Shown here piece by piece: positions 1 to 64,000 of a stretch of DNA of 64,000 nucleotides. The notes under the pieces were generated by a model. The model saw only the letters and a program-made list of their open reading frames with translations, did not search any database and had not been told where the DNA came from. Where the stretch lies: contig BROI01000001.1 in the NCBI GenBank assembly GCA_027923505.1, forward strand, positions 124,001-188,000, in the 5' to 3' direction. The translations under genes and the position numbers were made by a program. This stretch comes from Mayamaea pseudoterrestris. Taxonomy: Eukaryota. The first letter of the stretch is position 1. The number at the start of each line of letters is the position of its first letter.

Positions 1-243
1 AGGGCCAATCACACGGCGGCGAGTTCCGCGGCGGGTGGCGGTTTGGGAAACCAAACGACGAGTAGTCGCATGACGAACGAAACGTCGTCGGTGATTGGAC
101 TAAACTTCTTGTCGGATTTGGAGGAGCCGTCGCAGCCGCAACGAAAATTGTTTGGAGGAGCTCCACAACCGCAGGCGGAAGACGATGAAGATGACGCGAG
201 TGCGGCATGGCGACCGGGGGCCAAGTGGTTTGGTGTAAAGTAG
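1..243 (+). CDS. 3' end of a gene truncated by the window edge, unknown product
   Basis: Frame 1 is open from base 1 to TAG at 241-243 (...EDDEDDASAAWRPGAKWFGVK*) and converges on the next gene. Confidence 0.5.
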   Translation, partial: RANHTAASSAAGGGLGNQTTSSRMTNETSSVIGLNFLSDLEEPSQPQRKLFGGAPQPQAEDDEDDASAAWRPGAKWFGVK

Positions 244-403
244 TTTCAATGTAGCTTGAGCCGTAGAGGATTGTCGGTGGAAGATGCGACTCGCTAAGGA
301 GTGAGACATGCAGGAGAATTCTGACGTTTGCTTGCTCGGTCCGCCTGTAGGCATGTAAAGTATCATACACATTTAATAAAGACTTTTTCCACGAGTAAAT
401 TAT

Positions 404-1627
404 CTATCCATCGATGCTGCTGCTGTCGTCACTATTATCGTCGCTGTCGTCACCTTTCTCGCTGCCAGCGTTAATTTCATCACTGCCGCTGCCATCACTC
501 TCGTCGCTGCTAGCGTCCGATTCGCTAGGAGGATACTCATTCCCGGCGGCAACAATTTCGTCGTCGTCATTGTAAATACAGTACCCATCGTCTGCATCCG
601 ACAACCACGAACCATAGACTGTGCAGGGAAATCCTGGAAGGAGAGCCTGGGCGGCTTCCTCAATTTGATTCGGGACCGGCGTGTGGACGAAGAAAGTTTC
701 CGCATTCACGTCGTCACTCGTCACAAGGCGCGATGGAGGAGCATGCATTCGCAACAGATGTTTGGTCAAGGGCATGCCATGGCCCCGAAAGTTTCGCGGA
801 GCATCATCGAGATCCTCCAATGGCGCCATAGCACAATACATCAATCTGCGACACGCTGGGGTAAGGATCAAACCAATGAGTTTGACAGTACCCGTCCAAA
901 CACGCTCAAAAATGTCGTGGTCAAGCTTTGAGATCCCAGCAGATAATGATAGTTCCAGAATGATCTTGTCTCGTACCTCCGAATCAATCAATGAGTTTGC
1001 AATGGCAGCATCCACGTCAGTAGGAGTCTGGAACAAGAGCGGATGCCCAAAATCTTCGCACGCCTTTTCGTCTTGCCACTGCAAGTCCGCTAAGCAAACG
1101 ACTGGATAAAACATGTCGCCGCGCGCGCGTTCCTGTAACGCGCGGGTGTCGAAGGCTCGTTTGAGATATTTCGTAACAGAAATACTTACAATCTCCAAGA
1201 TTGTGTACAGGGTGTCGCCGCGAATCTCGAACCGATGCTCTCGCCGCTCCACTCCCGAGAGAGGGTCGTGATAGTTACGGGCGATGATTGCTTGGATTAT
1301 TTCGCTCCATTTTTGGCAAGGAAAGTTGCCTTGAAAAACTTCCAAGAAAGGAATTTCGCTAATACTATCCAAAGACCGCTTAAAGAGAATTTTGCGAAGA
1401 TTGTGACAAATCATTCGGTGCATGCGAATGCTGTCAAAACGAGGGTCCATGGGAAAGTCATGTCCAAGAGGCAAAAAGCTCCAATGTGCATCATGCGCCA
1501 AAAATTCTCGAAAATGTCGATTTGTAAGTTCCAGCGCAAGTGGCCCCGTAACATCAAGAAATCCTAAGATGCGACGAAGAACATTGGCGTCAAAGTCAAG
1601 AACGCTCGGCCGAGTTTGCGGGTCCAT
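404..1627 (-). CDS. F-box protein with putative degenerate histone H3-like and H4-like folds and an acidic tail
   Basis: 407 aa ORF. N-terminus [16 protein letters not shown]...LELTNRHFR...W fits the F-box pattern. Segments resemble H3 (aa ~75-185) and H4 (aa ~214-340). D/S-rich C-terminus. Confidence 0.65.
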   Translation of the reverse strand: [407 protein letters not shown]

Positions 1628-2328
1628 TATGCTGCGCGTGAAATTTTCTACCGGATCGTCTCGGTCTCTTAAACGCTAATAATCTGCAGATAGAAAAAGG
1701 CCATTCCTGTAAGAATAGGGTGATTGTCTGGTTCGCTGCCCCGCTATTTGCATTTTTGAAATTGCGTAGTCTCGCCCACTCAGTCGTCTTGTCATTCTTC
1801 CGTTTCTTCCTCCATTCTGTTAAAATTGTCGACTGCAGGCAGCAGCGTGCACTACATAAATTACCTTTCTAAGTGACAAGTAGGCAAGAGTCGTCTTTGC
1901 GTGTCAACATGCAGCAATGAGGATTCTTCCGCGCGGTGAAGACGAATGCGATAAGCGACGCATCCAGAGCCACTGCGATGCGATCTTACCAGCCCAACTC
2001 GTAAAGTGGCGTCTGTGCTAAGAGGCTAGCTACTGGATCGAGGCCAACAGATCCAGGTTAGCAAATATGAGCTAACTTTCAGCATGCTACTTGATAAAAT
2101 AGTAGAACCTCAATGTAAATACCTCATATAAGTTGAAAAGGGGTTACTGTTGCTGGGATAACAGCAAGGCAAAGGATATGATCCGCATTTTCTCGTCATA
2201 AGTAGCAAGAGCGATCCTTTCGTGTCGTCAACTTCGCGCACATACTCTTAACAATGATGTAATACAGACTACTCACTACTCCACATGGATCATCCATGTC
2301 GCCGCCACCACGGTCCATTATGCTTTTT

Positions 2329-3033
2329 TTATTCGCCGCCAAACATCCACACCAAAATGCCTCCAAACAAACGCAAAGGTGCCGCCGACTGCGTTGACCA
2401 TCCTCGTAGCAAGTTTGCTTGGCCTTCTGATGATAAGAGAGCTGATGTCGCCTTATTCCCACGCCGCTTGGTAGTAGCATCATCACTCTTACGCGCCACA
2501 CCCGTCGCCGATGTACAATTGACAGCCTTGATGGACTTCAATTCAAGCCATACCTTTCCAGCAACTCCTTCCGCCCAGATTGCCATAGTTCCCATGTTTT
2601 CGAGTGCATCATTGTCGGGGCAGTAGCGCGAGTCTTCCTGGCATGTATGAATCGGATCGCCAGTGGCGTCATCCCAAAAGTCGGTGAACGAGTCAAAGGG
2701 CAAGATCAAATCACCAAAATCACCCACTGGAACGTTGCATAGAGTCGTCTTGTAGCCATAGGCAAAGTGCTTTCCACCCGGCGCATGCGCATTGCCAAAA
2801 CTGAACCGAAATCCATTATATGCAGCCGTTTCATTGTTGGTTCGAAGCGTCAACTGAATCGCTTGACATGATGAAACGTCTGGAAATGGCTTGCTGAAAT
2901 CCTCAACGACGCGCGCTTGAATGAATCCAGGTGCTCGCAGGAACCATACGTGTTCCACGCTTCCCTCAAACACTGCCGTTCCCGACCACCTCCCACGGCC
3001 AAAGGATTTGCCGCCCATGACTGGGTCGTTCAC
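2329..3033 (-). pseudogene. Second CIA30-like domain copy, in frame with 3067..3864 but cut off by one TGA and a scrambled junction
   Basis: Near-identical to the upstream copy (NDPVMGGKS, RAPGFIQAR, GYKTTL). No ATG start. Ends in a hydrophobic tail (LRLFGGILVWMF). Confidence 0.55.
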
Positions 3034-3776
3034 TCTCGCGCAACTCGGGATGCGGATGCGATAAATTCAAAATGATGCATCGTCATTGTCATTGCTACCA
3101 TCCGAGTGTGAGTGTTCGTTGGAAGTCTTGCTCTTTTTCGATGTACAATTGACAGCCTTGATGGACTTCAACTCTAGCCATACCTTTCCACCAACTCCTT
3201 CCGCCCAGATTGCCATGGTTCCCATGTTTTCAAGTGTATCGTTGTCGGGACAGTAGCGCGAGTCTTCCTGACATGTATGAATCGGATCGCCTGTCGCGTC
3301 ATCCCAAAAATCAGTAAACGCATCAAACGGCAAGATCAAATCACCAAAGTCGTCCACTGGAACGTTGCATAGAGTCGTCTTGTAGCCATAGGCAAAGTGC
3401 TTGCCACCTGGCGCATGCGCATTGCCAAAACTGAACCGATAGCCATTGTATGGAGCCGTGGCATTGTTGGTTCGAAGCGTCAACTGAATCGCTTGACATG
3501 ATGAAACGTCTGGAAACGGCTCGCTGGAATCCTCCACGACGCGCGCCTGAATGAATCCAGGTGCTCGCAGAAACCATACGTTTTCCACGCTTCCCTCAAA
3601 CACTGCCGTTCCCGACAACTCTTTCACTTGAAAGGTGCCAGTGGATTTGCCGCCCATGACGGGGTCGTTCATTTCGCGCCACTCGTGATGCGGATGCGAA
3701 AAATCCTCCAGCGTAATGCTATCGTCATTGTCATTGCTACCCTCCGAGTGTGAGTGTTCGTTGGAAGTCTTGCTCT
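2509..3776. repeat. Direct tandem duplication of ~630-640 bp (two CIA30-domain units)
   Basis: ATGTACAATTGACAGCCTTGATGGACTTCAA occurs at 2511 and 3141. The linker CGTCATTGTCATTGCTACC occurs at 3081 and 3723. Confidence 0.95.
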
Positions 3777-3864
3777 TGTCATGTTTATGGGCGACAACTT
3801 GATCCTGGTGGATTGAGCAGAAGCACGTGACAATGCTGATGAAAACTGATGCGAAAACCTTCAT
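3067..3864 (-). CDS. Secreted CIA30 (NDUFAF1-like) domain protein
   Basis: ATG at 3864 gives the signal peptide MKVFASVFISIVTCFC. W..MNDPVMGGKS is the CIA30 family signature. Confidence 0.75.
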   Translation of the reverse strand: MKVFASVFISIVTCFCSIHQDQVVAHKHDKSKTSNEHSHSEGSNDNDDSITLEDFSHPHHEWREMNDPVMGGKSTGTFQVKELSGTAVFEGSVENVWFLRAPGFIQARVVEDSSEPFPDVSSCQAIQLTLRTNNATAPYNGYRFSFGNAHAPGGKHFAYGYKTTLCNVPVDDFGDLILPFDAFTDFWDDATGDPIHTCQEDSRYCPDNDTLENMGTMAIWAEGVGGKVWLELKSIKAVNCTSKKSKTSNEHSHSDGSNDNDDASF

Positions 3865-4087
3865 TGTAAATAAGTATATACAATTGTAACTGTGGACGCA
3901 CAAATGTAACTTCAAGCCTTGTTCGATTCTCTGCCGTTTGACTTTGGCTTGGGATCCCTTGAACACTTTGGATCTCGTCAAAATAATATGGATGGGCGAA
4001 GAAAATGATAGTTGTCGGAGCGGTTCTAAATGAGTCGTGCGTACGATTGCTAGGCTCTCACTCGTTCGTCACACTCTTTCTTCCACC

Positions 4088-5078
4088 ATGGCGCGTTTTT
4101 CCGCCTTGCTTTTGCTGCTTGCAGCTAAGAACTGACTCTGAATCCTTTAATTTGAGCTAAATGCACGTCGTCAATGTCGCAGAAAAGCATGCAACGAGAT
4201 CAATGATATCGTGAACTTGATCCGATTAACAAGCCCGCTGCAACAACGATGACTTATATTTGTAAGCTTCTTAGATGCGTAATGCAGTCAACAATCAACG
4301 AGGCGGTCGACGTCGTGAATTGCCTCAGCACAGCTCGGCCACGATTGGAGAGATATTGGAACGAAACCAACTAGTTTCGCGCCATTTCCGGCACAGTCAA
4401 AGTATGCTTTAAATGCTGTTCGACTATCCATAGCCATCCAGAATTGTTACAGTGACAATCATTACAACGATGACTGCAGCAAACGTTTTCGTGGCAACGA
4501 TCAATCCGACAGTCGGTCACTTCAACGCGAGGTGTGTATCACTTTAACCACACGATATACATATACAAGCGACGTACCCGAACTATGATGACGTTTTGCT
4601 GACGTCAAAAGTTTGACGCCTATGCAGTTTCGTCTTGGACGGAACAAGTGACGCCGAAGAGGAGGCGGTTTCCTATCAAGATAAACTGCAAAATTTAGTT
4701 TCCAGCAAAGTCTTGCCAGTCAATCAACAAAATGGACTACCAGTTTTCGATTTGGCGCTCATTGGCGTTGGTGACGATGGTCACATTGGATCGCTCTATC
4801 CAAACCAGCCGCAAGTGTTGGCGGATGAAACTGCATGGGTACTGCCAGTATCAATCAAGCAACCACCCAGCATTACGTTGAGTCTACCCGTCATGGCCGC
4901 CGCCAAGCAAGTCGTTGTGGCAGCCTGCGGCGTTTCGGAAAAGTATCCGCGCGGCAAGGCGGACGGTATGCGCCGCGCCATTTTGGAAAAGAGTGAAACC
5001 CCATGGAGCTTTCCGGCCGTGAGTTTGCGCCAAGTGGCAACGTGGATTTTGGATGAGGCGGCAGCGTCCAAGTTGTAA
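4088..5078 (+). pseudogene. PGLS: 6-phosphogluconolactonase with intact 3' half (4635-5078) and disrupted 5' half
   Basis: FDLALIGVGDDGHIGSLYP, PPSITLSLPV and WILDEAAASKL are 6PGL motifs. The upstream ATG at 4088 encodes a signal-like MARFSALLLLLAA and then stops. I could not build a continuous frame or clean splice route. Confidence 0.6.
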
Positions 5079-5274
5079 AAGAAAACAGTCATGATAGCTA
5101 CTTACGTTGCCGTAGTAACATTGTACGTACAGTTAGCTGGAAGGAGTAGCTAAGACGGGAAATCGACGCGACGAACGGTGATTGCGACATGCAAAACGTC
5201 ACACCACCACTCATCTTGGCGCGCCCGCGCCCGAAACCATCGTCGTCACAACTCCAACCTTCACACTTTAGACG

Positions 5275-6687
5275 ATGGACCACGACGAGGACGACTTTGC
5301 CGTGCAGCTGCTAATCGCCCAGCAGGAGAGTCTGCAAGCGATTGCTCGACAAACAAGGCGACAGCAAGAAGATGAAGAAAGCTTGGCAATGCAGCGAGCC
5401 ATTGAAGCGTCGCGACTCGAGCACGATACCCACGTCGCTCGTCAGCTGCATGATCAAGAATTGTCAGCAGCCGATCATGAGCTAGCCATGGCGTGTGAAG
5501 AAAGTAGCCAGGCTGCTCAACATTACGAGCATCAAGTCAGTCTTGCCATGGCAGCTGATCACTCTCGAAGTTTGGCGACGCAGGAGCAAAATCATGGTTC
5601 TTGGGATTGTCCCAATTGCACGCTTGTCAATGAGCCTTACCAACCATCCTGCCGGGCCTGCAATCAACGAGCACCAAGTCATGTACTAGTGTTTAAAGAG
5701 TTACCAAGCAATATAGCGTTTGGAGTTGAACTGGAAATGATGGTGACGAATGGTCTTCGCGACGGATTCACTCTGCAATCGCTCGCGCAAGACTTGACGA
5801 GACTTGGACCGGAACGCATTCTATACGAAGGCTACTCTCATGCAACCATTGCGGATTGGAAGATTGTCACGGATGGAAGCATTAGAGGAGTTAATGGTCA
5901 AAATCAAGACTTGTGCTTTGAGCTAGTTTCGCCTGTTTTGAAAGGTCACGCAGGCATTTCGCAGCTCCGACGGGTCATGGAGATTGTGAGAAAGTTGGGC
6001 ATTGCAACGAACGCCAGCTGCGGGTTTCACGTTCACGTGGATGCCGAACCAGCCTCGAGTCCGCTTGGAAACGTGGCAGCGTTGAAGCGGATCAGTAACT
6101 GCTTTGTGGCATTGGAGAATGCTTTCGACTTGTTGGTGGCACTCACGTGGGACAATCATGGCGACAATGCCGAAAGACGCGCCAATAAAAATAGTTACTG
6201 CCAGTCTAACCGCCTCGCATTTGGTGAGCAGTCGAATCAGCAACGATGGAGCAAGATTAACTCGTGCAGATCAAGGCAGGAAGTCGTTGACATGATAAAT
6301 CCTCGCTCCGATCGCTACCGCAAGCTCAACTTGACTAACATTGTGAACCGACAGCGACCTTCGACGTGCGAGTTTCGTAACCATGGTGGCGTAGTTTCCA
6401 TTCCCGAAGCGGAAGCATGGGTACGGTTGATACTGCTCTTTTGTCGAAACGCTGGCTCTGTCAGTGACGCAACATGCTTGTTGCCGGAAGGAGCTACGCC
6501 AAAGATGGAACTACAAGCTCTGTTTCGGCTAGTCGACTGTCATGGTTTGGAAGAATTTTTCGTGGTGGAGCGGCGATTGTTTGCTGATCATCGATTGTCT
6601 AACGACTGGGAGTGTCGCATTTGTCGCAAGCGCTTTGTCACGAGCCGATCTCTTGCTCAACATGCGGCAGCTTGTAGACACTACTAG
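5275..6687 (+). CDS. UIM/MIU-like + RanBP2/NZF zinc finger + amidoligase (COOH-NH2 ligase, Amidoligase_2-type) + C2H2 zinc finger protein
   Basis: Zinc fingers: WDCPNCTLVNEPYQPSCRAC and CRICRKRF..SRSLAQHAAACRH. Amidoligase motifs: FGVELEM, WKIVTDGSI, ELVSPVL, CGFHVHV, RYRKLNL, EFRNHGG. Confidence 0.85.
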   Translation: MDHDEDDFAVQLLIAQQESLQAIARQTRRQQEDEESLAMQRAIEASRLEHDTHVARQLHDQELSAADHELAMACEESSQAAQHYEHQVSLAMAADHSRSLATQEQNHGSWDCPNCTLVNEPYQPSCRACNQRAPSHVLVFKELPSNIAFGVELEMMVTNGLRDGFTLQSLAQDLTRLGPERILYEGYSHATIADWKIVTDGSIRGVNGQNQDLCFELVSPVLKGHAGISQLRRVMEIVRKLGIATNASCGFHVHVDAEPASSPLGNVAALKRISNCFVALENAFDLLVALTWDNHGDNAERRANKNSYCQSNRLAFGEQSNQQRWSKINSCRSRQEVVDMINPRSDRYRKLNLTNIVNRQRPSTCEFRNHGGVVSIPEAEAWVRLILLFCRNAGSVSDATCLLPEGATPKMELQALFRLVDCHGLEEFFVVERRLFADHRLSNDWECRICRKRFVTSRSLAQHAAACRHY

Positions 6688-7122
6688 ATCTACCGGTAGA
6701 CCCGAAAGAAATGAAAGATGGCGATGCAAGTGAAATCTTTCGCTACCGGCAAGGCCGCCATTTTGAATTGCTATGCATGCTAATGTGAACGAGGTGCAAT
6801 GTCTCGCGTCTTTTCATTGACGATTCCCAGGTACTGCCCCCTAATTGGGCAAGGCGTAATCAACGCTGGGCTATGATTGCAACGCTTCGCTGAATGAACG
6901 AAGGTCTCGACTTTGTTCGTGGACAAAAAATGATAAAGCACGTCAACTTACGTTCGCCTTGGGATTTTCGTGACTAACCAGTCGAGGTCCATCGTCGTCG
7001 CGAATCCACGCGCTGACAGAACACGGTCCGTGGAGCAATTTTGATGCACACTTTGCTCCCAGAAAGCGCACATGCACAACAACGCACAGTTTGCAATCAT
7101 TGTTGCGTCGCTACGTTGCATC

Positions 7123-8088
7123 ATGGACTCCTTTTCTTTCTTGTTGCCGGCGCCGGCGTTTCATGAGCCTGTGGAAGTATCCGATGCTTTGACGACTGCG
7201 CCAAGCGACGAAGACTTTGGGCACGAGAAGAACGAGAACCGAGACGAGGTGGAAACTGAATTTGACACTGCCACGGAGAAGGAGGCGGAAATGGCCACGA
7301 ACGATGACGCTATCGACGACAAGATTGAAGAGTCTCTGGACGACGAACCTGAACTCGAGAATCTGGACGAGCACCCGGCAGATGAACTCGAGAATCTGGA
7401 GGAGGACCCGACAGACAAGCCCGTGTCAGAGGATGCGGGAGATTTGGGCGAAGACTTTGTCGCGGTTCAAAAGAAGTCGAAGAAGTCGAAGAAGTCAAAA
7501 AAGTCTGGCAAGGACAAGTCGAAGAAGACGCAGACTCCTGTGGAAGAAATTGAATATGACGACGAGATTATGGAAAAGCCTCAAAAGAAGTCGTCTGGCA
7601 AGAGCAAGGGGAAGGAAAAGAAGGCCAAGAAGAGTAGCAAGCGCAAGTTTGACAAGATTTCGTCCGACGTAACTGACAAGGACGAGGAAGTTTCTGGCAG
7701 CAAAGTCTCGGGTCGCAAAGCTGCTAAAAATGCCAAGGCCAAGATCAAGAAGCAAACGATCGAAAAGCGCGAGCGCCCCGCCAAGAAGATGCGCATCAAA
7801 ACGTTAACGACCGCTCAAGCCAAGCGTGAGGTTACTGTCGACACTCCCGACGAAGCCATCAAAGACAAGGTCAAGGACGGCAATGTCATTGAGCGCTCGT
7901 GGGCTGGATGGAAACGCCGTAAGGTTCCGCGGCTTTCGTCGCCGGGCACGGTGGATAAGTATTGGTACACGCCCGAAATGGGCTTGGAGCTGCGCTCGCT
8001 TCAGCAGGTCAAGCTCTTTATGGACACGCTGGCCGGTAATGGAGGTGACGAGGAGGAAACTATGAAGGCAATGGGCGGTACCGTTTAG
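7123..8088 (+). CDS. Acidic/Lys-rich nuclear protein with a C-terminal MBD (methyl-CpG-binding)-like domain
   Basis: GWKRRKVPRLSS..VDKYWYTP...LRSLQQV fits the MBD consensus. Start is 7123 or 7072. Confidence 0.7.
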   Translation: MDSFSFLLPAPAFHEPVEVSDALTTAPSDEDFGHEKNENRDEVETEFDTATEKEAEMATNDDAIDDKIEESLDDEPELENLDEHPADELENLEEDPTDKPVSEDAGDLGEDFVAVQKKSKKSKKSKKSGKDKSKKTQTPVEEIEYDDEIMEKPQKKSSGKSKGKEKKAKKSSKRKFDKISSDVTDKDEEVSGSKVSGRKAAKNAKAKIKKQTIEKRERPAKKMRIKTLTTAQAKREVTVDTPDEAIKDKVKDGNVIERSWAGWKRRKVPRLSSPGTVDKYWYTPEMGLELRSLQQVKLFMDTLAGNGGDEEETMKAMGGTV

Positions 8089-8364
8089 TGTCGTGCCAAC
8101 AGTTGCTGTTTTCGAATGGCGAGACCCTTTTTAGTAAAGCCGTTGGAATCGCGTTGATTAGTCTCCAATGTTCGGCTTGTTAGTAAAGTAACTGGGCGTC
8201 TAATACAAATTGTTCAATTATTAGTTAATAGCTTTGAAGGTTTAAGATATGGGATGAAGTGCAGTGCGAGTGGATCCGGTAGCTAACAGTGAAGGCACTT
8301 GCGTAAAAATGTCGCATCGTTTTCTAAACAAAACGGGCAAGACTGAAATGACTCAGTATTCATC

Positions 8365-9876
8365 ATGATGAATGTCATAAATGACTTGGCCCCTTCGCGC
8401 GACACGACCGCCACATTTTCTTTTTGGCGTGACCATGAGATTCGAACGACCATGACCGTCTCTGGGCAACGATGTAGATGCAGATCTTTGTTTCTACTGC
8501 ATGCAATATCACTGGTACTCATAGACAAGTCATTGCTGCGAATATCAGCCAATGAAGCCTTTTGTCACGCCGATGGAACTTGCGAAACAAATGGAGATTC
8601 GGATCCGTTATCCAGTCGTCTTGATCAAGCCATGGCAGCAAAGTCTACAGCCTACGGCCTCGAGCAATATATTACACACGACTTTCGAAGAGAGCAGCAG
8701 CTTCGACTCATGGAGCAAGTCGATCAGTACATGCGCAATATTGTTTTCACAGAACTCAAGTACATTCCAATCAAAGCTGACTGCTTGAATCGCCACGATT
8801 TATGTAGCTTTTGGAGCGCCATTGGCGAATGCAAAAGCAATGAAGCTTACATGCTGCTGCAATGCGCACCGGCCTGTCAAGCATGTCACTCGTTAATCTT
8901 TGAGGAACGATGTCCGTTTGATGAGAATGACTTGTTGAACGTTTGGCAGCCTGGTGACTTGGGATCGTTCTTTCGGCGCATCACGACGGACGAATCCATT
9001 CAGCAATCCTACAATCCGCAAATACTCAGTCAGCCGGAGCGAGGTGGTGTACATGGTGATAATCCATGGATTATCATACTCGATGACTTCCTCACCCAGG
9101 AAGAATGCGAAACACTCATTGAGCAAGGCGCCATTCAAGGCTACGAGCGATCGGAAGACGTTGGCCGCAAGAGGTTTGACGGAACGTACGACTCGATTCA
9201 AAGCGAGGGACGTACAAGTACGAACGCGTGGTGCTTGAACGACTGCTACGAGCACAATGTGACTCGAGCCGTGACGCAACGAATGGAGGAGCTTACGGGT
9301 GTGCCGGAATCACACAGCGAATATCTGCAGCTGCTCAAGTACGAGCCAGGTCAATTTTATGAAATGCATCATGACTATATTCCCCATCATGTTCAACGAG
9401 CGCAAGGACCGCGGATACTGGTGAGTAACGTGTATGCCGCGAAAATGGGTTGTTTGTGACACGCTTATTCAGTGTGACTTTGCACTGCAGCGATATCTGT
9501 TTCATTGTCCCACGATCATTGCTCGTACCTTAAACAATCTTTTTTCACAGACAATATTTTTGTATTTGAATGACGTGGAGGAAGGCGGAGGCACCCGCTT
9601 CACAGACTTGGACTTGACCATCATGCCCAAGCGTGGACGAGCCGTGATTTGGCCGAGCGTATTGGACCAAGCACCGACGCTCAAGGAACCAAGGACGCAT
9701 CATGAGGCATTACCAGTCACTAAGGGCGTCAAGTATGGCGCCAATGCATGGGTACGTGACGATATAACTCTCTGTAGCTACGACTCTTGTAGTGGCTCAG
9801 CTCATCCGTTGCTTTTTTGGCTTCCCAGATCCACTTGCGCGACTTTAAAAAGCCCTACATAGACAGTTGCGTATAA
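8365..9876 (+). CDS. P4H: ShK-domain prolyl 4-hydroxylase (3 exons; introns 9421-9550 and 9752-9828)
   Basis: ShK motif C..W..IGEC..N..YM...CAPAC..C. Catalytic motifs RTST, YEPGQFYEMHHD, TIFLYLNDVEEGGGT, HEALPV..GVKY..N.W. GT-AG introns join the exons in frame to IHLRDFKKPYIDSCV*. Start uncertain. Confidence 0.9.
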
Positions 9877-10127
9877 TTATGCAAATTGTTTTCGTTAGTT
9901 TAAACCTGTAAAAGTTCGTTGTGAATCAGGGTCGTCTATTTTGTACGGTACTGTCAGCCTTAAGCAAGCGAAATCGCTCCCATCGCCTCTGTTCAGCTTA
10001 CGCAGCTTTGAAAGTAAATCGCCACTCATCTTCCCTTTCCATTGCGTCAAGGACCATCAATCTGGTTCCTCCCCAGTGTTCAGCGATGTCGCGATTCGGC
10101 ACAGCTGCGAAAACTATCCACTATCCT

Positions 10128-10715
10128 TCACCTTCGCTTCCGCCTTGAACCAACTCCACGCGCACTAGAACCCGCACCAATGACTCCAACGCTGGCGTTC
10201 AACCGTGGCGCTAATCCTCCATGCTGCATGAAAAAGTCTCTCCACGTGTGCGCCGCGTCCGTGTTGCCAGTCAGCCACTCGCGAAAGGCCTCGCAGGTTT
10301 TGCACTCCTCCACGAGCTCGGCAGACAGTCCCAGCTGCTGCTCGCAGGCGATCCGAAAGGATTCTTCCTCCGACTGACTAATAATAATGTCATTATTGCT
10401 ACTACCGCTTCTACCAGTCAGTTCCTGCTGCAGTACTTCGTATGCGAGTGTGACTTTGATAAAGTCGGAATGCGCCGCTGCAACATCATTATCGTCATTA
10501 TCATTACTTGAAGATCCTCGGACAATGTCAGGATGGCATTCCTTGGCGCGTTTAAAGTAAGCGAATCGAATGTCCATCATGGTTAATTCTTGTGATGCAT
10601 GAGGAGGAAGTCCAAGGAGTGATCGCGCTGCTCGAGACGAGATGCATCGATGAATGATGCTCCTGACTCGACGATCCATTGGCAGCAGAAGCGAAACGGA
10701 ATGGATGAAGCGCAT
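10128..10715 (-). CDS. DnaJ (J-domain) protein, probably organellar
   Basis: LLGL...IRFAYFKRAKECHPD...FIKVTLAYEVL. Arg-rich N-terminus. Confidence 0.85.
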   Translation of the reverse strand: MRFIHSVSLLLPMDRRVRSIIHRCISSRAARSLLGLPPHASQELTMMDIRFAYFKRAKECHPDIVRGSSSNDNDDNDVAAAHSDFIKVTLAYEVLQQELTGRSGSSNNDIIISQSEEESFRIACEQQLGLSAELVEECKTCEAFREWLTGNTDAAHTWRDFFMQHGGLAPRLNASVGVIGAGSSARGVGSRRKRR

Positions 10716-11038
10716 GACTTGATCAATCTATATTATATTTTGGTCCCTTCTTACTCGAGTCGTCGGCTTGTCTTACTCATGAGATGACTACGGTAGCCTC
10801 CCAAGGTAGATGAAAAATGATCGCGTCATGGTGGAGTGTGGTCACGCATCGTCACACCAGCTGAGCGTCGCACCGCGAGCTGATCGATCGTTTTCAAAGC
10901 CGTGTAATAATCGGCGCGCCTTCGCGGCCGCTCGTTTGCGTCGCTCATTCATCATTCGTCTCCTCCAGATCGGCAGTTTCAGTTGTTCGCCTTGCGTGCG
11001 CCCGCTTCACTATCCTCCAACATTCTCCTTTAACTATA

Positions 11039-13438
11039 ATGTCAAAGGAACCATCTGCTGCTGCTAGCGCAGTAGTCGCTTGGACGAACGACTTGCAGGC
11101 TGACTTTGAGCAAATCGTCCGCGTCGGAGAGGAATGCATTTCCGAGCATGAAGTCAAAGCATTGCTAACAAAGAAACAAGCAAACGCAACGCAGGTGGAA
11201 GCAGCAGCAGCAGCTACTACTCCATCATCATCATGTCCCATTATATTATACGATGGCTTTGAACCATCCGGTCGCATGCACATTGCGCAGGGCGTCTTCA
11301 AAGCCATGAACGTGAATCGCTTGACGAGTCTTCATACGTGCGATGCGAGATTCGTCTTTTGGGTGGCCGACTGGTTCGCCCTCATGAACGACAAGATGGG
11401 TGGCTCGCTCGAAAAGATTCAAACGGTGGGACACTACTTGATCCAGGTGTGGAAGGCGGCTGGCATGAATCTTGCAAAAGTTGATTTCAAGTGGGCAAGC
11501 ATTGAAATCACGCAGCATGCCAATATTTACTGGCCCATGATGCTTGACATTGCGCGACGATTCAACGTGACGCGCATTAAAAAGTGCTGCCAAATCATGG
11601 GTCGTTTGGAAGGAACATTGTCAGCTGCTCAAGTCTTGTATCCACTCATGCAGTGCACCGATGTATTTTTCCTCAAGGCGGACGTTTGCCAACTTGGCGT
11701 CGACCAGCGCAAGGTCAACATGCTTGCGCGCGAGTACTGCGAGGCGGCGGGACGCAAAGTCAAGCCAATCATATTGAGTCATCACATGTTGTATGGTTTA
11801 AAGGCTGGACAGGAAAAAATGAGCAAGTCTGATCCAAATAGTGCAGTCTTTATGGAGGACTCTGCTGATGACGTGGAACGCAAGATTCTTTCGGCGTATT
11901 GTCCGAGTCGATTGGAAACTCTAGAAGGAGTGGAACGTGATACTACAGTGACAGACACGACGGATCACAATGATGTGGAGGACGCTGGCAAGGCGTCAAT
12001 GCATTTGACGGTTGACAATTTGAAGAACCCTTGCCTCGATTACATTCATCACATTATATTTTCAGCACCAAATGCAACGTTTACGGCTGATGAGATTGTT
12101 TACAAGGACTATGCAAGTGTTGAAGCAGCGTTTTTGAGTGGAGACATGTCGGAAGACTCGTTGAAACGAGGACTCATTGATGCACTGAATCATTTGCTTG
12201 AACCTGTTCGTAGTCATTTCATTAACGATCCTGAAGCCAAGCGATTACTTGAATGTGTGCAGCAGTACAAGAAGGACTCGGTGACGACGGTGACGGAGCA
12301 GCAAACGGTGAGGCGACTTGACTTGGTCAAGCTTGGCAAGGTTGCGCCTGATTCGCACTTGGTATTTGCACCACTCCCGACGGCATCGCCTTCTCTACAA
12401 GATTCAGTCCACTTGATTGCGCTACTGAAACATGGCACGGAAAGTGAAAATGGCAATGATACAGCTAATACACCTGATTCACAAACACCAATCATTTTGT
12501 TTCTCAGCGACTGGTCTGCTCGCGTCTGCAACGCTTGCCAGGCCGACGTCAAGGCAATTACAGCCTACTATACCATTTTGCTGGCAAGTCTCAAGGCGCT
12601 TGATGCTGGGTTAATGAGTCGCGTTCAAGTCGTTTGGCAGTCCGAAGCTATTCTTGCTGATCCGTCCAACTACTGGATCAGTGTCATCAATGTCGGTCGG
12701 CACTTTTCGTTGAACAAGGTCATGGGAGCTCAAATGCAGGATAGCGAGTGCGTTGGCCTTGTGATTGCGCGCTTGATGCGCGTGGCTGACGTGGTTGGCA
12801 TTGCTCCAAAGATTTTGGTGATGCTTGATCATGATGCTGATTCAATTGTTGTCACGGAGCTGGTCGAGGACTTTTATAATGACAAACTTGCAAAGGAATT
12901 GACTTTGCCAGTAGTCGCCTTGACCATGGGAGCTATTATAAGGTTGCAGGCGGAACGTGAGTCGGAGGCGCTAGTGTTGGAGAATGACGAGTATTACATA
13001 CTGGACGATCCTAAGGTAAGCGACGACAAGGAATTCTGACCGACGTTTGAAGTTGCATCAAAAATGCTCATTTTCCTTGTGCATTTGCAGGTCCACGGTA
13101 AATCCAAGCTGAAGAAGGCATTCTGTGAACCAGGAAATATAAGCTTTTGTCCACCGATTCAGCTTTCATCTGTCTTTGCAATCAATGGTGCAGCAAAGCA
13201 ACTCGTCGTGAGTCGATCGCCCGATAATGGTGGCGACGTTGTATACCAAAATGTGCAGGCACTCGAAAGCGACTTTTGCAGCGGCGCGCTCCATCCGGGC
13301 GATTTGAAAGCATCTGTGGCGACCGTTATGGTCGCCGTGTTGGAGCAATTATCAACCGAGCTCAAACAAGCGGATGCTGCAAAGGCGGCCAAAGATCTGA
13401 AGGCGTACCAGAAGAAGGCGGCGAAGAGTAAAAAGTAA
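11039..13438 (+). CDS. YARS: Tyrosyl-tRNA synthetase, double-length (pseudo-dimer) type; intron 13016-13090
   Basis: YDGFEPSGRMHIAQ, YPLMQCTD, LGVDQRK and KMSKS motifs. A degenerate second half ends in KLKKAFC...LHPGDLK. Confidence 0.95.
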
Positions 13439-13683
13439 TGCCGTAATAATGTATACTCGTTATGTATACGATTGGCAAGGCATCTAAAGTATGCTTAACA
13501 ATAATACATGAGGTCATGCCTTTGCAATCGACAATGACTATGATCTAGACAACTATAGATCAAGCACCAGCCAACAACGCCACATATTTCGCACTCGCAA
13601 GGTTTCAGCCAAGTGAATGTAGCGAACCACTGGTCATGTCATGCCATTATTATTTTTGTTGTATCACCATTTTTTCATTACTA

Positions 13684-14767
13684 CTAGAACGAAAATTGCC
13701 GTCGCACGCGAATGTCCGCCGCCAAGGCCTTTAACGTCGTTGCTTCCAGTGGTAGTTTCAAATCAGTTACCCAGCTTCCGCCAGAAGCACTCGCGTCGGT
13801 CCAAGTCACGTAAATGGCACTGGAGAAATAAAAAGAAGGATAGGTTAGTGCATGAGAGATTAAAATTATAACTAGGAGGGAGAAAGGCGTATTGAGACAT
13901 CTTCACCACCTCCGACTTCACCATAAATTCATATAACACTCACCTCGTCGGGTCCACCTTGGTCACGAGACTCGATCCAGCGCGCAGCGACAAGTTCCAC
14001 TGGTACATCATTTTGGCAGTATTCAAATAAATGGTTGGCGCGATCGAGTTGCGCGCGTCAATTTGATGGAGAATCGACAAGGTTGGATGCGGATACATGT
14101 AGTTGAGCACCGCCTTGGTGCGACCCTGCACGCCGGTGATGGCTTCAATGCGACAGCCACTTCCAAGGGAAGTCACGGTAGTTGAATCGAACGCAGCAGT
14201 CTGCTGTCCATTACCAAGAGCCAGTGTAGGTTGAATGCGAATGCTGGAAAGAGAAGCATATGGAAGGTTCAACAAAAAGCTTCCCTGCAGCACATTCAAA
14301 AACCAGCTTGCCTTTGGCCGACTAGCAAATCGAGCCGAGAGCCAATGAGGTCCTCTCGACGCTTCCAACGTCAAACCATTGGCTCCGGTGTCAAGCTGGT
14401 GGGATGGCTGCACCAAAACGTCGCAAGCTGGTGTACTAAACTTTGCGGTTCCTTCAATAAACTGCGGTAGTCGACGGACCGCATGATACTGGTAACCAGA
14501 CTTGAGTGCAATCTGCTTCAGATTTGGAATCCAATTTGGAAGAGGCGGTCGAGTGCTTGTCAATTGCCAAACGGCATTTGGAGAAAGGGCTCCCAAGTCG
14601 AGCCATGGAAGTTTTGGGGACGACGATGTAGTGGACGATGGAGGTTCGCTAGCTGCTGGGTCTTTCAGCGTGACTGTCACGACGGGACCATTCATCAGGA
14701 AGCGAGCTGCTTCCCCCAGTGGTATACAAGAGCATAGTAGATATAATTTTGTCAAATGGTTTCGCAT
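13684..14767 (-). CDS. Presequence-bearing beta-strand-rich protein (candidate beta-barrel); intron 13820-13943
   Basis: A GTGAGT donor at 13943 and CAG acceptor at 13820 join the ORF to AIYVTWTD...IRVRRQFSF*. ATG at 14767 gives a signal-like MRNHLTKLYLLCSCIPLGEAARF. Confidence 0.65.
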
Positions 14768-14977
14768 GATGCTGATATTGCCGGAGAATGATGGAGGGGA
14801 TGCGGCAGTTGATGCTTGGACGACGCGAAAAGATCGCGAAAGCGTGACGAAAAGTCGCACCGGTGATTAGAAACCGGTAAGACACAGTTTGAAGATGAAC
14901 GCATCCACTCATTCATTTTTTTCATACCAATTCAGGATCAAACAAAGTTTCTCTTTTTGCTGCCATTGTCTTTTTCC

Positions 14978-16789
14978 ATGACTCTTGCTAGCAGTAGTAG
15001 TAGCAGCAAAAGCAGCAAGAAACAAAAGAGGTCCCAAACAACTTTGAATCCCTTGGCAGCCGCTCGCCCCAAGAGCAAGTCGCTGGAAAGCATATGGCAT
15101 GTTAAATCGGGCTACGGATACCAACTGTTCGTCGATTATTACTACCATCAAGCGCCCGGAATAGTTTCCGAAGCCAAATGTCAATGCTGCGTCACTTTTA
15201 GCAGAAGTGATGACGGCCGAGCAGAAGCTGACAAGGCAATTAAGACAACGAAACCTTCAGCTGTTTCGACATTTGCATCATCTACTGCACCTGGTAAGGG
15301 ACTCTCGAGAGCTTCCATGCGTAGAAAGAAGCGAAAAGGAGAGGCTATTGATCAAGTAGAGGTAGAAAACAAAGCTACAGCAGCAGACGTTGAAAATGAC
15401 GAGCAGACGAATGTTGCTAGTGAGGCATCTACCAGTCGAACCATTAATGCACGACTCTTGCAGTATTACCAAACAGCCGCAACGTCAAATTGCACGTGCG
15501 GATTTGCAGCTTTCATTCGGACGCTGACACGTCCGCTTCCAGTGACCTTTCGTGTGCGGACGCACCAGTTGCCTACCGTTCGCAATCAACTACTGAAACA
15601 GTTACAGCAATCAGCCAATACGAATGCAAACGTGTCATTGACCTTGCCAACGACAATGTCAACCAGCAAGTTGATTCTGTTTTCCGTACCCGACGCATCG
15701 TTGCTCAAAAAGCCGCAATATGCTCCCCTCGCCGAGCTGTTGCAGCAGGGAACTACCAATGGAACACTGGCGCGACAAGAAACTGGAAGTCTCTTGCCCG
15801 TGTTGGCCGTGCGCAACTACTTGGAGCAACAACAGTCACGACAAAACATTCGAAGAGTCTTGGACTTGTGCAGTGCGCCTGGTAGTAAAACATTGCAGCT
15901 TGTCGAGTGGATGACGGAAATTCATGAACAGCAGCAGCAGCAGCAGAACCATGAGCCGCAACCAACAATAAAGCCAATCGTTATTCGAGCCAATGATGTG
16001 AATCCCCGCCGACTCGAGGAGCTACAAGATGCCATTCTGCGTTCAGGTGTCTTGTCGGCCAGAGGCGTAAACGCTGCCGTCAAGCTAAAATACACAAACC
16101 AAGACGCGAGTCGGTATATTGACGCCAAGAAGAAGGTATTCTATGACATTATACTGGTTGACGTTCCTTGTAGTGGTGACGGAACGGTGCGCAAGGATGC
16201 TCGCGTCTTGCCGTATTGGACGCCTCGAACGGCACTTGGTTTGCATGCGCTACAAGTTAAAATCTTGACGCGGTCGTTGCACTTGCTGGCAGTGGGTGGC
16301 GTTGCTGTCTACAGTACATGCAGCTTGAATCCAGTGGAAAATGAAGCAGTTGTTGCCGCAGCCATGGGAATTATAAACCGCCGCGCAAATGAAAGCGAAA
16401 TCAAAAGTAAGGGAGGCGGAGCAGGATTGGCTGGAGATGCCAAGTATCGGCTGGTGAACGTTTGTGTTCCGGAAGTTATCTTGTCAGAGAAGTGCCGAAG
16501 AGGAATTTTGTCTTGGAAAGTGGCCGACTACGTTGCCAGCGCAAATGTATCTTCTAGCGATTTTGATGGCGACAGTGACGATCAAGACACGGAGAAAGCT
16601 TCCTTGACATGGTATGAGACACATGACCAAGCCAGGGCTGCCGAAATGGGTGGGGCGCTACCGTCAATGTGGCCGCCAGCTCGTAGCGATGGAGACGAGC
16701 CAATTCCGCTTGATGCTTGTTTACGCCTTTGGCCGCAAGACTGTGACACTGGAGGTTTTTTCGTGGCAATGATTGAACGAGTAAAGTGA
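14978..16789 (+). CDS. NOL1/NOP2/Sun family RNA m5C methyltransferase (NSUN2/Trm4-like)
   Basis: VLDLCSAPGSKT, ILVDVPCSGDG, YSTCSLNPVENE and DTGGFFVA motifs. Confidence 0.9.
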   Translation: MTLASSSSSSKSSKKQKRSQTTLNPLAAARPKSKSLESIWHVKSGYGYQLFVDYYYHQAPGIVSEAKCQCCVTFSRSDDGRAEADKAIKTTKPSAVSTFASSTAPGKGLSRASMRRKKRKGEAIDQVEVENKATAADVENDEQTNVASEASTSRTINARLLQYYQTAATSNCTCGFAAFIRTLTRPLPVTFRVRTHQLPTVRNQLLKQLQQSANTNANVSLTLPTTMSTSKLILFSVPDASLLKKPQYAPLAELLQQGTTNGTLARQETGSLLPVLAVRNYLEQQQSRQNIRRVLDLCSAPGSKTLQLVEWMTEIHEQQQQQQNHEPQPTIKPIVIRANDVNPRRLEELQDAILRSGVLSARGVNAAVKLKYTNQDASRYIDAKKKVFYDIILVDVPCSGDGTVRKDARVLPYWTPRTALGLHALQVKILTRSLHLLAVGGVAVYSTCSLNPVENEAVVAAAMGIINRRANESEIKSKGGGAGLAGDAKYRLVNVCVPEVILSEKCRRGILSWKVADYVASANVSSSDFDGDSDDQDTEKASLTWYETHDQARAAEMGGALPSMWPPARSDGDEPIPLDACLRLWPQDCDTGGFFVAMIERVK

Positions 16790-17025
16790 TAAAATGCAAA
16801 CGCCATACCTTTGATGGTTTTTTAAATTGTACCGGTAGCAGTATTGAAGCTGTCTGAACTCTGCCTAAATGTTTGCCGAATTGCTATCAAGGATCAACCG
16901 AAGTAGACCGATTATGCGCATCAACTTTCATTGCAGCGGCAAACAGCCACGAGGCAAGATTCCTCACATCATGAAGAGCGCCCAATGTTATCTGTCACGT
17001 GCTTTTTCAACCTCACTAAGCTTTT

Positions 17026-18786
17026 TCACTTGACATCTCCAACCATTGTCCTTACGTTAGCCATGGCTAGTCTTCGACTCTCGATCGCACGGTCCATCAG
17101 GTATTTGGCCAGTAGACTTGGGAAATTTTGCACTTCTTTGTATGAAGGAAAGTAGTTGACGTCGACGACGAGCATCGTTTGTTGAGAATATTCTTTGGTA
17201 GCGGATACAATCAGGACGTCAAACCCAAACAGATCGAGCCCAAACGCTTGCTTGAGTGCGTCGACCACCGGCATTACTTCGTCCACCGACACTAACGTGG
17301 CAGCCTGTGGATTGTGAGGCTTCTGAGACGAAAGTGCCTCGTCATTAAATGTCTGCGACTGATCGCGTTGCCTCTTCTTCAAGTTGCCATCTTGCGCATC
17401 TACTTCGTCGTCTTCGTACCCAAAATCACTCAGCCGCGGATATGGTCTGTGCGAATCAAACTCAACGTAGTTGTATCGACTCTTTGCATCGCGCGGCAAG
17501 TTGGGAAGACTTCGTCGTTGATGAACGCTCACGTAGTCACCTAGCACGTAGACTTTGTAGAGCAACGTATCGTGGTTGGAAAATTCCTGGCAAAGACACG
17601 GCGATTTGGACGCAACCTTATGCAGCCCCGACGAATCCATCAAGACTGCCATTGCATGCGACGCCTTTGTACCAGCCGCAATGAGCGGCTTGACAATGAT
17701 AGGATACGACAAGCCTTGCAGTTGTCTCTCAATGTGTTGGCTGGTTGTTTGACTAGTTTCGCCATGGCCATTCGGTAGTCGACTCACTACTGAATATTTG
17801 GGCGACGAAACGTGCATGCCCGACTTCGTCGCAACGTTTCGCAGACAGGTTTGTAGCTTGGACGCAATCTCACTCCGCGACATGACAATTTGCACCCGAT
17901 CCGGATCGTCCACCAGGCAGCAGTGTGGCTGTTCGCGGCGAAAGTCGGCCAGTCGCTGGACGCGGCGAATGGCGGCTTGATCGGATGCAGACAGCTCATC
18001 TTGACATCGTCCGTCCTTTTGACTCGAATGCAGCTGACTCATGCAAAGAATATCCTCGGTGAGCTTGTGCAAAATAATGTCAATCTTTCCGCCATGCTGA
18101 TCCTGAAAGGGATAATCTGGATCCAGTGGAACAAAGGAGACTCGTACTATGGGTCGTTGCTGCTGCAAGCCATTTCCAAAGGAATGCATCAATCCTAACG
18201 TATCGCTGCTAGTTGTCGTTGCCGTTCGGTGACTGTCCGTATTGGTATTTGTTGACACTGCCGTTCCATATTCAGTGGACCCAGAGTCGGAGCAGGTGGA
18301 TTGAAATTTTCGCACAATGTGAGCAAGACTGCAGGCGGATCCTCGACTGCTGCTCCTGTAGCCATTGTCCGTCATGGAAAATATGACATTGCTACAAGTT
18401 TGGCTCTTGTTCGTCTTATTGCCGCATTCGCCTTCTCGTTCCCTATCCTCCGATTCATCTAGCGATAGGTGCATGACTCGTTCTTCCTCGCAATCCTTGT
18501 CGTCCAGCTCGGGCGAGACGATCCTTTGTACATTGTCATCGCTTCCTTCAGTTGCTGCTGCTGGATTGTACGTATCTGCAAACGCACTTGAAGCATAGTA
18601 GGAAAGATTTGCCTCCGCTGTGAATTTAGTCTTGCTTGCTTCCGCCATGACCACTCCCATGGTACTCATTTTCTTTGGACCAAAGGCATAGCCGACGACG
18701 ATCGGTCGATCGAGTAGCATGCTGTAGTCTGGATTCACTTTGGTTGCAACAGAGGTATCGGGTTCGCTCATGGTTGTATGATGCAT
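17026..18786 (-). CDS. ITPK1: Inositol-tetrakisphosphate 1-kinase (ATP-grasp)
   Basis: VGYAFGPKK, IILHKL, YPIIVKPLIAAG..SH.M, QEFSNH...YKVYV, RRSLPN, LFGFDV and VDVNYFPSY motifs. Start is 18786 or 18771. Confidence 0.9.
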   Translation of the reverse strand: MHHTTMSEPDTSVATKVNPDYSMLLDRPIVVGYAFGPKKMSTMGVVMAEASKTKFTAEANLSYYASSAFADTYNPAAATEGSDDNVQRIVSPELDDKDCEEERVMHLSLDESEDREREGECGNKTNKSQTCSNVIFSMTDNGYRSSSRGSACSLAHIVRKFQSTCSDSGSTEYGTAVSTNTNTDSHRTATTTSSDTLGLMHSFGNGLQQQRPIVRVSFVPLDPDYPFQDQHGGKIDIILHKLTEDILCMSQLHSSQKDGRCQDELSASDQAAIRRVQRLADFRREQPHCCLVDDPDRVQIVMSRSEIASKLQTCLRNVATKSGMHVSSPKYSVVSRLPNGHGETSQTTSQHIERQLQGLSYPIIVKPLIAAGTKASHAMAVLMDSSGLHKVASKSPCLCQEFSNHDTLLYKVYVLGDYVSVHQRRSLPNLPRDAKSRYNYVEFDSHRPYPRLSDFGYEDDEVDAQDGNLKKRQRDQSQTFNDEALSSQKPHNPQAATLVSVDEVMPVVDALKQAFGLDLFGFDVLIVSATKEYSQQTMLVVDVNYFPSYKEVQNFPSLLAKYLMDRAIESRRLAMANVRTMVGDVK

Positions 18787-19453
18787 GCATGTATAGCCTT
18801 GATATATTCGCGGTCGATGGAGGTCGGAATGTAGCGAGTTCGCGAAGCGTGCGTAAAAACGGGTTGAATTGGGATGGAAAGAATCGCTTCGTCGCTTCAG
18901 TGTCAATCAATATCTCATCCTACTTGCTTCGCTACTCTATTCTTCGCTTGTCTTTTCTCGTAGCCTTTTAGATCCCGCCGCAAAATCTGCCAAGATCCTA
19001 CGCAGCGACGTCGATGATTGTTTGTGGGTCTCGTCGCGGCGTCTGTCGTGGTGCGTCATAGTCAGAGCGAGAACCGGTACGATCAGTTAGTCTCGGTAAG
19101 ACATGCAGGACTCTCGGGCACGTCCCGGTAGGTAAAAAAGGAATGATCCGTCTACCAATAGGTGGCACAATTAGGCCAATGCTTTGGAATGAACACGATC
19201 AATCATCTGCCTGCTCTCTAAACGTGCCAGAGTTTGATTCCAGAGTCCAGGTGTGTGGAAGGAGTCTTTACCTGGACGGGACACAGAACCTTTATGCCCG
19301 CGGAAGGAGTCTACCATGCCGCATCAAAAATCAGTAAGTCGCAAAGAATTTGCACGAGTGATGAAATATTATACGAGTACTCATTATATATTTACACATA
19401 GAGAAGATATTCTAATCGCCCTACCGTCAAAACCGGGCCATTTTGCTTTGACG

Positions 19454-22400
19454 TTATTGCTTTACAACAGAAGCGCTATGCAACAGTCGAGGAAGCTCCA
19501 GCTTGATTTGAGCATCCTGAATATCAAGCTTGCTCAACACTTCAGACTCGACTACTGGTCCGAACTGAACATTCGCCCATGCCGCACCCGTGTTGACGCA
19601 GGCCTGAACGAGGCCCCCAAAGACAGTTTCCTCCTGCACGAGCGTTCGGACATGTGGCGCCGACAAGTCGTTCTCCTTGACAATAATCTCCTTCCAGAGC
19701 AAGTGATCATCGGCAATGGCGCGTGTCCAGACAGTAATGGCATTCTTGGAGCATTCGACTGGTGTCTCCATGGAGGCGCAAACAGCCAGCGCCGTGAAGC
19801 AAACGTGAACTTTGTCGTCCAAGCTAGTTGCTGTTCCGAGTCGACGCATTGCCAAGTCAAGAAGATGGTGCGGCGGTAGAAGGTAAGACGGGGTGTTTTC
19901 TTCGCCGCCTTCCAATAAAAGTTCCTGCGCATTTACCAACTCGCGCTTCTTGTCAATCAGATCCCGACGCTTCACGGCAGACTCCTTGTGAAAAGCGGAT
20001 TCTTTCTCGACAATGGCATTGATCAGCTTGGCGTGCCCAAGATTAATCTTGGTTATCTTCAGAGTAGACGCAGAGTGGTCATTGACAGTTTGTACAAGTG
20101 CTTCGGCCGCTCCATTATAGTCGCCGATTCGTGTCGAGTGTATCCAGCGGTACGGACGCAGCTTCTCGTCGTCCATAATTAGCTGACTCAGTGCGTCTGG
20201 GCATTGCTTGCCATAGTTGAAAACATGTCCGACTAGGTTGCGGTCAGAGTGCCACTTCAATACAAATAACGCAAACGGCAAACCTGTCATCAAATCAGTC
20301 TTGCTAGCAAGCGACTCGAAATATTTGTCGAGCGTGAATTCAGCAAAGTCAGACTTGCACTCGTGATCGTGAGCGATCTCGCAAAGTCCTTCAAAGATGC
20401 GGTAGTCAAAGCAGACGTTTCGCACTGTCCCTTCATCTATCTTGACCAGTCGCATGAGCTTGACTCCCATACGTTGAACGTCAACATACTGTTCCTTGAC
20501 ATTCGTCGAGTTGAACCAGTTGAAAAGGTCCTGAGAAGCTTCCAGCGTCAACGGAACAATAATTTGAACGGTGCCAGCGTGCGCAGCAGACGAATTCGCC
20601 TTCCAAAATTCTAAAAGCTGCTTCAGTAGCGCCGGTAGCTGCGTCGTCCACGCTGGCAACTCATCCATCGAGTCAATCGCATATGATTCACCCAGCGTCA
20701 GCAAATCGTATCGATAGGTTCGACTCTCAAGCCGATAGCTCGCAGCTTCCTGCAACGCCAAACATAGCCACTCCAAATAAGCGTCGCGACGATCACTGCC
20801 TTCCTCCGCGCTCAACACTTGATGCTGCATCGCATTCAACCACTTTAAAAGTCCCATTGGCGAAGATAAACCAGTCAATTGATCATTCTCCCATTTAGTC
20901 GACGCTTTGCAGTTTTTGATCACTCGGAATGCGACAATTTGCTGACCCATGGTCAAGAGGCTTTGTCGGCAGGGAGCGGAAAGTCGATGATACAAGCCCG
21001 ATTCCTGCAGAAACGCAAGCAAGGCATGATGAGCGTCCAAATGGTTGGCTGCCGAAGTACTCTCGGCCTGCGAGGTCGCCACTTGCATCACTGCGGCCTG
21101 CAAGTCCGGTAGATTCGCTCGCTTGAGCGAGATGGGAGCGACAGCGGTGGCAGTCGCTTGGTGGTGGTAGTATTGAAGAAATTGCGACTTTAAATGGGAC
21201 GCCAACTGGATAGCAGACACGGAACTTGGACCTGGCGTCAATGCTGCCGATGTCACGTGTTTAGTCGCTTTTGCCTTGGCTGGCGATGCTGGCGCCGGCA
21301 AAACGCGCCGAACAACAAGTCCCAAGCCGCGATTGGTCAGCATGTACACTCCTCCGCCGCCGCAAACTGCCACTCCCTCATCCCGACTTGATACACACCA
21401 AACCTGACCAATGAGATTGTCGGTGCTTCCAGCTCCCGCGTAATTGCTCGCTACAGTGACATCAAGCTCCGTCACTTGATTCTGATAGTAGCACATGAAG
21501 ATTGGCGGCAACAGTAAGGGCGTAGTATTCTGGCTGTGAATTGTCTTTCCTCCAGCTTGCATGACGGCGTAGCAACCTCCATGTGCCGTCGGCACCAGAG
21601 CGCATGAGACGCTGGATGGGTCGACGAATCGATCCAGCGAGTAATGCTCCAGCAATCTCAATCCCCCACAAGCAACAGCATCTCCCGTCGTTGCGTCGCT
21701 ATTGCCAAGCACCAACCAGTAAAGGCGCGTCGTTGTTGCGTCGAACGCGTGCCGATGATGCGTCAAGACAATCATGTGCGTCGTTGCAGCAACGTCATCC
21801 TCTTCGTCGCCGCCGTCGGGATGTTCCTTCCTTACCAAACACGCCGACTGCAGCTCCACCTTGACAATCTCATCATTGTCCACCACCATGGCCATGCTTC
21901 CATTTTGGTGCGCGAATACCTTGTTCCAGTCAATACTTTCGCTCACTGCCTGGGAATTCTGAAACGTCGTCAAGTGATTGGCATTGGAGCGCGTGACGGT
22001 CCAATCTCCAGTGCAAATGGCGTTTTCATTGTATACACTAAAGCGCGTCGGCGAACGAACGAGAATGGATCGAATGGCTGCAACGTCGTTAGTAGTATGC
22101 TGATTATAAACTGCCGCTTTTGGCTTTGACTTGGCGGGCGTCATGACGGCCGCGGAAACCATGCTGAAAATGGACGACAGTGTGCTGCCGGCATTGCCAG
22201 CGTTTGCGTCAGTGACGGCAATTGCGTCGAGCGAACAGGGCGCCAGGCGCTGCGCAATCCAATAAACATTGCCTCGACTGGTTCCAACCAATATCATGGG
22301 CGAGACGGCAGACTTTGATTGTTGCTGCGGCGGCCATGCCACGACAAACTCGGTCAAGAACTCGTCATTGTCGTCGTTTGCATTCATGCTGCTTTCATCG

Positions 22401-22981
22401 TCATCACTAAATTTCGCTCCCTGCTGCAGCGGCACTTTGCACGTTGCTAAACACGAGGGAGCAAAGGGCTTGGCAAAATCCGAGGGCGCCGATAGCTTGT
22501 ACAGGAATATCGTGCCGGTGCTTGGCTGCGCCACGTACAAGTAAACGGCATCCGTAGCGGCATGACTTGCTGTCGAGCTCGTACTAGTATTCGTCGAAAC
22601 CATGCGAATAAATATTGGAGGATATTCATTCGGCTCCTCCGACGATTTTGGAGTCACTGGATGGTGCAACTTGTCGTGGTGCAGCTGCAGCACGGCTTGC
22701 GTGTGCTTTTGATCCGACAGCGAGTCTTGGGGGTTGCTGTACCAGACGGACAGTATGATTGGGACCTTGATTTTATTTGCGAATGATGAAGGAGATGCAA
22801 TATTACTCGCGTCTTCTTGCTGCAGACTCGCCACGCAGGACCAGCGGCCGTGCGAGCAGCTCGCCAGTGGCGGCTCTTGATGATTGCAGCTCGCCATGAC
22901 AATCTCCGGCACGACCGCCACAACGTCCACCGCCCATGGCTCCTCCAATGAAGGACGGAGCAATGACATGTGATGATTCAT
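19454..22981 (-). CDS. NUP133: Nucleoporin Nup133-like
   Basis: About 1175 aa, beta-rich N-terminal half and helical C-terminal half. YRWIH...GDYNGAAEAL...LGHAKL resembles the Nup133 C-terminal motif. Confidence 0.65.
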   Translation of the reverse strand: MNHHMSLLRPSLEEPWAVDVVAVVPEIVMASCNHQEPPLASCSHGRWSCVASLQQEDASNIASPSSFANKIKVPIILSVWYSNPQDSLSDQKHTQAVLQLHHDKLHHPVTPKSSEEPNEYPPIFIRMVSTNTSTSSTASHAATDAVYLYVAQPSTGTIFLYKLSAPSDFAKPFAPSCLATCKVPLQQGAKFSDDDESSMNANDDNDEFLTEFVVAWPPQQQSKSAVSPMILVGTSRGNVYWIAQRLAPCSLDAIAVTDANAGNAGSTLSSIFSMVSAAVMTPAKSKPKAAVYNQHTTNDVAAIRSILVRSPTRFSVYNENAICTGDWTVTRSNANHLTTFQNSQAVSESIDWNKVFAHQNGSMAMVVDNDEIVKVELQSACLVRKEHPDGGDEEDDVAATTHMIVLTHHRHAFDATTTRLYWLVLGNSDATTGDAVACGGLRLLEHYSLDRFVDPSSVSCALVPTAHGGCYAVMQAGGKTIHSQNTTPLLLPPIFMCYYQNQVTELDVTVASNYAGAGSTDNLIGQVWCVSSRDEGVAVCGGGGVYMLTNRGLGLVVRRVLPAPASPAKAKATKHVTSAALTPGPSSVSAIQLASHLKSQFLQYYHHQATATAVAPISLKRANLPDLQAAVMQVATSQAESTSAANHLDAHHALLAFLQESGLYHRLSAPCRQSLLTMGQQIVAFRVIKNCKASTKWENDQLTGLSSPMGLLKWLNAMQHQVLSAEEGSDRRDAYLEWLCLALQEAASYRLESRTYRYDLLTLGESYAIDSMDELPAWTTQLPALLKQLLEFWKANSSAAHAGTVQIIVPLTLEASQDLFNWFNSTNVKEQYVDVQRMGVKLMRLVKIDEGTVRNVCFDYRIFEGLCEIAHDHECKSDFAEFTLDKYFESLASKTDLMTGLPFALFVLKWHSDRNLVGHVFNYGKQCPDALSQLIMDDEKLRPYRWIHSTRIGDYNGAAEALVQTVNDHSASTLKITKINLGHAKLINAIVEKESAFHKESAVKRRDLIDKKRELVNAQELLLEGGEENTPSYLLPPHHLLDLAMRRLGTATSLDDKVHVCFTALAVCASMETPVECSKNAITVWTRAIADDHLLWKEIIVKENDLSAPHVRTLVQEETVFGGLVQACVNTGAAWANVQFGPVVESEVLSKLDIQDAQIKLELPRLLHSASVVKQ

Positions 22982-23183
22982 AATGATTATATTGTTACTG
23001 TAATCTAAATAGTTGCCGCTGCAAAGTATTTGCCGCTGCACCGCCGCCAATTTTATTTTGTGCGGCCATGGTCGAGCACCGCAACGAGAGTTTTCAGTGC
23101 CGCAAGTTGTCGTATCGTACGTCGGAACAACGGTGCGACATTAGCCGGCAACCCCAACACGACGCGCGACGCACAAAACCACC

Positions 23184-25706
23184 ATGGCGTTCGTTCTTCC
23201 GTCGCTGCGCTTTTCCAATGAAGTTGGTCATGCTTGGAACGACAATGAGACGAGCAACGAAGTTAAAGATGCATGTCAGCCAATTGATAGCGATCATATT
23301 AGGAGCAGCGCGATAATGCCGTCGTCGCCACTGCTCCCATCGTTTTCAGCGAGTGACACGTTTGCTGCTGCTGCAGATTCTTCGCCAGAGCTAAAAGACG
23401 CTAACTGCAGCGGAACGGACGAAGACCATACAAATAATGATGAACGAAAAGAATGCGACAATTTGCAAGGCGAATTGCCAGTGATGGGTGGTAACTCCGC
23501 TACTGCTTGTCAATTGACCTCCACCGCCGACCAAAACGCAGCACCCTCGTCTAGTCCTGCCAGTAGTAGCATTGGCAGCAAGAAGCGGCCACGACGAGAG
23601 CAATCGCCATTATCAAATGATACTCCAGTGTCGTCTCCAACGTCGTCGGATGGGTCGCTGCAGGAGCAAGAAGTGCCGTCGGAACATGTGAGTGACGATG
23701 ATGATTCCATGAATGCATTTGACGACGACGACGTGATTACTGCCTTTGACGCGCATCCGTTGTGGCTCACCATGGCAATTATTTGTATGATGCATGCGTT
23801 TGGACTACTCGTCAGTCGCATGCTGCCTGCCTTGCACCTTTCGCAAGAGTTGGTGACGAGTCTTTCGTGGATGCTGGTCGCCAGTGGGCCTATAAGGCAA
23901 CAACTGCAACACGATCATTCATCATACGTCAAGGCACCACGGAGGGAGCGGCAACGGCGGGAGCGTTCGCTAGCTTCGGCGATCTTCTTGGGCGCCATGG
24001 CGATTGTGTATACAGCTGCCGAACGACTTTTTCGACGATTTGCTCACGTTGACACAGATCCAACTACACTCGTACCGTTTCTAGTAGCTTGGATGCTTCA
24101 AACAATGCTGGCATGTGCCGTGGCATTGCCGCATGCTGTGGGAATGTCAACGAGTGGACGCAGGGAGAGTGTCCATCGATGGAGTCTTCACCTTGGCATG
24201 GCCGTTGCAACCGCTGGGCTGGCATTGTACATGGTGTCGTTGTACCAACAATGGCAATGTCAGAAATATTCACACGCTCTACATGGCTTGGAATCAGATG
24301 CAGCAATACACTCATTTGGAGGCGGCGGTGACTACTGCTACCGAGACTTGTTTGCGTATGCACAACGACCTGATTATTCGGCACTCGTCTTGACTGTTTT
24401 GGGAATGGCCGTGATCCATGGTGCACCGAGCAAAGGCAGCAAACAAGTAGGCAGGAATGAAGCAAGCAATGAGGACCTTACCGGCGAGAGGTGTCATGCA
24501 TTTTGGCGATGGCCTTTATTTGCGGCACTCGGTGTAATTGGACCGCCACTCTTAATGGCATGGCTCTTGCAAATGACGCACTCGATACAAACGACGATGG
24601 GTTCCGAAGCAGTTTACGGCTTGGATCTGGTGGCGACGGCTTATATGGATATTGTTCCACTGTTTCTGTATCCTACTTGCAGAAATTGGATGGAGCATTC
24701 TCACGACAATGCACTGTTTCAGCCGTCACTACCATTTGCGCCAGAACCGTATCAGCGCATGGCGGCCATTGGACTAGACGCAGTCTCTCGCCAAGAGCTG
24801 CAGCAATATGCGACTCGCGGCATTTGGGCGATATTAGAAACGACAGCGTCGAGCGATCGTTCGTATGGTGGCTATACGCCACATGATCATGAATCTGCAA
24901 AAGTCAAACACCATGATCTGCCAAGGCGAAAGCAGCGACCAAGACGTCATGCGCGACAAATACACTCGTCCTATCGGATGGACCCGGAGAGTGAGACGAG
25001 ACGCAATTCTGAAGCTTATGTCAATGACGACGCTGAAGCGGTTGAAAAGGAGGCGAAGCAATCTAGAGGAGCTTCCTCGGCAACTGTTGAAGCAACGTCT
25101 ACTGGTCGTTATGATCTCAAGAGCTGCATTGACTCGCCAGATGCAGGGTCAAATGAATTGACCACCAGAATACCTTCGTTCGCAGTAAATGAGGACAGTG
25201 CAAGTGTTGGCCGCGCAACATTCAATTCCTCAGCAACGATTAAAGCGCCTCTTACCAAATCCGCTTTGCGCCAGCTAGCATGCATTGAAAGAGCGGCAGC
25301 GGCTCTCGATGACGAGACTGAAGACAGCAACGCTATTTTATCTTCAGCCGTACGTGGCCTTGTGCGACGTCTTTCAATGATTCCAACGAAAAAGTCCAGT
25401 TCTGACGTGCGAGCTCATTTGGATACTGGTGCGATGAGGTTGAGCCAAAGGCATGCTCCAACTGAAGGTTACAGCCTTCAAAATGTCACACGTCCTGCGT
25501 CAATAGCGGAGTTGCTCCGAGTTGAACGCCTGGTAGATTTGACCATTACTGACGTCGACCGCTTATTTGCGCACGATGTGAATGGTCACCGAAATTTCCA
25601 CAATGTGTTTAAGGGGTGGATTCATAAAACAATGGATCATGTCGAACCCCCTCGCTTCCAGCGTCACAACGAATTGTGGATGCTTGATTTTGACGTTAGC
25701 CAATGA
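23184..25706 (+). CDS. Hypothetical polytopic membrane protein
   Basis: 840 aa ORF with a Ser/acidic N-terminus, about 8 hydrophobic segments and a soluble C-terminus. Confidence 0.65.
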   Translation: MAFVLPSLRFSNEVGHAWNDNETSNEVKDACQPIDSDHIRSSAIMPSSPLLPSFSASDTFAAAADSSPELKDANCSGTDEDHTNNDERKECDNLQGELPVMGGNSATACQLTSTADQNAAPSSSPASSSIGSKKRPRREQSPLSNDTPVSSPTSSDGSLQEQEVPSEHVSDDDDSMNAFDDDDVITAFDAHPLWLTMAIICMMHAFGLLVSRMLPALHLSQELVTSLSWMLVASGPIRQQLQHDHSSYVKAPRRERQRRERSLASAIFLGAMAIVYTAAERLFRRFAHVDTDPTTLVPFLVAWMLQTMLACAVALPHAVGMSTSGRRESVHRWSLHLGMAVATAGLALYMVSLYQQWQCQKYSHALHGLESDAAIHSFGGGGDYCYRDLFAYAQRPDYSALVLTVLGMAVIHGAPSKGSKQVGRNEASNEDLTGERCHAFWRWPLFAALGVIGPPLLMAWLLQMTHSIQTTMGSEAVYGLDLVATAYMDIVPLFLYPTCRNWMEHSHDNALFQPSLPFAPEPYQRMAAIGLDAVSRQELQQYATRGIWAILETTASSDRSYGGYTPHDHESAKVKHHDLPRRKQRPRRHARQIHSSYRMDPESETRRNSEAYVNDDAEAVEKEAKQSRGASSATVEATSTGRYDLKSCIDSPDAGSNELTTRIPSFAVNEDSASVGRATFNSSATIKAPLTKSALRQLACIERAAAALDDETEDSNAILSSAVRGLVRRLSMIPTKKSSSDVRAHLDTGAMRLSQRHAPTEGYSLQNVTRPASIAELLRVERLVDLTITDVDRLFAHDVNGHRNFHNVFKGWIHKTMDHVEPPRFQRHNELWMLDFDVSQ

Positions 25707-26577
25707 CTGGTTGAAAGAGACGCAAAGCGCAGCCTAAAGAAGCGACGAGAGTATATTGTTGAGTGTCGTCTTGCGAAGATTGGCGTACAAGAACCATTAC
25801 CATGAACGGATACAGGCAGCGCGAGATTATGGGACTGCAGTACAAACTCCAGCTCTTCCTCCGCCGTGATCAACATACGCGCTTTACAAAAAAGCGTCTC
25901 GAAAGCACCTTTCAAGCTTGCGTCCGCCGAGTGAAGCAAGTTGCCAATGACGATGCATACCGGTACCCAGTCGTTCGTCTGTTTACTTTGGAAGCGCACA
26001 TCGAGGAAATTTATCATCTTAATGACCATCCTGGGTGTTCCATGTTGGTTTCTGATGATCAGATTGGATTTGCCGATACTCCTATCCGTGCGGCCGACCG
26101 CGACGCGATCATTATAAAGAAAGCTCTGCTTGCCGGCTTTCCAGTCCTTGTCAATGACATTTTTTGAATCGGCACTGGCGAGCATTGTAAATATTATTAC
26201 CTGTCTCCACGAAGTCTTTCGGACGTTTATTGCTAAGCACGAGCTTTTGGAAGATTGTCTACTCTGTGCGCACCACAGCTGTCACTACCCGATGCCGGAC
26301 TTTTGGCGGCGAAGCAATGCTCCACCGTCATTGTTTCATTCATCCCGAAGGCCAGCGAGGAGTCTATCGCCACAGTCCGATGCTGCGGCAAGTCAAAGTC
26401 TCCGCGTCGCAAACCGTTTCAGTCTTTCCGAATATCCTTTCACAGTTAACGGACGACGGCTACCAGTACGAGGAGAGTGACAAGGAGGAGGAAGAGGAGG
26501 AGGACGACGACGATGAGGATATGGATGACGATGACAACGATGCAGATGCTTTGATTGATTACGATGCATGGAAATAG
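25707..26577 (+). pseudogene. Fragmented coding-like sequence ending in an acidic tail
   Basis: Protein-like fragments in three successive frames end in EEEEEEDDDDEDMDDDDND...WK*. Confidence 0.35.
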
Positions 26578-27870
26578 GACATTTGGTGGAGGAGAATAGC
26601 GCGTCGATTAGGCGTATTGATCGAATTTGAAGCAGTCGACTTCTACGGATTGAGCTTTTGGTTTGTCATATGATACTCGGGGCCGCAGTACGTTTGACGC
26701 TGCCTCTGTGGACCGTCTACTACCAGCGCATACGGTATACATTGTAACATAATACACTCTCATATGGCTGTTTGGAATTTGATATAAGTATGTGTAGAGT
26801 ATGATTAGAGTCGTGAAAGCCTGTCTCTTTCATCGCCATCATCGCAAATGTTGATCTCGGCTCGATAATCGACAAAAAAACTTGCGGTGGCGCACCCACA
26901 CTTATGATCAAGCGACAGAAAACATTGACAACTAACCATGGCGCTTGTCGTCGACCAATGTCCCGCAGGCGGTTGCTTTCCTTGTCGTTCATGAGCGAAA
27001 CGCTAACTTCAGCGCCCCATCGCCGGCCCCGACAAGCCACCACGCGAGTGTCGAACTATCCGGCTCGCTCCATTTCTTTCATTTTGCCGACAAAGCTTAA
27101 ATGCGACGAAGTCCTTTGAGCATGTATTATGAGGTGAAGCCACTCTGGACCTGCTTCTCACGACAACGCATCTTTTGACGACTATTTCGTGTCCTTTGAC
27201 ATGGGTGTCCAGCTTCCATCTGGTGTATAGTTCTAAAGAGTATTTTATTATATTAATGGCTACCGCAAAACAATGCTTCGAGCTATGATCACGATACTGT
27301 ATGCTGCGCACTGCTTTAAAGTATCATGGATCATTGCTCCCACAATCGCAACCACCCGGTAGAGCCAATTTTCAGCAAAGTATGCTACATTTAGGATCGA
27401 GTTGCTCTTGATTGGCATTACATAATTGCGTCGTCGACATTAGCTCGTAGTCGAATTGTGTGCTTTGCTCGGGCTTGGACAGACGGGACATTGTTGTTCA
27501 CGAGGGAAGACAAGTCTTTACGTAACCATCTGCTTTCATCTTACTTAAAAGGCAATGACATGGGTCGTCGGAACCGAGAAATGCCAAGGACGAATGCAGT
27601 AGAATGGTCGATCAATCACAAATCTCCATGATACAAGTAGAGAATGTTTGACGGAAGGATCTCGCGACAGTAATTAGTACCGCTACGATGACTTGCACCA
27701 ATGAAATGACTCTGGCGAGCAAGCCGGCCTTGAATTTTCGATCGCCAATTGATGCTTCGTCTCGCACTCGCACAAATTTGACGGCCAACGATCAAGACAG
27801 TTGCTCCTTCCACTTTAGCCTTTAATCAGATACCAACTGCATTACAGCAACACTTACACAGAGTCAACTC

Positions 27871-29233
27871 ATGGATATCACGTCCAAATCGAAATCTCGG
27901 GCGAAGAAAGAATCGCATTCGGCGACGACGGCCGCGCAGCAGCGCGATAATTTGGCGATGAACGGCAGTGGAATGCTCGGCGTCAGCTTGCGCAAGCGTC
28001 ACACCAAGACGACGGCGGATGAAGAAAAGGAGAATGGAGCTTTGAGTCTCACTGGAGTGACAAAGACCAAAGGTAAGTTTACGTGATGCGCATGTTCGGC
28101 CATGCATTCCAAGCTTGTGCCGTGTTGCCTCACGTTTCAAATACCACTCATCCACATTCCACAATATCAAACCTACAGACTCTAAAGATGCTTCCAAGAA
28201 GCGAGTGTACAAGAAACGCAGTCAAGCTGCCATTTTGGAGCCCCAAACGTTGCAGAAGGGCAAGTCGACTCGATCCAAGCAGGAGCCGACCATTGGAGCT
28301 GAAGTGTCACCTACCGAGCAACATGACGACACTGATTCGGAGGCGTTGGATCCGATGTACACTGCCAAGTACCCTGCGTATTGCTGGACGGCCCAAATCA
28401 AGTCGGCGATGAAGACCAAGGCCAGCATCAAAACCATGCATCGAGTTCAAGTTGACGAAACTCGCAACCAAGTTCACCGACCAATCATTTCACCTTTGGA
28501 AAAGAAGGACAACTACGAGCACTGGGTGGGCAATGGCAAGAAAGGAAAAGCCAGGATTGTCGGTGCTGCCAACATCAAGCCCGCCAACGAACGAGATTGG
28601 CGCGTCAAGGAGTTGATTCCGTATCGACAGGAATTGGCCGCGGCGTTTTGCAACACCAACGGACTCGACTTGGCGAAACTCACTAATGATTTGCGACGTG
28701 GCGAAACTCTCACACATTCCATGCAATTGGCATCCACCAAGGAAGGGTACGCGAAGCTTGCCAAAGGCTTGAAGGCCAAGAAGAAGCCGGCGCACGTCAT
28801 TGTCCGCGACATGAAGTTGAAGCTGAGTGGATTCAAGCTTTCCAAACGAGCGTCCTACCAGCAAATTGGCCTGGGCATTGGCATTTTGCACGAGGGCCGA
28901 ACGTTGATCCCTTGGGAAGAAGGAGCTGTCAAGCTAGTTTGCGACGCTGTGTGCTACCTCTTTTTCGAGTATGTCAAGCTCGATGCGCATCAGCAGCTGG
29001 CCATCGATTTGGTTTCGTTTCTTGAACAAGGCTTGAATAAAGCATATGCAATTGACGCACAAGCCTATCTTCAGCTCATTATGGAGTCCAACATTCCAGC
29101 AAACTTTGCCAAGATCTGGGCCCAAGAGAATGACTCGGACGCATCTCTTGCTGAACAGCTTTGGACTAGTCGCAGCACCACGACTGTCAGTAAAAATGAT
29201 CTCGACGTACGTTTAGGTGTTTCTTCGGTATAA
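27871..29233 (+). CDS. Hypothetical basic (Lys-rich) protein; intron 28073-28178
   Basis: A GTAAGT...CTACAG intron joins ORFs 27871 and 28115 in frame (TK-D-SKDA). Confidence 0.7.
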
Positions 29234-29590
29234 GTTGTTCCACGGTTGAGCTCGTAGAGTCAAAGTTTTGCGTGCCAAGCCAGGACTCGTGCTGCCCTCG
29301 CAACTCAAATCCATGTCTACTTCATAATTAAATGCAGCGACAAGAAGCGCTCTTTAAATGCATAAAACGTTATAACAGTGTCAATTACTGTATAAAGGAT
29401 TAGTTTCAACTATTCGTAATAGTGATACACTGGGAATGGGTCGCTCACTGTGCTCTATATGTTGATCCGGATCTGTTGGATGTTGGTGATGATGTACACG
29501 ACTGATGTTTATTGATGGAGCACTGGACATCAATTCTATCTCGGCTTTGCTTGCCCCATTTATATTTGTAAATGATTTCGAGTCAAAGTT

Positions 29591-31201
29591 TCATACTCTC
29601 CTTTCATTTTGAAAAGATGAGGCAGCCTCCGGCAACTCGAAACCTTCCTCACCCAAAATCTCCGCGTCGACCGGTTTTGGTACGCGATCATACTCTGTTT
29701 CCAGCGTTGCAACCGGTCGCCACAGATAAGCAATTCCGGCAATAAATATCAAACATTGAAGCGTTCCAACACTTTCGAACAACCACGACACTTTTCCGTC
29801 GAATAGAAAAACGGCTTCAATGCCGAAATGTTTTGCAATGACCAGGGTGGAAAGCAATGCAAGAATGAATAGCCATCGCAGGGACGAAAACAGCCTTGTT
29901 TGACTTGCCCGATGCGTGTTTCCCAAAGCTTTAATGGTGGCGGATATGGATCGCAAAATCCACACCACATAGATAAAGTCCACCGCTATAATCAGTGTTT
30001 GCCAAAGAACCACGGCGAAAACGAGTTTGAAGCCTTTGTCATACGATGCCGCACTCGTAAAGAAGTAAATAAATGTCATGTTCCGAATTAATACCAGTGC
30101 CGTATAGAGCGTGCCAAGCTTGACGATCCATCGTAGCGATCCACCGAGACTTTGTCTCGTGACGCCCCAGCCGAGCGACAGCAAGAGTACAAGTGTCCTT
30201 GCCCAAGCTTGCTTGGCACCATTGATGAAATTGCTGACTGTCAACAGCAAAGAATGATCGCGCCCGCTGGCATTCCATGTCACCAAGTATAGCGCTCCGC
30301 ATGCCACATGCACCAAACCGAGAACAATGGCGAGTAAAATACACGTCTCAATGGAAACGGTTGGCTTGTCATGCAGCCGCATCAACTTGCCGTACCAGAT
30401 GAAAAGAACGCCGTAAATGACAAACATGATGACGAATAGCTCCATGTAGTGCCATAGTTCACCAGGAAGGTAGCCATGTTTGGATCGAACGTAAACATTG
30501 CCATGTACTTGCACAACTTGACCCGCTTCATTACAATTCGCCATGAATAACATGTAAACGCCCGATGCGTCAACATTGACCAATCCATTATCCATAGCTG
30601 CAGTCCCGTTAACAGGAACAGTTAGTAGACGAGCGTCCATGAATGTTTCATCCGTTATATTGAGCACCAAACGTCCAAGTTGGTCTCCGCCCTGGCAGGT
30701 TCCTTGCGAGACTGCCTGCGTTGTACAGCACCAGGCGAAGTATGTTTGCCTACTTTGCAATCCAAGCGCGGACGACCAAACGATGCCATGGGTCTTTGGA
30801 ACGTTCCATATGATAATGTCAACAAACACTGCTTCTTGATCATAGTCGATTTGCTGTAAGGAGAGCATGTTAGCGGTGCATCAAAAGTTAATCGCGCGTC
30901 AGCAGAACCGATCCTTGAGCTCGGCCGAATATCAACTTTTGTCACGAGCATCTCTCACCTGAGCTTGCCCCCTGATAGCAGCTTCAATTCGACTCTCTCG
31001 ATCATCTTCCTCCACCGTTGACGCAGAAAATGTAAGCTCATTCATGTCAATGGTTCCTGGGCCTCGCAAAACAAAGTGAGGTGCCAAGGTCAGTGACCTT
31101 CCAGCGTAAATCTCGCGATTGTAGTCAATGACTTCGGCATGGACAAGCGCAGACAGTATGACAAAGACGAGGACAATGTGTAAACTGCAGACTGACAGCA
31201 T
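29591..31201 (-). CDS. GOST / TMEM87-GPR107 (lung 7-TM receptor) family protein; intron 30854-30958
   Basis: Signal peptide, luminal domain with CC, HGYLPGE, seven TM helices, LSLGWGVTR and YLWRP. Confidence 0.85.
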
Positions 31202-31468
31202 GTTTGGTCGTGTGGCGAGAAGATAGACGTCTCATTCGTCTCAACTTGTGCAGAACAATCTTGCTCTCTTGCTTGTCACGCTTTGTCGGAGCGGTTATCA
31301 ATAGTCTGAGCGGTACTCAGCGTGACACTTGCGGATCGCCTTCTGCCATGGAGAATGGAGACGCTGATATTATAAAAAAACTCCGTCCGTGATCGACACT
31401 TGCCCTTTAGAATAGAGTAAAGTTCTTGTCACTGACAGATATCGTTACTTTAAGAAGAAATTAGCAGC

Positions 31469-33935
31469 ATGGCAAAAGACAAGAGCGAATTAGCGTCGTC
31501 AGCAGCTTGCAGCTCCGGTCTGCAGGCTCTCATGGAGCATGACGTTACGGCCCAGGTGAAAGATTTGGATCACTATAGAACGCATAAAGGCATGTATGTG
31601 GAGACTGACTATATTGTTGAGGTAAGTGATGACTGGATAAACAATGGAAACGAGCGAAACAAACGCGAAACAGACAGTGTAGATGTGTAGGTGAAGATTC
31701 GCATTCGAGTTTATAGAGAGACTGATCGCTGCATTTCTCACAATGCAATCCTCACAGGTTGCTAGTCCAAAGTATTTTGAGCCGTTCTTTATTTCCAAGA
31801 CCTACTCGCAGTTTCGAGCACTCGTCAATGAGTTGAAGGAGATTGCGGATGCCTTTGCCTCATTAAATCGTCGGGAGCAGCAAGATTCTTCCAGTCTCGC
31901 TAAAACCTGCAACCTATCTTGGCACTTGATTGAGAGCCAGCCGACGGAGTACTTGGGCAAAGTCTCCTACTCGTACGTTAAAAACTTGGCCAAGCAGCGA
32001 AAGACGGTTGTGGACGATGTGTTGAGTCAACTGCTCGAGCAGTTCCCTTCGAGTATTGACAATAGCGAATTTTTCCAAGCAGTTGGAAACTGCATTGAAG
32101 TATTCTTTCTGACGGATCACTGCGAACCGGATCAACGGATGAAAAAGAAGGTCTTGACGGCGGATACTATTAGCAATCGGAGTCTTGGTCGCAACAAGAC
32201 TAACAGCTCCAAGCAGGTTGCAGCGACAATGTCGATAGAGGGAGAGCAGCAGTCGTCAAAGTCAATTTGGAAGGCGCTTGACAAGAACTTTCTAGGCAAG
32301 GGTCTTTTGAAGGTCGGTAACGGCTTGGGCAGTGGTATTTCTACGGTAACTTCCGGGGTTGGCAGTGGCTTGACGACTGTCACGTCTGGCGTTGGCACCG
32401 TCGTAAAACGAATGGACATTTCCAACGCCTTTTGCGCGAATGCGACGGCCAATAATGAAACTTTCACTAGCCCTGTCCGGACTCGCAAGGAGGGAGCCGG
32501 CGGCGTTTCAAACAGCAAGCTCATTCCCATGACAACCAAAGACCGGCATACGTTGGAGGCTTTGGATAGTGCTGGAGACAATGGCGGAGAAGTTACTTGC
32601 GTCATGGAGGAATCGCTTGAAGTTGTAGCTGCTGCAGCAGAAGACTTTGCAAGCCCCAATCCAAAGCTAGCGACTCCTATCGTGGGCAGCGCCAAGTTGA
32701 ATAGGCTTCGAAGCAGTAGGTTTAATCGGCAAGGTTTCGTGGAAAACAAGTCATTCTTGATTGCGCTGGGTGTTGTGATTTTGGCCGTGTACATGAGATT
32801 CCGATCTCAGCTTGGCGGACTTTTCTCCATTGACGGTGACGTTGCGCTGCTCCTTTCCGTGATTACTTTCTTCCTTGGCCAGCGTTCTCCGTCCAGCACA
32901 ATATTGCAACCTGCGCCCCAACTCGTGGAGCAACAGGTTGACAAGACACGCGCCATGTTGGCGCGAACATGCTTGTTCGCGCCAATGTCGCCCTTGCGGC
33001 GATCCTCGATCAAGGTTGACATGCTTCAAGCTGCCATGGTCGACGACGAAATAGTGGAGGAAGAAATTGGCCAAGTCTTAGACTCGCCGTTGCCACAATT
33101 TCCAAAGGGTGCCAAAATTGGTTCTCACAACAACTGCTGGTCCGTTCCCGAACATGAATCATTTTTGGTCCGCGGTCCAAAGTATTTAGTCGACCGCAAA
33201 AAGGTGGCGAGTGAGCCCTTTCTGTTTCCGACGCGCGGCATGGACTTGTTTCTGACGGATACGTGCCCGGAAAACGTTGGAAGCTTGACCTGCGTCTTTG
33301 GCGGTCACTTGAGGACTGTTCCAACCCTGATTATCAACTTTCGTCTTCCCTGGGGCGTCTTGATATTTTACTTTGAAATCCCAGCCAAGTTTGTTCCGTT
33401 TCTCCGCGCCTGCTACGAGCCAGACTTTGATCAATCGGAGCTTTGTAATCTCGACAGTATGACACCGGCGGAACGTACCGTCTGTCGATTCCTCCAGAGC
33501 GACCTTGCTAACAAGAATAAAACACTCAAGATTGTTCCGGTCGTTGTCGACGGCCCCTGGATCGTCAAGAATGTTGTCGGTGGCAAGCCGGCCATTATTG
33601 GAACCAAGTTGCCGGTCAGTTACGTCTACCAACCACCAACTGAACACAAGGCATTGTATTTGGAAGCCGACTTGGATATTGCCGCAAGCTCGGCTGCTCG
33701 TGGAATCTTGTCAGTGACGCGAAGCTACACGGAAATATTAACGATTGACATTGGTTTCGTCGTTCAAGCCAATGCCATTGATGAATTACCCGAGCGCATG
33801 CTATGCGGCTGTCGCATCCATGGCGTGGATCCATTGACGGCGCAGCAATTGCCACTGCAGTCGTCAACGTTGGCTGCCATGCAGCATGACAGTGACGATA
33901 ATGAGAGTTTGTCGGGACTGGAACTTTGTGTATGA
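31469..33935 (+). CDS. PX-like + 2 TM + EDR2 C-terminal (DUF1336) domain protein; intron 31622-31757
   Basis: WS.P...FLVRGPKYL.D.KKV, LKIVP.VV.GPWIVK, YLEADLDI and ELPE motifs. N-terminal YIVEV...KTYSQFRAL is PX-like. Confidence 0.8.
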
Positions 33936-34353
33936 TGTGATTGTACCTCTGGTAAATGAAGGTACTACTTTATGTTTCATTTAATTTTTTATTAGGTTGT
34001 AAATATATCAATGTAATTCATTTTTGTGTTGCAGAATTGCCAAGGCTTGCAAAAATACATCGATGCGCATGCAAATTGGCGCAACTCCAATAGCTAACCT
34101 TCAGAATCAGTCAGGGATAAGGTTAGTTCATCACGCATCGCACCTCGCGACCATGGAAATTACAAGTTGGAGCGAACAAGCACTTTGAGTCGCTCGCTCC
34201 TGCAATTTTATGCGAGACTCGTTTTGTAAGAAGTTTTGCAATATATATCTTCACAGGAGATTTAGCTTGTTTCTGAGTAGCTCTACAGCTGCAGTTGCTG
34301 TTTATTAAAAGCGAGCGAACGAGAAACGGACGACTGGGATTCATTTAACAGGT

Positions 34354-37300
34354 ATGGAGCAGGAAAAGATGCTTGTCAATGCAGCGGACAAGAGCACGAC
34401 GGCGCCTTCTTCAAGCAATGATGCTCCAGTATCCTTTGTGAACAATGACGCGGCGGAAGAATCCGAGGAGGAGGAAGAATCGGAGGAGGACGACTCGAGC
34501 GACGACGAAGACGACGCCGATTCACTCACGGAGGACGAACAAGACGCTGCGGATCACGACTACCTTCAGTATCTGTCCACAGATCACTACGACGAAGACG
34601 CACTGCCCGAACATGCTTGTCGCTACTGCGGCATTCACGATCCATCCTGCGTCGCCAAGAGCGTGGACAGCAACAACAAGTGGTTCTGCAACGCGTCGGC
34701 GCGCACCAGCGGCTCCCACTTGATTCACCACTTGGTCAAGAGTCGATGCCACCAGGTGCAACTGCATCCCGATAGTCCATTGGGAGATGCTGTACTGGAG
34801 TGTTACAATTGTGCAACTAAAAATGTCTTTGTACTAGGCTTTGTTCCCGCTACTACGAACAGTGTGGTCGTGCTACTGTGCCGCGTCTGCGTGGAAACAG
34901 TGCCGGCGCTCAAGGACATGGACTGGGAGCTATCGCAGTGGTGCGCGCTCATTCAGGACCGCAAGTTTTTGCCGTGGCTCATCAAGGAACCTCACGAAAA
35001 GCTCATGCTCAAGGCGCGCGAAATTTCAGTGGCGCAAATGGGACGCATGGAGGAACTGTGGAAGCAAGATCCGGATGCAAAGTACGCGGACTTGAGTCGT
35101 CCGGAGCTTGTGGAGGAGGAGCAACTAACGCAGACACGGTTGCACTATGAGGATGGCTTTCACTACCAAAACGTCATTGCGCCATTGGTCAAGATTGAGG
35201 CTGACTATGACAAGGCCATGAAGGAAAGTCTTTCCGAGGAATCTGTATCGTTGCGCTGGGACAAGTCGCTGGCGGGAAAGCATGTCATTACATTTACCTT
35301 TCATCGGATTGAAGCTGAGCAAAGTCGCATTGTCGTTGGCGACGAATTGCGCGTCAAGCTTGGACCGGGCGCCGAGTTTATGCATGGCGGTCCATGGGAA
35401 GGCAGAGGTTATGTGAAAAGCATTTTTGACGGTGAGATTGAAATGGAACTTCGGGCTGGAGGTGGACGCGTACCAAACTGTGTCACAGACGACTTTGTTG
35501 TCGAGTATGTTTGGAAGAGTACGTCGTACGATCGCATGCAGAATGCCTTGAAAACCTTTGCGATTGATGATACTAGCGTGACTGGATACATTTATCACAA
35601 GTTGCTCGGACACGAGGTTGCTGATCAAGTCATTACCAATGCCAAGGTGCCGACAAAGGAGAAGGACTTTGTAGCGCCGGGCTTGCCGCCCTTGAACGAG
35701 TCGCAAATGGCGGCGGTGGCAATCGTTTTGCAGCGTCCATTTTCATTGATTCAAGGACCTCCAGGGACTGGCAAGACTGTTACTAGTGCAACGCTTGTCT
35801 ACCATCTGACTAAGCAAAACATGGGTCAAATCCTGGTCACTGCTCCTTCCAACGTTGCGGTTGACCAATTGACGGAAAAGATTGCAGCCACTGGACTGCG
35901 CGTGGTTCGCGTCGCGAGTAAGACGCGCGAAGCCACGACGAGCTCGGTTGATCATTTGTGTCTTCACATTATGGTGCCATTGGCTGCAGGCGACGAATTT
36001 AAGAAACTTCAGCGTTTGAAGGAAGAGATTGGTGAATTGACGGAACGAGACATGAAAAAGTATCGCATGCTCCAGAATCGCACGGAACGCGAGATTTTGC
36101 AGGCGGCCGATGTGATTTGCACCACTTGCGTTGGTGCAGGCGACCCGCGTTTGAAGAACTTTCGCTTCCGTCAAGTGTTGATTGATGAAGCGACACAGGC
36201 GATCGAGGCGGAGGCGCTTATTCCGATTGTTATGGGAGCCAAGCAGGTCATCTTCGTGGGCGACCATTGTCAGCTTGGACCAGTGGTGATGTGCAAGGCG
36301 GCGGACAAGGCTGGATTGACGCGATCGCTTTTCGAACGCTTGGTTATCGCGGGTAACCGTCCGATTCGACTCCAGGTGCAGTATCGCATGCACCCTGCCT
36401 TGTCGGAGTTTCCGTCCAACATGTTTTATGAAGGAAGTTTGCAGAATGGAGTCACCGAAGCTGATCGTCAGCTCATGGATCTTCCAGACTTTCATGGCAA
36501 GGAAGACTTTCCCTGGCCCAATCCCAGCAAGCCAATGTTTTTCTACTCAATTACCGGAATGGAGGAAATGTCGTCGTCTGGTGTCTCGTATTTGAATCGG
36601 ACAGAAGCGTCGCACGTGGAAAAGATTGTCACGCACTTGCTGCGCATGGGTTGCTCACCGGCGCAGATTGGGGTCATTACTCCGTACGATGGACAGAAGA
36701 AGTACGTTTCCGAATACATGCGTCGGGCCGGTGCCTTGTCGAGCAGTTTGTATGAAGCTGTCGAAGTTGCTTCCGTCGATGCTTTTCAAGGACGCGAAAA
36801 GGATTTTATCCTCGTGTCATGCGTCCGTTCCAGTGAGACGCAAGGAATTGGTTTTCTGTCGGACCCTCGCCGTTTAAATGTTGCCTTGACTCGCGCTCGT
36901 TTGGGTATCATTCTTCTTGGTAATCCTCGTGTCTTGAGCAAGAATGCTTTGTGGGCTGCGTTGCTCATTCACTTCAAAGAGAATGATGCCTTGGTAGAAG
37001 GTACACTCAACAATTTGCAGCCATGCTTCTTGACGATTACTCGCCCACGTCAGAACATGGTGGGTGATGCTCGCTACGCGTTTACGGCTCTTGCTCGCGG
37101 CGGATGGGACGGACGCTGGGACGACCGTCGCCCAGAGAATGATGCGCCAGGCTTTCGCATGCATGGAAATAGTCGTGGCCGTGACGTGCAGACGGATTCA
37201 CGCTTTGACTCGCGCTACGAGAATGCTGGAAATTTTCAAGATCAAATTCCCAATGGAATGCCGATTCCAAGCTTTGCTCCGCTGCCGAACTACTCTGGCG

Positions 37301-37476
37301 CCGATGACTTGAGCAGCGTCGGCGGTGAAAGTGAATATGGGTCTCAATTCGGTGGAAGTCGTGCTTCCTTTTACTCACAGCGCATTAAGGACGACCGCGG
37401 ACCGTCGCTTGGCTACTTTGTGAGTGCTGGATATGGTGCTGGTGGCAATGGGAGTGGCAAGAATGGACGACGTTGA
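34354..37476 (+). CDS. UPF1: Regulator of nonsense transcripts 1 (UPF1 RNA helicase)
   Basis: CH domain (HACRYCGIHDP, LECYNC) plus QGPPGTGKT, DEATQ, QYRMHP, VDAFQGREKD and RRLNVALTRA. Confidence 0.98.
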   Translation: MEQEKMLVNAADKSTTAPSSSNDAPVSFVNNDAAEESEEEEESEEDDSSDDEDDADSLTEDEQDAADHDYLQYLSTDHYDEDALPEHACRYCGIHDPSCVAKSVDSNNKWFCNASARTSGSHLIHHLVKSRCHQVQLHPDSPLGDAVLECYNCATKNVFVLGFVPATTNSVVVLLCRVCVETVPALKDMDWELSQWCALIQDRKFLPWLIKEPHEKLMLKAREISVAQMGRMEELWKQDPDAKYADLSRPELVEEEQLTQTRLHYEDGFHYQNVIAPLVKIEADYDKAMKESLSEESVSLRWDKSLAGKHVITFTFHRIEAEQSRIVVGDELRVKLGPGAEFMHGGPWEGRGYVKSIFDGEIEMELRAGGGRVPNCVTDDFVVEYVWKSTSYDRMQNALKTFAIDDTSVTGYIYHKLLGHEVADQVITNAKVPTKEKDFVAPGLPPLNESQMAAVAIVLQRPFSLIQGPPGTGKTVTSATLVYHLTKQNMGQILVTAPSNVAVDQLTEKIAATGLRVVRVASKTREATTSSVDHLCLHIMVPLAAGDEFKKLQRLKEEIGELTERDMKKYRMLQNRTEREILQAADVICTTCVGAGDPRLKNFRFRQVLIDEATQAIEAEALIPIVMGAKQVIFVGDHCQLGPVVMCKAADKAGLTRSLFERLVIAGNRPIRLQVQYRMHPALSEFPSNMFYEGSLQNGVTEADRQLMDLPDFHGKEDFPWPNPSKPMFFYSITGMEEMSSSGVSYLNRTEASHVEKIVTHLLRMGCSPAQIGVITPYDGQKKYVSEYMRRAGALSSSLYEAVEVASVDAFQGREKDFILVSCVRSSETQGIGFLSDPRRLNVALTRARLGIILLGNPRVLSKNALWAALLIHFKENDALVEGTLNNLQPCFLTITRPRQNMVGDARYAFTALARGGWDGRWDDRRPENDAPGFRMHGNSRGRDVQTDSRFDSRYENAGNFQDQIPNGMPIPSFAPLPNYSGADDLSSVGGESEYGSQFGGSRASFYSQRIKDDRGPSLGYFVSAGYGAGGNGSGKNGRR

Positions 37477-37853
37477 ACGTGTTTGAAGAAATTTGTAATT
37501 GACAAATGATTTATTTGTAATCACAAGTGTTTGGCCTCAACCCTTGATTCTGGTTCGATGCTTTGTTGAATTTACGATGGTTGACGAGAGACTTGTGGCG
37601 TGGATGCTGCGTATGAGCCCGGTTGGTCTTGCTTGGTTTCCGCCATCGGATCGATACTGTGATGGGACGACGAATGAGAAGGCGCAACAATTTTTACTTG
37701 AGTATAGCGGCTGCAACGGAGGGCTTAGTAAAAGAGTGGGATAGTAGCTTGACGAATAGTATTAGAAGAAATCATTGTGGTGTCTATTTATGGTAAATCT
37801 GGCGTTGCGTTGCGTTGCGCGAATGATTATATTGACTCGTATCCAGAGCATGC

Positions 37854-39194
37854 TTATAAAGAATTAGTGACAACAAGCTCACTTTCATGTCCAAACGTGT
37901 CATTGAAAGCTCCTTCCAGTTCCTCCGAATCCAAGGCGAGCTCTTCTTCGTCACCCAAAGCGTTCGAGTCCGACGGGTCCTCCTGCGAGGCAAAATCTTC
38001 CCACTCGCCTTCCTCATCGTAATTGGTGCTGTTAATGTTGTTGCTTAATGCAGCAAAATCATCTTCATCGGGTTGCTGCACCAGAGTGTCGTTCTTCATT
38101 TCGTTGTCACCTTGCCCCACTTGCGACGAACCATGCCAATCTTTGTCAGCAGCAACGTTAACAGCTCCACTAACACTTGTCCCGGCTTGTCTTATATGCG
38201 TAATGGGCCGCTCCAACTTTTCACCCAATCGCACCAAACTCCCCTGTTCGGTTGGCTTGAGAATCATGGGATTGGCCTCAAAGTTCAAGCTGTCAAAGTT
38301 GCCTTTCAGTACAGTCGCTGCCGTGATTGGCTTTTGCAAGTCGCCCTTGGTTTTCACGAGCTTGCCTTTTGGAGTTGGTTTCAACAAGGCTGGATTCACG
38401 TCAAAGTTGACGCCCATACCTTCCGGCTTGTAGCAGTGCGTCACGGGCTTGCTCAGCGAGGTGCCACGCTTGACGGCGTGGCCGAGCGGCGTGTTGCGTA
38501 AAACAAAGTGGGGATTGGCTTCAAAGTTGACATCGGCCAGTGGATCCTTTTGCACCATGGTGATGCGTTTGGCCAAGTCGTGGCCGCTACGAACGGCACC
38601 TCCCTGCTGCGTGGATTTGAGAATCATGGGAGTGGCTTCGGCGTTAAAGTCGTCCATGGTGCCGCGCAAATCTTTATCGGTTGCCTTGGTGATGGGCTTT
38701 TGCAAATCTCCCGTCGTCTTGGCCTGATGACCTGACCATGACTCCTTCAGCAATGGTTTCACGGCCCAATCGGGTTTCTCCCACTCAATCGCCTTTTTCT
38801 TCTTGTCATGTTCCGATCCACCGAGATGGACTGGAGAAGTTGAGGCATTCGTCGGTCGAAGTTTTCGTTCCTTGGTCGCCCATTCAGGCTGCTCCCAACC
38901 AATAGGTGTCTTGTGATCGGAGACGCTTCGACCGAAGGCGGTAGTCGGCGTTGCTTGAGTCATTGTAGGAGACGACGTTGTCGTATGGAACGTGCTTGTT
39001 TCGAAAACAGACGAAGACGTGCGGCGGGCGTCGTTTCTGATGGACGGAGGAGATGGCGAGACCAGATTCATGCTCGCAGTCGCTGCCGCAATATGTTCCA
39101 TGTCTTGGTCATTCAAAGCATCCAAATTGCTGCTCGACGACTCTTGCTCGTTGCAAATCGTGACTTCATGTTCTTGCGCAATCGTGGAGGACAT
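37854..39194 (-). CDS. Hypothetical protein with ~6 copies of an unnamed ~40 aa repeat (family member A)
   Basis: WEQPEW and WEKPDW, followed by repeats of NFEANP..LK.T..G..VK.G..L.KPIT. Confidence 0.8.
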   Translation of the reverse strand: MSSTIAQEHEVTICNEQESSSSNLDALNDQDMEHIAAATASMNLVSPSPPSIRNDARRTSSSVFETSTFHTTTSSPTMTQATPTTAFGRSVSDHKTPIGWEQPEWATKERKLRPTNASTSPVHLGGSEHDKKKKAIEWEKPDWAVKPLLKESWSGHQAKTTGDLQKPITKATDKDLRGTMDDFNAEATPMILKSTQQGGAVRSGHDLAKRITMVQKDPLADVNFEANPHFVLRNTPLGHAVKRGTSLSKPVTHCYKPEGMGVNFDVNPALLKPTPKGKLVKTKGDLQKPITAATVLKGNFDSLNFEANPMILKPTEQGSLVRLGEKLERPITHIRQAGTSVSGAVNVAADKDWHGSSQVGQGDNEMKNDTLVQQPDEDDFAALSNNINSTNYDEEGEWEDFASQEDPSDSNALGDEEELALDSEELEGAFNDTFGHESELVVTNSL

Positions 39195-39996
39195 TTTGAT
39201 GCTATTTTTGTGACTTGATCTTTCTATATTTCAAGAGTAGAAAAGGCAAGGCGTAAGGCTCGCAGTTGAGAGTAAACAAAGCTCTTATGCAAAACAATCT
39301 TGGCCAAAAAGTCGGAGACTTTTTCGGTCAGTGAAATGGCGACCAGCGACGAGGCCATTTCCGAAAGGGTCATTCGTCGGAGTCACTTCCAGTCACGCTT
39401 TCGAGAACCTATGCGACGCGATGCAACATGATGCCCCTACCGGTATGCATACTACTGTATCTAACAAGCTGCACTGCGGCAAGGTTGCGGCACTTTATTC
39501 GGAAAACTGGCGACGACAACGACAAAGATATTGAAGAGGAGCGCATGGGCTGGCTTCCTTCATGCTGCCATCGGCTGGCCCTCTCGCTAGGGTAGTTGAG
39601 GTGCTCAAGCTGGATGGACTGACGTCAATAATTGCTAATTGCGCGCTGAAGAAATTGGTGCAGCAGTCAGCAGTTTGGTATCTGATGCCGAAGCAGAATT
39701 TACTAGGAGATTGAAGTATGTAATATGAGCTCATCGGATAAATGTAATAAAGCTGGCACCCCAGATGCCAGATGTGACAATGAAAACATGGCGGGAGAGT
39801 AATTTACTTTGCCGACGGTACTTTGTCTCATTTTTTAACCGTTGATAAGCCAAAGTTTGGGCTCTTTCTCAGCGGATGAGGGATGAATCTCATCCAATTC
39901 GTTGTCGGAGGAAATCCTTGTAATCGTGGATGGCATAAATCAAAAAGTGTGCCACCACATTCACGAATCTCGAAAACTGGACATTTGGCACGATCA

Positions 39997-40697
39997 ATGA
40001 CTCTGAACTTCAATCAGTATCCTCCAATCGTGACCGATGACGCCCTTTTGATGAAAGGTGAGGAGAGAATGACTGTTCGCTCATGTCGACCGTTATAATG
40101 GGCAATATAAGACTCTGGTAATCGTGATACAGCTACACGCTCAATTCAGATGCTCATTCGACTCACGCCAATTTGGCGCCTTGGCTGACTTTTGCTGGTC
40201 CCGTTGATTACTGTTTTAGGAGTAACTGCCCTCATCGAATTTACCTTTTTGACGGCATGTGCGATCGGCCTCCTTCCGACAGTGACAGCTGCGGCAATAC
40301 AGGCTGGAATCGTACCCAAGACACACTCAGCGACGACGACAGAGCGGCCACCATACACGAAATGCTGGAAGCACTAGAGGCACTTCGATTGCAGGAAGAA
40401 GCGACGGCGACAGCCAACAACCCCGACCCCAATGATGAATTCATGCACAACATTTTGAGTGTAGCAATTAACATTGCCGCAGAGTACGAAAATGACGAGA
40501 GCGAAGGAGGGGAACATATCGGAGTTGAGGCGACGAGTGGTGGAAGTTCGACCGAAGACATCGACGAGGACGGCGACCAAGCACATTCAGTCAATGCCAA
40601 TGAAACCGAAGCAACAGGGCAGCAGCACGGCGCAGGGGCTGACGATAGATCTCGCGACAGAGACGATACGTCGAACAGTGAAGCTGATGACATATAA
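39997..40697 (+). CDS. Small hypothetical protein, Cys-containing N-terminal half and acidic C-terminal half; intron 40058-40149
   Basis: A GTGAGG...TTCAG intron joins MTLNFNQY...LMK in frame to ORF 40173. Confidence 0.45.
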
Positions 40698-40974
40698 AGG
40701 CAAAGTATGGACCAAGCAAGTACGATGGTGCATTTTGTCCCACATTTTTGAAAGCATTTTTGGGCACATTTTGATGCATGCAGATGTTTCATTCGTGATA
40801 TATCTTTTGCAGACAATGTACAAACGGAACAGTAGAGCTTTGACCTGTTTGTAAATTACTTCATCAGATATTCTCTACAATACTCCTCATCAAACATAAC
40901 TTGCTGCTAAACAAAAGTTCTGCGCGTCGAAAAATATGCTGTGATGCGCCGCGCAATGACCGACCCCACTGCAT

Positions 40975-42198
40975 CTACCTGATACGCATTTCAGCCCAAG
41001 GAAAGCCCAACTTCTTTAGCTTCTCTTCACGTTCATCCGTCAACGGAGTTGGCCTTCCATTTCGCTTGTCAAGACCATATCTTTGCTGCAATATACACCA
41101 TGCACGCAAGCTTGTATTATGCCTCGTTGGTGGAAGGGTTCTGTGGGAGAGGCGTTGGAACTCGGCGAGTTCATTGTATTTCGCCAACCAAAGTGCTTCC
41201 GGCCGACTCCAGCAAAATTCCAATTCTTCGAGGCGACGAATCCGCTCTGGTGTCATGGAGCTTCTCGGATCACCTTCCTGATACATTTTGTAGCTTGATC
41301 GCTGATAGGCGACCCATCGAGCCAAGGATGGATCAGCTGCCCATTTCGCCGGAACGTTGGATGTCATATTGTTGCGATAGTAAGATACCAATCGTTCATA
41401 TTGGTGCATCCACATGGATTCATTCAAGTCCCACGTGAAGCCTATGGAATTCAGTAGACGTATACGCCCCGGCGTCATGCTCGTGTACTCTGATTCTTGG
41501 CGTTGGGTTTGATCGGAGTCTTGCTCGGAACGACAAGCGTTGCTTAGATAATCACCATTCTCGCCAGCTTCTCTATCGTCAATATTGTTCATTTGGTATA
41601 CTTTGTAGTGATGACGCTGTTGCACGCACCATCGAAAAAGCCTTTGATCGTCTTCTGTCACTAACTGCTCCATTTCCATGTCGTGGGGGAAGCATCGATG
41701 TTGTTTCAAAAACGTTTTGAGCTGTGCGAATTGTGAATTCCAATACTCATGATATGGGCCAAGTGAAAGACTCATATTGTACTTTTGCAAGAGTGTCGTT
41801 AATAAGTATTCCCGGTCGTCCGAGAGGATAAGGTGCGTGTGGCCCTGCTGCTTGCGTTGACACAAGAGTTGCTGTCGGTCCAGCCAGTTTTGAAGTTCAT
41901 CAGGAAACTGCAATTCTGATTTATCAACATGACTCATCTGTTGAAGATAATCCCGTAGCCTGTCGAAGGTTTGATACCATTGCTCATGGTGATAAAATGA
42001 GGATTTGTGAAGGGTTGTCGATGTCGGCCTTTGAGCTGCTGATTCCGTGTCATATATGTGGCTGAAACTAGGGATTCGATCGCTTGCGGAACTCAAACGA
42101 GCAGCATACTGGAACCAGTATTTGTCAAGCGTCGATCTCCTAGCAAAAGATCGAAAGATATCAAAGGAGGCGGTTCGAAGCAGCGGCCGAAGCGTCAT
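40975..42198 (-). CDS. Helicase-associated (HA) repeat protein, possibly organellar
   Basis: About 4 repeats of W...Y..L..Y......VP......L..WV..QR........ER...LE.LGF.W. Arg/Ser-rich N-terminus. Confidence 0.85.
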   Translation of the reverse strand: MTLRPLLRTASFDIFRSFARRSTLDKYWFQYAARLSSASDRIPSFSHIYDTESAAQRPTSTTLHKSSFYHHEQWYQTFDRLRDYLQQMSHVDKSELQFPDELQNWLDRQQLLCQRKQQGHTHLILSDDREYLLTTLLQKYNMSLSLGPYHEYWNSQFAQLKTFLKQHRCFPHDMEMEQLVTEDDQRLFRWCVQQRHHYKVYQMNNIDDREAGENGDYLSNACRSEQDSDQTQRQESEYTSMTPGRIRLLNSIGFTWDLNESMWMHQYERLVSYYRNNMTSNVPAKWAADPSLARWVAYQRSSYKMYQEGDPRSSMTPERIRRLEELEFCWSRPEALWLAKYNELAEFQRLSHRTLPPTRHNTSLRAWCILQQRYGLDKRNGRPTPLTDEREEKLKKLGFPWAEMRIR

Positions 42199-42564
42199 CT
42201 TCAAATTGTGAGGAAGAAATTGCAGTCTCGCTCAGAATGTCGTAGCGTTATTAAAAAAATCGCTGCGACATGGTCACCCGACATCCTTTCATCCTAGCGC
42301 TCGCTCGTCGACACGCCGATGACAACTATCTCACCACTATTGCTCCTATAAAGGCATATACTTGTACATGCTTGTTAAACCAGTCAGCGGTGTTTGCGGT
42401 AGGTCAGCGAAATACAAGAGTAGCGCGAAATGTCCCGTTATCAGTTTGTACCACTACCCCAATCATGTTTGGCTTAACAACCGACAGCCCATTCCCTCAC
42501 ACTACATAAGGCACTCTACTACGCATACACGACATCGTATTTAGAGTGTATAACATACCGCCCC

Positions 42565-42607
42565 CACTGAGCCGAGTTCCATTCGCCAATGGCAACTCGA
42601 ATCAGTG
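42565..42607. other. Imperfect hairpin downstream of RPL7
   Basis: Nested pairings CACTGA/TCAGTG, CGAGTT/AACTCG and CCATT/AATGG around a 4-nt loop. Confidence 0.6.
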
Positions 42608-42712
42608 TTTGGAGTAGGGTCGGATTTTCAGGGAAAAAATTACAGTGTAACGCGTCGCGACGCGATTCATCTATAGTACTATCATGTTGCACCCGACTTG
42701 CGCGAGCGCATC

Positions 42713-43432
42713 TTAAATCATCTTCTTGATGAGCTTGTTAATCTCCTCTCCGCGAGCACCAGCTTCTCCTCCTTCCATAAAGTGAAGCATCTTGGTCTTG
42801 TTGGAGAAGCCTCCATTCGGCGAGGAGAGCTTGAAGGGCCAGAGAAAGTTGTTGGCTTCCTTGAAATGGGGTCCAACCGTGACAATCTCGTGAATCAAAT
42901 CGGCAGTGCAGCGAATATCAAACTTGCCGAGTCCTTGCTCAATGACCGAGTTGTCGGCAATGGGAATGCGCTGCTTGTTGAGCTTGCCGAATCCACGCTT
43001 GTAGACGAGCTTCTCCACCGTCGCCTTGGTAGGGTATCCGTAGGTGCAGTACGGTTCAATCAGTCGCAGCATGCGAATGGTAGCTTCGTTGAGCCTGACA
43101 AAGGTGGCGTTGTGCAGCTGCCGCAGGCGAAAGAGGCGCATCACCTTCTTGGCCTTTGGTGAGACACCAATGGTACCGCGGATGCGGACCACCAAGCACA
43201 ACTTGGGTTCCGCTGGAACATAGAAGCCGCCTTCCGCCTTGGCCTTGCGACGATTGTCAATGGCGTCGCGCTCCGTCTGGGTGTACTCGGCGTCGTACTT
43301 TTCGGCGTTGGCCTTGAAGGTTTCGGCGTCAAAGACGGCCTTGGCTTCGGCTTCCTTGGCGGCAGCGGCGGCGGCTTCAGCGAGCTTTGCTTGCGTAGCT
43401 TGCTTCTTGAGGACGGATTCAGGAGTCTTCAT
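42713..43432 (-). CDS. RPL7: 60S ribosomal protein L7 (uL30)
   Basis: PESVLKK, FYVPAEPKL, LRLIEPY..YGYP and GPHFKEANNFLWPFKL motifs; strong codon bias. Confidence 0.97.
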   Translation of the reverse strand: MKTPESVLKKQATQAKLAEAAAAAAKEAEAKAVFDAETFKANAEKYDAEYTQTERDAIDNRRKAKAEGGFYVPAEPKLCLVVRIRGTIGVSPKAKKVMRLFRLRQLHNATFVRLNEATIRMLRLIEPYCTYGYPTKATVEKLVYKRGFGKLNKQRIPIADNSVIEQGLGKFDIRCTADLIHEIVTVGPHFKEANNFLWPFKLSSPNGGFSNKTKMLHFMEGGEAGARGEEINKLIKKMI

Positions 43433-43747
43433 GGTGTTAAAGTAGTGTATAGTAGCCTCGGCTATTGCTTCTTGCAAGAAAGTGAACAAGTAAAGCGTCG
43501 AAACGAACGGTCGAGGTTCAAGTAACGCGGTAAGTTGATTCGTGAATACATCATCGGAGCGGTACTTGATCCATCAAGCACTGTGGCTTAATATGTAGTC
43601 TTTTACCGCTGTAAACGAGAATGTACTCTTTTCATCCTTGCCAGACTTCCGCCTCTGATGCAGCCCCAGTGCGATATTTGAACGCGATGACGCTCGGCCA
43701 AAATAGAAAGCTCACTCGACCATGATGAAACAGGCTCGCAAAGCAAT

Positions 43748-46522
43748 ATGACGACGAGCAAGCGACAAAAACACGCTCAGCGATATGCTAGCTGGTTATG
43801 CTGCTGTCTATGGATCGCATTGTTTCTACTGCAGCAGAACGTCATTGTCGACTCGGCCGCGTCATTCAGAAAGGCGGCGAGCAGCACCACAGCATCACTT
43901 CCAACCCGCGTCTCTGGCTACGGCGCCAAGCATACGCGCCAAAAACGACACGAATATCTTAATAATGGTGACGAAAGTATTCATAGCAGCAAGCGTGGGA
44001 TTCGATTGCGTCGCTTGCCAGACGAAAGTCTCATGGTTTGCGACACGTGGCGCAACGAAACGGTTTGCGTTTCGAGTCGCGGCATGAGCGTGAGCGACGA
44101 AGCAATCAACGAGACGACAGACGAACATGAGGAAGATTTAGAAGTGGAAGGCTTGTTTGGTGTGTATTCGCTTCCTTCAGCTCGACTCTGGGTTTGGATT
44201 GCCGAGACGCAAGTCGTCTATGAAGCTCCAGGAATTGCAGTGAGCGATCATCAAGGCAACAATACACAAGCAACGGCGTGCTCTTGGTGGAACGTTTGCA
44301 AAGTGAAACGACTAGAGATTGTCCGAGTCCCCTACCAAGACAATGGTAGGAGCCAGGAGTCTTTATTACGCAAACAAAGGCAGGAGGAGCAACGACAAAT
44401 TGCGCTCCTTCGACAAGCACTCAAGCAGCATGACTGGTACTATTCATCCTCATCGTCGGCTGTTGTTCCGGACATGATCCACAATCTACAAGTTTCCATT
44501 ACGCGCTACATGAACAAGACGAGGCATGCCCGCAATGTCACCGAAGAAGAGAGCGGCGACATTATCAGGGACCAGGTCGACTCGCGCTTTTTCTGGAACC
44601 AAGCCTTGACAGAATTCCTTCAAAACGATGAAGCTGACAACAATGATAACATGACTGCCGCCGCGGCTCGCTACCTAAATGACCTTGTCATTCCCGTGAC
44701 ATCTGCATTTGTCGGTATACAAACGGATTTGCAGCCATATACAGACGTCTACACATCCAACAGCGAGAGCAATTTACAGAATTACTCGTACGACTTGCTG
44801 TTAATCACCCGCCGCAGTCGGTTTCGGGCTGGTACTCGATTTACACGTCGCGGAGCCGATGCGACCGGCCACTGTGCCAACTACGCCGAATCGGAGCAGG
44901 TAATTATTATCAAGCAGCAACAGAAGGACGAAAATGAGTCATCATTAGCCGCCATTTGCAGTCATTTGCAGACGCGAGGAAGCATTCCCTTGCGATGGAG
45001 CAGTCCAACTGACATTAAAACCTATCGGCCACGCGTGCGGATCGGCATGGACCCCATGGCGCAGGCACGAGCGCTTCGAGCGCACCTTGTCGAGCAGCTT
45101 TCGCACTACGTCACAGTTCCTCCCATTGTGAATACTGAACCTGCCAATGGCACTGCAACAGCTATTGTTCATTGCGAGCAGCCCTTGCTGCTTTTCGTAA
45201 ATCTCATTGACAAAAAGAGCGATCAAGGAAGGTTGGGTCGAGCCTTTGACTCTGTCTTGACGGCTGTCTTGAGTGTTTATGCCGCAAACGGATCCTCGCC
45301 AAGCTTGTCATCAACAACGACTATGGATCCAGTTCTTGCTGGTTTATTGAACCCTTCATGCATTCAACACATTTGGTTTGACTTTCACGCCGAACTCAAG
45401 CGAGGACGATGGGACAAGCTTGGCAACTTGTTGAGTGCAGTCAAGCCGCCATTAATGGCACAAGGATATTTTCGAGCCGTTCCAACGATGCTGAAGAATA
45501 ATACAATGTGCATGAGCAATGACACTGCAGCCCCCGTCTCATTCGCGGTGGATCGTCTGCAGACTGGCATTGTGCGAACCAACTGCATGGACTGTCTCGA
45601 CCGCACCAATGTTGTCCAGAGTGTTTTTGGCCGATGCATGGCATTCACGCAACTAGCCGACTACAAACCTCTAAGCATGCCAGTCGCAACGAAAACTGCC
45701 TTTCGAAGGCACTCTCTTGCTTTGCCTTGGATGGCTGGTGAAATCGCGCATCGCATGGTTTGGGCCGACAATGCCGACGCCGTGTCGAGTTTGTACGCTG
45801 GGACGCCTGCGTTAAAGGGCGACTTTACAAGGACGGGACGTCGTACCAAAATGGGAGCACTAGATGACGGAATGAACTCGCTGCAGCGCTTTTACTTGAA
45901 TAACTTTTTTGACGCCTATCGGCAGGAAGGAATGGACCTGTTGACGGGTGTTCAACCGTTTTCATCGTCGGCCTCTGATGTTTCATCCCCTGTATCAACG
46001 CGATCAAACTTTGCCTATAAGGGCATGAGTATTCAGCAGGCAGCACGGCATGCATTGCTGGGCAATTGGAACGACTTGATGGACGATGATCGGGATCATG
46101 TTCGCATTAAGGTTAATGCTGCTGATTCGTCTAGTGGCTTGAGGATGAAGGGACACGGCATGCTCAACTTACGCTGGCTACCAGGCGATTTGCAGACCCA
46201 AGTGAGAAGCGCCGCCATGGAGGATCCGATGTATTTCAATGAACCTGACATGTCCGCGGAGAAAGCCTTGGAAAGAATGGATCACCGAGCATCCAGTCAT
46301 CTTCCCTGGTGGTACACTGCCGAGTCCTCTACGTCCGAAGGAGAATCCTCGAGATCATTTACACAAAGAAGAGTCAAGAATGGCGACGACTTGGCAACAA
46401 GAGGTAACCATGCCGGATACTTGCTTGTTGGATTGGTCGCTGGAACGCAGGCGCCAATGACAACTGTCAGCGCCATCTTGGCATTAATGACCGTGGCAGT
46501 TTTTAGTCGAGACGTGCCATGA
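43748..46522 (+). CDS. SAC1: SAC1-family phosphoinositide phosphatase
   Basis: RFFWN, RRSRFRAGTRF.RRG, RGSIP, catalytic RTNCMDCLDRTN and YAGT.ALKGDFTRTG. Confidence 0.9.
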   Translation: MTTSKRQKHAQRYASWLCCCLWIALFLLQQNVIVDSAASFRKAASSTTASLPTRVSGYGAKHTRQKRHEYLNNGDESIHSSKRGIRLRRLPDESLMVCDTWRNETVCVSSRGMSVSDEAINETTDEHEEDLEVEGLFGVYSLPSARLWVWIAETQVVYEAPGIAVSDHQGNNTQATACSWWNVCKVKRLEIVRVPYQDNGRSQESLLRKQRQEEQRQIALLRQALKQHDWYYSSSSSAVVPDMIHNLQVSITRYMNKTRHARNVTEEESGDIIRDQVDSRFFWNQALTEFLQNDEADNNDNMTAAAARYLNDLVIPVTSAFVGIQTDLQPYTDVYTSNSESNLQNYSYDLLLITRRSRFRAGTRFTRRGADATGHCANYAESEQVIIIKQQQKDENESSLAAICSHLQTRGSIPLRWSSPTDIKTYRPRVRIGMDPMAQARALRAHLVEQLSHYVTVPPIVNTEPANGTATAIVHCEQPLLLFVNLIDKKSDQGRLGRAFDSVLTAVLSVYAANGSSPSLSSTTTMDPVLAGLLNPSCIQHIWFDFHAELKRGRWDKLGNLLSAVKPPLMAQGYFRAVPTMLKNNTMCMSNDTAAPVSFAVDRLQTGIVRTNCMDCLDRTNVVQSVFGRCMAFTQLADYKPLSMPVATKTAFRRHSLALPWMAGEIAHRMVWADNADAVSSLYAGTPALKGDFTRTGRRTKMGALDDGMNSLQRFYLNNFFDAYRQEGMDLLTGVQPFSSSASDVSSPVSTRSNFAYKGMSIQQAARHALLGNWNDLMDDDRDHVRIKVNAADSSSGLRMKGHGMLNLRWLPGDLQTQVRSAAMEDPMYFNEPDMSAEKALERMDHRASSHLPWWYTAESSTSEGESSRSFTQRRVKNGDDLATRGNHAGYLLVGLVAGTQAPMTTVSAILALMTVAVFSRDVP

Positions 46523-47296
46523 TTTTACTAAAATGCATCATATGTTGTTACTGCTTGTCACTGACCGTGAAGCGAAGCTAACTACAACATTGTTGGCAAT
46601 TACTGGAAGTACGTAAATTTCTTCTCTGTTAAGTCTATGTAATTGCTACGTGTCAGAATGCACCAAGATTCCAACACTGAATCAAGCTTAAAAGAAGGTA
46701 TTGTTCCGCTTGCCACTCGGCAAGTTCCTTGTAACGATTCAGCCACCTGGCGTCATTGGCGTTATAGTAAAAGTCCACCTCCTAAAGCTGCGGTATGCGT
46801 CCAAAAGTCATTGTGCTGCAATGGGTCACCCTTTAGGTAAATTTTTATAAGCGCAACGTTGGGTGTGCATCCATCGGCCCAAGAGAGGATGCTAATGAGG
46901 TTTACTGATGCTGTTCCGCTTGATGGTTCGTCGCAGACTCGTTCGGCGGCACCCGCCGTCGCTGCTGCGATGCACTGGCGTAAAAGAAACCTGCATTAGA
47001 TACAATAAGATGCTCGGGGATAATCTACGAGTCCCGCATCGAAATATCGGGTGATTAGGCGAAGAGAGTACGCAAAGCAGCCAGCGAAGCGTCATGGTGG
47101 ATCTGTGCGATGTCAAAAGCGAGCGCGCAGTTGTCGCATCGTTGACGATCTCTGTGTCTGACCGGCAATGGATCTTTCAGCATTGGCGGCGCGGCAATCG
47201 ATCGGACCACGATCACACAACATAATGAGCAAGCAGCCATTGTTCACCCTAGTCTCTCTCCTCTTCTCCCAAATTACCTCCTCACTGTCATTAGCC

Positions 47297-47770
47297 ATGT
47301 CTGCCATCAAGAACAAAAATACCTTCACTTCCGGTTGCTCCAAGACGCCGCCTCTCAGTGCGACCAAGCAAGCGATTCGGGGCGAGAAAGACCAAAATGT
47401 AGCGGCTGCTTGCGCTTTCGCTCGCACCGACGGAGCCATCAAGGCGGAGGCCAATGAAGCGCGCGCCATCCTCGACAAGTACATGGATCCTGCGGGCTAC
47501 GCATTCGCGACCAAGGAAGAGAAGAACGATCGCGTCAATAAGACACTCATTCTCATGAGCAAGGAGATTGACAGCTTGAAAGAAACCATTGCGACCAAGG
47601 ACGATGAAGCTGCCAAGATTGTTGCCGCCAATGATGCCGAGGTCGCCAAGATTGTATCCGCCATGGATGCCTTGATTGCTGTTTTGAAGGAAGCGTTGGA
47701 AAATGCTCAGGCGCAAGATGGCGAAGGGCGCAAGCGCAAGAAGGGTGGCGTCTTGCAGGAGGCAAACTAG
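47297..47770 (+). CDS. Hypothetical coiled-coil protein
   Basis: Ala/Lys/Glu-rich ORF with coding-like codon use; internal repeat DEAAKIVAAN/AEVAKIVSAM; C-terminal RKRKK. Confidence 0.6.
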   Translation: MSAIKNKNTFTSGCSKTPPLSATKQAIRGEKDQNVAAACAFARTDGAIKAEANEARAILDKYMDPAGYAFATKEEKNDRVNKTLILMSKEIDSLKETIATKDDEAAKIVAANDAEVAKIVSAMDALIAVLKEALENAQAQDGEGRKRKKGGVLQEAN

Positions 47771-48571
47771 GAGAATTAGAATGGCTTGGAAGACTAGACG
47801 GTTGAGCGGCCGCGTAAGCGCAGTGTAAATAGATAATGATGAACCCAATATACAATAGTCGATGCGTATAATATTGATCGTACAAAAGTAGCTTAACTAA
47901 AATGCGAGAATTTCGAAGCGTCATGGCCGTGAAGAATTTTATATCACGGCCAAAACAGCAGCTTGTCGACTCGTCAATTGCGGCAATGTATCTGAACGCG
48001 CGTCGACGCACCAAACTCGTAAAAATATACAAGACTTGCGATTGCTGCCCCCTATCAAAGACAGTGACTAATGTAGCTCAACATGCTAGTACGTCAGACC
48101 GCATCCCTTTCACTCCCGCCTGCCGGTAAATGGGATGCGCTCTCAATGCTCGAGCAATCGCAGCATCTAAGTAACGATAGATTATTCAAAAATACATGCT
48201 GGCATTGACTTGGTGAAACATGACTGCTGACGCTGTACGTATCGTGAAGGATCTTCGAGAAGAGTAATATCATTCCTATCGACACAACAGCATTGTTGTC
48301 TTTGAGTGGCTTGATAAACAAGCGCAAACCTTGAAAACCTCCATATACCAGCCATGGATTGAATCAACGACCGACGGCTGGGAGGAATTAATGTGCTTAC
48401 GAGGAAAGTAGCGGCAGAGGTGCCATGGGGAAGAGAACATTCGAGCGATGGCGGGTAGAACGAAACGGATGTCGCAACGCTGCTTCTTCGTCGGAGCGGT
48501 TATGATTAACCTTGCGACGGCGACCATTATTTTTTCCCTTCTCCGTCCATCACCATGAGGACGCGGACGGC

Positions 48572-50110
48572 ATGAAGCGACGCAAAGGGTTCTCTGATGA
48601 TTGCCACGATGAACCAGAGAAGTCAAGTTGTAGCAATGGCGAAAGCCTCGATATGGCCTTGCAAATGCTGCAAGCGACGGAGAATGGGCGACACCTACTT
48701 CTTCATGGAACGAGTCGGCTGCTGTCGCCAACGAATGCTGCTCGACGCACCAACAACGATGTAAACTCCTTGATGGCAGCAGCAATCTGTTTCATGCTCT
48801 TGCTCATGATCAGTTATGATCGCCTTTATTGCAGTCCAGAAATCTATCTGCAGAGTCTTGTCGCTGACTCGCCTTTGAGTGGACATGGTGATTCACCTCA
48901 CCTCCATCAGATCTTTGACGAGTTTCTTCTGGAGCAGACTGATTTTCCATCTCCTTTCAATGTCGCCATTTTCTACAATATTTTCATTCCGATTGACCAA
49001 GGCCGACAAGGTATCGCCCGAGCGTTGAGCATCGTCCAGGAGCAGCTTGATCAAATTGGAACATCATTCGCAAATGATAAGCTCATGTCACAGACAGCAG
49101 CCAGGCCTTCATCACCACCATTGACAATATTTTACTCCACCATTGGACTTTCAGGAGCTGTCACGTCATCATTTATGCACCATGCTTGCACAGTCAAGCA
49201 TGGGATGCGTTGCCTTCCACTCGGTCGCCATCACGCAGATGGCTTTGAGGAGCACACGCTGGAGCCGCTCCACTCGTTTTGTCAGCGGCAGCAACACACG
49301 GCGCACAAGCGTCGAAACGTCAGCAACAGTATAAGCGACGCTCGCTTCAAAGTTATCTATCTGCACTCGAAAGGATCCTTTCATCGCCAGCGCGGCGAAA
49401 ATGACGTTTGGCGCAAGCACTTGACGCGAGCAGCCTTGAGCGAAAAATGTCTCGAATATGGTATATCATCACTATCAAACTCTTGCAACGTTTGCGGACT
49501 CTTGTTTTACCCGCTCTGGACATTCTTCTACCCTGGTAACATGTGGACAGCGGACTGCGAGTACGTGGCCAAGCTGGTTGCTCCATTGACGCATCGTGCC
49601 AGGCTCGAGCAAGCAGTTGCTGCTACTGACTTTTTGAACGAGATCAACTTGTCATTGTCAAACTGGAAAATGACACTGTACGAGACTGGTCCAGGATATC
49701 TTGGTGTCGGCCGATACTCGTCCGAGCACTGGATCGCGAGTCATCCCGACGTGGTTCCTTGCGACTTGTCCAGGACGGCGCGGTTGGAGCACTGGTGGGA
49801 GGAGCACAGCGAGAGGACTGCCAACAAAGAAAGCGTATTTGAAAAGAGCTTGGCGCCTCGGCATGACATACATAGTCCATATTTTCGGCTGAATCATTCG
49901 TTGCTCGACAGCATTGTGACGAATCCATCAAGGGCCGATCGAGAGTATTTTTTGCTGACAGGATTTCTGCATAAATGGCTCACTATTTACAAACAAGTAC
50001 CATCAAGTTATAGCTGGGTTTGGAAATGGTTTCCAAACGGCGCGTACTGGTTGCAAACCTATGAAAAGTACGGCAACGATACGGTGCGCGTATTGCTCGA
50101 GGGAGGATAA
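48572..50110 (+). CDS. Type II membrane protein of an uncharacterised family (possibly glycan-modifying)
   Basis: One N-terminal TM segment; motifs VIYLHSKGS, GNMWTADCEY and RYSSEHWI. Confidence 0.7.
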   Translation: MKRRKGFSDDCHDEPEKSSCSNGESLDMALQMLQATENGRHLLLHGTSRLLSPTNAARRTNNDVNSLMAAAICFMLLLMISYDRLYCSPEIYLQSLVADSPLSGHGDSPHLHQIFDEFLLEQTDFPSPFNVAIFYNIFIPIDQGRQGIARALSIVQEQLDQIGTSFANDKLMSQTAARPSSPPLTIFYSTIGLSGAVTSSFMHHACTVKHGMRCLPLGRHHADGFEEHTLEPLHSFCQRQQHTAHKRRNVSNSISDARFKVIYLHSKGSFHRQRGENDVWRKHLTRAALSEKCLEYGISSLSNSCNVCGLLFYPLWTFFYPGNMWTADCEYVAKLVAPLTHRARLEQAVAATDFLNEINLSLSNWKMTLYETGPGYLGVGRYSSEHWIASHPDVVPCDLSRTARLEHWWEEHSERTANKESVFEKSLAPRHDIHSPYFRLNHSLLDSIVTNPSRADREYFLLTGFLHKWLTIYKQVPSSYSWVWKWFPNGAYWLQTYEKYGNDTVRVLLEGG

Positions 50111-50343
50111 GTCGACGAGAGCAGCTACTTCTTAGTCAGTTGACAAGCAAAAGGCAACCTGCTCGCCTTTTTCTACGCTGCAATATGTTTTGTGTATAAA
50201 GCAGCCGTGGAATATTCATACTAACTAAATTTTGAATAAAGCGATCCAATTATCTGCTATGCCTCGCCCCTTTTTGTTGGATCATTCCAATCTCGGTACG
50301 AGTATACGCCGCTCAGTCCATCACCGTTCTCCTTCATCTCTAT

Positions 50344-51195
50344 TTACTTGTCACCGCCAATGTTCATGAGCAGACCCGTTCCTCCTCCACCTCCATTACT
50401 ATTGGTGGAAGGCAAGTAGGTAATGTTGCGCGACTGAGCCAACTTGGCAGCAATTTCCTTGGCAGCATCAATTCTTCGAACTTCCACAATGGCCGATCCC
50501 GTCTCCTCCATGGCCTTGGTAATGATAATGGCTGCCTCCGCCTCTCCCTCGGCGCGCGTGACGGCCGCCTGTCGCTCCTGCTCGGCCTTTTCCACCACCC
50601 ACTGCTGTCGCTCCGCCTCCTGCTGCGCGACCTGCTTGCTTTCAATGGCCTTGGTGAACTCGCGTCCAAAGGTAAGGTGCGTAATGGCGACGTCGTCGAG
50701 CGTCAGGTGAAAGTGCGCCGCCCGCTTGATCATTTCCGCCTTGATGCGCTCACTGACTTCGGCACGTCGGCTCAAGAGTTCCTCGGCATTGTATTGCGCA
50801 ACGACTGATTTCAAGACTTCGTTTCCAACACTTGGAAGAACTCGCTCGTCAAAGTCAGTTCCAAGTTCTCTATAGAGAGTGGGAAGCTCATCAACGACTG
50901 GTCTCCACAAGACACGCAGCTTGAGATTCACCATTTGCAAGTCCTTGGTTCCCGTCACTGACGGAATTTCCCGCGGCTTGCTGCGGACATCAATAATGAC
51001 GGGTCGCTGAATGACTGGAATCAAAAAGTGCGTTCCTTCGGCCACCACCTTTGGTAATATACCGCCGCGCAGCGAATCAAACATGACGGCGCGTTCCCCG
51101 CCGTCGACATTGTAGAGGCACTGGGACACGCCAAAGGTGGCGGCGGCGAGAGCGCCAGTCGCGCGACCGAGTTTTTGGAGAGCGGCTTCTGCCAT
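50344..51195 (-). CDS. PHB1: Prohibitin
   Basis: YNVDGGERAVMFD, TGTKDLQMVN, ERVLPSVGNEVLK and KQVAQQEAER. Confidence 0.95.
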   Translation of the reverse strand: MAEAALQKLGRATGALAAATFGVSQCLYNVDGGERAVMFDSLRGGILPKVVAEGTHFLIPVIQRPVIIDVRSKPREIPSVTGTKDLQMVNLKLRVLWRPVVDELPTLYRELGTDFDERVLPSVGNEVLKSVVAQYNAEELLSRRAEVSERIKAEMIKRAAHFHLTLDDVAITHLTFGREFTKAIESKQVAQQEAERQQWVVEKAEQERQAAVTRAEGEAEAAIIITKAMEETGSAIVEVRRIDAAKEIAAKLAQSRNITYLPSTNSNGGGGGTGLLMNIGGDK

Positions 51196-51383
51196 TTGTC
51201 TGATGTGATAGTCTGATTGAGTAAAGTATGAAGGAGCAAGTAGAGAGGCTCTTTTTCGTTGCAAGGAACTGAGGATGGTGCGAGAAGACCTTGCGCGGCG
51301 GCGCGGCGTGTGGGTCTCGCAGAAAAGCTCATGACCTATCAGTGACGTCATGGAAGCGGCAGACTATGTCGCAGCGGAACTAA

Positions 51384-53282
51384 ATGGCGACGAAGAAACA
51401 TCGATTGCACATCATCCAATCGACACAATCGACCCAACAAGCAAGCATGGCGGACGATCCATGGGCGGCCTTTGGGTCTGACGAAGAAGATGATGAAGAA
51501 TGTGATAATAGACAAGAGGATGATGGAGCTAATACGGCGACGATGGACGACTCGATGCAGCCGGAAGCATGGCGCAACCTCAGTCAAAGAGTCACGCTTT
51601 TCTTGATGCAGGAGTTTCTCAAAAAGAATTCCAATCTTGGCTTGGATCAACGAAGAGTCTGTATAATGACTGGAAGTATTGATTGTGACTTTCAGAATGT
51701 GCTACTCGATGCGCTGCGGGAGCGAAATATGCAAGTGACTTTGTCGAATTGCGGCGGCAGCGACGAGCTACCAGTGCCATCAATGGACGATCATGCGACG
51801 TCTTCGGTCCCTGCACAGGGAGACAGAAAAGACGCTACATGGTACGACGCCGTCATTGTCGTCTTGTTACCATTGCATTCAAAGGGCAGTAGTTCCAAGG
51901 ACGCAGAACATGAACAAGCCACTTGTGACATGTTCGACGACTACATTGAGCAGCATCTTGTGCCTGGTGGAGTCCACTTGTTGCTAGGAGACGCATCGTT
52001 GACGCCGAGTGTAGCACATCGGATAGGACGTGATGGTATCGAAAGTGACGGCATTTGGAACGACTTGTTGAAGTTTGAATTAAAGGACCAGCATGTTGCT
52101 GCGACCGCTACAAGTGCGACGATGCAAGTCTATGTCAAACGACACGGTCGCATTCAAACAAAATCTTGTCCTTGGCTATCATGGAGCTACGTTTCTGCCA
52201 ACCGAGTTCTTAGTCCAGCACTTTTGAACGAGTATGAGCTTTTGAAGCAGGCCACTGTGCCGCTTGCGGCACATGAGCGAGCGTCGGGTCGATTGACCGA
52301 ACATTCCATCCAGTCAGCCATGACGGCCTTGCAGACGTGCGGCTACTGCATACTGCCGGGTCTATTGGAGTCGCGGCGCCGCGAATGCTTGCAGTGGGGA
52401 CAAGCCGTGTTAGACGACTTGCATGAAGCGGCGGAAATACTTGTCACGCGTGACCAGGTTGACTTGTATCATCCAGCCACCAACGGCAATTCACATGTAG
52501 CCATTAACAACTACAGGGAACTGTCCATGCGAGAAGACTTTCGAATGGATATGCGAGACGGACCACGACTGCAACAGTTACGAAAGCAGCATATAAATGC
52601 TGATGCGGGGTCTAGACTAGTGCGATTTGGACAGAATGCACAAACTTCCAACGCAACGTTTCACGACAATAAAGGTGAATTCTTTCGAGGACACCCAGAT
52701 TTACTTCACATTGTCGGTCGCACCATGAACCCACAAGACGAATCACTCTACCAGGGAAATTTCGGTCGTCACAATTTCAGTGGAAGTGGACCCGATGGAT
52801 CATTCCAGGACTTGCGAGTCGGTCCGATTGGCGGCATTGTCAGTCTACCGGGAGCGGCAGACCAAGCTTTACATGCGGATACGCCACACTTGTTTGAGCA
52901 TTTGCAGTGCTTGCCAGCGCACTATATTAACGCCTTTACGCCAGGCTGCAAAGACAATGAAGCAGTTGGTCAAACGGCGTTTGTCCATGGATCGCACCAA
53001 CTCGACGAGACTGCAAAATACTTTGGAAATAATGACAGCAACATAGCCGCTACAAAGGATGCAGACGTAGCTCATGACGACTTGTGGAAGCAAAAGTTGG
53101 TGAGGCCTTGCCTCATGGTGGGTGATATCGTGCTCTTTGACTGCCGTATTTTGCATTTTGGTCTGGCCAATACATCTAAAAATATTGAGCGGCCACTTTT
53201 ATACACAAACATGGTGATGCATTGGTTCCATGACCCAAAGAACTGGGACAATGAGCGGCCAATCTTTGGAGAGTCGAAATGA
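51384..53282 (+). CDS. PhyH-type Fe(II)/2-oxoglutarate dioxygenase with an N-terminal extension
   Basis: QALHADT (HxD), GSH, GDIVLFDCRILHFG and distal R (ERP). Start is 51384 or 51447. Confidence 0.8.
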   Translation: MATKKHRLHIIQSTQSTQQASMADDPWAAFGSDEEDDEECDNRQEDDGANTATMDDSMQPEAWRNLSQRVTLFLMQEFLKKNSNLGLDQRRVCIMTGSIDCDFQNVLLDALRERNMQVTLSNCGGSDELPVPSMDDHATSSVPAQGDRKDATWYDAVIVVLLPLHSKGSSSKDAEHEQATCDMFDDYIEQHLVPGGVHLLLGDASLTPSVAHRIGRDGIESDGIWNDLLKFELKDQHVAATATSATMQVYVKRHGRIQTKSCPWLSWSYVSANRVLSPALLNEYELLKQATVPLAAHERASGRLTEHSIQSAMTALQTCGYCILPGLLESRRRECLQWGQAVLDDLHEAAEILVTRDQVDLYHPATNGNSHVAINNYRELSMREDFRMDMRDGPRLQQLRKQHINADAGSRLVRFGQNAQTSNATFHDNKGEFFRGHPDLLHIVGRTMNPQDESLYQGNFGRHNFSGSGPDGSFQDLRVGPIGGIVSLPGAADQALHADTPHLFEHLQCLPAHYINAFTPGCKDNEAVGQTAFVHGSHQLDETAKYFGNNDSNIAATKDADVAHDDLWKQKLVRPCLMVGDIVLFDCRILHFGLANTSKNIERPLLYTNMVMHWFHDPKNWDNERPIFGESK

Positions 53283-53463
53283 ACCTTTCGTTGGACAACG
53301 CTAAAAACGTGATTAAACCTGTAATTAACGCCTACCACTAAAGTCGCTAAATACCTTACTACAACTTATTCTCTAAATACGTTTTGGTTGTTACTTCGCT
53401 ACTAGTGGCGGGTGTAAGTACACTGTGAAAATGCCTGCAACTCTTTGCTTTTTTGTCGCATTT

Positions 53464-55125
53464 CTAAATCTTGTCAGGCGTGGTCTTGATTCCGCCAATG
53501 TCCCTTTCAAGCTTTGCGCCACTCTTTAATGCCTCGCCCTTTTCAGTCTTCCGAAGCTTGGGTCCATTCGTTGCCCAAGATGGCTTTTCAAATTCATACT
53601 TTTTCATTTGCGTCGCCGCCGTCGTTGGGAGAGCCAATGTTGCGCCTTGCTTGACCGCTTTTCCCGTTTCCGTCGACCGCAACTTGGTAGGATCTGCCAC
53701 CTTATTTATTTGTTCCTCCTCTCGGTTTTGTGTGGCCATTGTAATTGGCTTGACAATATCCTTGCCGGAGCGTATCATGGAACCTTTTGTGCTTATTTTT
53801 AGATTTCGCGTCGTCAAAAACGGATTGCCCTTTTTGAGCTTGGCCAAGACTGCCTCCTGGTCAATGGATCCGTCAGCGTTAATGAGATGCGACTGGTTCT
53901 TGCCGACACCCTTAAGCGCTGGAAGATTGGTAATTGGAGACGCCAAGTTTTGCCCTTGGCGAAGCGCACTGCCCTTGTCCGTCTCCTTCAGCTTGGGCGC
54001 ACCGCCCGACTCTTGGTCAGCCGCCCATTCTGGCTTTTTCCAAGCATAGACGCGATGCTCTCCGTCAAATGTATCGACACGAACGTATGTCTTTGTGTAT
54101 GACTTTTCGCCCTTTTTCGCCTTGACCTTTTTGGCTTTTGGATTCTTTGGACTTTCGGGGCATGCTTTGAGAATAGACTTGACCGTACCTGCAGTAGAAG
54201 CGACAGATCGGCCACTCGGAGACGCTGGGGCAATGGGCATGGCAAAGCCTTGGATCGGAATGCGATCAACCATGTGAGGCATGGGCTCACTAATTGGCGT
54301 CGTCGGACCTTCTTCGTCGTCATCAATAGTTGGAAGTAAATTTGCACTCGAGGCTGCACCAGTTTGCTCAAAGCCATGTTCGGACGAAAGCAGCGAGAGT
54401 GATGTATCTGATGCTTCAAATTGTGCGGCATCATTCGACGCTGCAGCGGGAGAAACGGGACGAGGCACCGTTGTCTCGCCAGCAGGCTCATCAAGTACTA
54501 GCGGTTGCTCTGGTGGCAGTAGTTCCTCCTCCTCCTCATCGTCTACTTCCATGTCAAGCTCATCCGGATTAAACTTGATAGCAGCCATGCTTTCGTGAAA
54601 GCCTTCCGACACGACAGAGGGCTCCGCAGAAGCATCGTCCGTATCATCCAACGCTTGCAGATTTGGTGCCGCCATGCTATGAATAGGAAGTTGCAAGACT
54701 CGTCCAGTGGCGCCTTGTTCGGCGTCCGAGTCGTAGCTTTCGTCGTCGTACTCATCGTCGTCGACGCTAATATCATCTTCCGTTTCAAAGACGTAAAATA
54801 CTTCACCGTCGACAATTTCCAAGTAAAAGTCTGCATCCCCGTCATCTTCCACAATTTCAATTTCATACGAATCGTCATCTTCATCGTCCGGATACAGCAG
54901 GGCGAAGCGATGTTCAATTTCCTGTACCAAGATTTCCTCCTGCCATTTGATCTTTGTCTTTTTGGCCGACGGCAATATTTCAATGACTGCTTCTGCATCA
55001 AATGGGTCAGGCATTAGAAATGGCTTTGGTTTGGCGAGTGAAACTTCGTAGCGAGGAAATCGAAAGGACACGTCATCGTCGTCGCTATCGGAAGTTGGTG
55101 CTGCTTGCTTTTGTACGTCAATCAT
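53464..55125 (-). CDS. Acidic hypothetical protein with 4 C-terminal copies of the unnamed repeat (family member B)
   Basis: WKKPEW..LKETDKG..LASPIT; LKISTKG..IVKPIT; LRSTETG..; FEKPSW..LRKTEKG..IGGIK. Confidence 0.85.
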   Translation of the reverse strand: MIDVQKQAAPTSDSDDDDVSFRFPRYEVSLAKPKPFLMPDPFDAEAVIEILPSAKKTKIKWQEEILVQEIEHRFALLYPDDEDDDSYEIEIVEDDGDADFYLEIVDGEVFYVFETEDDISVDDDEYDDESYDSDAEQGATGRVLQLPIHSMAAPNLQALDDTDDASAEPSVVSEGFHESMAAIKFNPDELDMEVDDEEEEELLPPEQPLVLDEPAGETTVPRPVSPAAASNDAAQFEASDTSLSLLSSEHGFEQTGAASSANLLPTIDDDEEGPTTPISEPMPHMVDRIPIQGFAMPIAPASPSGRSVASTAGTVKSILKACPESPKNPKAKKVKAKKGEKSYTKTYVRVDTFDGEHRVYAWKKPEWAADQESGGAPKLKETDKGSALRQGQNLASPITNLPALKGVGKNQSHLINADGSIDQEAVLAKLKKGNPFLTTRNLKISTKGSMIRSGKDIVKPITMATQNREEEQINKVADPTKLRSTETGKAVKQGATLALPTTAATQMKKYEFEKPSWATNGPKLRKTEKGEALKSGAKLERDIGGIKTTPDKI

Positions 55126-55768
55126 GGTAACGGCGAATGAGTGTAGCGACTTGGGACGTCTGCGGCAAACCGTTAGCTTGCTTTTTCAGTTCGCAATCAA
55201 TGGATCGGCGCGTATTCGAAAAGCAAAACCTTTCAAATTGTTGACGTATCAGAGAAGGTAATGAAAAACTTGCTGGTTGGATCAAGAAGATTCGACAAGC
55301 TCAATTTGTGCGGTGTTCTCAGTTCCACGGCTAATTCCGCGAGGCTGCTTTACAGATATATGGTCAAGTTGGAAAGTAGACGCTACACTAGACGGTGCTT
55401 GCCATGACACAGCTATCGGCGCTATGATCAAACATATAACTCATCTCATGGTGTTGAACGAACGTCAATCCGTTTCCAGCGTCACGTCGAAAAAGTCATC
55501 CATGCGTGACCACTAATGACTCATAATGACTTTGGGATACCAATCTTGCGTTGGCAAGATCCAAAATGACTCCTCTGAGGTCATTGCAGGAAAAAAACGA
55601 CTAATTGGGTTCATCTAAAATCGCAAAGGAGTTGATGAAGCAAGATTCAGTCGCGGTCATCATGGTCTTCATGAAGATGTGTCGACCCATCACAAGTCGA
55701 GTCGCTTGCTTGCTTGCTCCTCTATCCCAAACTCCATTGACCGTACCCATCAAATATAACATAAAAAC

Positions 55769-56546
55769 ATGCCGGACGAAGAAGATTTGCAGTGGAAGAA
55801 GCCAGATTGGGTGAGTATCATATGGATAAAAAAGACGAGGAGATGCATGAGTGGATCATGATGTTCTTCACTTCGATGGACTGGTGTTTCACACTCGCGC
55901 GCAAGCATCTCACACATCTTGCGTTTGTATGTTCACGTGATTCACAGGCCACCAGCGGACCGAAACTAAAGTCTACGGGCAAGAATCTAAAGGGAGGCGA
56001 AAACCTAGCCAAGCCCATTACCAACTTGCCGCACATGAAGGGAGAGGATCAAACCAACTTTGAAGCTCCAAAGTGGACGGCAGACGTTCAACCGTCGGAC
56101 ATTCCGTCCAATTTGGCCAAGGAGATTACGAGTGCAACTTCTAATGCTTCTCTAGCGGTGAGTGAATGAGGGAGAGGATGTGGGAGAGAATGTTAACGTT
56201 GTGTGTCCGTTCATTTCGTGAACGTTGAGTTATGGATTGGTAAACCGTAATGAGGCGCATAACACGAATGATGTTAAAAGTTGCAATCATTTATTTGCAC
56301 GTGCACTTGCGGAGACGACGATTAAGCGAACTGAAAAGGAAGATGACAGTGGTCGTGTTGTTGCGTATGGTTCATCCACCAACTCACTCACTCCCATTTA
56401 CTCGTCAATTACTCTCTCTGATTCAGTTCGAAAAACCAGATTGGACCAAGGAACGACCCGTCAAGCAATCCGAGAAGGGCGCCGCACTCAAGGAAGGAAA
56501 GGAGATTGCCCGACCCATTGGAGGCATCAAGCCGGTGGAGGATTAA
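55769..56546 (+). CDS. 123-aa repeat-only protein (family member C); exons 55769-55810, 55948-56157, 56427-56546
   Basis: Two phase-0 GTGAGT..CAG introns give MPDEEDLQWKKPDW-ATSGPKLKSTG...LAKPITNLP...-FEKPDW...ARPIGGIKPVED*. Confidence 0.85.
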
Positions 56547-56811
56547 CTGGTAAAAACGAACGACGTACTTGGTAAAGTAGCAATGGTTTTACTTGCGTAA
56601 ACAAACTTGCTATTGTAGTGTCGTAATGAGGTGGAAGCTGGCACGTTGCGGATGCAAATAATGATCCATCACATTGACCATATGTACAGTACCGATCCAG
56701 AAGTCTCGTCACCGTCACACTCAATCATACATGACAAGCAGAAATCATATTTACTACAGTGCCTATACCATGCTCGCCCTCTACTTTAAAATGAGATACT
56801 CTCCATCATAA

Positions 56812-57780
56812 TCAATTCGCCATATCGTAAAGTTTCAAGGCAAACTGCGTCAGAATAGAAAGCATGAGCATGACTGCCAGCAGCGTCGGCCCCGTGGTAT
56901 CTTCGTAAGGTCCCGGATGCCTCGTTCGAATCATCATGGCCCGTCGCTTGTACTGGTACATGCTATACAATATGAAGCAAATGGCAACGGGAAGCAAAAT
57001 GACGCCATATAGTTGCGACAGTGGATTGTTTGCCTGCGCAAAGGCCAAAATGGCAATGCTTCCACCGGCCAAAATGACGCTGAGATGCATCCATGCCAGA
57101 AAGGTTCGCTCGTTGGCAAAGAATACTGTGAAATGGTATAGATATAGCAATGTAGAGAAACATTTCGTAAGCAAGCAGTCGTCATCGCACAGGCCATCGA
57201 CTCTATCTACGGTATCGCGTCTTTCACTCCACTCCACAATCCTCCTTACCTTTTGGTTCCACTTTAATGGGAGCCTTTCGTGTCTTGACAAGTGTTCCAA
57301 TGTCTCCATATTTTCGGTCACTCGTCAAGGCGTTACTATTTCGCTTGTTGCTTCCTCCTCCAAACAGTTTGGTCCAAATGCCTGGCTGCTGCTTACTACC
57401 ACTACCATCAGTTCCATTGACGACGCGATTCGTGGGAACCTTGCGAATCGCTTGCGCCGGGCTTTTCTATGAAGCAATAGAAAGAAGAATGCAGTTAGTC
57501 AATGTGTGATTCTATCGAGCGATTCTCCGTCCTTCCGTGTTCTCTCACGCCCACGAGTCTTGATCAGAATCGACCCAGTTCCATTAAAATCACCATAGAC
57601 TTCTCAACATACCAACGGCTCCAAGACGCGCGGCGCAAACTCCTCCTCGGAGGCACCTTCCGGCAAGCCTTCCACCTCTCGCTCGTTGGTGGTGCTTGTG
57701 GCGCGGTTCAAAAAGTACCACTGCTTGCTGCCATTGTCGTTGCTCGTCGGCGATAGAAGACGACTCGACTCGTTTGGCAT
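56812..57780 (-). CDS. VTC1: VTC1-like vacuolar transporter chaperone subunit (DUF202); introns 57467-57612 and 57126-57249
   Basis: The spliced product contains PIKVEPKVFFANERTFLAW, three TM helices and GPYEDTTGP. Confidence 0.85.
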
Positions 57781-57904
57781 GTTGTATTGTTACTTGTGTA
57801 ACAGCAAATACTGTTTTAGAAGTCTTTTACAACTGTTGTTTGTCGAAAAAGGCAGCAAACAGCAACAAGGTGCAGTTGCGCGGTTGTGGAGGGAGGCGCG
57901 CGCT

Positions 57905-57924
57905 CAGATTCGCCGCCGAATCTG
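57905..57924. promoter_or_regulatory. Inverted repeat CAGATTCG-N4-CGAATCTG in the divergent promoter (candidate PSR/PHR-type site)
   Basis: Perfect 8-bp arms about 125 bp upstream of the VTC1-like ATG. Confidence 0.45.
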
Positions 57925-58169
57925 TATGAACCTGAAACCTTAATTGAACCTTGAACCTTAACTGAGATTGACCGTCCGACGGACAGACGAGACCGGTCAG
58001 ACTTTGTGTCAAAGCGCGCGCCAGCCAATCCCAACGGTCAACGAAACGCACCGGTTAACGCACCGCGACGAAGAACAAAGCATCATCCAAGCAGCTTGCT
58101 TGCGACAATCCGCATCACCTCCCAAAGAAGGAATTGCAGGCAAGAATAAGAGAGGAGAATTTACGGTTC

Positions 58170-58225
58170 ACAATCTATTAATAAAGCCTGCTTGACGACA
58201 ATCTATTAATAAAGCCTGCTTGACG
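58170..58225. repeat. Perfect 28-bp tandem duplication
   Basis: ACAATCTATTAATAAAGCCTGCTTGACG occurs twice, ending just before the ATG at 58230. Confidence 0.95.
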
Positions 58226-58229
58226 AATC

Positions 58230-60596
58230 ATGTCGGCGTTTAGTCCAGCGGCTGCAGCATCGTCTACAGCTGTCGCTGCCAATGAAACTGCGGACGTGAC
58301 ATCATCCATTGCTCCATCTCGCACTGCAGCAAAGGCGGCTGCGAATGGAACGTTACTGGAGGCTGCCTTTGTAGATCCTGCCTATACATGGCCGCCGCCA
58401 GAAGGTCAAGGCAAGAACGTTGTTGAACTGCGCGCGAGCTTGGTGGCGGCCTTGGCAGCTGGCGACAATGATGATGACGTTTCCGTCTTGACGACTGATT
58501 CACTCAAGGAGCGCATGAAGCTGCCACCCAAACCGCACGACTATTTCAAGTATACTTGGTGGAAGTGCTGCGGCGGTTCCGGTGTGGATACCATTGCCTT
58601 TCGATCCTACGAGCAGCGCAAAGCGGATGCACTCTTGGCGCGCAAGGAGTATGCAACGTTTTCCAAGCTTCGCGCCAAGCAGCATACTGGTCGTAACAAG
58701 TATACGTCTGTTCCGGAAGGTATTTTGGTTTATCGCCTCGACACCAGCAATCGTCTGCTGCAGCTCTTGTCCAGTCCGCATCCAAAGACGGATCTAGCGA
58801 CGCTCGTGACAACCATGACCATTGTCCGAGCGGCGCCGTCGAACGACTCTTCGCGACGCGGATTGACACTCACGGGTCAGGATGGCAAGTCGGTTACCTT
58901 GATTGCCTGCGAGCAGCGCACGGCCACGGCGTGGTTGGAAGCCATGAGTCTCATGGCGGCCAAGACCAAGTGGAGCGTGTTGCGAAACAAGGGTGGGGTG
59001 AGTAATACAGTAATGTGGCAGTCTCTTGCAATGATTCAATGCATGTCTCATATATTTGTATCTTCAATCAATCATTAGGCAATCAAAAGTCTTTGGCACA
59101 AGGAGAAGCTCAGTGACGATGACTTGGAGGAGATTGAAGGCTCCTATCTCAACCTTGCAAACTACAGCAACAAGCTCATTCGCACGGGTGCACTTGGTCA
59201 CAAGAAGGGCTCGAGCGGCGCCGGAAACATTTACTACTCCATGGAACGCGTCGAACACGCTAACGACGATGAGCAGGAAGCGGAGGCGTTGGAGGCGATT
59301 GCCAAGCGCCGCGCCGTCATCAAGGACAGCTGGGACTTTTATCGCATGATTTGCAGTCTTTTGCGTGACCGCAACAAGTACAATGAAGCCTTTCGTCGCG
59401 TGCAGCTTGATCCAGTCTATCCATACTTGAATTCCATGACTGGACTCAATGATCCTGGTGATGTTGGTTATGAGAATCCAGACAAGGCTGTCATGCAAAA
59501 CGACTTGGCCATTTATGCGAAAATGAGCAAGACGCAAGTGGCCAAGCATCTAGTGGCACAAGCGGAAGGAGCCATGGCAAGTCTTGTTGACATTTGCAAG
59601 GCTTTGGCGGGAAGCTTGGGCATGGAGGAGGTTGGGATTGGTCCAATCAAGGAACCAGAGGCGGCTCTTCGAAAGGCGGAGAAGAAGTATGACGGCGACT
59701 TGCTCAAGGTGACGGACTATTGTCGGGCACTGCTAGTCGTCAAGGATCTTCCCAGTCTCTTGGCGTTGCTGGAACTGGCGAGGGACTCGTTTGGTCCTCT
59801 CATTCGACGCGTCAAACTGTCCTCGCTGAAGGAAGCCCACAAGGCGAAACCGGGTGGCTATCGCGACTGTATCATCAATGTTGAACTCAAGGGCCACATT
59901 TGCGAAATTCAGGTGCACCTTTGGCCCATGTGGATTGTTTGCGGCGTTGACGGCTTTCGCCACTATCGTCACTGCGTCGAATACAAGACTGACACCTTTG
60001 ACGATGTGTACGACGCCCTCGATGGTCTGGATCGCAAGACCATGGCGGAATTGATTCTCATGGCGGAGGAGGCTGTCGCTGAAACGCCATTGAGCAACTT
60101 GGAATGGTACCATGAAAAATATATACTTGATTATTTCGCCGAGGCTGGCCTGTTTATGAAGCACGGCCTGGACGTTTGGGCCGAGTTAATCTTTCGCCAG
60201 CTCATCAAGCTCCGCATTGAAGCTCCTGATATTGGACCGGATCATCACGAGACAATTGTCCTCTACAAGTATCTGGCCACGACGCTTCGAGCCCAAAACA
60301 AGTACGAGGAGGCCAAGGAGATACAAGCTCGCGTCAAGGCTTCGGAAACGGCCAAGAGTAAGGAAAAGAAGCAAGCGGAGCAGTCCATTTTCGAGTCAAT
60401 CTTGAATGCACCGGCGGAAGCCTTTGACATGATCCTGGACCCGAATCGCAAGGATCGCGAAGATGAGCAAAAGCTTCGCAAGGATGTCAAGGCGAGCAAG
60501 AAGCGCTGGCGCATGATTCGGGCGGAACGATTTGCCTTTTTGGATGCCGGCGCGGTTGGATCCAAAACGTCGGAAGAGAAGAAGACGTCCCGATAG
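58230..60596 (+). CDS. PH-like + RelA/SpoT-like nucleotidyltransferase + TPR-like protein; intron 58998-59078
   Basis: A GTGAGT..TTAG intron joins ORFs 58230 and 59124 in frame. Motifs: GPIK...LRK..KKYDGD...TDYCR, GGYRD, CEIQVH, GPDHHET. PH-like ...LIACEQRTATAWLEAM. Confidence 0.8.
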
Positions 60597-60797
60597 AGAC
60601 GAAGAGGTTCTGTCAACTACAGTCGTACTCTGTTAATTTGTGCTAGTGTAATACATAATATTCAGTTGAGAACTTTATATTGTTATGTACCATTATCTAA
60701 TACCTTAAAATCGATAAACCATGACCCAGTGTGACTGCAGGCGGATGCGGCGGATAGCATTATTCTGGTCGAAATTTGTAAGGTCCGTTAATACTAA

Positions 60798-61979
60798 TCA
60801 TGGGGGTACAGCCTTGGAAAATTGCGACGGTTGATAATCAAGACCCTTCATCCACGGAATCATTGAGGCATGCACCAGCTCCGGCGCCTCATCGTGTGGG
60901 CAATGTCCAACGTTTGGCAATACTTCGAGTCGAAAGTCTACATGCTCGGCAATATAATTGTGAAACAGACTGCCTGGATGCTTGCCAGCATCGACTGGCG
61001 TCCATGGATCGGCCCCGCCCCAAAGAGCAAGTATGGGACACTGAATGTTTGGCAATATTGATTCCGGCGTTGGACCTGGTGGTCCAGCAAACGTTTTGAG
61101 AAAGACTTGCTCGGCGTGCTCGTCATCCGACGGTTTCACTAAAATCTCCAGCAGCTCCTCGTCAACATTGGCGACGTTTCGATAGACTCCTTGTGTCGTC
61201 AGTATGCTCCTTACATTCTCCCTCGTCTTGAAGTCGGCAAAGAAACGACCACCTAGTTGAGGACCAAGCATTACCTTTTGCACAAAAAACAAAATGGGTT
61301 GCAAGTAGACTGGAACATCCTCGTAGCGAAAGCCCGTCATGCCGCCAGCGCAGTTGAGCAGAACAATTCCTCGAATGTACTCTGGAATGCGTTCCGTCAC
61401 GCGGAGACTGCACAAGCCGCCAATACTATTGCCAGCAATAATCCATGGCTTATTCGTGTGCATGGCTTGCATAAAGTCAACAATGAGTGACGCAAACAAG
61501 TCGATCGAGTAGGCTGCGTTAGGCGGCTTGTCGCTGGCACCAAAGCCAAGCAAGTCAATCGCGTAGACTCGATATCCTTCCGTTACCAGCGCTGGAAACT
61601 GGAAGCGAAAGTGATTCACATTGGCTCCAAACCCATGAATCAATAATATGGGAGGTCCGTCAATGGGACCTTCGACGCGATAGTTGATATTGTAGCGATG
61701 TTGATCGTCGCTGCAATCCCAAACAAATGTTTCATAGTTTCGTCGTACCCCTAACAGACCAATTAGAAAAGCATTCCAACCAGGGCTTAGTTTCGTTTCG
61801 TCGTCCTGGTCTCGACTCGGAGTCGTCGCGAATCGTTGCGACGAAGAAGGAGAAGCTTCGCTGACTCGAAAACGAGCCGTCGACGAGGGCGAAAACGCCG
61901 GCAAACGAAAGGCTGCGACGCTGAAGATCGAGCTAATCACGACCAAAATAGTCATTAGTCGACTCGATAGCGATACCAT
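60798..61979 (-). CDS. Plastid-targeted alpha/beta hydrolase (pheophytinase-like family)
   Basis: Signal peptide followed by AAF; LIHGFG, DLLGFGASDKP, GNSIG and GHCPHDE. Confidence 0.88.
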   Translation of the reverse strand: MVSLSSRLMTILVVISSIFSVAAFRLPAFSPSSTARFRVSEASPSSSQRFATTPSRDQDDETKLSPGWNAFLIGLLGVRRNYETFVWDCSDDQHRYNINYRVEGPIDGPPILLIHGFGANVNHFRFQFPALVTEGYRVYAIDLLGFGASDKPPNAAYSIDLFASLIVDFMQAMHTNKPWIIAGNSIGGLCSLRVTERIPEYIRGIVLLNCAGGMTGFRYEDVPVYLQPILFFVQKVMLGPQLGGRFFADFKTRENVRSILTTQGVYRNVANVDEELLEILVKPSDDEHAEQVFLKTFAGPPGPTPESILPNIQCPILALWGGADPWTPVDAGKHPGSLFHNYIAEHVDFRLEVLPNVGHCPHDEAPELVHASMIPWMKGLDYQPSQFSKAVPP

Positions 61980-62477
61980 GATTTAAAACGCCAGTGTTGG
62001 TTTTTAGCTGGTATAATGTGGACGTTTGCAATGTGAAGTGCATGATCTTTTTGGATGCGGCGAACAGAATTTTAGTCGTAGTACGACGTGTGTGTGTCAC
62101 AGTGGTTCAGACCAAAATGACTTTCACAATCTACTCGAGTATCAAGCAAGACCGGAATTCCTTAACATGTACACTACAAGTCATAGTCGAACACTCTGAC
62201 ACGACTGACAATGACCGACTGACCGCGCGACGGCGCGGCGACGTGTTGGATGCGAAAAAGTCCGAGACAAGTCAAGACCATCGCTGCAGCAAAGAATGAT
62301 AACAGCAAAAAAGTCTGATTGCATATACATATCGACAACTGGGCTGTATCGTACGTAAGGCCGGAGTTTGTGTGTGTCGCCGATGGACAATACATTTTAC
62401 GACTAAATGCTCTTGTCGCTCACTTGCTAGTAATTGCTAATTGAACATCTCATTGCCTTGTTACTCCTTGCAGCAGC

Positions 62478-64000
62478 ATGACGGAAACGACTCCGATGAA
62501 TGAAACCACTGGCGCTGCGGACGCAGACATGAACGCCATGCCGATTGACGATTTGCTGGAAGCCATTCGACAAAAGCGAGAAACGCTGCAGGTTTTGAAA
62601 TCGGATATGGAACATGGCGGCGGCGAGCCCATCAAGGAGCAGCAGCAGCAACCAGATTTTGAAGAGCAAACGACCCATTGTATTGCGACGGAGTCGCCGA
62701 TGGAAGACAATGCAGCTATTTCTTCATCTGACTGCAATCACACCAACGAGTCAAAAATTGTAGGGCAGGAGCAGGAGGATGACGACGATGAAGAGGAGGA
62801 GGAAGAAGTGATTGAGGAAGTTAGCGTCTGCACGGCTGATCTTGGACCAGAGGACGACCTCAGCTATCAAGAGGTTTGGGAGGAGGAAATTATTGAAGAT
62901 GACGACGAAGATGAGCCGTTTCTGTACGAGGACGTGGGGTCTGCTGCCTTGAGGCCTGTTGTAGTCGAAGGAATGGCCCTGCAGGAAGCCCAAGCTGTGG
63001 ACGCTAACGATATCACGGAGGATTTTTACGATGAGGAGGAAGTCACGGAGTCGCAAGCGGAAGATGCAATGGATCCAGTTGTCATCAAAGAGTCTATGCC
63101 GGTGCACGAGGAGCCATCAGTCAGCAAGACGAAAGAGACTCCTTCTTCTGTGCCGATTGTTACTGTCTCGGAGGCGCCTGCTCCTACGCCTCCAGTTGTT
63201 GCAGCAATTCCGGCTCCGCTCATCGCCGTCCCGACGATGGTTACAGTGACACCTCCAGCGGAAGATGTCGCGATGGCACAGCATGCTCCAATCATTGAAA
63301 AGCGAAAGGAGCGATACAACAAGCTTGGAAATCGCTTAAAGAACATTTGGAAGCCTCCCAATGCGCTTGTTTCGACCGGAGCTTTGTCTGATGAACCCAA
63401 CGCAGCGTCAGTGGACCCAGCAATTGATGATGATAACGCAGACACTGTCGCCACCGACAACGAGACGAACGAGCAACCCGAGATTGCTGCTCCATCGCAA
63501 CCTGTGCCAACGACTCCTGCCGAAACGCCGCAAAAGAAAGTACCTTCACGGCGGCAGAAATCATTTTCTAAAATGCTGGGTATTCGAGGACAACACGAAG
63601 CCAAGGAGGCCAAGGAGTCTGCTGCGGAAACGGAAGCACCAGTATCTTTGACCGACGACAATCCTCGTCCAAAGGTTGCACCGCCAAAGCGGCAAAAGTC
63701 TCTATCCAAACTCCTGGGAGGCGGGCGTCAAAAGTCACTGACTAAGCAAGACGCCATGACTGCAGTCGTTAAAAGCGACGAGAAGGTCAAGCCGGCGCCG
63801 CGAAGACAAAAGTCCTTTTCGAAAATGCTTTCAAACCTACGCCAAACATCTGATCCAGACAAGAAGAAGGTTCGAAAGCTGGTAGCCGTCCGCCAAGTTT
63901 CCAACAAGTCTGATATGGAAGCCGGCGTTATTACGGAACAGACCGTCACGACGACTGAAGAGCAAGCGACTTTACCCACCGTATCACATACCGAACGCGC
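62478..64000 (+). CDS. Long acidic low-complexity protein, truncated by the window end
   Basis: The frame from ATG 62478 (MTETTPMNE...) has no stop up to base 64000, so it is absent from the ORF track. Glu/Asp-rich, with RQKS repeats. Confidence 0.75.
   Translation, partial: MTETTPMNETTGAADADMNAMPIDDLLEAIRQKRETLQVLKSDMEHGGGEPIKEQQQQPDFEEQTTHCIATESPMEDNAAISSSDCNHTNESKIVGQEQEDDDDEEEEEEVIEEVSVCTADLGPEDDLSYQEVWEEEIIEDDDEDEPFLYEDVGSAALRPVVVEGMALQEAQAVDANDITEDFYDEEEVTESQAEDAMDPVVIKESMPVHEEPSVSKTKETPSSVPIVTVSEAPAPTPPVVAAIPAPLIAVPTMVTVTPPAEDVAMAQHAPIIEKRKERYNKLGNRLKNIWKPPNALVSTGALSDEPNAASVDPAIDDDNADTVATDNETNEQPEIAAPSQPVPTTPAETPQKKVPSRRQKSFSKMLGIRGQHEAKEAKESAAETEAPVSLTDDNPRPKVAPPKRQKSLSKLLGGGRQKSLTKQDAMTAVVKSDEKVKPAPRRQKSFSKMLSNLRQTSDPDKKKVRKLVAVRQVSNKSDMEAGVITEQTVTTTEEQATLPTVSHTER

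Follow-up and report, generated by a model that had tools for sequence, protein, structure and literature searches.

An F-box protein family of eukaryotes with a predicted single-chain pair of H3-like and H4-like histone folds

[quoted passage not shown] Present-day eukaryotes as a rule lack them, according to a recent review (PMC10919886). In the giant-virus doublets (H4-H3 and H2B-H2A in Marseilleviridae/Melbournevirus) two different histone folds pair within one chain, as predicted for the protein described here; one study reports that viral doublets form nucleosome-like particles (PMC8357426), and another gives H4-H3 as the order of most of them and describes a 'reversed' doublet in Medusavirus stheno (PMC9145170), whose H3-then-H4 order is also that of our family. 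The same pseudo-dimer fold occurs in SOS (1q9c), SAGA (6t9k_C, 7kts_I), HMk (1f1e) and proteins of Thermus (1wwi) and Aquifex (1r4v). These pairs have no F-box, and the H3 alphaN-like helix is a property of the first half of our family.

Animal proteins of the ABTB2/BTBD11 type would be another cullin-ligase adaptor joined to a histone-fold doublet, combining it with ankyrin and BTB (for Cul3); open-access papers and bioRxiv gave no confirmation of this, and no such chain was among our structure-search matches. Four ligases, Rcy1 among them, are reported to promote turnover of Cse4 (PMC5561092). Rcy1 is an F-box protein. The E3 ligases for Cse4/CENP-A turnover are tied to H3-type histones, and the family reported here would likewise link SCF to histone-type interactions; those enzymes bind their histones through domains of other kinds, whereas the candidate recognition module here is a histone-pair look-alike. 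We found no description of an F-box joined to a fused H3-H4-like pair in open-access papers and bioRxiv, in line with the initial annotation, which knew of no description of the architecture.

The gene lies on the minus strand of a 64-kb window, by which we mean the whole stretch of DNA analysed. Its product very probably consists of an F-box, an H3-like fold and an H4-like fold that pair intramolecularly in one chain, and an acidic tail, an architecture supported by family profiles and by the structure searches made with two independently predicted folds. The features are as follows.

404..1627, minus strand: whole coding sequence, 407 amino acids from ATG to stop, with the stop codon at 404-406
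1448..1627, minus strand: divergent F-box, residues 1-60, with helices 14-21, 27-35, 37-43 and 46-51
1328..1447, minus strand: H3 alphaN-like region, residues 61-100, with helix 67-85 and a short helix 93-97
1049..1327, minus strand: H3-like histone fold, residues 101-193 (profile, model, structure match and conservation), with alpha1 103-119, L1 strand 130-133, alpha2 137-169, L2 at about 177 and alpha3 179-193
983..1048, minus strand: linker between the folds, residues 194-215 (model), with helix 204-213
641..982, minus strand: H4-like histone fold, residues 216-329 (profile, model and conservation), with alpha1' 216-229, L1' at about 235, alpha2' 239-267 and alpha3' 319-329
686..826, minus strand: insertion in the L2 region of the H4-like fold, residues 268-314 (model and conservation), about 47 residues between alpha2' and alpha3', with a modelled beta-hairpin 300-303 and 311-315
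524..640, minus strand: conserved C-terminal extension, residues 330-368 (model and conservation), with TVYGSWL at 336-342, strands 342-344 and 350-352 and helix 355-362
407..523, minus strand: acidic tail rich in Ser, Asp and Glu, residues 369-407, modelled with low pLDDT (52-62)

The protein belongs to a eukaryotic family without earlier annotation. An exhaustive search of a library of 1.84 billion representative proteins returned, apart from the query itself, 66 relatives at E<=1e-3; at E<=1e-10 there were 24 matches, the self-match of the query included. A word-index homologue search had returned the query itself and one other protein (P0041) only; it was the exhaustive search that recovered the family. 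In the ESM Atlas the closest clusters are unnamed (0.92 and 0.91), with F-box clusters at 0.82-0.84. We built three profiles, of the whole family (A1), of the subfamily of the query (A2) and of a second subfamily (A3). The copy in the window is a fast-evolving, derived and divergent member, its branch in the tree measuring 1.98 against a median of 1.01. Within the family, R63 and R68 are conserved, column 84 is Q in 38 of 44 rows and R in the query, and the H3-like fold keeps R136-G-D138-T139 and Y174-P175. The initial annotation had proposed a search for homologues in giant viruses. A pattern scan with A2, which picks up only close matches to two short motifs, gave 15 pattern matches in viral contigs and 48 in JGI metagenome contigs, none of which was confirmed. 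The neighbouring genes in the window are ordinary eukaryotic ones in a cellular, nuclear-type neighbourhood, a setting that distinguishes the family from the viral doublets; because of these neighbours, and because the pattern scan gave no viral relative, a viral origin of the gene was set aside.

The F-box is present at the family level. PF12937 (F-box-like) is matched by 38 of the 65 aligned members, with a best E-value of 3.8e-11, and PF00646 by 23 of them; against the PDB, the A2 profile found FBXO3 (8.7e-5), FBXL17 (0.0027) and FBXW11 (0.0033). In the structure comparisons (VIA), residues 4-78 of the query model match FBXO31 from its Skp1 complex (Z 6.5, 73 aa, rmsd 3.1), followed by the F-boxes of other Skp1-complex structures, namely Cdc4 (Z 6.2), FBXO3 (5.7), Fbs2 (5.1) and beta-TrCP1 (5.1). 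The F-box proposed from the query itself holds for the family, while the query's own match is weak: its Pfam search returned F-box-like alone, at E=0.19 and 12 bits against a cut-off of 24.3. A Leu-Pro pair at the start of the box is a hallmark of F-boxes and is nearly invariant in this family: at query positions 12-13, 90 percent or more of the rows of the A2 alignment have L and P, where the query has Phe12-Asp13 instead. Since Leu-Pro is replaced and the Pfam score is below threshold, this particular copy may not bind Skp1. The 64-kb window holds no Skp1 gene.

In sequence, the two halves point to two different histones. The 60 best of 90 rows of the A1 search against the PDB comprise 40 H3/CENP-A-type chains, which are not mutually independent, 8 H4 chains, 8 F-box chains and 4 others, with H2A, H2B, archaeal, NF-Y and TAF chains absent from these 60. 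Among the matches listed, all H3/CENP-A rows fall at profile positions 68-158 (best E=0.0074) and all H4 rows at 207-250 (best E 0.031), and the A3 profile matched H4 in register in 12 of 12 rows (best E 0.012). Among the matches listed for A1 and A3 there was no sequence similarity to the SOS, SAGA, HMk, Thermus and Aquifex pairs, the histones matched being H3 and H4 only. Taken one by one, the matches to H3 and H4 are all marginal, with best E-values of 0.007-0.03. No histone family was found for the query in Pfam at E<=10, and the 25 Pfam families listed for the members include no histone model, so standard histone models miss such proteins. The query alone (phmmer) matched no histone in the PDB at E<=10, returning just urokinase noise at E 0.24, and the A2 profile of its own subfamily gave no histone match at E<=1. 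Comparison of the first half with the second by hhalign detected no internal repeat (probability 1.7 percent). With family-profile matches that are marginal only, the first half is H3-like or H3-derived and lies outside the H3 family proper.

The alignments allow several residue-level parallels drawn in the initial annotation to be placed. The stretch likened to the start of H3 alphaN does align there, the A1 consensus 'alrkirkeqkst' falling on the alphaN stretch of H3/CENP-A, and the parallel with H4 alpha1-L1 is in register in both A1 and A3. The same applies to FEIRGDT...KRA against H3 L1/alpha2; VVCLADLQ, drawn into that comparison, sits on L2/alpha3 of the model but past the end of the profile alignment. 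Within the alphaN comparison, the alignment puts the W107 region of the query, rather than 'IPF', opposite H3 'PF'. One parallel is not supported: residues 295-307, likened to H4 L2/alpha3, sit in the insertion 268-314, and the element at the L2/alpha3 position is 315-329. TVYG (336-339) as a counterpart of H4 TLYG is plausible; of 59 rows, 48 keep V337, 50 keep Y338 and 44 keep G339. The match to 2hue_C, which by chain convention we take to be H4, runs as far as chain residue 97, which is aligned with model residue 334. The H3 alphaN and H4 alpha1-L1 signals together suggest, at the level of sequence, that the two halves descend from real H3 and H4.

Fold prediction gave the intramolecular handshake pair that the initial annotation had proposed to look for with AlphaFold. 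The model of the query (pLDDT 87.5, pTM 0.85) and a second AlphaFold model, of another member from another alignment (pLDDT 73.7), have the same fold, in which the secondary structure forms two alpha1-L1-alpha2-L2-alpha3 units paired head to tail. In the VIA comparison of the query model, each of the ten best-ranked chains is a histone-fold pair, either in a single chain or pseudo-dimeric, among them a fused H2A-H2B chain (Z 11.1, 165 aa, rmsd 3.2), M. kandleri HMk (Z 10.5, 151 of 151 aa), Melbournevirus doublets (7n8n_A and 9cvt_B, Z 9.8), SAGA core chains (Z 9.5 and 8.7) and the SOS histone domain (Z 9.1), values to be read with the caveat that, in helical proteins, a Z under about 13 may reflect a common arrangement. 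The same ten chains occupy ranks 1-10 for the replicate model, with HMk at Z 10.8 (150 of 151 aa, rmsd 2.6) and the fused H2A-H2B chain at Z 10.1. The best unrelated rows reach Z <=4.4 (query model) and <=4.1 (replicate). The non-nucleosomal pairs of SOS, SAGA, HMk, Thermus and Aquifex score Z 7.0-10.5 against the query model and 6.2-10.8 against the replicate, with nearly whole target chains covered. H3-type chains match residues 71-202 of the query model (rmsd 1.7-2.3), and their alignments start at residue 71 or 74 in the query and 69 or 72 in the replicate, so that the alphaN helix is included; in the second half, H2B-class chains fit as well as H4 (Z 3.7-3.9). Foldseek agreed in ranking and was weak in significance: mostly histone doublets rank first in the PDB, and viral histone doublets rank first in BFVD, including the fused H3-H4 of Medusavirus stheno (E 0.014, prob 1.0), while nothing was found at E<=0.001 in either database. 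A self-association prediction for residues 60-345 scored 0.00, with the alignment unused and the fold uncertain in at least one run, and so speaks neither for nor against self-association.

Could the resemblance to H3 and H4 be convergent or an artefact, a generic helical domain having been modelled as a histone-like pair? The marginal sequence E-values, the Foldseek E-values above 0.001 and the lack of likeness between the halves in hhalign would fit such an explanation, which we nevertheless consider very improbable: H3-only matches in the first half, H4-only matches in the second and the predicted structure coincide in where they fall and in what order, the two models arrive at the same fold although their alignments differ, HMk is covered whole as a target, and histone-fold pairs fill the top ten ranks in both searches, above the best unrelated Z-scores. 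There is even less room, in our judgement next to none, for the reading frame being a chance ORF or a pseudogene and no functional gene. The contigs that match the locus come from four runs of one study, of unrecorded kind, and are colinear over 404..1627 with no joint inside it. No RNA run is among the sequencing runs matching the ORF, a plus-strand GT..AG joint lies just upstream of it, and in a single contig of run X2 the base at 1334 is missing, all of which could be held against a gene. The missing base is probably a sequencing or assembly error, because run X2 has single-base indels at many other places. Moreover, the ORF is full length and its protein can be aligned over its entire length with relatives of comparable size, and 7 of the 8 base differences among contigs within the coding sequence are synonymous in this frame.

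The query has a net charge of 0 over residues 61-200 and of -7 over the second half, and each histone-like half lies between -9 and +9 in most rows of the family. The acidic tail noted in the initial annotation is borne out, with a net charge of -21 over residues 346-407 of the query and values from roughly -10 to -49 in almost every row whose tail is full length, and the single-chain H3-H4-like pair with few basic residues that it had pictured agrees with the profiles, the two fold predictions and the near-neutral halves. The basic N-terminal tail of H3 is absent, because the F-box occupies the N-terminus. Given the near-neutral charge of the two halves and the strongly acidic tail, DNA wrapping by the protein is unlikely, as it is for SOS and the low-pI prokaryotic doublets; in PMC10919886, low-pI doublets (DUF1931 type) are set against a doublet of high pI, which 'may bind DNA'. 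These observations make it improbable that we are dealing with a true chromatin histone variant, whose fused pair would wrap DNA or enter nucleosome-like particles and place an F-box (SCF) on chromatin. Such a variant would be consistent with the matches to Melbournevirus doublets from nucleosome-like particles and to the Medusavirus stheno fusion, with the conserved Arg136 in L1, and with the Arg-rich motif IIRRLAxRAG in the H4-like alpha1, shared with H4 and kept by most members. The query itself has lost the arginines of this motif: Arg stands in 55, 40 and 41 of 63 rows at positions 224, 225 and 229, where the query has Leu224, Glu225 and Ser229. A somewhat better case, although we still think it unlikely, can be made for a structural or regulatory scaffold unrelated to histone biology, with an F-box that may have decayed and an action outside SCF. 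The SOS histone domain and the SAGA core chains are among the best structural matches, the query F-box is sub-threshold and without Leu-Pro, and the query sits on a long branch; on the other hand, the F-box is well conserved family-wide, and the retained H3-specific (alphaN) and H4-specific (alpha1-L1) signals suggest descent from real H3 and H4.

The reading that we favour, with some reservation, is an SCF receptor in which an F-box is joined to an H3-H4-like pair that binds partners rather than wrapping DNA. The F-box would dock on Skp1 of the SCF (Skp1-Cul1-Rbx1) ubiquitin ligase, and a role as SCF adaptor seems to us reasonably probable. The histone-pair mimic would then be the module that binds a partner or substrate, the likeliest candidates being proteins that recognise or pair with H3-H4, including free histone dimers, histone chaperones and other histone-fold proteins. 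The acidic tail may help to bind basic partners or may cover the module's own surface. Descent from H3 and H4 makes histone-related partners more plausible; that the partners are in fact histones or histone chaperones is a tentative proposal, as is the idea in the initial annotation of a decoy that would bring histone chaperones or chromatin proteins to SCF. More speculative still is a scenario in which H3 and H4 became fused in one lineage of cellular eukaryotes, and the pair was stripped of its DNA-binding charge and given an F-box. The outcome would be a family of histone-pair-mimic SCF receptors that capture H3-H4 holders (chaperones and assembly factors) or pair with free histone dimers, and through ubiquitylation govern how histones are supplied or chromatin is assembled.

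The family is of interest for the fused histones in general. It is a sizeable one in a cellular eukaryotic setting, its halves carry H3- and H4-specific signals, and it has the H3-then-H4 order. It differs from the viral doublets in being near neutral and in carrying an F-box, an acidic tail and, within the H4-like fold, some 47 inserted residues, and would be a case of a fused-histone body re-used not in chromatin but in an adaptor of ubiquitin ligases. Should histones or histone chaperones prove to be its partners, the family would represent a new way to regulate histone supply and a natural single-chain H3-H4 mimic that is potentially useful as a tool. The insertion, residues 268-314, carries the conserved R..PP motif of the family. 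A complete tetrad of Cys259, Cys304, Cys307 and His315 is found in 25 of 65 rows, and the query has C-S-V-H at these positions.

The gene at 404..1627 on the minus strand is a single uninterrupted ORF of 407 aa, from ATG to stop. Searched on its own, its product gave a sub-threshold F-box-like match in Pfam (E=0.19, 12 bits vs a cut-off of 24.3), no Pfam histone family at E<=10, noise only by phmmer against PDB sequences, and itself alone in a word-index homologue search. A homologue search, as proposed in the initial annotation, was run exhaustively with HMMER against 1.84 billion representatives; apart from the query it uncovered a family of 66 proteins at E<=1e-3, and, when the self-match of the query is included, 24 matches at E<=1e-10. 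The relatives are 26-46 percent identical, and many have a length of ~400 aa and can be aligned over their full extent. Our whole-family alignment (A1) contains 65 of the 67 proteins; the two omitted are P0062, a fragment of 111 aa, and P0066, which has 856 aa and matches in nine short stretches. We separately aligned 10 sequences of the query's subfamily (A2) and 20 of a different subfamily (A3). Four modules are conserved in the whole-family alignment.

Conserved modules of the family (A1)
Module 1: F-box
Module 2: 'IRxxQK..ST.NI' helix, then 'LRGDT...L.E.VQ...RA...YP.LT..DL'
Module 3: 'RDxIIRRLAxRAG..KM.N...W...PAC'
Module 4: 'HT.VP.QIE.AA...KVYG.WL', then an acidic tail

Profile searches against PDB sequences suggest that the F-box is followed by an H3-like and then an H4-like segment. 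The A1 profile gave 90 matches at E<=10, and among the best 60 of these, 40 chains are of H3 or CENP-A type, without exception at profile positions 68-158 (best E=0.0074), and 8 are H4 chains, all at 207-250 (best E=0.031), each of these E-values being marginal alone and the many H3 rows being near-duplicates. F-box proteins account for 8 more of the best 60, at positions 2-80, and the remaining 4 are a prenyl synthase, two Lon proteases and Mak16, the last matching the acidic tail. Chains of H2A, H2B, archaeal histones, NF-Y or TAFs do not occur among the best 60 of the 90. The H3 alignment begins in the alphaN helix, continues across alpha1 and L1, and takes in most of alpha2. With the A3 profile, all 12 matches at E<=1 are H4 (best E=0.012), aligned in register across alpha1-L1-alpha2. 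The A2 profile has no histone match at E<=1, and Pfam histone models are absent among the 25 families listed for family members. The weight of the sequence evidence lies in its specificity and order, the first half matching H3 only and the second H4 only, at the positions that the fold requires.

AlphaFold2, run on the query with the A1 alignment, returned a confident model (mean pLDDT 87.5, pTM 0.85) with two successive histone-like folds, the elements of the second being marked by primes.

Elements of the AlphaFold2 model (residues of the 407-aa protein)
Up to 51: F-box helices
67-85 and 93-97: alphaN helix and a short helix
103-193: first fold, with helix 103-119, strand 130-133, 33-residue helix 137-169, bridge 177 and helix 179-193
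204-213: helix within the linker
216-329: second fold, with helix 216-229, bridge 235, 29-residue helix 239-267, then helix 319-329
268-314: insertion with a hairpin, inside the second fold
Beyond the second fold: two short strands, helix 355-362, then a low-confidence tail
259-315 (window ~683-853, minus strand): positions of the Cys-Cys-Cys-His tetrad, located in alpha2', in the insertion and where L2'/alpha3' begins

In an exhaustive structural comparison of this model with 48,161 PDB representatives, ranks 1-10 are held only by single-chain or pseudo-dimeric histone-fold pairs. The top match is a fused H2A-H2B chain (Z 11.1, 165 aa, rmsd 3.2); the others are M. kandleri HMk (Z 10.5, 151/151 aa), Thermus 1wwi (Z 9.8), two Melbournevirus doublets (Z 9.8), SAGA core chains (Z 9.5, 8.7 and 6.6), the SOS histone domain (Z 9.1) and Aquifex 1r4v (Z 7.0). 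F-box proteins rank after the histone-fold pairs (Z 5.1-6.5), and next in rank are nucleosome entries, whose chains A or E cover residues 71-202, including the alphaN helix, at rmsd 1.7-2.3. We take these chains to be H3 or CENP-A from entry titles and chain convention, and molecule names confirm several of them. The second half (203-355) has similar scores (Z 3.6-3.9) with H2B-class, H4, Dpb4, NF-Y and TAF chains, and therefore structure alone does not identify it as H4.

As a replicate, P0015, a member of the other subfamily, was folded with its own 20-sequence alignment. Its model has a lower overall pLDDT of 73.7, with block means of ~86-96 across most of both folds, and the same layout as the query. 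Ranks 1-10 are again taken by those ten chains, with HMk first (Z 10.8, 150/151 aa, rmsd 2.6), and H3-type chains come next (Z 5.2-5.8). Although Z below ~13 can be common among helical proteins with this aligner, the histone-fold pairs span whole target chains and are clearly separated from unrelated rows, the best unrelated chain reaching Z <=4.4 with the query model and <=4.1 with that of P0015. Foldseek gave nothing at E<=0.001; by rank, fused histone pairs are mostly first in PDB, and viral histone doublets are first in BFVD, where the Medusavirus stheno 'fused protein of histone H3 and histone H4' is third. The intramolecular histone-fold pair envisaged in the initial annotation is modelled, and Foldseek ranks mostly doublets first, though with E >0.001.

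Three of the five motif parallels originally read from the sequence are borne out: those to the start of H3 alphaN, to H3 L1/alpha2 and to H4 alpha1-L1 are in register in the profile alignments. TVYG (336-339), likened to the H4 C-terminal motif, is conserved and lies directly past alpha3', at the corresponding position, which makes this parallel plausible. The 13-residue stretch at 295-307 was misassigned to H4 L2/alpha3; it sits in the insertion, and the element actually at the L2/alpha3 position is the 15-residue stretch at 315-329.

The F-box is well supported in the family, with PF12937 matched by 38 of 65 members (best 3.8e-11) and PF00646 by 23 of 65. The A2 profile matches FBXO3 (8.7e-5), FBXL17 (0.0027) and FBXW11 (0.0033) among PDB sequences, and of its 11 matches at E<=1, 10 are F-box proteins and one is named 'Ankyrin-repeat protein B' (profile positions 4-53). 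F-box chains from Skp1 complexes can be superposed on residues 4-80 of the model (FBXO31, Z 6.5; Cdc4, 6.2; FBXO3, 5.7). In A2, at least 90 percent of the rows have Leu-Pro at positions 12-13, where the query has Phe-Asp; judging by its sequence, the F-box of the query is a degenerate case.

Unlike real histones, the family lacks a basic N-terminal tail, and both halves are near neutral (0 and -7 in the query; -9 to +9 per half in most rows). The acidic tail reported initially carries -21 in the query, and nearly every row with a full-length tail is strongly acidic there, mostly ~-10 to -49. The most conserved residues concentrate at the two loop ends and in the second fold (R136-G-D138-T139; Y174-P175; R224/R225/R229-A230-G231; W244; P257-C259; P296-P297; H315-T316-V318-P319-Q321-E323-A326; V337-Y338-G339-W341). 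The tetrad Cys259/Cys304/Cys307/His315, complete in 25 of 65 aligned rows and C-S-V-H in the query, suggests that some family members have a zinc (metal) site. Lost from the query are the F-box Leu-Pro, Arg224, Arg225, Arg229 and the Cys pair, and it sits on a long branch (1.98 vs a median of 1.01) in a quick tree built from those rows that have at least 330 aa (39 of 65), the other 26 being excluded as fragments. By these residues and this branch, it is a derived member of the family.

Fused histone folds are found in archaea, bacteria, giant viruses and non-nucleosomal eukaryotic proteins such as SOS. Giant-virus doublets usually have the order H4-H3, that of medusavirus stheno being a 'reversed' H3-H4, according to one review (PMC9145170). 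A second review states that present-day eukaryotes generally lack fused histones (PMC10919886). The term 'F-box' is absent from both reviews. In open-access PubMed Central and bioRxiv, we found no fusion of an F-box with a histone fold, H3-like or H4-like, by title or abstract start among the papers listed, no diatom F-box protein with a histone fold, and no report of BTBD11 or ABTB2 with a histone fold; the histone-doublet literature there that mentions F-boxes is giant-virus work only. These negatives agree with the initial statement that no description of an F-box with H3-H4 was known. What is new is a cellular, non-nucleosomal doublet in the order H3-then-H4, histone-fold doublets being already known, and what would be, by analogy, a new type of substrate module for F-box proteins, whereas F-boxes themselves are known.

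Our data demonstrate the domain architecture and its conservation. As in F-box proteins generally, the N-terminal F-box would dock on Skp1 of an SCF ligase and the remainder of the protein would choose the partner or substrate; by this analogy, a role as an SCF adaptor is somewhat likely. An uncharged single-chain H3-H4 look-alike with an acidic tail is poorly suited to wrapping DNA. It would be well suited to recognition by, or pairing with, handlers of H3-H4, such as free histone dimers, chaperones or other histone-fold proteins; predicted binding to histones or chaperones specifically is a tentative suggestion that we hold to be rather doubtful.

The window, with a GC content of ~0.47-0.53, resembles ordinary nuclear DNA of a eukaryote. 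The products of neighbouring ORFs are two tandem CIA30-domain proteins, an amidoligase, a ShK-domain protein, a DnaJ protein, a class I tRNA synthetase, UPF1, ribosomal protein L7/L30, a SacI phosphatase, an inositol-phosphate kinase and an HA-domain protein, and neither a histone gene nor a Skp1 gene is present in the window. In four runs of a single study, Logan contigs span the CDS colinearly, without an internal joint, and 7 of the 8 base differences within it are synonymous in the minus-strand frame, the pattern of a constrained coding sequence in a small sample.

Several minor observations concern the same contigs and the rest of the window. One contig of run X3 connects 1708 to 1839, omitting 130 nt (1709-1838; plus-strand GTAAGA...CTGCAG), on the strand opposite to the gene and immediately upstream of its start codon; either a deletion allele or an intron in an antisense or overlapping transcript of the plus strand could account for it. 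In run X2, contigs have one-base gaps or insertions at 216, 270, 384, 1334, 2136, 2324, 2488 and 2796, and the one at 1334 would disrupt the CDS; they look like sequencing or assembly errors because they are scattered over coding and non-coding sequence within one run. At 25763-26577 on the plus strand lies a possible decayed paralogue: among 906 stop-to-stop pieces, the family HMM matched 25763-26164 (E=8e-4) at profile 154-224, from the first-fold L2/alpha3 region to second-fold alpha1'-L1'. Past ~26165, similarity resumes by eye in a second frame, with an acidic tail in a third frame to 26577; these continuations have no score with the family HMM, and no F-box was seen upstream. The locus may represent a pseudogene or a gene with introns, or the match may be partly due to chance. 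The adjacent minus-strand CIA30-domain ORFs at 2329-3033 and 3067-3981 share long near-identical protein stretches and are therefore a recent tandem duplication, with variant copies over 3587-3794 in the contigs. Finally, the minus-strand ORF at 40975-42198, also of 407 aa, contains three helicase-associated (HA, PF03457) repeats (E=1.2e-36).

Follow-up and report, generated by a model that had tools for sequence, protein, structure and literature searches.

A conserved head-to-head pair of diatom genes that carry an apparently undescribed tandem repeat

Here we report that a locus of the diatom Mayamaea pseudoterrestris very probably (at a probability of about 0.9) consists of a conserved divergent pair of paralogues from a small family of proteins built of linear units, which among named species is confined to diatoms and whose members would be soluble and mostly disordered; both genes of the pair would be under purifying selection. 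The pair was characterised together with a third family member from the same window of 64 kb (the whole stretch of DNA analysed). Common to all three genes is a unit of about 33 aa with the consensus WEKPDWAKPKKLKSTEKGEAVKKGGDLAKPITH. The features, in window coordinates, are as follows.

37854..39194, minus strand: third family member, P0002 (CDS 37857-39194), 446 aa, 6 units
53464..55125, minus strand: large gene, single exon, 553 aa, P0001
53494..53592, minus strand: large gene unit 4, FEKPSW...LRKTEKGEALKSGAKLERDIG, HMM domain i-E 4.3e-11
53617..53697, minus strand: large gene unit 3, headless, ...KLRSTETGKAVKQGATLALPTTA, HMM domain i-E 5.1e-6
53737..53814, minus strand: large gene unit 2, headless, ...NLKISTKGSMIRSGKDIVKPITM, HMM domain i-E 1.3e-6
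53926..54042, minus strand: large gene unit 1, WKKPEW...LKETDKGSALRQGQNLASPITN, HMM domain i-E 3.9e-11 and 4.7e-13
54043..54177, minus strand: SILKACPESP motif, lysine cluster KAKKVKAKKGEK and strand KTYVRVDTFDGEHRVY, from the orthologue-alignment consensus, immediately ahead of unit 1
54766..55068, minus strand: large-gene N-terminal module, residues ~20-120 (...SYEIEIVEDDGDADFYLEIVDGEVFYVFETEDDIS), with many invariant columns in the 46-orthologue alignment
55126..55768, no strand: spacer of 643 bp between the divergent starts, presumed bidirectional promoter and both 5' UTRs
55769..55810, plus strand: small gene exon 1, encoding MPDEEDLQWKKPDW; joint 55810|55948 in X3 and X4 contigs
55811..55947, plus strand: small gene intron 1, 137 nt, GT..AG, absent in the L002, L003 and L005 orthologues
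55948..56157, plus strand: small gene exon 2, 70 aa, the remainder of unit 1 and a shortened middle unit
56158..56426, plus strand: small gene intron 2, 269 nt, GT..AG, absent in orthologues
56427..56546, plus strand: small gene exon 3, unit 3, FEKPDW...IARPIGGIKPVED, and stop, HMM domain i-E 5.3e-11

The small gene (55769-56546, plus strand) is a real gene, and its three-exon structure with a 123-aa product (P0051) stands as the sequence-only reading had proposed it. One X3 contig and one X4 contig lack intron 1 (joint 55810|55948), and the X4 contig also lacks intron 2 (joint 56157|56427), which the X3 contig retains; X3 and X4 are public sequencing runs, compared with the window as assembled contigs of unrecorded library kind and none on record as RNA, as were all four runs used. 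The orthologues at three other diatom loci (L002, L003 and L005) are intronless and align without gaps across both junctions at 53-66% identity. Spliced small-gene contigs start at 55634 and 55656, and along the whole of the large gene the contigs are colinear and free of joints. P0051 is letter-for-letter the same as an NCBI/nr entry from M. pseudoterrestris annotated as a hypothetical protein; the gene is therefore already annotated, and its description as hidden has to be given up. The 553-aa protein is likewise found, identical, in a public protein collection. The identifiers MPSEU_000005100, MPSEU_000005000 and MPSEU_000005200 do not occur in the literature text; expression tables outside that text may exist.

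Three repeat units had been claimed for the small protein, and two of them are full (residues 9-40 and 85-116), but the middle one is shortened to a head and a tail, without the L[KR]xT-G part between them. Both introns do fall at repeat heads, intron 1 directly behind WKKPDW and intron 2 directly ahead of FEKPDW. The protein is near neutral (pI 5.9), and its tail, IARPIGGIKPV, is near-invariant in five orthologues. It mirrors its divergent neighbour, as had been noticed, with BLASTP E values of 7e-14 and 1e-13 between P0051 and P0001; in the alignment, unit 4 of the large gene is the closest to the last unit of the small one.

Similarity among the three window genes is far above chance. When the repeat HMM was run over all six frames of the window, 13 of the 13 listed domains lay in the small, large and third genes. 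The third member, placed by the sequence-only reading at 37854-39194, has six units at 38196-38897, of which two have a WExPxW head and four a head of the NFEANP type; the C-terminal tail behind them is acidic (pI 4.05). P0051 matches this protein by BLASTP at E 1e-5. Among the other loci, its best counterpart is the L005 gene directly downstream of the large gene. Pfam recognised no family in six more clustered genes of L002 and L005 and gave nothing above the cut-off for P0052 and P0056; tblastn of the L002 and L005 cluster genes against the window returned matches confined to the repeats of the three known genes.

The unit consists of an optional head, W-E-K-P-x-W or N-F-E-A-N-P, and of a core that begins about five residues later and reads L-[KR]-x-[TS]-x-x-G-x-x-hydrophobic-[KR]-x-G-x-[DN]-L-x-x-P-I-T. 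We collected 761 instances (734 of them distinct) in 182 proteins, with 1 to 13 units per protein, in numbers that are not multiples of three, and a modal spacing of 35-45 aa. Most of the distinct units retain each of W, P, W, L, T, G, G, P, I and T, and within the core conservation reaches 95% for L, 86% for K/R, 94% for T/S, 83% and 76% for the two G, 79% for P, 82% for I/V and 77% for T. At E<=1e-3 the unit matched 210 of 1,835,955,588 representative proteins, and the only named species to carry it are Phaeodactylum tricornutum and Mayamaea, both diatoms.

By sequence comparison the unit appears to be an undescribed repeat, one that has neither a Pfam family nor a solved relative, and the claim that it was unnamed agrees with searches that matched no characterised domain in Pfam up to E<=10. 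Specifically, Pfam families were absent from P0001, P0002 and the small-gene exons at E<=1, from P0051, P0083, P0110 and P0108 at E<=10, and from 123 of the 132 newly found representatives scanned at E<=1e-3; four representatives join an N-terminal MYND zinc finger to the units. A profile of 46 orthologues found 0 matches at E<=1 in a PDB sequence search, and the ESM Atlas gave no usable match for P0002 residues 90-350 or for P0051. The head-motif strings WEKPSW, WEKPEW, WEKPDW, WKKPDW, NFEANP and WEKPxW have no occurrence in the searchable literature.

The start codons of the pair lie at 55125 (minus strand) and 55769 (plus strand), 643 bp apart, in keeping with the roughly 640 bp read from the sequence, and the layout extends beyond this genome. 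A divergent three-unit gene of about 123-129 aa stands upstream of the large-gene orthologue at L002, L003 and L005, with spacers of 476, 578 and 1002 bp, so that the pair is kept in three of the three testable loci of other diatoms (L001 and L004, with upstream DNA too short, were left out of this count); Phaeodactylum tricornutum (locus L002) carries the same pair. Divergent orientation, starts less than 1 kb apart and a layout kept across species are features of conserved gene pairs with bidirectional promoters, but here the partners are paralogues with a common repeat, and no shared promoter element was found: no 8-mer is common to all four spacers, and the 27 7-mers present in at least three of them, against 16.0 +/- 4.2 in mononucleotide shuffles, are too weak a signal to call. 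Our literature search on bidirectional promoters yielded nothing relevant. To judge from gene order, the conserved head-to-head layout would be compatible with shared regulation.

The N-terminal half of the large protein is acidic (pI 4.05), and its C-terminal repeat region is basic (pI 9.9). AlphaFold2 places strands at residues 36-50 and 100-116 of its N-terminal module (pLDDT 70-82) and a further strand at 343-349. The lysine cluster KKxKKxKxxKKEK, which sits beside SP sites, is conserved across the large-gene family; KAKKVKAKKGEK resembles a nuclear localisation signal and may be one. Compared by fold with 48,161 PDB representatives, the large-protein model found no meaningful match (best Z 2.5). 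A complex prediction for large-protein residues 20-125 and 335-553 with the small protein scored 0.00, which has no bearing either way.

Disorder had been suspected from the letters, and the AlphaFold2 models of both paired proteins point the same way, with mean pLDDT of 52.8 for the large and 60.2 for the small protein and chains that are mostly disordered. In no unit do the models go beyond a single short helix, set between the two glycines, and they place no strands there; in the large protein these helices (383-389, 446-452, 486-492 and 528-534) all come behind the L[KR]x[TS] motif. Polar residues together with Gly/Pro make up about 65-70% of the proteins, and GRAVY is -0.6 to -1.0. A hydrophobic N-terminus was found in 4 of the 165 family proteins that start with M, and a membrane-like segment in 1 of all 182. 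As a family, the proteins are hydrophilic and free of signal peptides and membrane segments, and they are predicted to be mostly disordered. The variant counts come from the 40 listed out of 66: of the 30 that fall in the large gene 25 are synonymous, among them all 13 in codons 347-471, and so are all four listed exon variants of the small gene.

For the function of the units we put forward, tentatively and at well short of even odds, that each may serve as a short docking motif, so that tandem copies would be arrayed along a partner that is itself repeating or polymeric, with actin as the likeliest candidate. On this reading the small protein, with three units in its 123 aa, would be a multivalent actin binder, analogous to the Ciboulot-type three-repeat beta-thymosins; the larger paralogues would tether the repeat module to an acidic domain, and a shared promoter would keep the small and large proteins in balance. 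Nebulin and cortactin have repeat periods similar to the 35-45 aa seen here. Taken further, the same idea would give an unlikely but coherent picture of an actin-binding tandem repeat of the diatoms' own, unrelated to WH2, thymosin, nebulin or calponin, in which the 123-aa protein is the counterpart of multi-repeat thymosins, the large paralogue and the clustered relatives are scaffolds, the units take the place of the villin headpiece behind a gelsolin core in at least one lineage, and the pair supplies the diatom actin cytoskeleton with a dosage-balanced regulator and scaffold. Several observations speak against actin. The WH2, Thymosin and tau-repeat Pfam models have no match, nor does any actin- or tubulin-binding PDB peptide; the acidic domain, basic repeats and lysine cluster would suit microtubule-associated or nuclear proteins equally; the MYND finger of the four representatives points to no particular partner; and the small protein, at pI 5.9, is unlike the typically basic proteins that bind along polymers.

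The fusion that brought gelsolin into the discussion is P0131, in which a gelsolin repeat (PF00626, E 1.8e-9, 37.7 bits, cut-off 21) is followed by three units; this is a single N-terminally truncated fragment among the 132 representatives scanned, and it might be a merged gene model. Its units begin about 60 residues past the segment of the last gelsolin repeat that Pfam matches (residues 1-39), in the position that the headpiece occupies in villin. The villin headpiece, C-terminal to the gelsolin core, folds into a compact domain with about 35 core residues, whereas the P0131 units are predicted to be disordered repeats, and only one such fragment was found. A follow-up search for longer relatives (query P0131 residues 85-219) turned up P0108 alone, a protein that carries no gelsolin repeat, and so lent the fusion no support. 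The link to actin survives only as an analogy, joined by this one fragment.

Homology to WH2 or beta-thymosin domains, to which the sequence-only reading had pointed speculatively by way of LKKT-type motifs, is highly improbable. Ciboulot and tetrathymosin are multi-repeat beta-thymosin/WH2 proteins with units of 30-40 aa around L-K-x-T, and the diatom proteins are like them in being small and disordered with about three tandem units centred on such a motif, and in the fusion of one member to a gelsolin repeat; L-[KR]-x-[TS], the form that the L-K-K-[TV] motif takes here with a variable third position (S, P, K, A), is the best-conserved stretch of the unit, and the 123-aa protein is near the three-repeat thymosins in size. 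But the window proteins match neither WH2 (PF02205) nor Thymosin (PF01290) at E<=1, nor P0051 at E<=10, nor the 132 representatives at E<=1e-3, and a PDB search with the unit profile at E<=10 brought up no chain of the WH2, thymosin or tau kind. The W-E-K-P-x-W head, the G...G element and the P-I-T tail are further conserved parts of the diatom unit, without counterpart in WH2. Moreover, the amphipathic helix of about three turns that WH2 needs ahead of the motif is not present: the 5-6 residues between the last head W and L are P/G/K-rich (mostly A/T, K/N, P and K in the column table), and the sole predicted helix of the unit comes after the motif, a verdict that rests mainly on sequence because AlphaFold2 confidence is low. 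Our literature search on diatom thymosin, WH2 and actin-binding proteins gave no diatom paper among the matches listed.

Other partners have to be weighed. A nuclear role, in which disordered chromatin- or RNA-associated proteins touch nucleic acid or nucleosomes through their basic units and use their acidic domains in the manner of histone-chaperone tracts, is unlikely, although the conserved lysine cluster adjoining SP sites, the pairing of an acidic half with a basic repeat region, the scarcity of secretion or membrane signals and the MYND fusions, a finger common in nuclear co-repressor partners, would all fit it; MYND is found in cytoplasmic proteins too, the small protein is near neutral rather than basic, neither a known motif for DNA or RNA binding nor a Pfam match was found, and conserved tryptophans with a P-I-T tail are atypical of nucleic-acid binders. 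Rather less probable is that these are microtubule-associated proteins in the style of tau, MAP2 and MAP4, with an acidic projection domain and basic repeats along the tubulin lattice. Likeness to them extends to an acidic N-terminus, 4-6 basic disordered units, each about 30-40 aa long and conserved at K, G and P positions, and, in the broader matches P0142, P0154 and P0182, a ...LKKSxxGDxIKxGGDVxK stretch that loosely recalls the tau motif. That motif is K-x-G-S...P-G-G-G, in repeats with a period of 31-32 aa, whereas the diatom period is 35-45 aa and its unit has no PGGG and ends in P-I-T; the Pfam tau/MAP repeat model (PF00418) has no match, the unit profile finds no tau chain in the PDB, and no fusion to a tubulin-related domain was seen.

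It is improbable that the proteins have no defined partner and serve non-specifically, as hydrophilic protectants in the manner of LEA proteins or hydrophilins, or as scaffolds of condensates. They are indeed very hydrophilic, repetitive and disordered, and the small one is short, but the position-specific conservation across the 734 distinct units is too strict for a bulk solute, the repeat-region variants are all synonymous among those listed, and the gelsolin and MYND fusions argue for specific binding. That three units fold jointly into a beta-trefoil, a closed barrel to which each unit of about 40 aa would contribute four strands, is scarcely credible. The idea came from 16 PDB matches to the unit profile (best E 1.1e-5), all of them designed trefoils or fragments of the Symfoil type (PDB 3q7y, 3o49, 4f34 and others), over P-x-L-L-K-S-T-E-T-G-x-x-L-R; the small protein, with three units in 123 aa, would suit it. 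Every match is just 12-17 residues long, a common stretch of the form P-x-L-L-K-S-T-E-x-G-x-x-L-[RK], and its significance is inflated because the designed proteins hold three identical copies; a trefoil core would call for a less polar composition, and the unit counts do not come in threes. The idea was dropped after AlphaFold2 models of both proteins had shown, at low confidence, no strands in the units, and we judge the likeness to Symfoil to be a chance resemblance of motifs.

Many genes in diatom genomes are lineage-specific and have no known function, and among them this family stands out for a sharply defined, strongly conserved 33-residue unit that is not in Pfam, for clustered genes, and for a pair conserved across species. 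If the unit is a cytoskeleton-binding module, it would be a polymer-binding tandem motif of independent origin and offer a handle on the regulation of actin or microtubules that underlies valve shaping and gliding in diatoms. If it is not cytoskeletal, the unit would remain a clean case for a domain entry of its own, and its genes in Phaeodactylum tricornutum would be well-defined targets to tag or knock out.

The locus is well supported as a conserved divergent pair of paralogues from a diatom family of soluble, disordered tandem-repeat proteins. In Mayamaea pseudoterrestris, a raphid pennate diatom, the window carries three such genes.

Gene models of the repeat family in the window
55125 down to stop 53464-53466, minus strand: large gene, single open frame, 553 aa (P0001)
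55769-55810, plus strand: small gene, exon 1 (three-exon gene, 123 aa in total)
Between exons 1 and 2, plus strand: small gene, intron 1, 137 nt, GT..AG
55948-56157, plus strand: small gene, exon 2
56158-56426, plus strand: small gene, intron 2, 269 nt, GT..AG
56427-56546, plus strand: small gene, exon 3
37857-39194, stop 37854-37856, minus strand: third gene, 446 aa (P0002)

The large and small genes are divergent, their start codons separated by 643 bp, in agreement with the roughly 640 bp of the sequence-only reading. Among neighboring ORFs, a DUF202 membrane-protein ORF (56815-57324, minus strand) is convergent to the small gene and lies ~270 bp past its stop codon, and a complete UPF1-type RNA helicase ORF (34309-37476, plus strand; UPF1 zinc-binding, 1B and AAA_11/AAA_12 domains) lies directly upstream of the third gene. 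At 2332-4068 (minus strand), two adjoining ORFs both match the CIA30 domain over its N-terminal half; they could have arisen by tandem duplication or be a single gene interrupted by an intron.

The three-exon small gene is real, as three independent lines of evidence attest. Its spliced product matches an NCBI/nr entry from M. pseudoterrestris residue for residue, so the gene, previously described as hidden, was already annotated. The stretch is also present in contigs from four public sequencing runs (X1-X4) of unrecorded library kind. In X1 and X2 the contigs contain the introns; X3 and X4 each have one contig with 55810 joined to 55948, and in that of X4 56157 is joined to 56427 as well. 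These joints represent splice junctions if the runs are RNA or precise intron losses if they are DNA of relatives; in both cases they confirm the exon boundaries. The X3 contig lacks intron 1 and retains intron 2 (56158-56426), while the X4 contig lacks both, which could reflect partial splicing or a strain difference. Finally, intronless orthologues, comprising 123-129-aa ORFs in metagenome loci L002, L003 and L005 of other diatoms and the 132-aa protein P0083, align gap-free over both junctions at 53-66% identity.

A local profile, seeded on clear units and then iterated, finds four units in P0001, six in P0002 (the third family member expected at 37854-39194) and two full ones in the small protein. 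The three units formerly assigned to the latter thus stand as two full copies and a middle one shortened to head and tail, as also in its orthologues. All 13 domains listed in a profile search of the window's six frames fall within the three genes; by BLASTP, the small protein matches P0001 at E 7e-14 and P0002 at E 1e-5, and every motif pair quoted earlier as common to the small gene and its divergent neighbor is present. Across 182 family proteins, 761 unit instances (734 distinct) give the consensus WEKPDWAKPKKLKSTEKGEAVKKGGDLAKPITH, with 1-13 units per protein at a modal spacing of 35-45 residues. The core is conserved in the order L 95%, K/R 86%, T/S 94%, G 83%, hydrophobic 87%, K/R 82%, G 76%, L/I/V 89%, P 79%, I/V 82% and T 77%, and the W-E-K-P-x-W head occurs in slightly more than half of units. 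The closest relative, the 646-aa P0004 (88% identical across the repeat region), runs ~100 residues beyond the ...RDIGGIK unit to a final W-E-K-P-E-W unit; P0001 ends directly after its ...RDIGGIK unit (53464-53600), with no W-E-K-P-E-W unit downstream.

The unit is not a known domain, consistent with its earlier description as unnamed: Pfam searches of the three proteins at E<=1 to 10 returned no family, a PDB search with a 46-orthologue profile found no relative, the fold search gave nothing meaningful (best Z 2.5), the ESM Atlas no usable match, and the head-motif strings tried do not occur in the searchable literature. Searched against PDB, the unit profile matched 16 sequences, all designed Symfoil-type beta-trefoils, through a 12-17-residue stretch present three times in the symmetric designs. 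A beta-trefoil is very unlikely, as AlphaFold2 predicts no strands in any unit, if at low confidence, and its mean pLDDT of 52.8 for the large protein (46-sequence alignment) and 60.2 for the small one (7-sequence alignment) upholds the view of these proteins as disordered. The large protein is modeled with a small sheet (residues 36-50, 100-116 and 343-349) and just one short helix per unit, between its two glycines, and the small protein with two short helices.

Among 1.84 billion representatives, the unit profile matched 210 proteins at E<=1e-3, 125 of them at E<=1e-10. For the large gene, 47 relatives score at E<=0.01; Phaeodactylum tricornutum is the only named species among them, and a further one is an MMETSP transcript. 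Family members are hydrophilic, and the scarcity of hydrophobic N-termini (4 of 165 complete ones) and of membrane-like segments (1 of 182 proteins) indicates that they are soluble and intracellular. Charge is segregated along the two larger proteins: in P0001 one half is acidic (pI 4.05) and the repeat region basic (pI 9.9), and in P0002 the repeats are basic (pI 9.7) and the tail acidic (pI 4.05). The small protein is near neutral (pI 5.9).

Scanning metagenomes with the orthologue alignment yielded five loci. L001 and L004 have too little upstream DNA to be counted; in all three others the large-gene orthologue has, upstream and in divergent orientation, a small gene with three units, across spacers of 476 bp (L002, whose large gene is nearly identical to the Phaeodactylum protein P0029), 1002 bp (L003) and 578 bp (L005). 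The head-to-head arrangement claimed for the window is therefore ancient within diatoms, as, more loosely, is the cluster: further unit-bearing genes lie within ~11 kb in L002 and L005, among them a P0002-like neighbor immediately downstream of the L005 large gene. A shared promoter element was sought in the divergent spacers and none was detected. In L005 (413-10986) and L002 (3127-10072) the pair is part of a compact group of 4-6 unit-bearing genes within ~11 kb; both loci also conserve a one-unit gene beyond the small gene, and the L005 gene at 9634-10986 ends in a small-gene-like module (...PITNLPH...RPIGGIKPIED).

Among the variants listed between runs and window (40 of 66), 30 lie in the large gene and 25 of these are synonymous, including all 13 in the repeat region (codons 347-471), as are 4/4 in small-gene exon 2; the five large-gene replacements listed are confined to the acidic middle, which is poorly conserved (codons 224-283). 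X4 carries an in-frame 9-nt deletion in the same acidic middle, at 54468.

Pfam recognized no family in 123 of 132 new representatives. Four (P0148, P0162, P0169 and P0171) form a subfamily in which a MYND zinc finger at the N-terminus is followed by an acidic linker and two or three W-x-K-P-x-W units. One, the 219-aa fragment P0131, has the end of a gelsolin repeat (PF00626, E 1.8e-9) followed by three units, in the position that the headpiece occupies in villin. These units are of a PITFTPFKNxDHxNxVAN subtype, also seen in stand-alone proteins of ~120-140 aa (P0110, P0106, P0152); when longer proteins related to the P0131 repeat part were sought, only P0108 turned up, and it has no gelsolin repeat. 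A partial Med26 match in P0182 is doubtful (23.9 bits against a cut-off of 20.6, no separately significant stretch), and the remaining three listings fall under curated cut-offs. P0142, P0154 and P0182 are long proteins of a looser set with related ...[KE]-P-x-[YF]...L-K-[KS]-[ST]-x-x-G-D-x-I-K-x-G-G-D-V... units; these are numerous, headless (...LKKSxxGDxIKxGGDVxK) and interspersed with a second repeat, EEKPDYTAVQLKAS... The proteins may belong to a wider superfamily, and their looser units hint that the unit core may be older than the W-E-K-P-x-W head.

From strict position-specific conservation within a disordered chain we infer that the unit is a docking motif, and the tandem recurrence of copies every 35-45 residues suggests a partner, itself repeating, onto which they would dock. 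Our first choice is actin (probability ~0.3), given the fusion to a gelsolin repeat, the L-[KR]-x-T core and a small protein similar in size to three-repeat thymosins. Actual kinship with WH2/beta-thymosin is not supported: the profile test gave no match and the N-terminal helix is missing. The charge layout, a lysine cluster and the MYND fusions fit a nuclear role or microtubule binding about as well as they fit actin; we regard the former as unlikely and the latter as somewhat less likely still. Actin binding is thus a lead only, and what the locus belongs to is a well-defined, diatom-specific repeat family.

Follow-up and report, generated by a model that had tools for sequence, protein, structure and literature searches.

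RSH enzymes, (p)ppGpp and (p)ppApp are regarded as bacterial and plastid signals. A review notes that (p)ppApp is so far unreported from plants and algae, and that no obvious synthetase would explain the ppGpp reported in animals (PMC10107265). RelA_SpoT effector domains have been described in the non-plastid NOD-like receptors (NLRs) of fungi (PMC4986451), and Dictyostelium, Aspergillus and Phaeodactylum tricornutum are credited with divergent SAS proteins, named 'divRel[S]' (PMC3153485). The P. tricornutum divRel (JGI Phatr2 49781) is not one of the three PtRSH (11099, 7629 and 33947) of PMC6881373. With non-plastid RSH-like domains already known in these sources from fungi, Dictyostelium and possibly diatoms, the description of the present locus in an initial annotation as a wholly uncharted eukaryotic system was overstated. 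In bacteria, Tas1 (Apk1; PDB 6ox6) is a (p)ppApp synthetase of Pseudomonas aeruginosa that forms the C-terminal toxin domain of a type VI secretion effector and is neutralised by an immunity protein (PMC11782079). The toxSAS CapRel and FaRel2 (PDB 7ztb, 9erv) are tRNA 3'-CCA pyrophosphokinases of bacterial toxin-antitoxin or anti-phage systems.

The window, that is, the whole 64-kb stretch of Mayamaea pseudoterrestris DNA analysed here, contains a real, spliced nuclear diatom gene for a protein of 256 aa (exon 1) plus 505 aa (exon 2), 761 aa in all. Open reading frames at 58224..59078 and 59079..60596 (plus strand) share one frame, with a single TAG between them, and the sequence between reads as an 81-nt intron starting with GTGAGT at 58998 and ending with TTAG at 59078:

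58170..58226, plus strand: 28-bp sequence duplicated perfectly in tandem (2.0 copies), within the 5' leader and ending 3 nt upstream of the ATG (Tandem Repeats Finder, 100% matches, score 114)
58230..58997, plus strand: coding part of exon 1, 256 aa, with a variable N-terminus, the conserved strand GTLLEAAFVDP, the WWKCCGG insertion and the PH-like core; aligns with the N-termini of full-length diatom proteins
58998..59078, plus strand: in-frame GT..AG intron, 81 nt, holding the TAG at 59076-59078; skipped in X2, X3 and X4 contigs
59079..60596, plus strand: coding part of exon 2, 505 aa, and the TAG stop at 60594-60596; X4 record 31 covers 59078-60593

The initial annotation had proposed that the two frames are spliced together and had named transcripts across this intron as the check. 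In four public runs (X1-X4), all from one study and of a kind, RNA or DNA, that is not on record, exactly this 81-base GT..AG skip (joint 58996 -> 59078, cut +1) is found in one contig each of X2, X3 and X4. Record 31 of X4 spans 58899-58996 and then 59078-60593, and the shorter side of the joint measures 98 letters. X1, with a longest record of 56 kb, reads through the intron, and contigs of all four runs cross the region of the 28-bp duplication (58100-58398) without a joint. An in-frame TGA at 58221-58223 lies upstream of the exon 1 ATG. Both exon halves occur in full-length diatom proteins of 710-874 aa, known from transcriptomes and genomes, and 37 of 40 variant positions between haplotypes or strains in X1-X4 are synonymous; splice evidence, homologues and synonymous variation speak against a gene-prediction artefact or pseudogene. 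The gene is single-copy within the window and is neighboured by a DUF202 gene and an alpha/beta-hydrolase gene.

Homologues number 323 at E<=1e-3, the best 120 of these being 62-89% identical, and a phmmer search of 1.84 billion representatives returned 329 at the same threshold. Across 46 orthologues the commonest residue reaches a frequency of 0.8-1.0 in the catalytic domain and its flanking helices, and the gene is, by sequence comparison, under strong purifying selection across diatoms. A homologue search with residues 40-300 of one relative recovered the query itself only. The wider family-profile search was dominated by TPR-only proteins, with the catalytic domain in 7 of 119 new proteins, four of them named Ectocarpus. 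The Tas1-like family is a deep, uncharacterised branch of RSH-fold enzymes. As a lead, the nearest ESM Atlas clusters score 0.91-0.93 and are mostly unnamed, one of them carrying RelA_SpoT on 34% of its members.

The domain order is split PH-like domain, helical arm, Tas1-like synthetase, kinesin-light-chain (KLC)-type TPR and basic C-terminal helix. Residues of the catalytic and TPR regions are numbered from the first residue of exon 2 (505 aa) and those of the PH-like region from exon 1. The enzyme module comprises:

59265..59435, plus strand: N-terminal helices, residues 63-119 (AlphaFold H63-109 and H114-119, pLDDT 90-97)
59502..59996, plus strand: RSH-type (Tas1-like) synthetase domain, residues 142-306 (PDB profile, Foldseek, VIA, invariant columns)
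59649-51, 59673-75, 59715-17 and 59724-26, plus strand: key codons K191, K199, D213 and R216 (from the sequence)
59859-61, 59862-64 and 59904-06, plus strand: key codons Y261, R262 and E276 (from the sequence)
60024..60407, plus strand: kinesin-light-chain-type TPR, residues 316-443, including GPDHHET (TPR_12 sub-threshold, KLC2 profile, VIA)
60447..60557, plus strand: basic C-terminal helices, residues 457-493, ...KASKKRWRMIRAERFAFLD (AlphaFold H457-484 and H487-493, pLDDT 88-95)

Searches with Pfam, NCBIfam and PADLOC models leave the catalytic region of the window protein without a match, and a Pfam scan found PF04607 absent at E<=1 from this protein and likewise from eight full-length orthologues. 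The model appears in 8 of 47 phmmer representatives at E<=0.01, two of which exceed the gathering score (27 bits), and in 8 of the 41 members of the family alignment. The RSH assignment is based on homology, transitive and by profile, and on predicted structure; since standard domain models miss the catalytic domain, BLAST- or Pfam-based RSH surveys would overlook this Tas1-like diatom gene. Searched against the PDB as a single sequence (phmmer), the protein finds Tas1 first at an E-value of only 0.13. Family profiles find it at 2.7e-19 and 7e-19, with SaSAS at 8.6e-5, YwaC (RelP) at 1.1e-3, Mtb Rel at 2.7e-3 and RelSeq at 5.6e-3, so that by sequence the closest characterised RSH enzyme is Tas1, followed by SaSAS, itself a Tas1 homologue, and then YwaC.

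Structure prediction agrees. The AlphaFold model of the exon-2 protein (pLDDT 85.2, pTM 0.78) retrieves RSH enzymes at all of Foldseek ranks 1-37, with Tas1 at the top (E 1.4e-5). VIA aligns residues 142-306 of this predicted model with CapRel, Tas1, RelP, RelQ and Rel at Z 9.2-11.8: CapRel at Z 11.8 (9erv_A; rmsd 2.5, 139 aa), Tas1 at Z 11.5 (rmsd 2.6, 134 aa, 25% identity), RelP at 10.9 and RelQ at 10.7. The comparison with RelQ, RelP and Tas1 suggested in the initial annotation accordingly gives Z 10.7-11.5, and the RSH-type synthetase fold claimed there is upheld by profile, model and structural matches alike. On sequence profiles and the model, then, the central domain is an RSH-type synthetase fold closest to Tas1.

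The synthetase-type motifs listed at the outset, IKEPEAALRKAEKKYDGD, TDYCR, GGYRD and EIQVH, are all present in the spliced protein, as are WWKCCGG (58557-58577) and GPDHHET. The catalytic residues are conserved as had been claimed: across 41 sequences of 20-62% identity, and again in a set of 50, K191, K199, D213, R216 and E276 never vary, and P189, Y204, G206, R244, G260, Y261, R262 and N267 are conserved in at least 90% of both sets. In HMM alignments the conserved residues fall on the RxKxxxK, DxxG, GYRS and E(V/I)Q motifs of RelP and Rel. K191, K199, D213 and E276 align with the matching motifs of YwaC, Mtb Rel and S. mutans SAS, that is, with the donor-ATP lysines, the Mg2+ aspartate and the E-x-Q glutamate, while Y261 of GGYRD, the G-loop tyrosine, aligns with the GYRS tyrosine of YwaC and S. 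mutans SAS. For FaRel2, the residues described as serving donor, Mg2+ and acceptor are K66/K74, D90, Y128 and E145/Q147, and these correspond to the same conserved set (PMC11782079). Two features depart from the canonical pattern: the first basic residue of the R-x-K donor motif is a proline (G-P-I-K, P189), and the arginine of D-x-x-R stands two positions earlier than in D-x-x-G-x-R. The active site is therefore Tas1-like and atypical.

Helices flank this domain on both sides. In the AlphaFold model the region before it consists of two long helices that join the TPR superhelix; those of residues 63-119, where the frequency of the commonest residue averages 0.91-0.97 (46 orthologues), pack against the C-terminal TPR helices, and structural alignments with KLC and TPR proteins cover residues 79-443 of the exon-2 model (VIA). 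Pfam TPR_12 falls below its cut-off in the window protein (24.8 bits against 30.1), and PF13424 is precomputed on three of the orthologues listed. The family profile finds KLC2 chains in the PDB at E 6e-5 to 2e-4, and VIA matches residues 316-443 to the superhelices of KLC1 and KLC2 at Z 10.3-11.0, values to be read with the caveat that helical repeats score high through arrangement alone; together with GPDHHET in the sequence, these matches bear out the KLC-type TPR that had been proposed. The basic helices of residues 457-493 (mean frequency of the commonest residue 0.83-0.85 in 46 orthologues) fold back onto the catalytic domain in the model, and the RelP and RelQ structural alignments reach residues 479-486 (VIA).

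Exon 1 encodes the parts of a PH-like fold that is split in two:

58353..58373, plus strand: first strand of the split fold, LLEAAFV, residues 42-48 (AlphaFold strand E42-48, block pLDDT 96)
58557..58577, plus strand: WWKCCGG with the cysteine pair C113/C114, in the insertion, after PH strand 1 and before the long helix 119-155 (local pLDDT 66-76)
58701..58991, plus strand: PH-like core, residues 158-254, five strands and a C-terminal helix with W235 (AlphaFold pLDDT 84-97)

The PH superfold consists of a beta-sandwich of seven strands, with a capping C-terminal helix that carries a conserved tryptophan. In the exon-1 model six strands are called (42-48, 165-171, 176-179, 195-203, 211-216 and 221-226), followed by a helix at 229-254, and an insertion of ~115 residues, in the position of the usual beta1-beta2 loop, separates strand 1 from the remainder of the fold (residues 165-254; AlphaFold, VIA). 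All 50 of the VIA matches listed are PH-superfold domains, at moderate Z (7.2-8.4) over 80-104 aligned residues, the alignments beginning at residues 36-42; among the Foldseek matches listed nearly all are PH domains, the best at E 4.1e-3 and none at or below 1e-3. No Pfam PH model reaches threshold in the window protein or eight full-length orthologues, with ZFYVE21_C (14.5 bits), PH_17 (12.3-14.8 bits) and PH_27 (12.8 bits) as sub-threshold matches. L43, E44, A45, A46, F47, V48, C113, C114 and W235 are each at least 90% conserved in 51 sequences. The PH-like domain upstream of the synthetase thus stands as a fold in the model. Its supposed position after WWKCCGG does not, the motif lying inside the insertion between strand 1 and the rest. 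The pair C113/C114 may be read as a putative palmitoylation site, and the membrane recruitment proposed in the initial annotation is likewise a putative role of this split domain. A complex prediction of the PH-like part with the enzyme module, run without alignments, scored 0.00, a value that carries no weight for or against a contact.

Diatom plastid presequences consist of a signal peptide followed by a transit peptide. A hydropathy scan, which is a heuristic rather than a trained predictor, detected neither a transmembrane segment nor anything like a signal peptide in the window protein and 46 orthologues, in keeping with the initial annotation. The best 10-residue windows within the first 40 residues do not exceed 1.81 and coincide with the conserved GTILEAAFV strand, and no 19-residue window exceeds 1.55 in the exon-1 protein or the 46 orthologues; two distant homologues differ, one in having a hydrophobic N-terminus and the other an internal 19-residue window of 1.92. 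Orthologue N-termini are acidic and extend 5 to 130 residues ahead of the conserved strand. The HD hydrolase domain is absent as had been stated, Pfam giving no HD-family match, intact or degenerate, in the window protein or eight full-length orthologues. The 761-aa protein therefore probably stays outside the plastid. That it is instead a plastid-targeted RSH of the known algal kinds (RSH1/RSH4), making plastid (p)ppGpp, would fit its Ala/Ser-rich start (MSAFSPAAA...) and the plastid targeting of known plant and algal RSH (PMC6881373). We consider this very improbable given the missing HD domain, the acidic N-termini of variable length without a hydrophobic signal-peptide core and a nearest relative, by sequence and structure, that is Tas1 and not Rel. 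Moreover, the P. tricornutum RSH genes of a BLAST survey are three others, and the terms 'TPR', 'PH domain' and 'cytosol' are absent from its accessible text (PMC6881373).

With slightly better than even confidence we propose that the protein is an active, regulated, non-plastid pyrophosphokinase making (p)ppApp or (p)ppGpp. The central domain would be an active, Mg2+-dependent pyrophosphokinase in which K191 and K199 of the basic helix bind donor ATP, D213 coordinates Mg2+ and E276-x-Q278 lies at the site of the adenine and of catalysis. A purine nucleotide stacked on Y261 would receive the beta,gamma-pyrophosphate at its 3'-OH, yielding (p)ppApp or (p)ppGpp, with the acceptor phosphates bound by R244, K246 and R262, all conserved and basic. 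Toxin relatives of the Tas1-like synthetase domain are very fast, and because of this the flanking modules most likely restrain the synthetase, which would be kept off pending a signal by the PH-like domain (CC pair included), by the helical arm and TPR wrapping the domain, and by the C-terminal helix.

Which acceptor is used is not readable from the sequence, CapRel, a tRNA pyrophosphokinase, tying structurally with Tas1 in comparisons with the model. The protein could accordingly pyrophosphorylate the 3' end of tRNA or another RNA in the manner of CapRel and FaRel2, blocking cytosolic tRNA aminoacylation and serving as a regulated brake on translation with no diffusible nucleotide, an activity that the initial annotation had left out of account. 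CapRel gives the top VIA match (9erv_A Z 11.8, 7ztb_B Z 11.5, against 11.5 for Tas1), tRNA-modifying toxSAS have the same core residues, and the extra helices preceding the catalytic core are reminiscent of the tRNA-recognition region at the N-terminus of FaRel2 (PMC11782079). By sequence, however, the family is far nearer Tas1 (E 7e-19), with no CapRel or FaRel2 chain at E<=1 in profile searches of the PDB, and R244, K246 and R262 beside Y261 would fit the larger positive acceptor patch of alarmone synthetases (PMC11782079); we regard an RNA substrate as unlikely, if the least improbable of the alternatives. A wider choice of acceptors would be conceivable in a deep, uncharacterised branch of a fold whose acceptor has switched repeatedly, among GTP/GDP, ATP/ADP/AMP and tRNA (PMC11782079; PMC12691689), and the protein might be an active pyrophosphokinase or nucleotidyltransferase that acts on a cofactor, on a protein side chain or on a different nucleotide, with a non-classical product. 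Yet the G-loop tyrosine Y261, with its purine-acceptor stacking, is retained and nothing points to a particular alternative substrate, and we give this option lower credence than an RNA acceptor and slightly lower than a catalytically dead domain.

The latter, a pseudoenzyme or scaffold whose RSH-like domain binds a nucleotide or nothing within a PH/TPR adaptor, would be in line with a catalytic domain that no curated model recognises, an atypical donor motif (P189 for arginine, shifted arginine) and flanking modules that are classic interaction domains. It too is improbable, a little more so than RNA modification: we favour an enzyme over a dead domain because K191, K199, D213, E276 and Y261 are invariant or nearly so in 41-50 sequences down to ~20% identity, including relatives with other fusion partners, and Tas1, which is atypical in the same ways, has enzymatic activity (PMC11782079).

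A PH-like domain, a synthetase with an apparently intact active site and a TPR in one conserved protein thus make a good candidate for a nucleotide-signal enzyme outside the plastid. The complete RSH catalytic residue set, in a predicted non-plastid protein under strong purifying selection across diatoms, poses a testable question, namely whether these major marine primary producers make a cytosolic pyrophosphorylated nucleotide or tRNA modification, and what triggers it. As a more tentative extension, possible though on balance doubtful, diatoms, and brown algae with other partner domains, may have an alarmone-type second-messenger system outside the plastid, in which a Tas1-like synthetase restrained by the PH-like domain, TPR and C-terminal helix is activated at a membrane or by a ligand of the TPR, and cytosolic (p)ppApp or (p)ppGpp controls purine/ATP metabolism or growth. 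If true, it would give eukaryotes their first cytosolic alarmone synthetase whose role is physiological and not that of a toxin.

Among known systems, the plastid RSH of plants and algae (RSH1, RSH2/3, RSH4/CRSH; PtRSH1, PtRSH4a, PtRSH4b) are likewise nuclear-encoded and join a synthetase-type domain to regulatory domains such as the EF-hand of CRSH (PMC6881373); they make (p)ppGpp and have an HD domain, intact or degraded, and a plastid presequence, whereas the window protein has neither and belongs to the Tas1-like branch. It shares its fold (Z 9.2-10.9) and aligned motifs (K..K, D, GYR, E.Q, H.Y) with RelQ/RelP (SAS1/SAS2) and the SYNTH domain of long Rel/RelA, but has D-x-x-R, GGYRD...N and EIQVH where RelQ, RelP and Rel have canonical D-x-x-G-x-R, GYRSLH and EVQIRT, and unlike long Rel/RelA it is without HD, TGS and ACT domains. 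Fungal NLRs with RelA_SpoT and the divRel[S] proteins resemble it in placing an RSH-like synthetase in non-plastid multidomain eukaryotic proteins, often with TPR (PMC4986451; PMC3153485), and all are biochemically uncharacterised. Fungal NLRs are diverse in architecture, with NACHT or NB-ARC between effector and repeats, while the window protein is very strongly conserved and its TPR directly follows the catalytic domain, Pfam finding no NACHT or NB-ARC in it or in eight orthologues; the absence of a NOD domain and the extreme rather than diversifying conservation lead us to reject an NLR-like immune receptor.

CapRel and FaRel2 agree with the diatom enzyme module in toxSYNTH core fold (Z 11.5-11.8, rmsd 2.5-3.1) and in the set of donor, Mg2+ and acceptor residues (PMC11782079), but give no PDB profile match at E<=1 and carry zinc-finger antitoxin domains that are absent from the window protein. 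The Streptomyces exported alarmone synthetase SaEAS/SaSAS (PDB 8vx3), a homologue of Tas1/Apk1 (PMC12691689), is the second-best PDB profile match (E 8.6e-5; VIA Z 8.8); it is a promiscuous bacterial enzyme that carries a signal peptide and is secreted, whereas no signal peptide was found in the window protein. Tas1 itself, the best sequence and profile match and the top Foldseek match, is alike in its D-x-x-R motif and in E-I-Q-V without the canonical 'RT'. The context of a Tas1-type toxin is not that of the window protein, in which neither a toxin delivery domain (Pfam) nor a signal peptide (hydropathy scan) was found. In place of a secreted bacterial effector, the diatom gene is eukaryotic, intron-containing and strongly conserved and adds PH-like and TPR modules. 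A domain familiar mainly as a bacterial toxin that depletes ATP appears to have been adopted by eukaryotes in a conserved protein with what would be regulatory modules of its own.

In this eukaryotic window, the two open frames form a single plus-strand gene in which an in-frame intron separates a PH-like module from a RelA/SpoT homologue (RSH) synthetase and tetratricopeptide (TPR) region. Its parts and neighbours are as follows.

56815-57324, minus strand: DUF202 membrane-domain ORF of 170 aa (Pfam E 1.1e-17), the upstream neighbour, which may be a partial gene model
58224..59078, plus strand: open frame 1, in the same frame as open frame 2 with a lone TAG between them
58230, plus strand: start codon ATG, with an in-frame TGA a short distance upstream
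58998-59078, plus strand: intron of 81 nt, in frame, beginning GTGAGT at 58998 and ending TTAG at 59078
59079..60596, plus strand: open frame 2
60801-61982, minus strand: alpha/beta hydrolase of 394 aa (Abhydrolase_1 E 9.7e-25), the convergent downstream neighbour
62445-63998, plus strand: long open frame of at least 518 aa, open at the window end, very acidic and of low complexity, with repeated '...RRQKSFSKML...'-type basic motifs and no Pfam match

The spliced product of 761 aa comprises 256 aa from exon 1 and 505 aa from exon 2, numbered separately here. Splicing was assessed in contigs aligned to the window from four public runs of one study (X1 to X4), whose kind (RNA or DNA) is not on record. 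One contig each of X2, X3 and X4 carries a joint that skips 81 nt with GT..AG borders (58996 to 59078, cut +1) and has a short side of 98 letters, and X4 record 31 continues past this joint as far as 60593. X1, the longest record of which is 56 kb, spans the intron. Both exon halves occur in the same order in full-length diatom transcriptome and genome proteins of 710-874 aa, known from Nitzschia, Pseudo-nitzschia, Seminavis, Grammatophora and Epithemia, among others. Of 40 positions varying between haplotypes or strains in the runs (two of them in one codon), 37 are synonymous and three non-synonymous, the latter being I145V and, within a loop of the PH-like part that varies, P185A and L189Q. 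Together, the joints in three of the four runs, the full-length diatom proteins and the mostly synonymous variation confirm the two-exon model proposed in the initial annotation, though the spliced contigs carry no formal RNA label. Two sequence versions, representing haplotypes or strains, are seen across the four runs over 58752-60380, and their 40 listed coding differences fall nearly all at third codon positions. The 5' leader contains a perfect 28-bp tandem duplication, two copies of ACAATCTATTAATAAAGCCTGCTTGACG at 58170-58226, which stops 3 nt short of the ATG and is covered by contigs from all four runs.

Residues 140-310 of exon 2 were not recognized by Pfam, NCBIfam or PADLOC models, nor was the catalytic region of eight orthologues by Pfam, and a single-sequence PDB search returned Tas1, the (p)ppApp synthetase of Pseudomonas aeruginosa, as top match at an E-value of only 0.13. 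An exhaustive phmmer search with residues 1-350 against 1.84 billion representatives identified 329 proteins at E<=1e-3, of which 77 had E<=1e-10 and 42 had E<=1e-30. RelA_SpoT (PF04607) matched eight of 47 of these homologues scanned with Pfam; of the eight, P0180 (33.6 bits) and P0206 (31.3 bits) exceeded the gathering score. Against the PDB, a 41-member family profile found Tas1 at E 2.7e-19, and a second profile built from the catalytic domain of 22 short family members found it at 7e-19, followed by its Streptomyces homologue SaSAS (8.6e-5), the RelP protein YwaC (1.1e-3) and, more weakly, Mycobacterium tuberculosis Rel (2.7e-3), Streptococcus mutans SAS (3.4e-3) and RelSeq (5.6e-3). An AlphaFold2 model of exon 2 (pLDDT 85.2, pTM 0.78; 50-sequence alignment) retrieved RSH synthetases exclusively at Foldseek ranks 1-37, headed by Tas1 (E 1.4e-5, TM 0.54 on target). 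Model residues 142-306 aligned by VIA-align with the tRNA pyrophosphokinase CapRel (Z 11.8; rmsd 2.5 over 139 aa), Tas1 (Z 11.5; rmsd 2.6 over 134 aa, 25% identity), RelP (Z 10.9) and RelQ (Z 10.7). These matches indicate that the central domain has an RSH-type fold, so that the original domain call is borne out by profile homology and modelled fold alike.

The AlphaFold model of exon 1 (pLDDT 79.4; 51 sequences) has strands at 42-48, 165-171, 176-179, 195-203, 211-216 and 221-226, then a helix at 229-254. PH domains made up nearly all Foldseek matches listed (best E 4.1e-3, none <=1e-3), and PH-superfold domains (PH, PTB, FERM-C, RanBD, TFIIH p62) filled all 50 listed VIA rows at Z 7.2-8.4, with alignments starting at residues 36-42. 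Exon 1 is therefore modelled as a split PH-like fold with the highly conserved GT(I/L)LEAAFVDP as its first strand. An insertion of ~115 residues follows this strand and holds a long helix and the cysteine pair C113/C114, at least 90% conserved in 51 sequences. The PH-like domain does lie upstream of the synthetase as first described, but in the model the cysteines (WWKCCGG) said to precede it sit behind its first strand. A kinesin-light-chain-type TPR, also recognized earlier, occupies exon 2 residues 316-443, C-terminal to the catalytic domain (VIA Z 10.3-11.0; family profile against KLC2, E about 1e-4; Pfam TPR_12 24.8 bits, under the cut-off). In the model, conserved helices 63-119 form part of the TPR superhelix, and a basic C-terminal helix (457-484) is placed like the C-terminal helices of RelP and RelQ, since alignments to these extend to residues 479-486. 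Conservation in 46 orthologues peaks (0.8-1.0) in the helical arm, catalytic core and first TPR helices. The conserved basic amphipathic stretch at 60447-60557 (residues 457-493; ...KASKKRWRMIRAERFAFLD) folds back onto the catalytic domain in the model and might, speculatively, be a regulatory or calmodulin-type binding helix.

The unit of helical arm, catalytic domain and TPR-like region was found in 34 of 148 representative homologues using HMMs cut from our own alignments, to which many of the 148 also belonged; only seven, each sharing at least 46% identity with the query, had the PH-like module. Four named proteins of the brown alga Ectocarpus combine the catalytic domain with TPR_12 repeats. 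Partner domains in the 47 Pfam-scanned homologues include TPR_12 (8), LRR (4), eCIS_core (2), Phage_Mu_F, ddrB-ParB and ubiquitin, and in more distant members the catalytic unit forms the C-terminal domain of large proteins that also contain eCIS_core or MuF modules, which we read as typical of bacterial toxin-delivery proteins. The Tas1-like domain is doubled within one polypeptide in the distant homologues P0180, P0197, P0199, P0214, P0215, P0252, P0255 and P0260; some of these are proteins of 1,300-4,500 aa in which eCIS_core, MuF or calpain domains also occur.

Plastid import in diatoms requires a signal peptide. When the window protein and 46 orthologues were scanned for hydropathy, neither a signal-peptide-like core nor a 19-residue window >1.55 emerged, and their N-termini are polar or acidic, with 5-130 residues ahead of the conserved strand; two distant homologues depart from this, P0138 with a hydrophobic N-terminus and P0136 with an internal window of 1.92. 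On this heuristic a non-plastid location is likely, in keeping with the initial annotation. Pfam scans of the window protein and eight orthologues gave no HD hydrolase domain, again as first described. That the gene encodes a plastid RSH is accordingly very improbable. K191, K199, D213, R216 and E276 are invariant in 41 sequences with 20-62% identity to the window protein, and P189, Y204, G206, R244, G260, Y261, R262 and N267 show conservation of 90% or more in the same set, a pattern with which the 50-sequence alignment agrees; a pseudoenzyme or scaffold seems rather unlikely. We lean, at slightly better than even chance, towards a regulated, non-plastid pyrophosphokinase predicted to produce a pyrophosphorylated purine nucleotide. 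A predicted tRNA pyrophosphokinase, the activity of CapRel with its high structural score, is unlikely, Tas1 leading both profile searches, and action on another acceptor is quite improbable.

Atkinson et al. 2011 (PMC3153485) list divergent SAS that they leave unplaced from Aspergillus, Gibberella and Dictyostelium, together with one from Phaeodactylum tricornutum (JGI Phatr2 49781), and the system is less unprecedented than first suggested. Avilan et al. 2019 (PMC6881373) give three P. tricornutum RSH genes by BLAST (11099, 7629, 33947), and the terms 'cytosol', 'TPR' and 'PH domain' are absent from the paper. We found no description of a PH-RSH-TPR protein or of a Tas1-like enzyme in diatoms in the openly accessible literature. 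The gene is of interest as a specific candidate for chemistry of the alarmone type in the cytosol of a eukaryote. The proposed relation to nucleotide-signal synthetases holds for the RSH domain, whose nearest characterised relative is a (p)ppApp rather than a (p)ppGpp synthetase. In the HMM alignment, K191 and K199 correspond to the canonical RxKxxxK donor helix, D213 to the Mg2+ Asp of DxxGxR, Y261-R262 to the GYRS G-loop, E276-I-Q278 to E(V/I)Q and H295-Y296 to H..Y; a study of the tRNA pyrophosphokinase FaRel2 describes roles for the equivalent K66/K74, D90, Y128 and E145/Q147 (PMC11782079). We read the active site as intact and Tas1-type, with activity predicted from these residues. Compared with canonical RSH enzymes, Pro replaces the first Arg of R-x-K, whereas the Arg three rather than five residues after the Asp (DxxR), and EIQVH in place of EVQIRT, are features shared with Tas1 and SaSAS.
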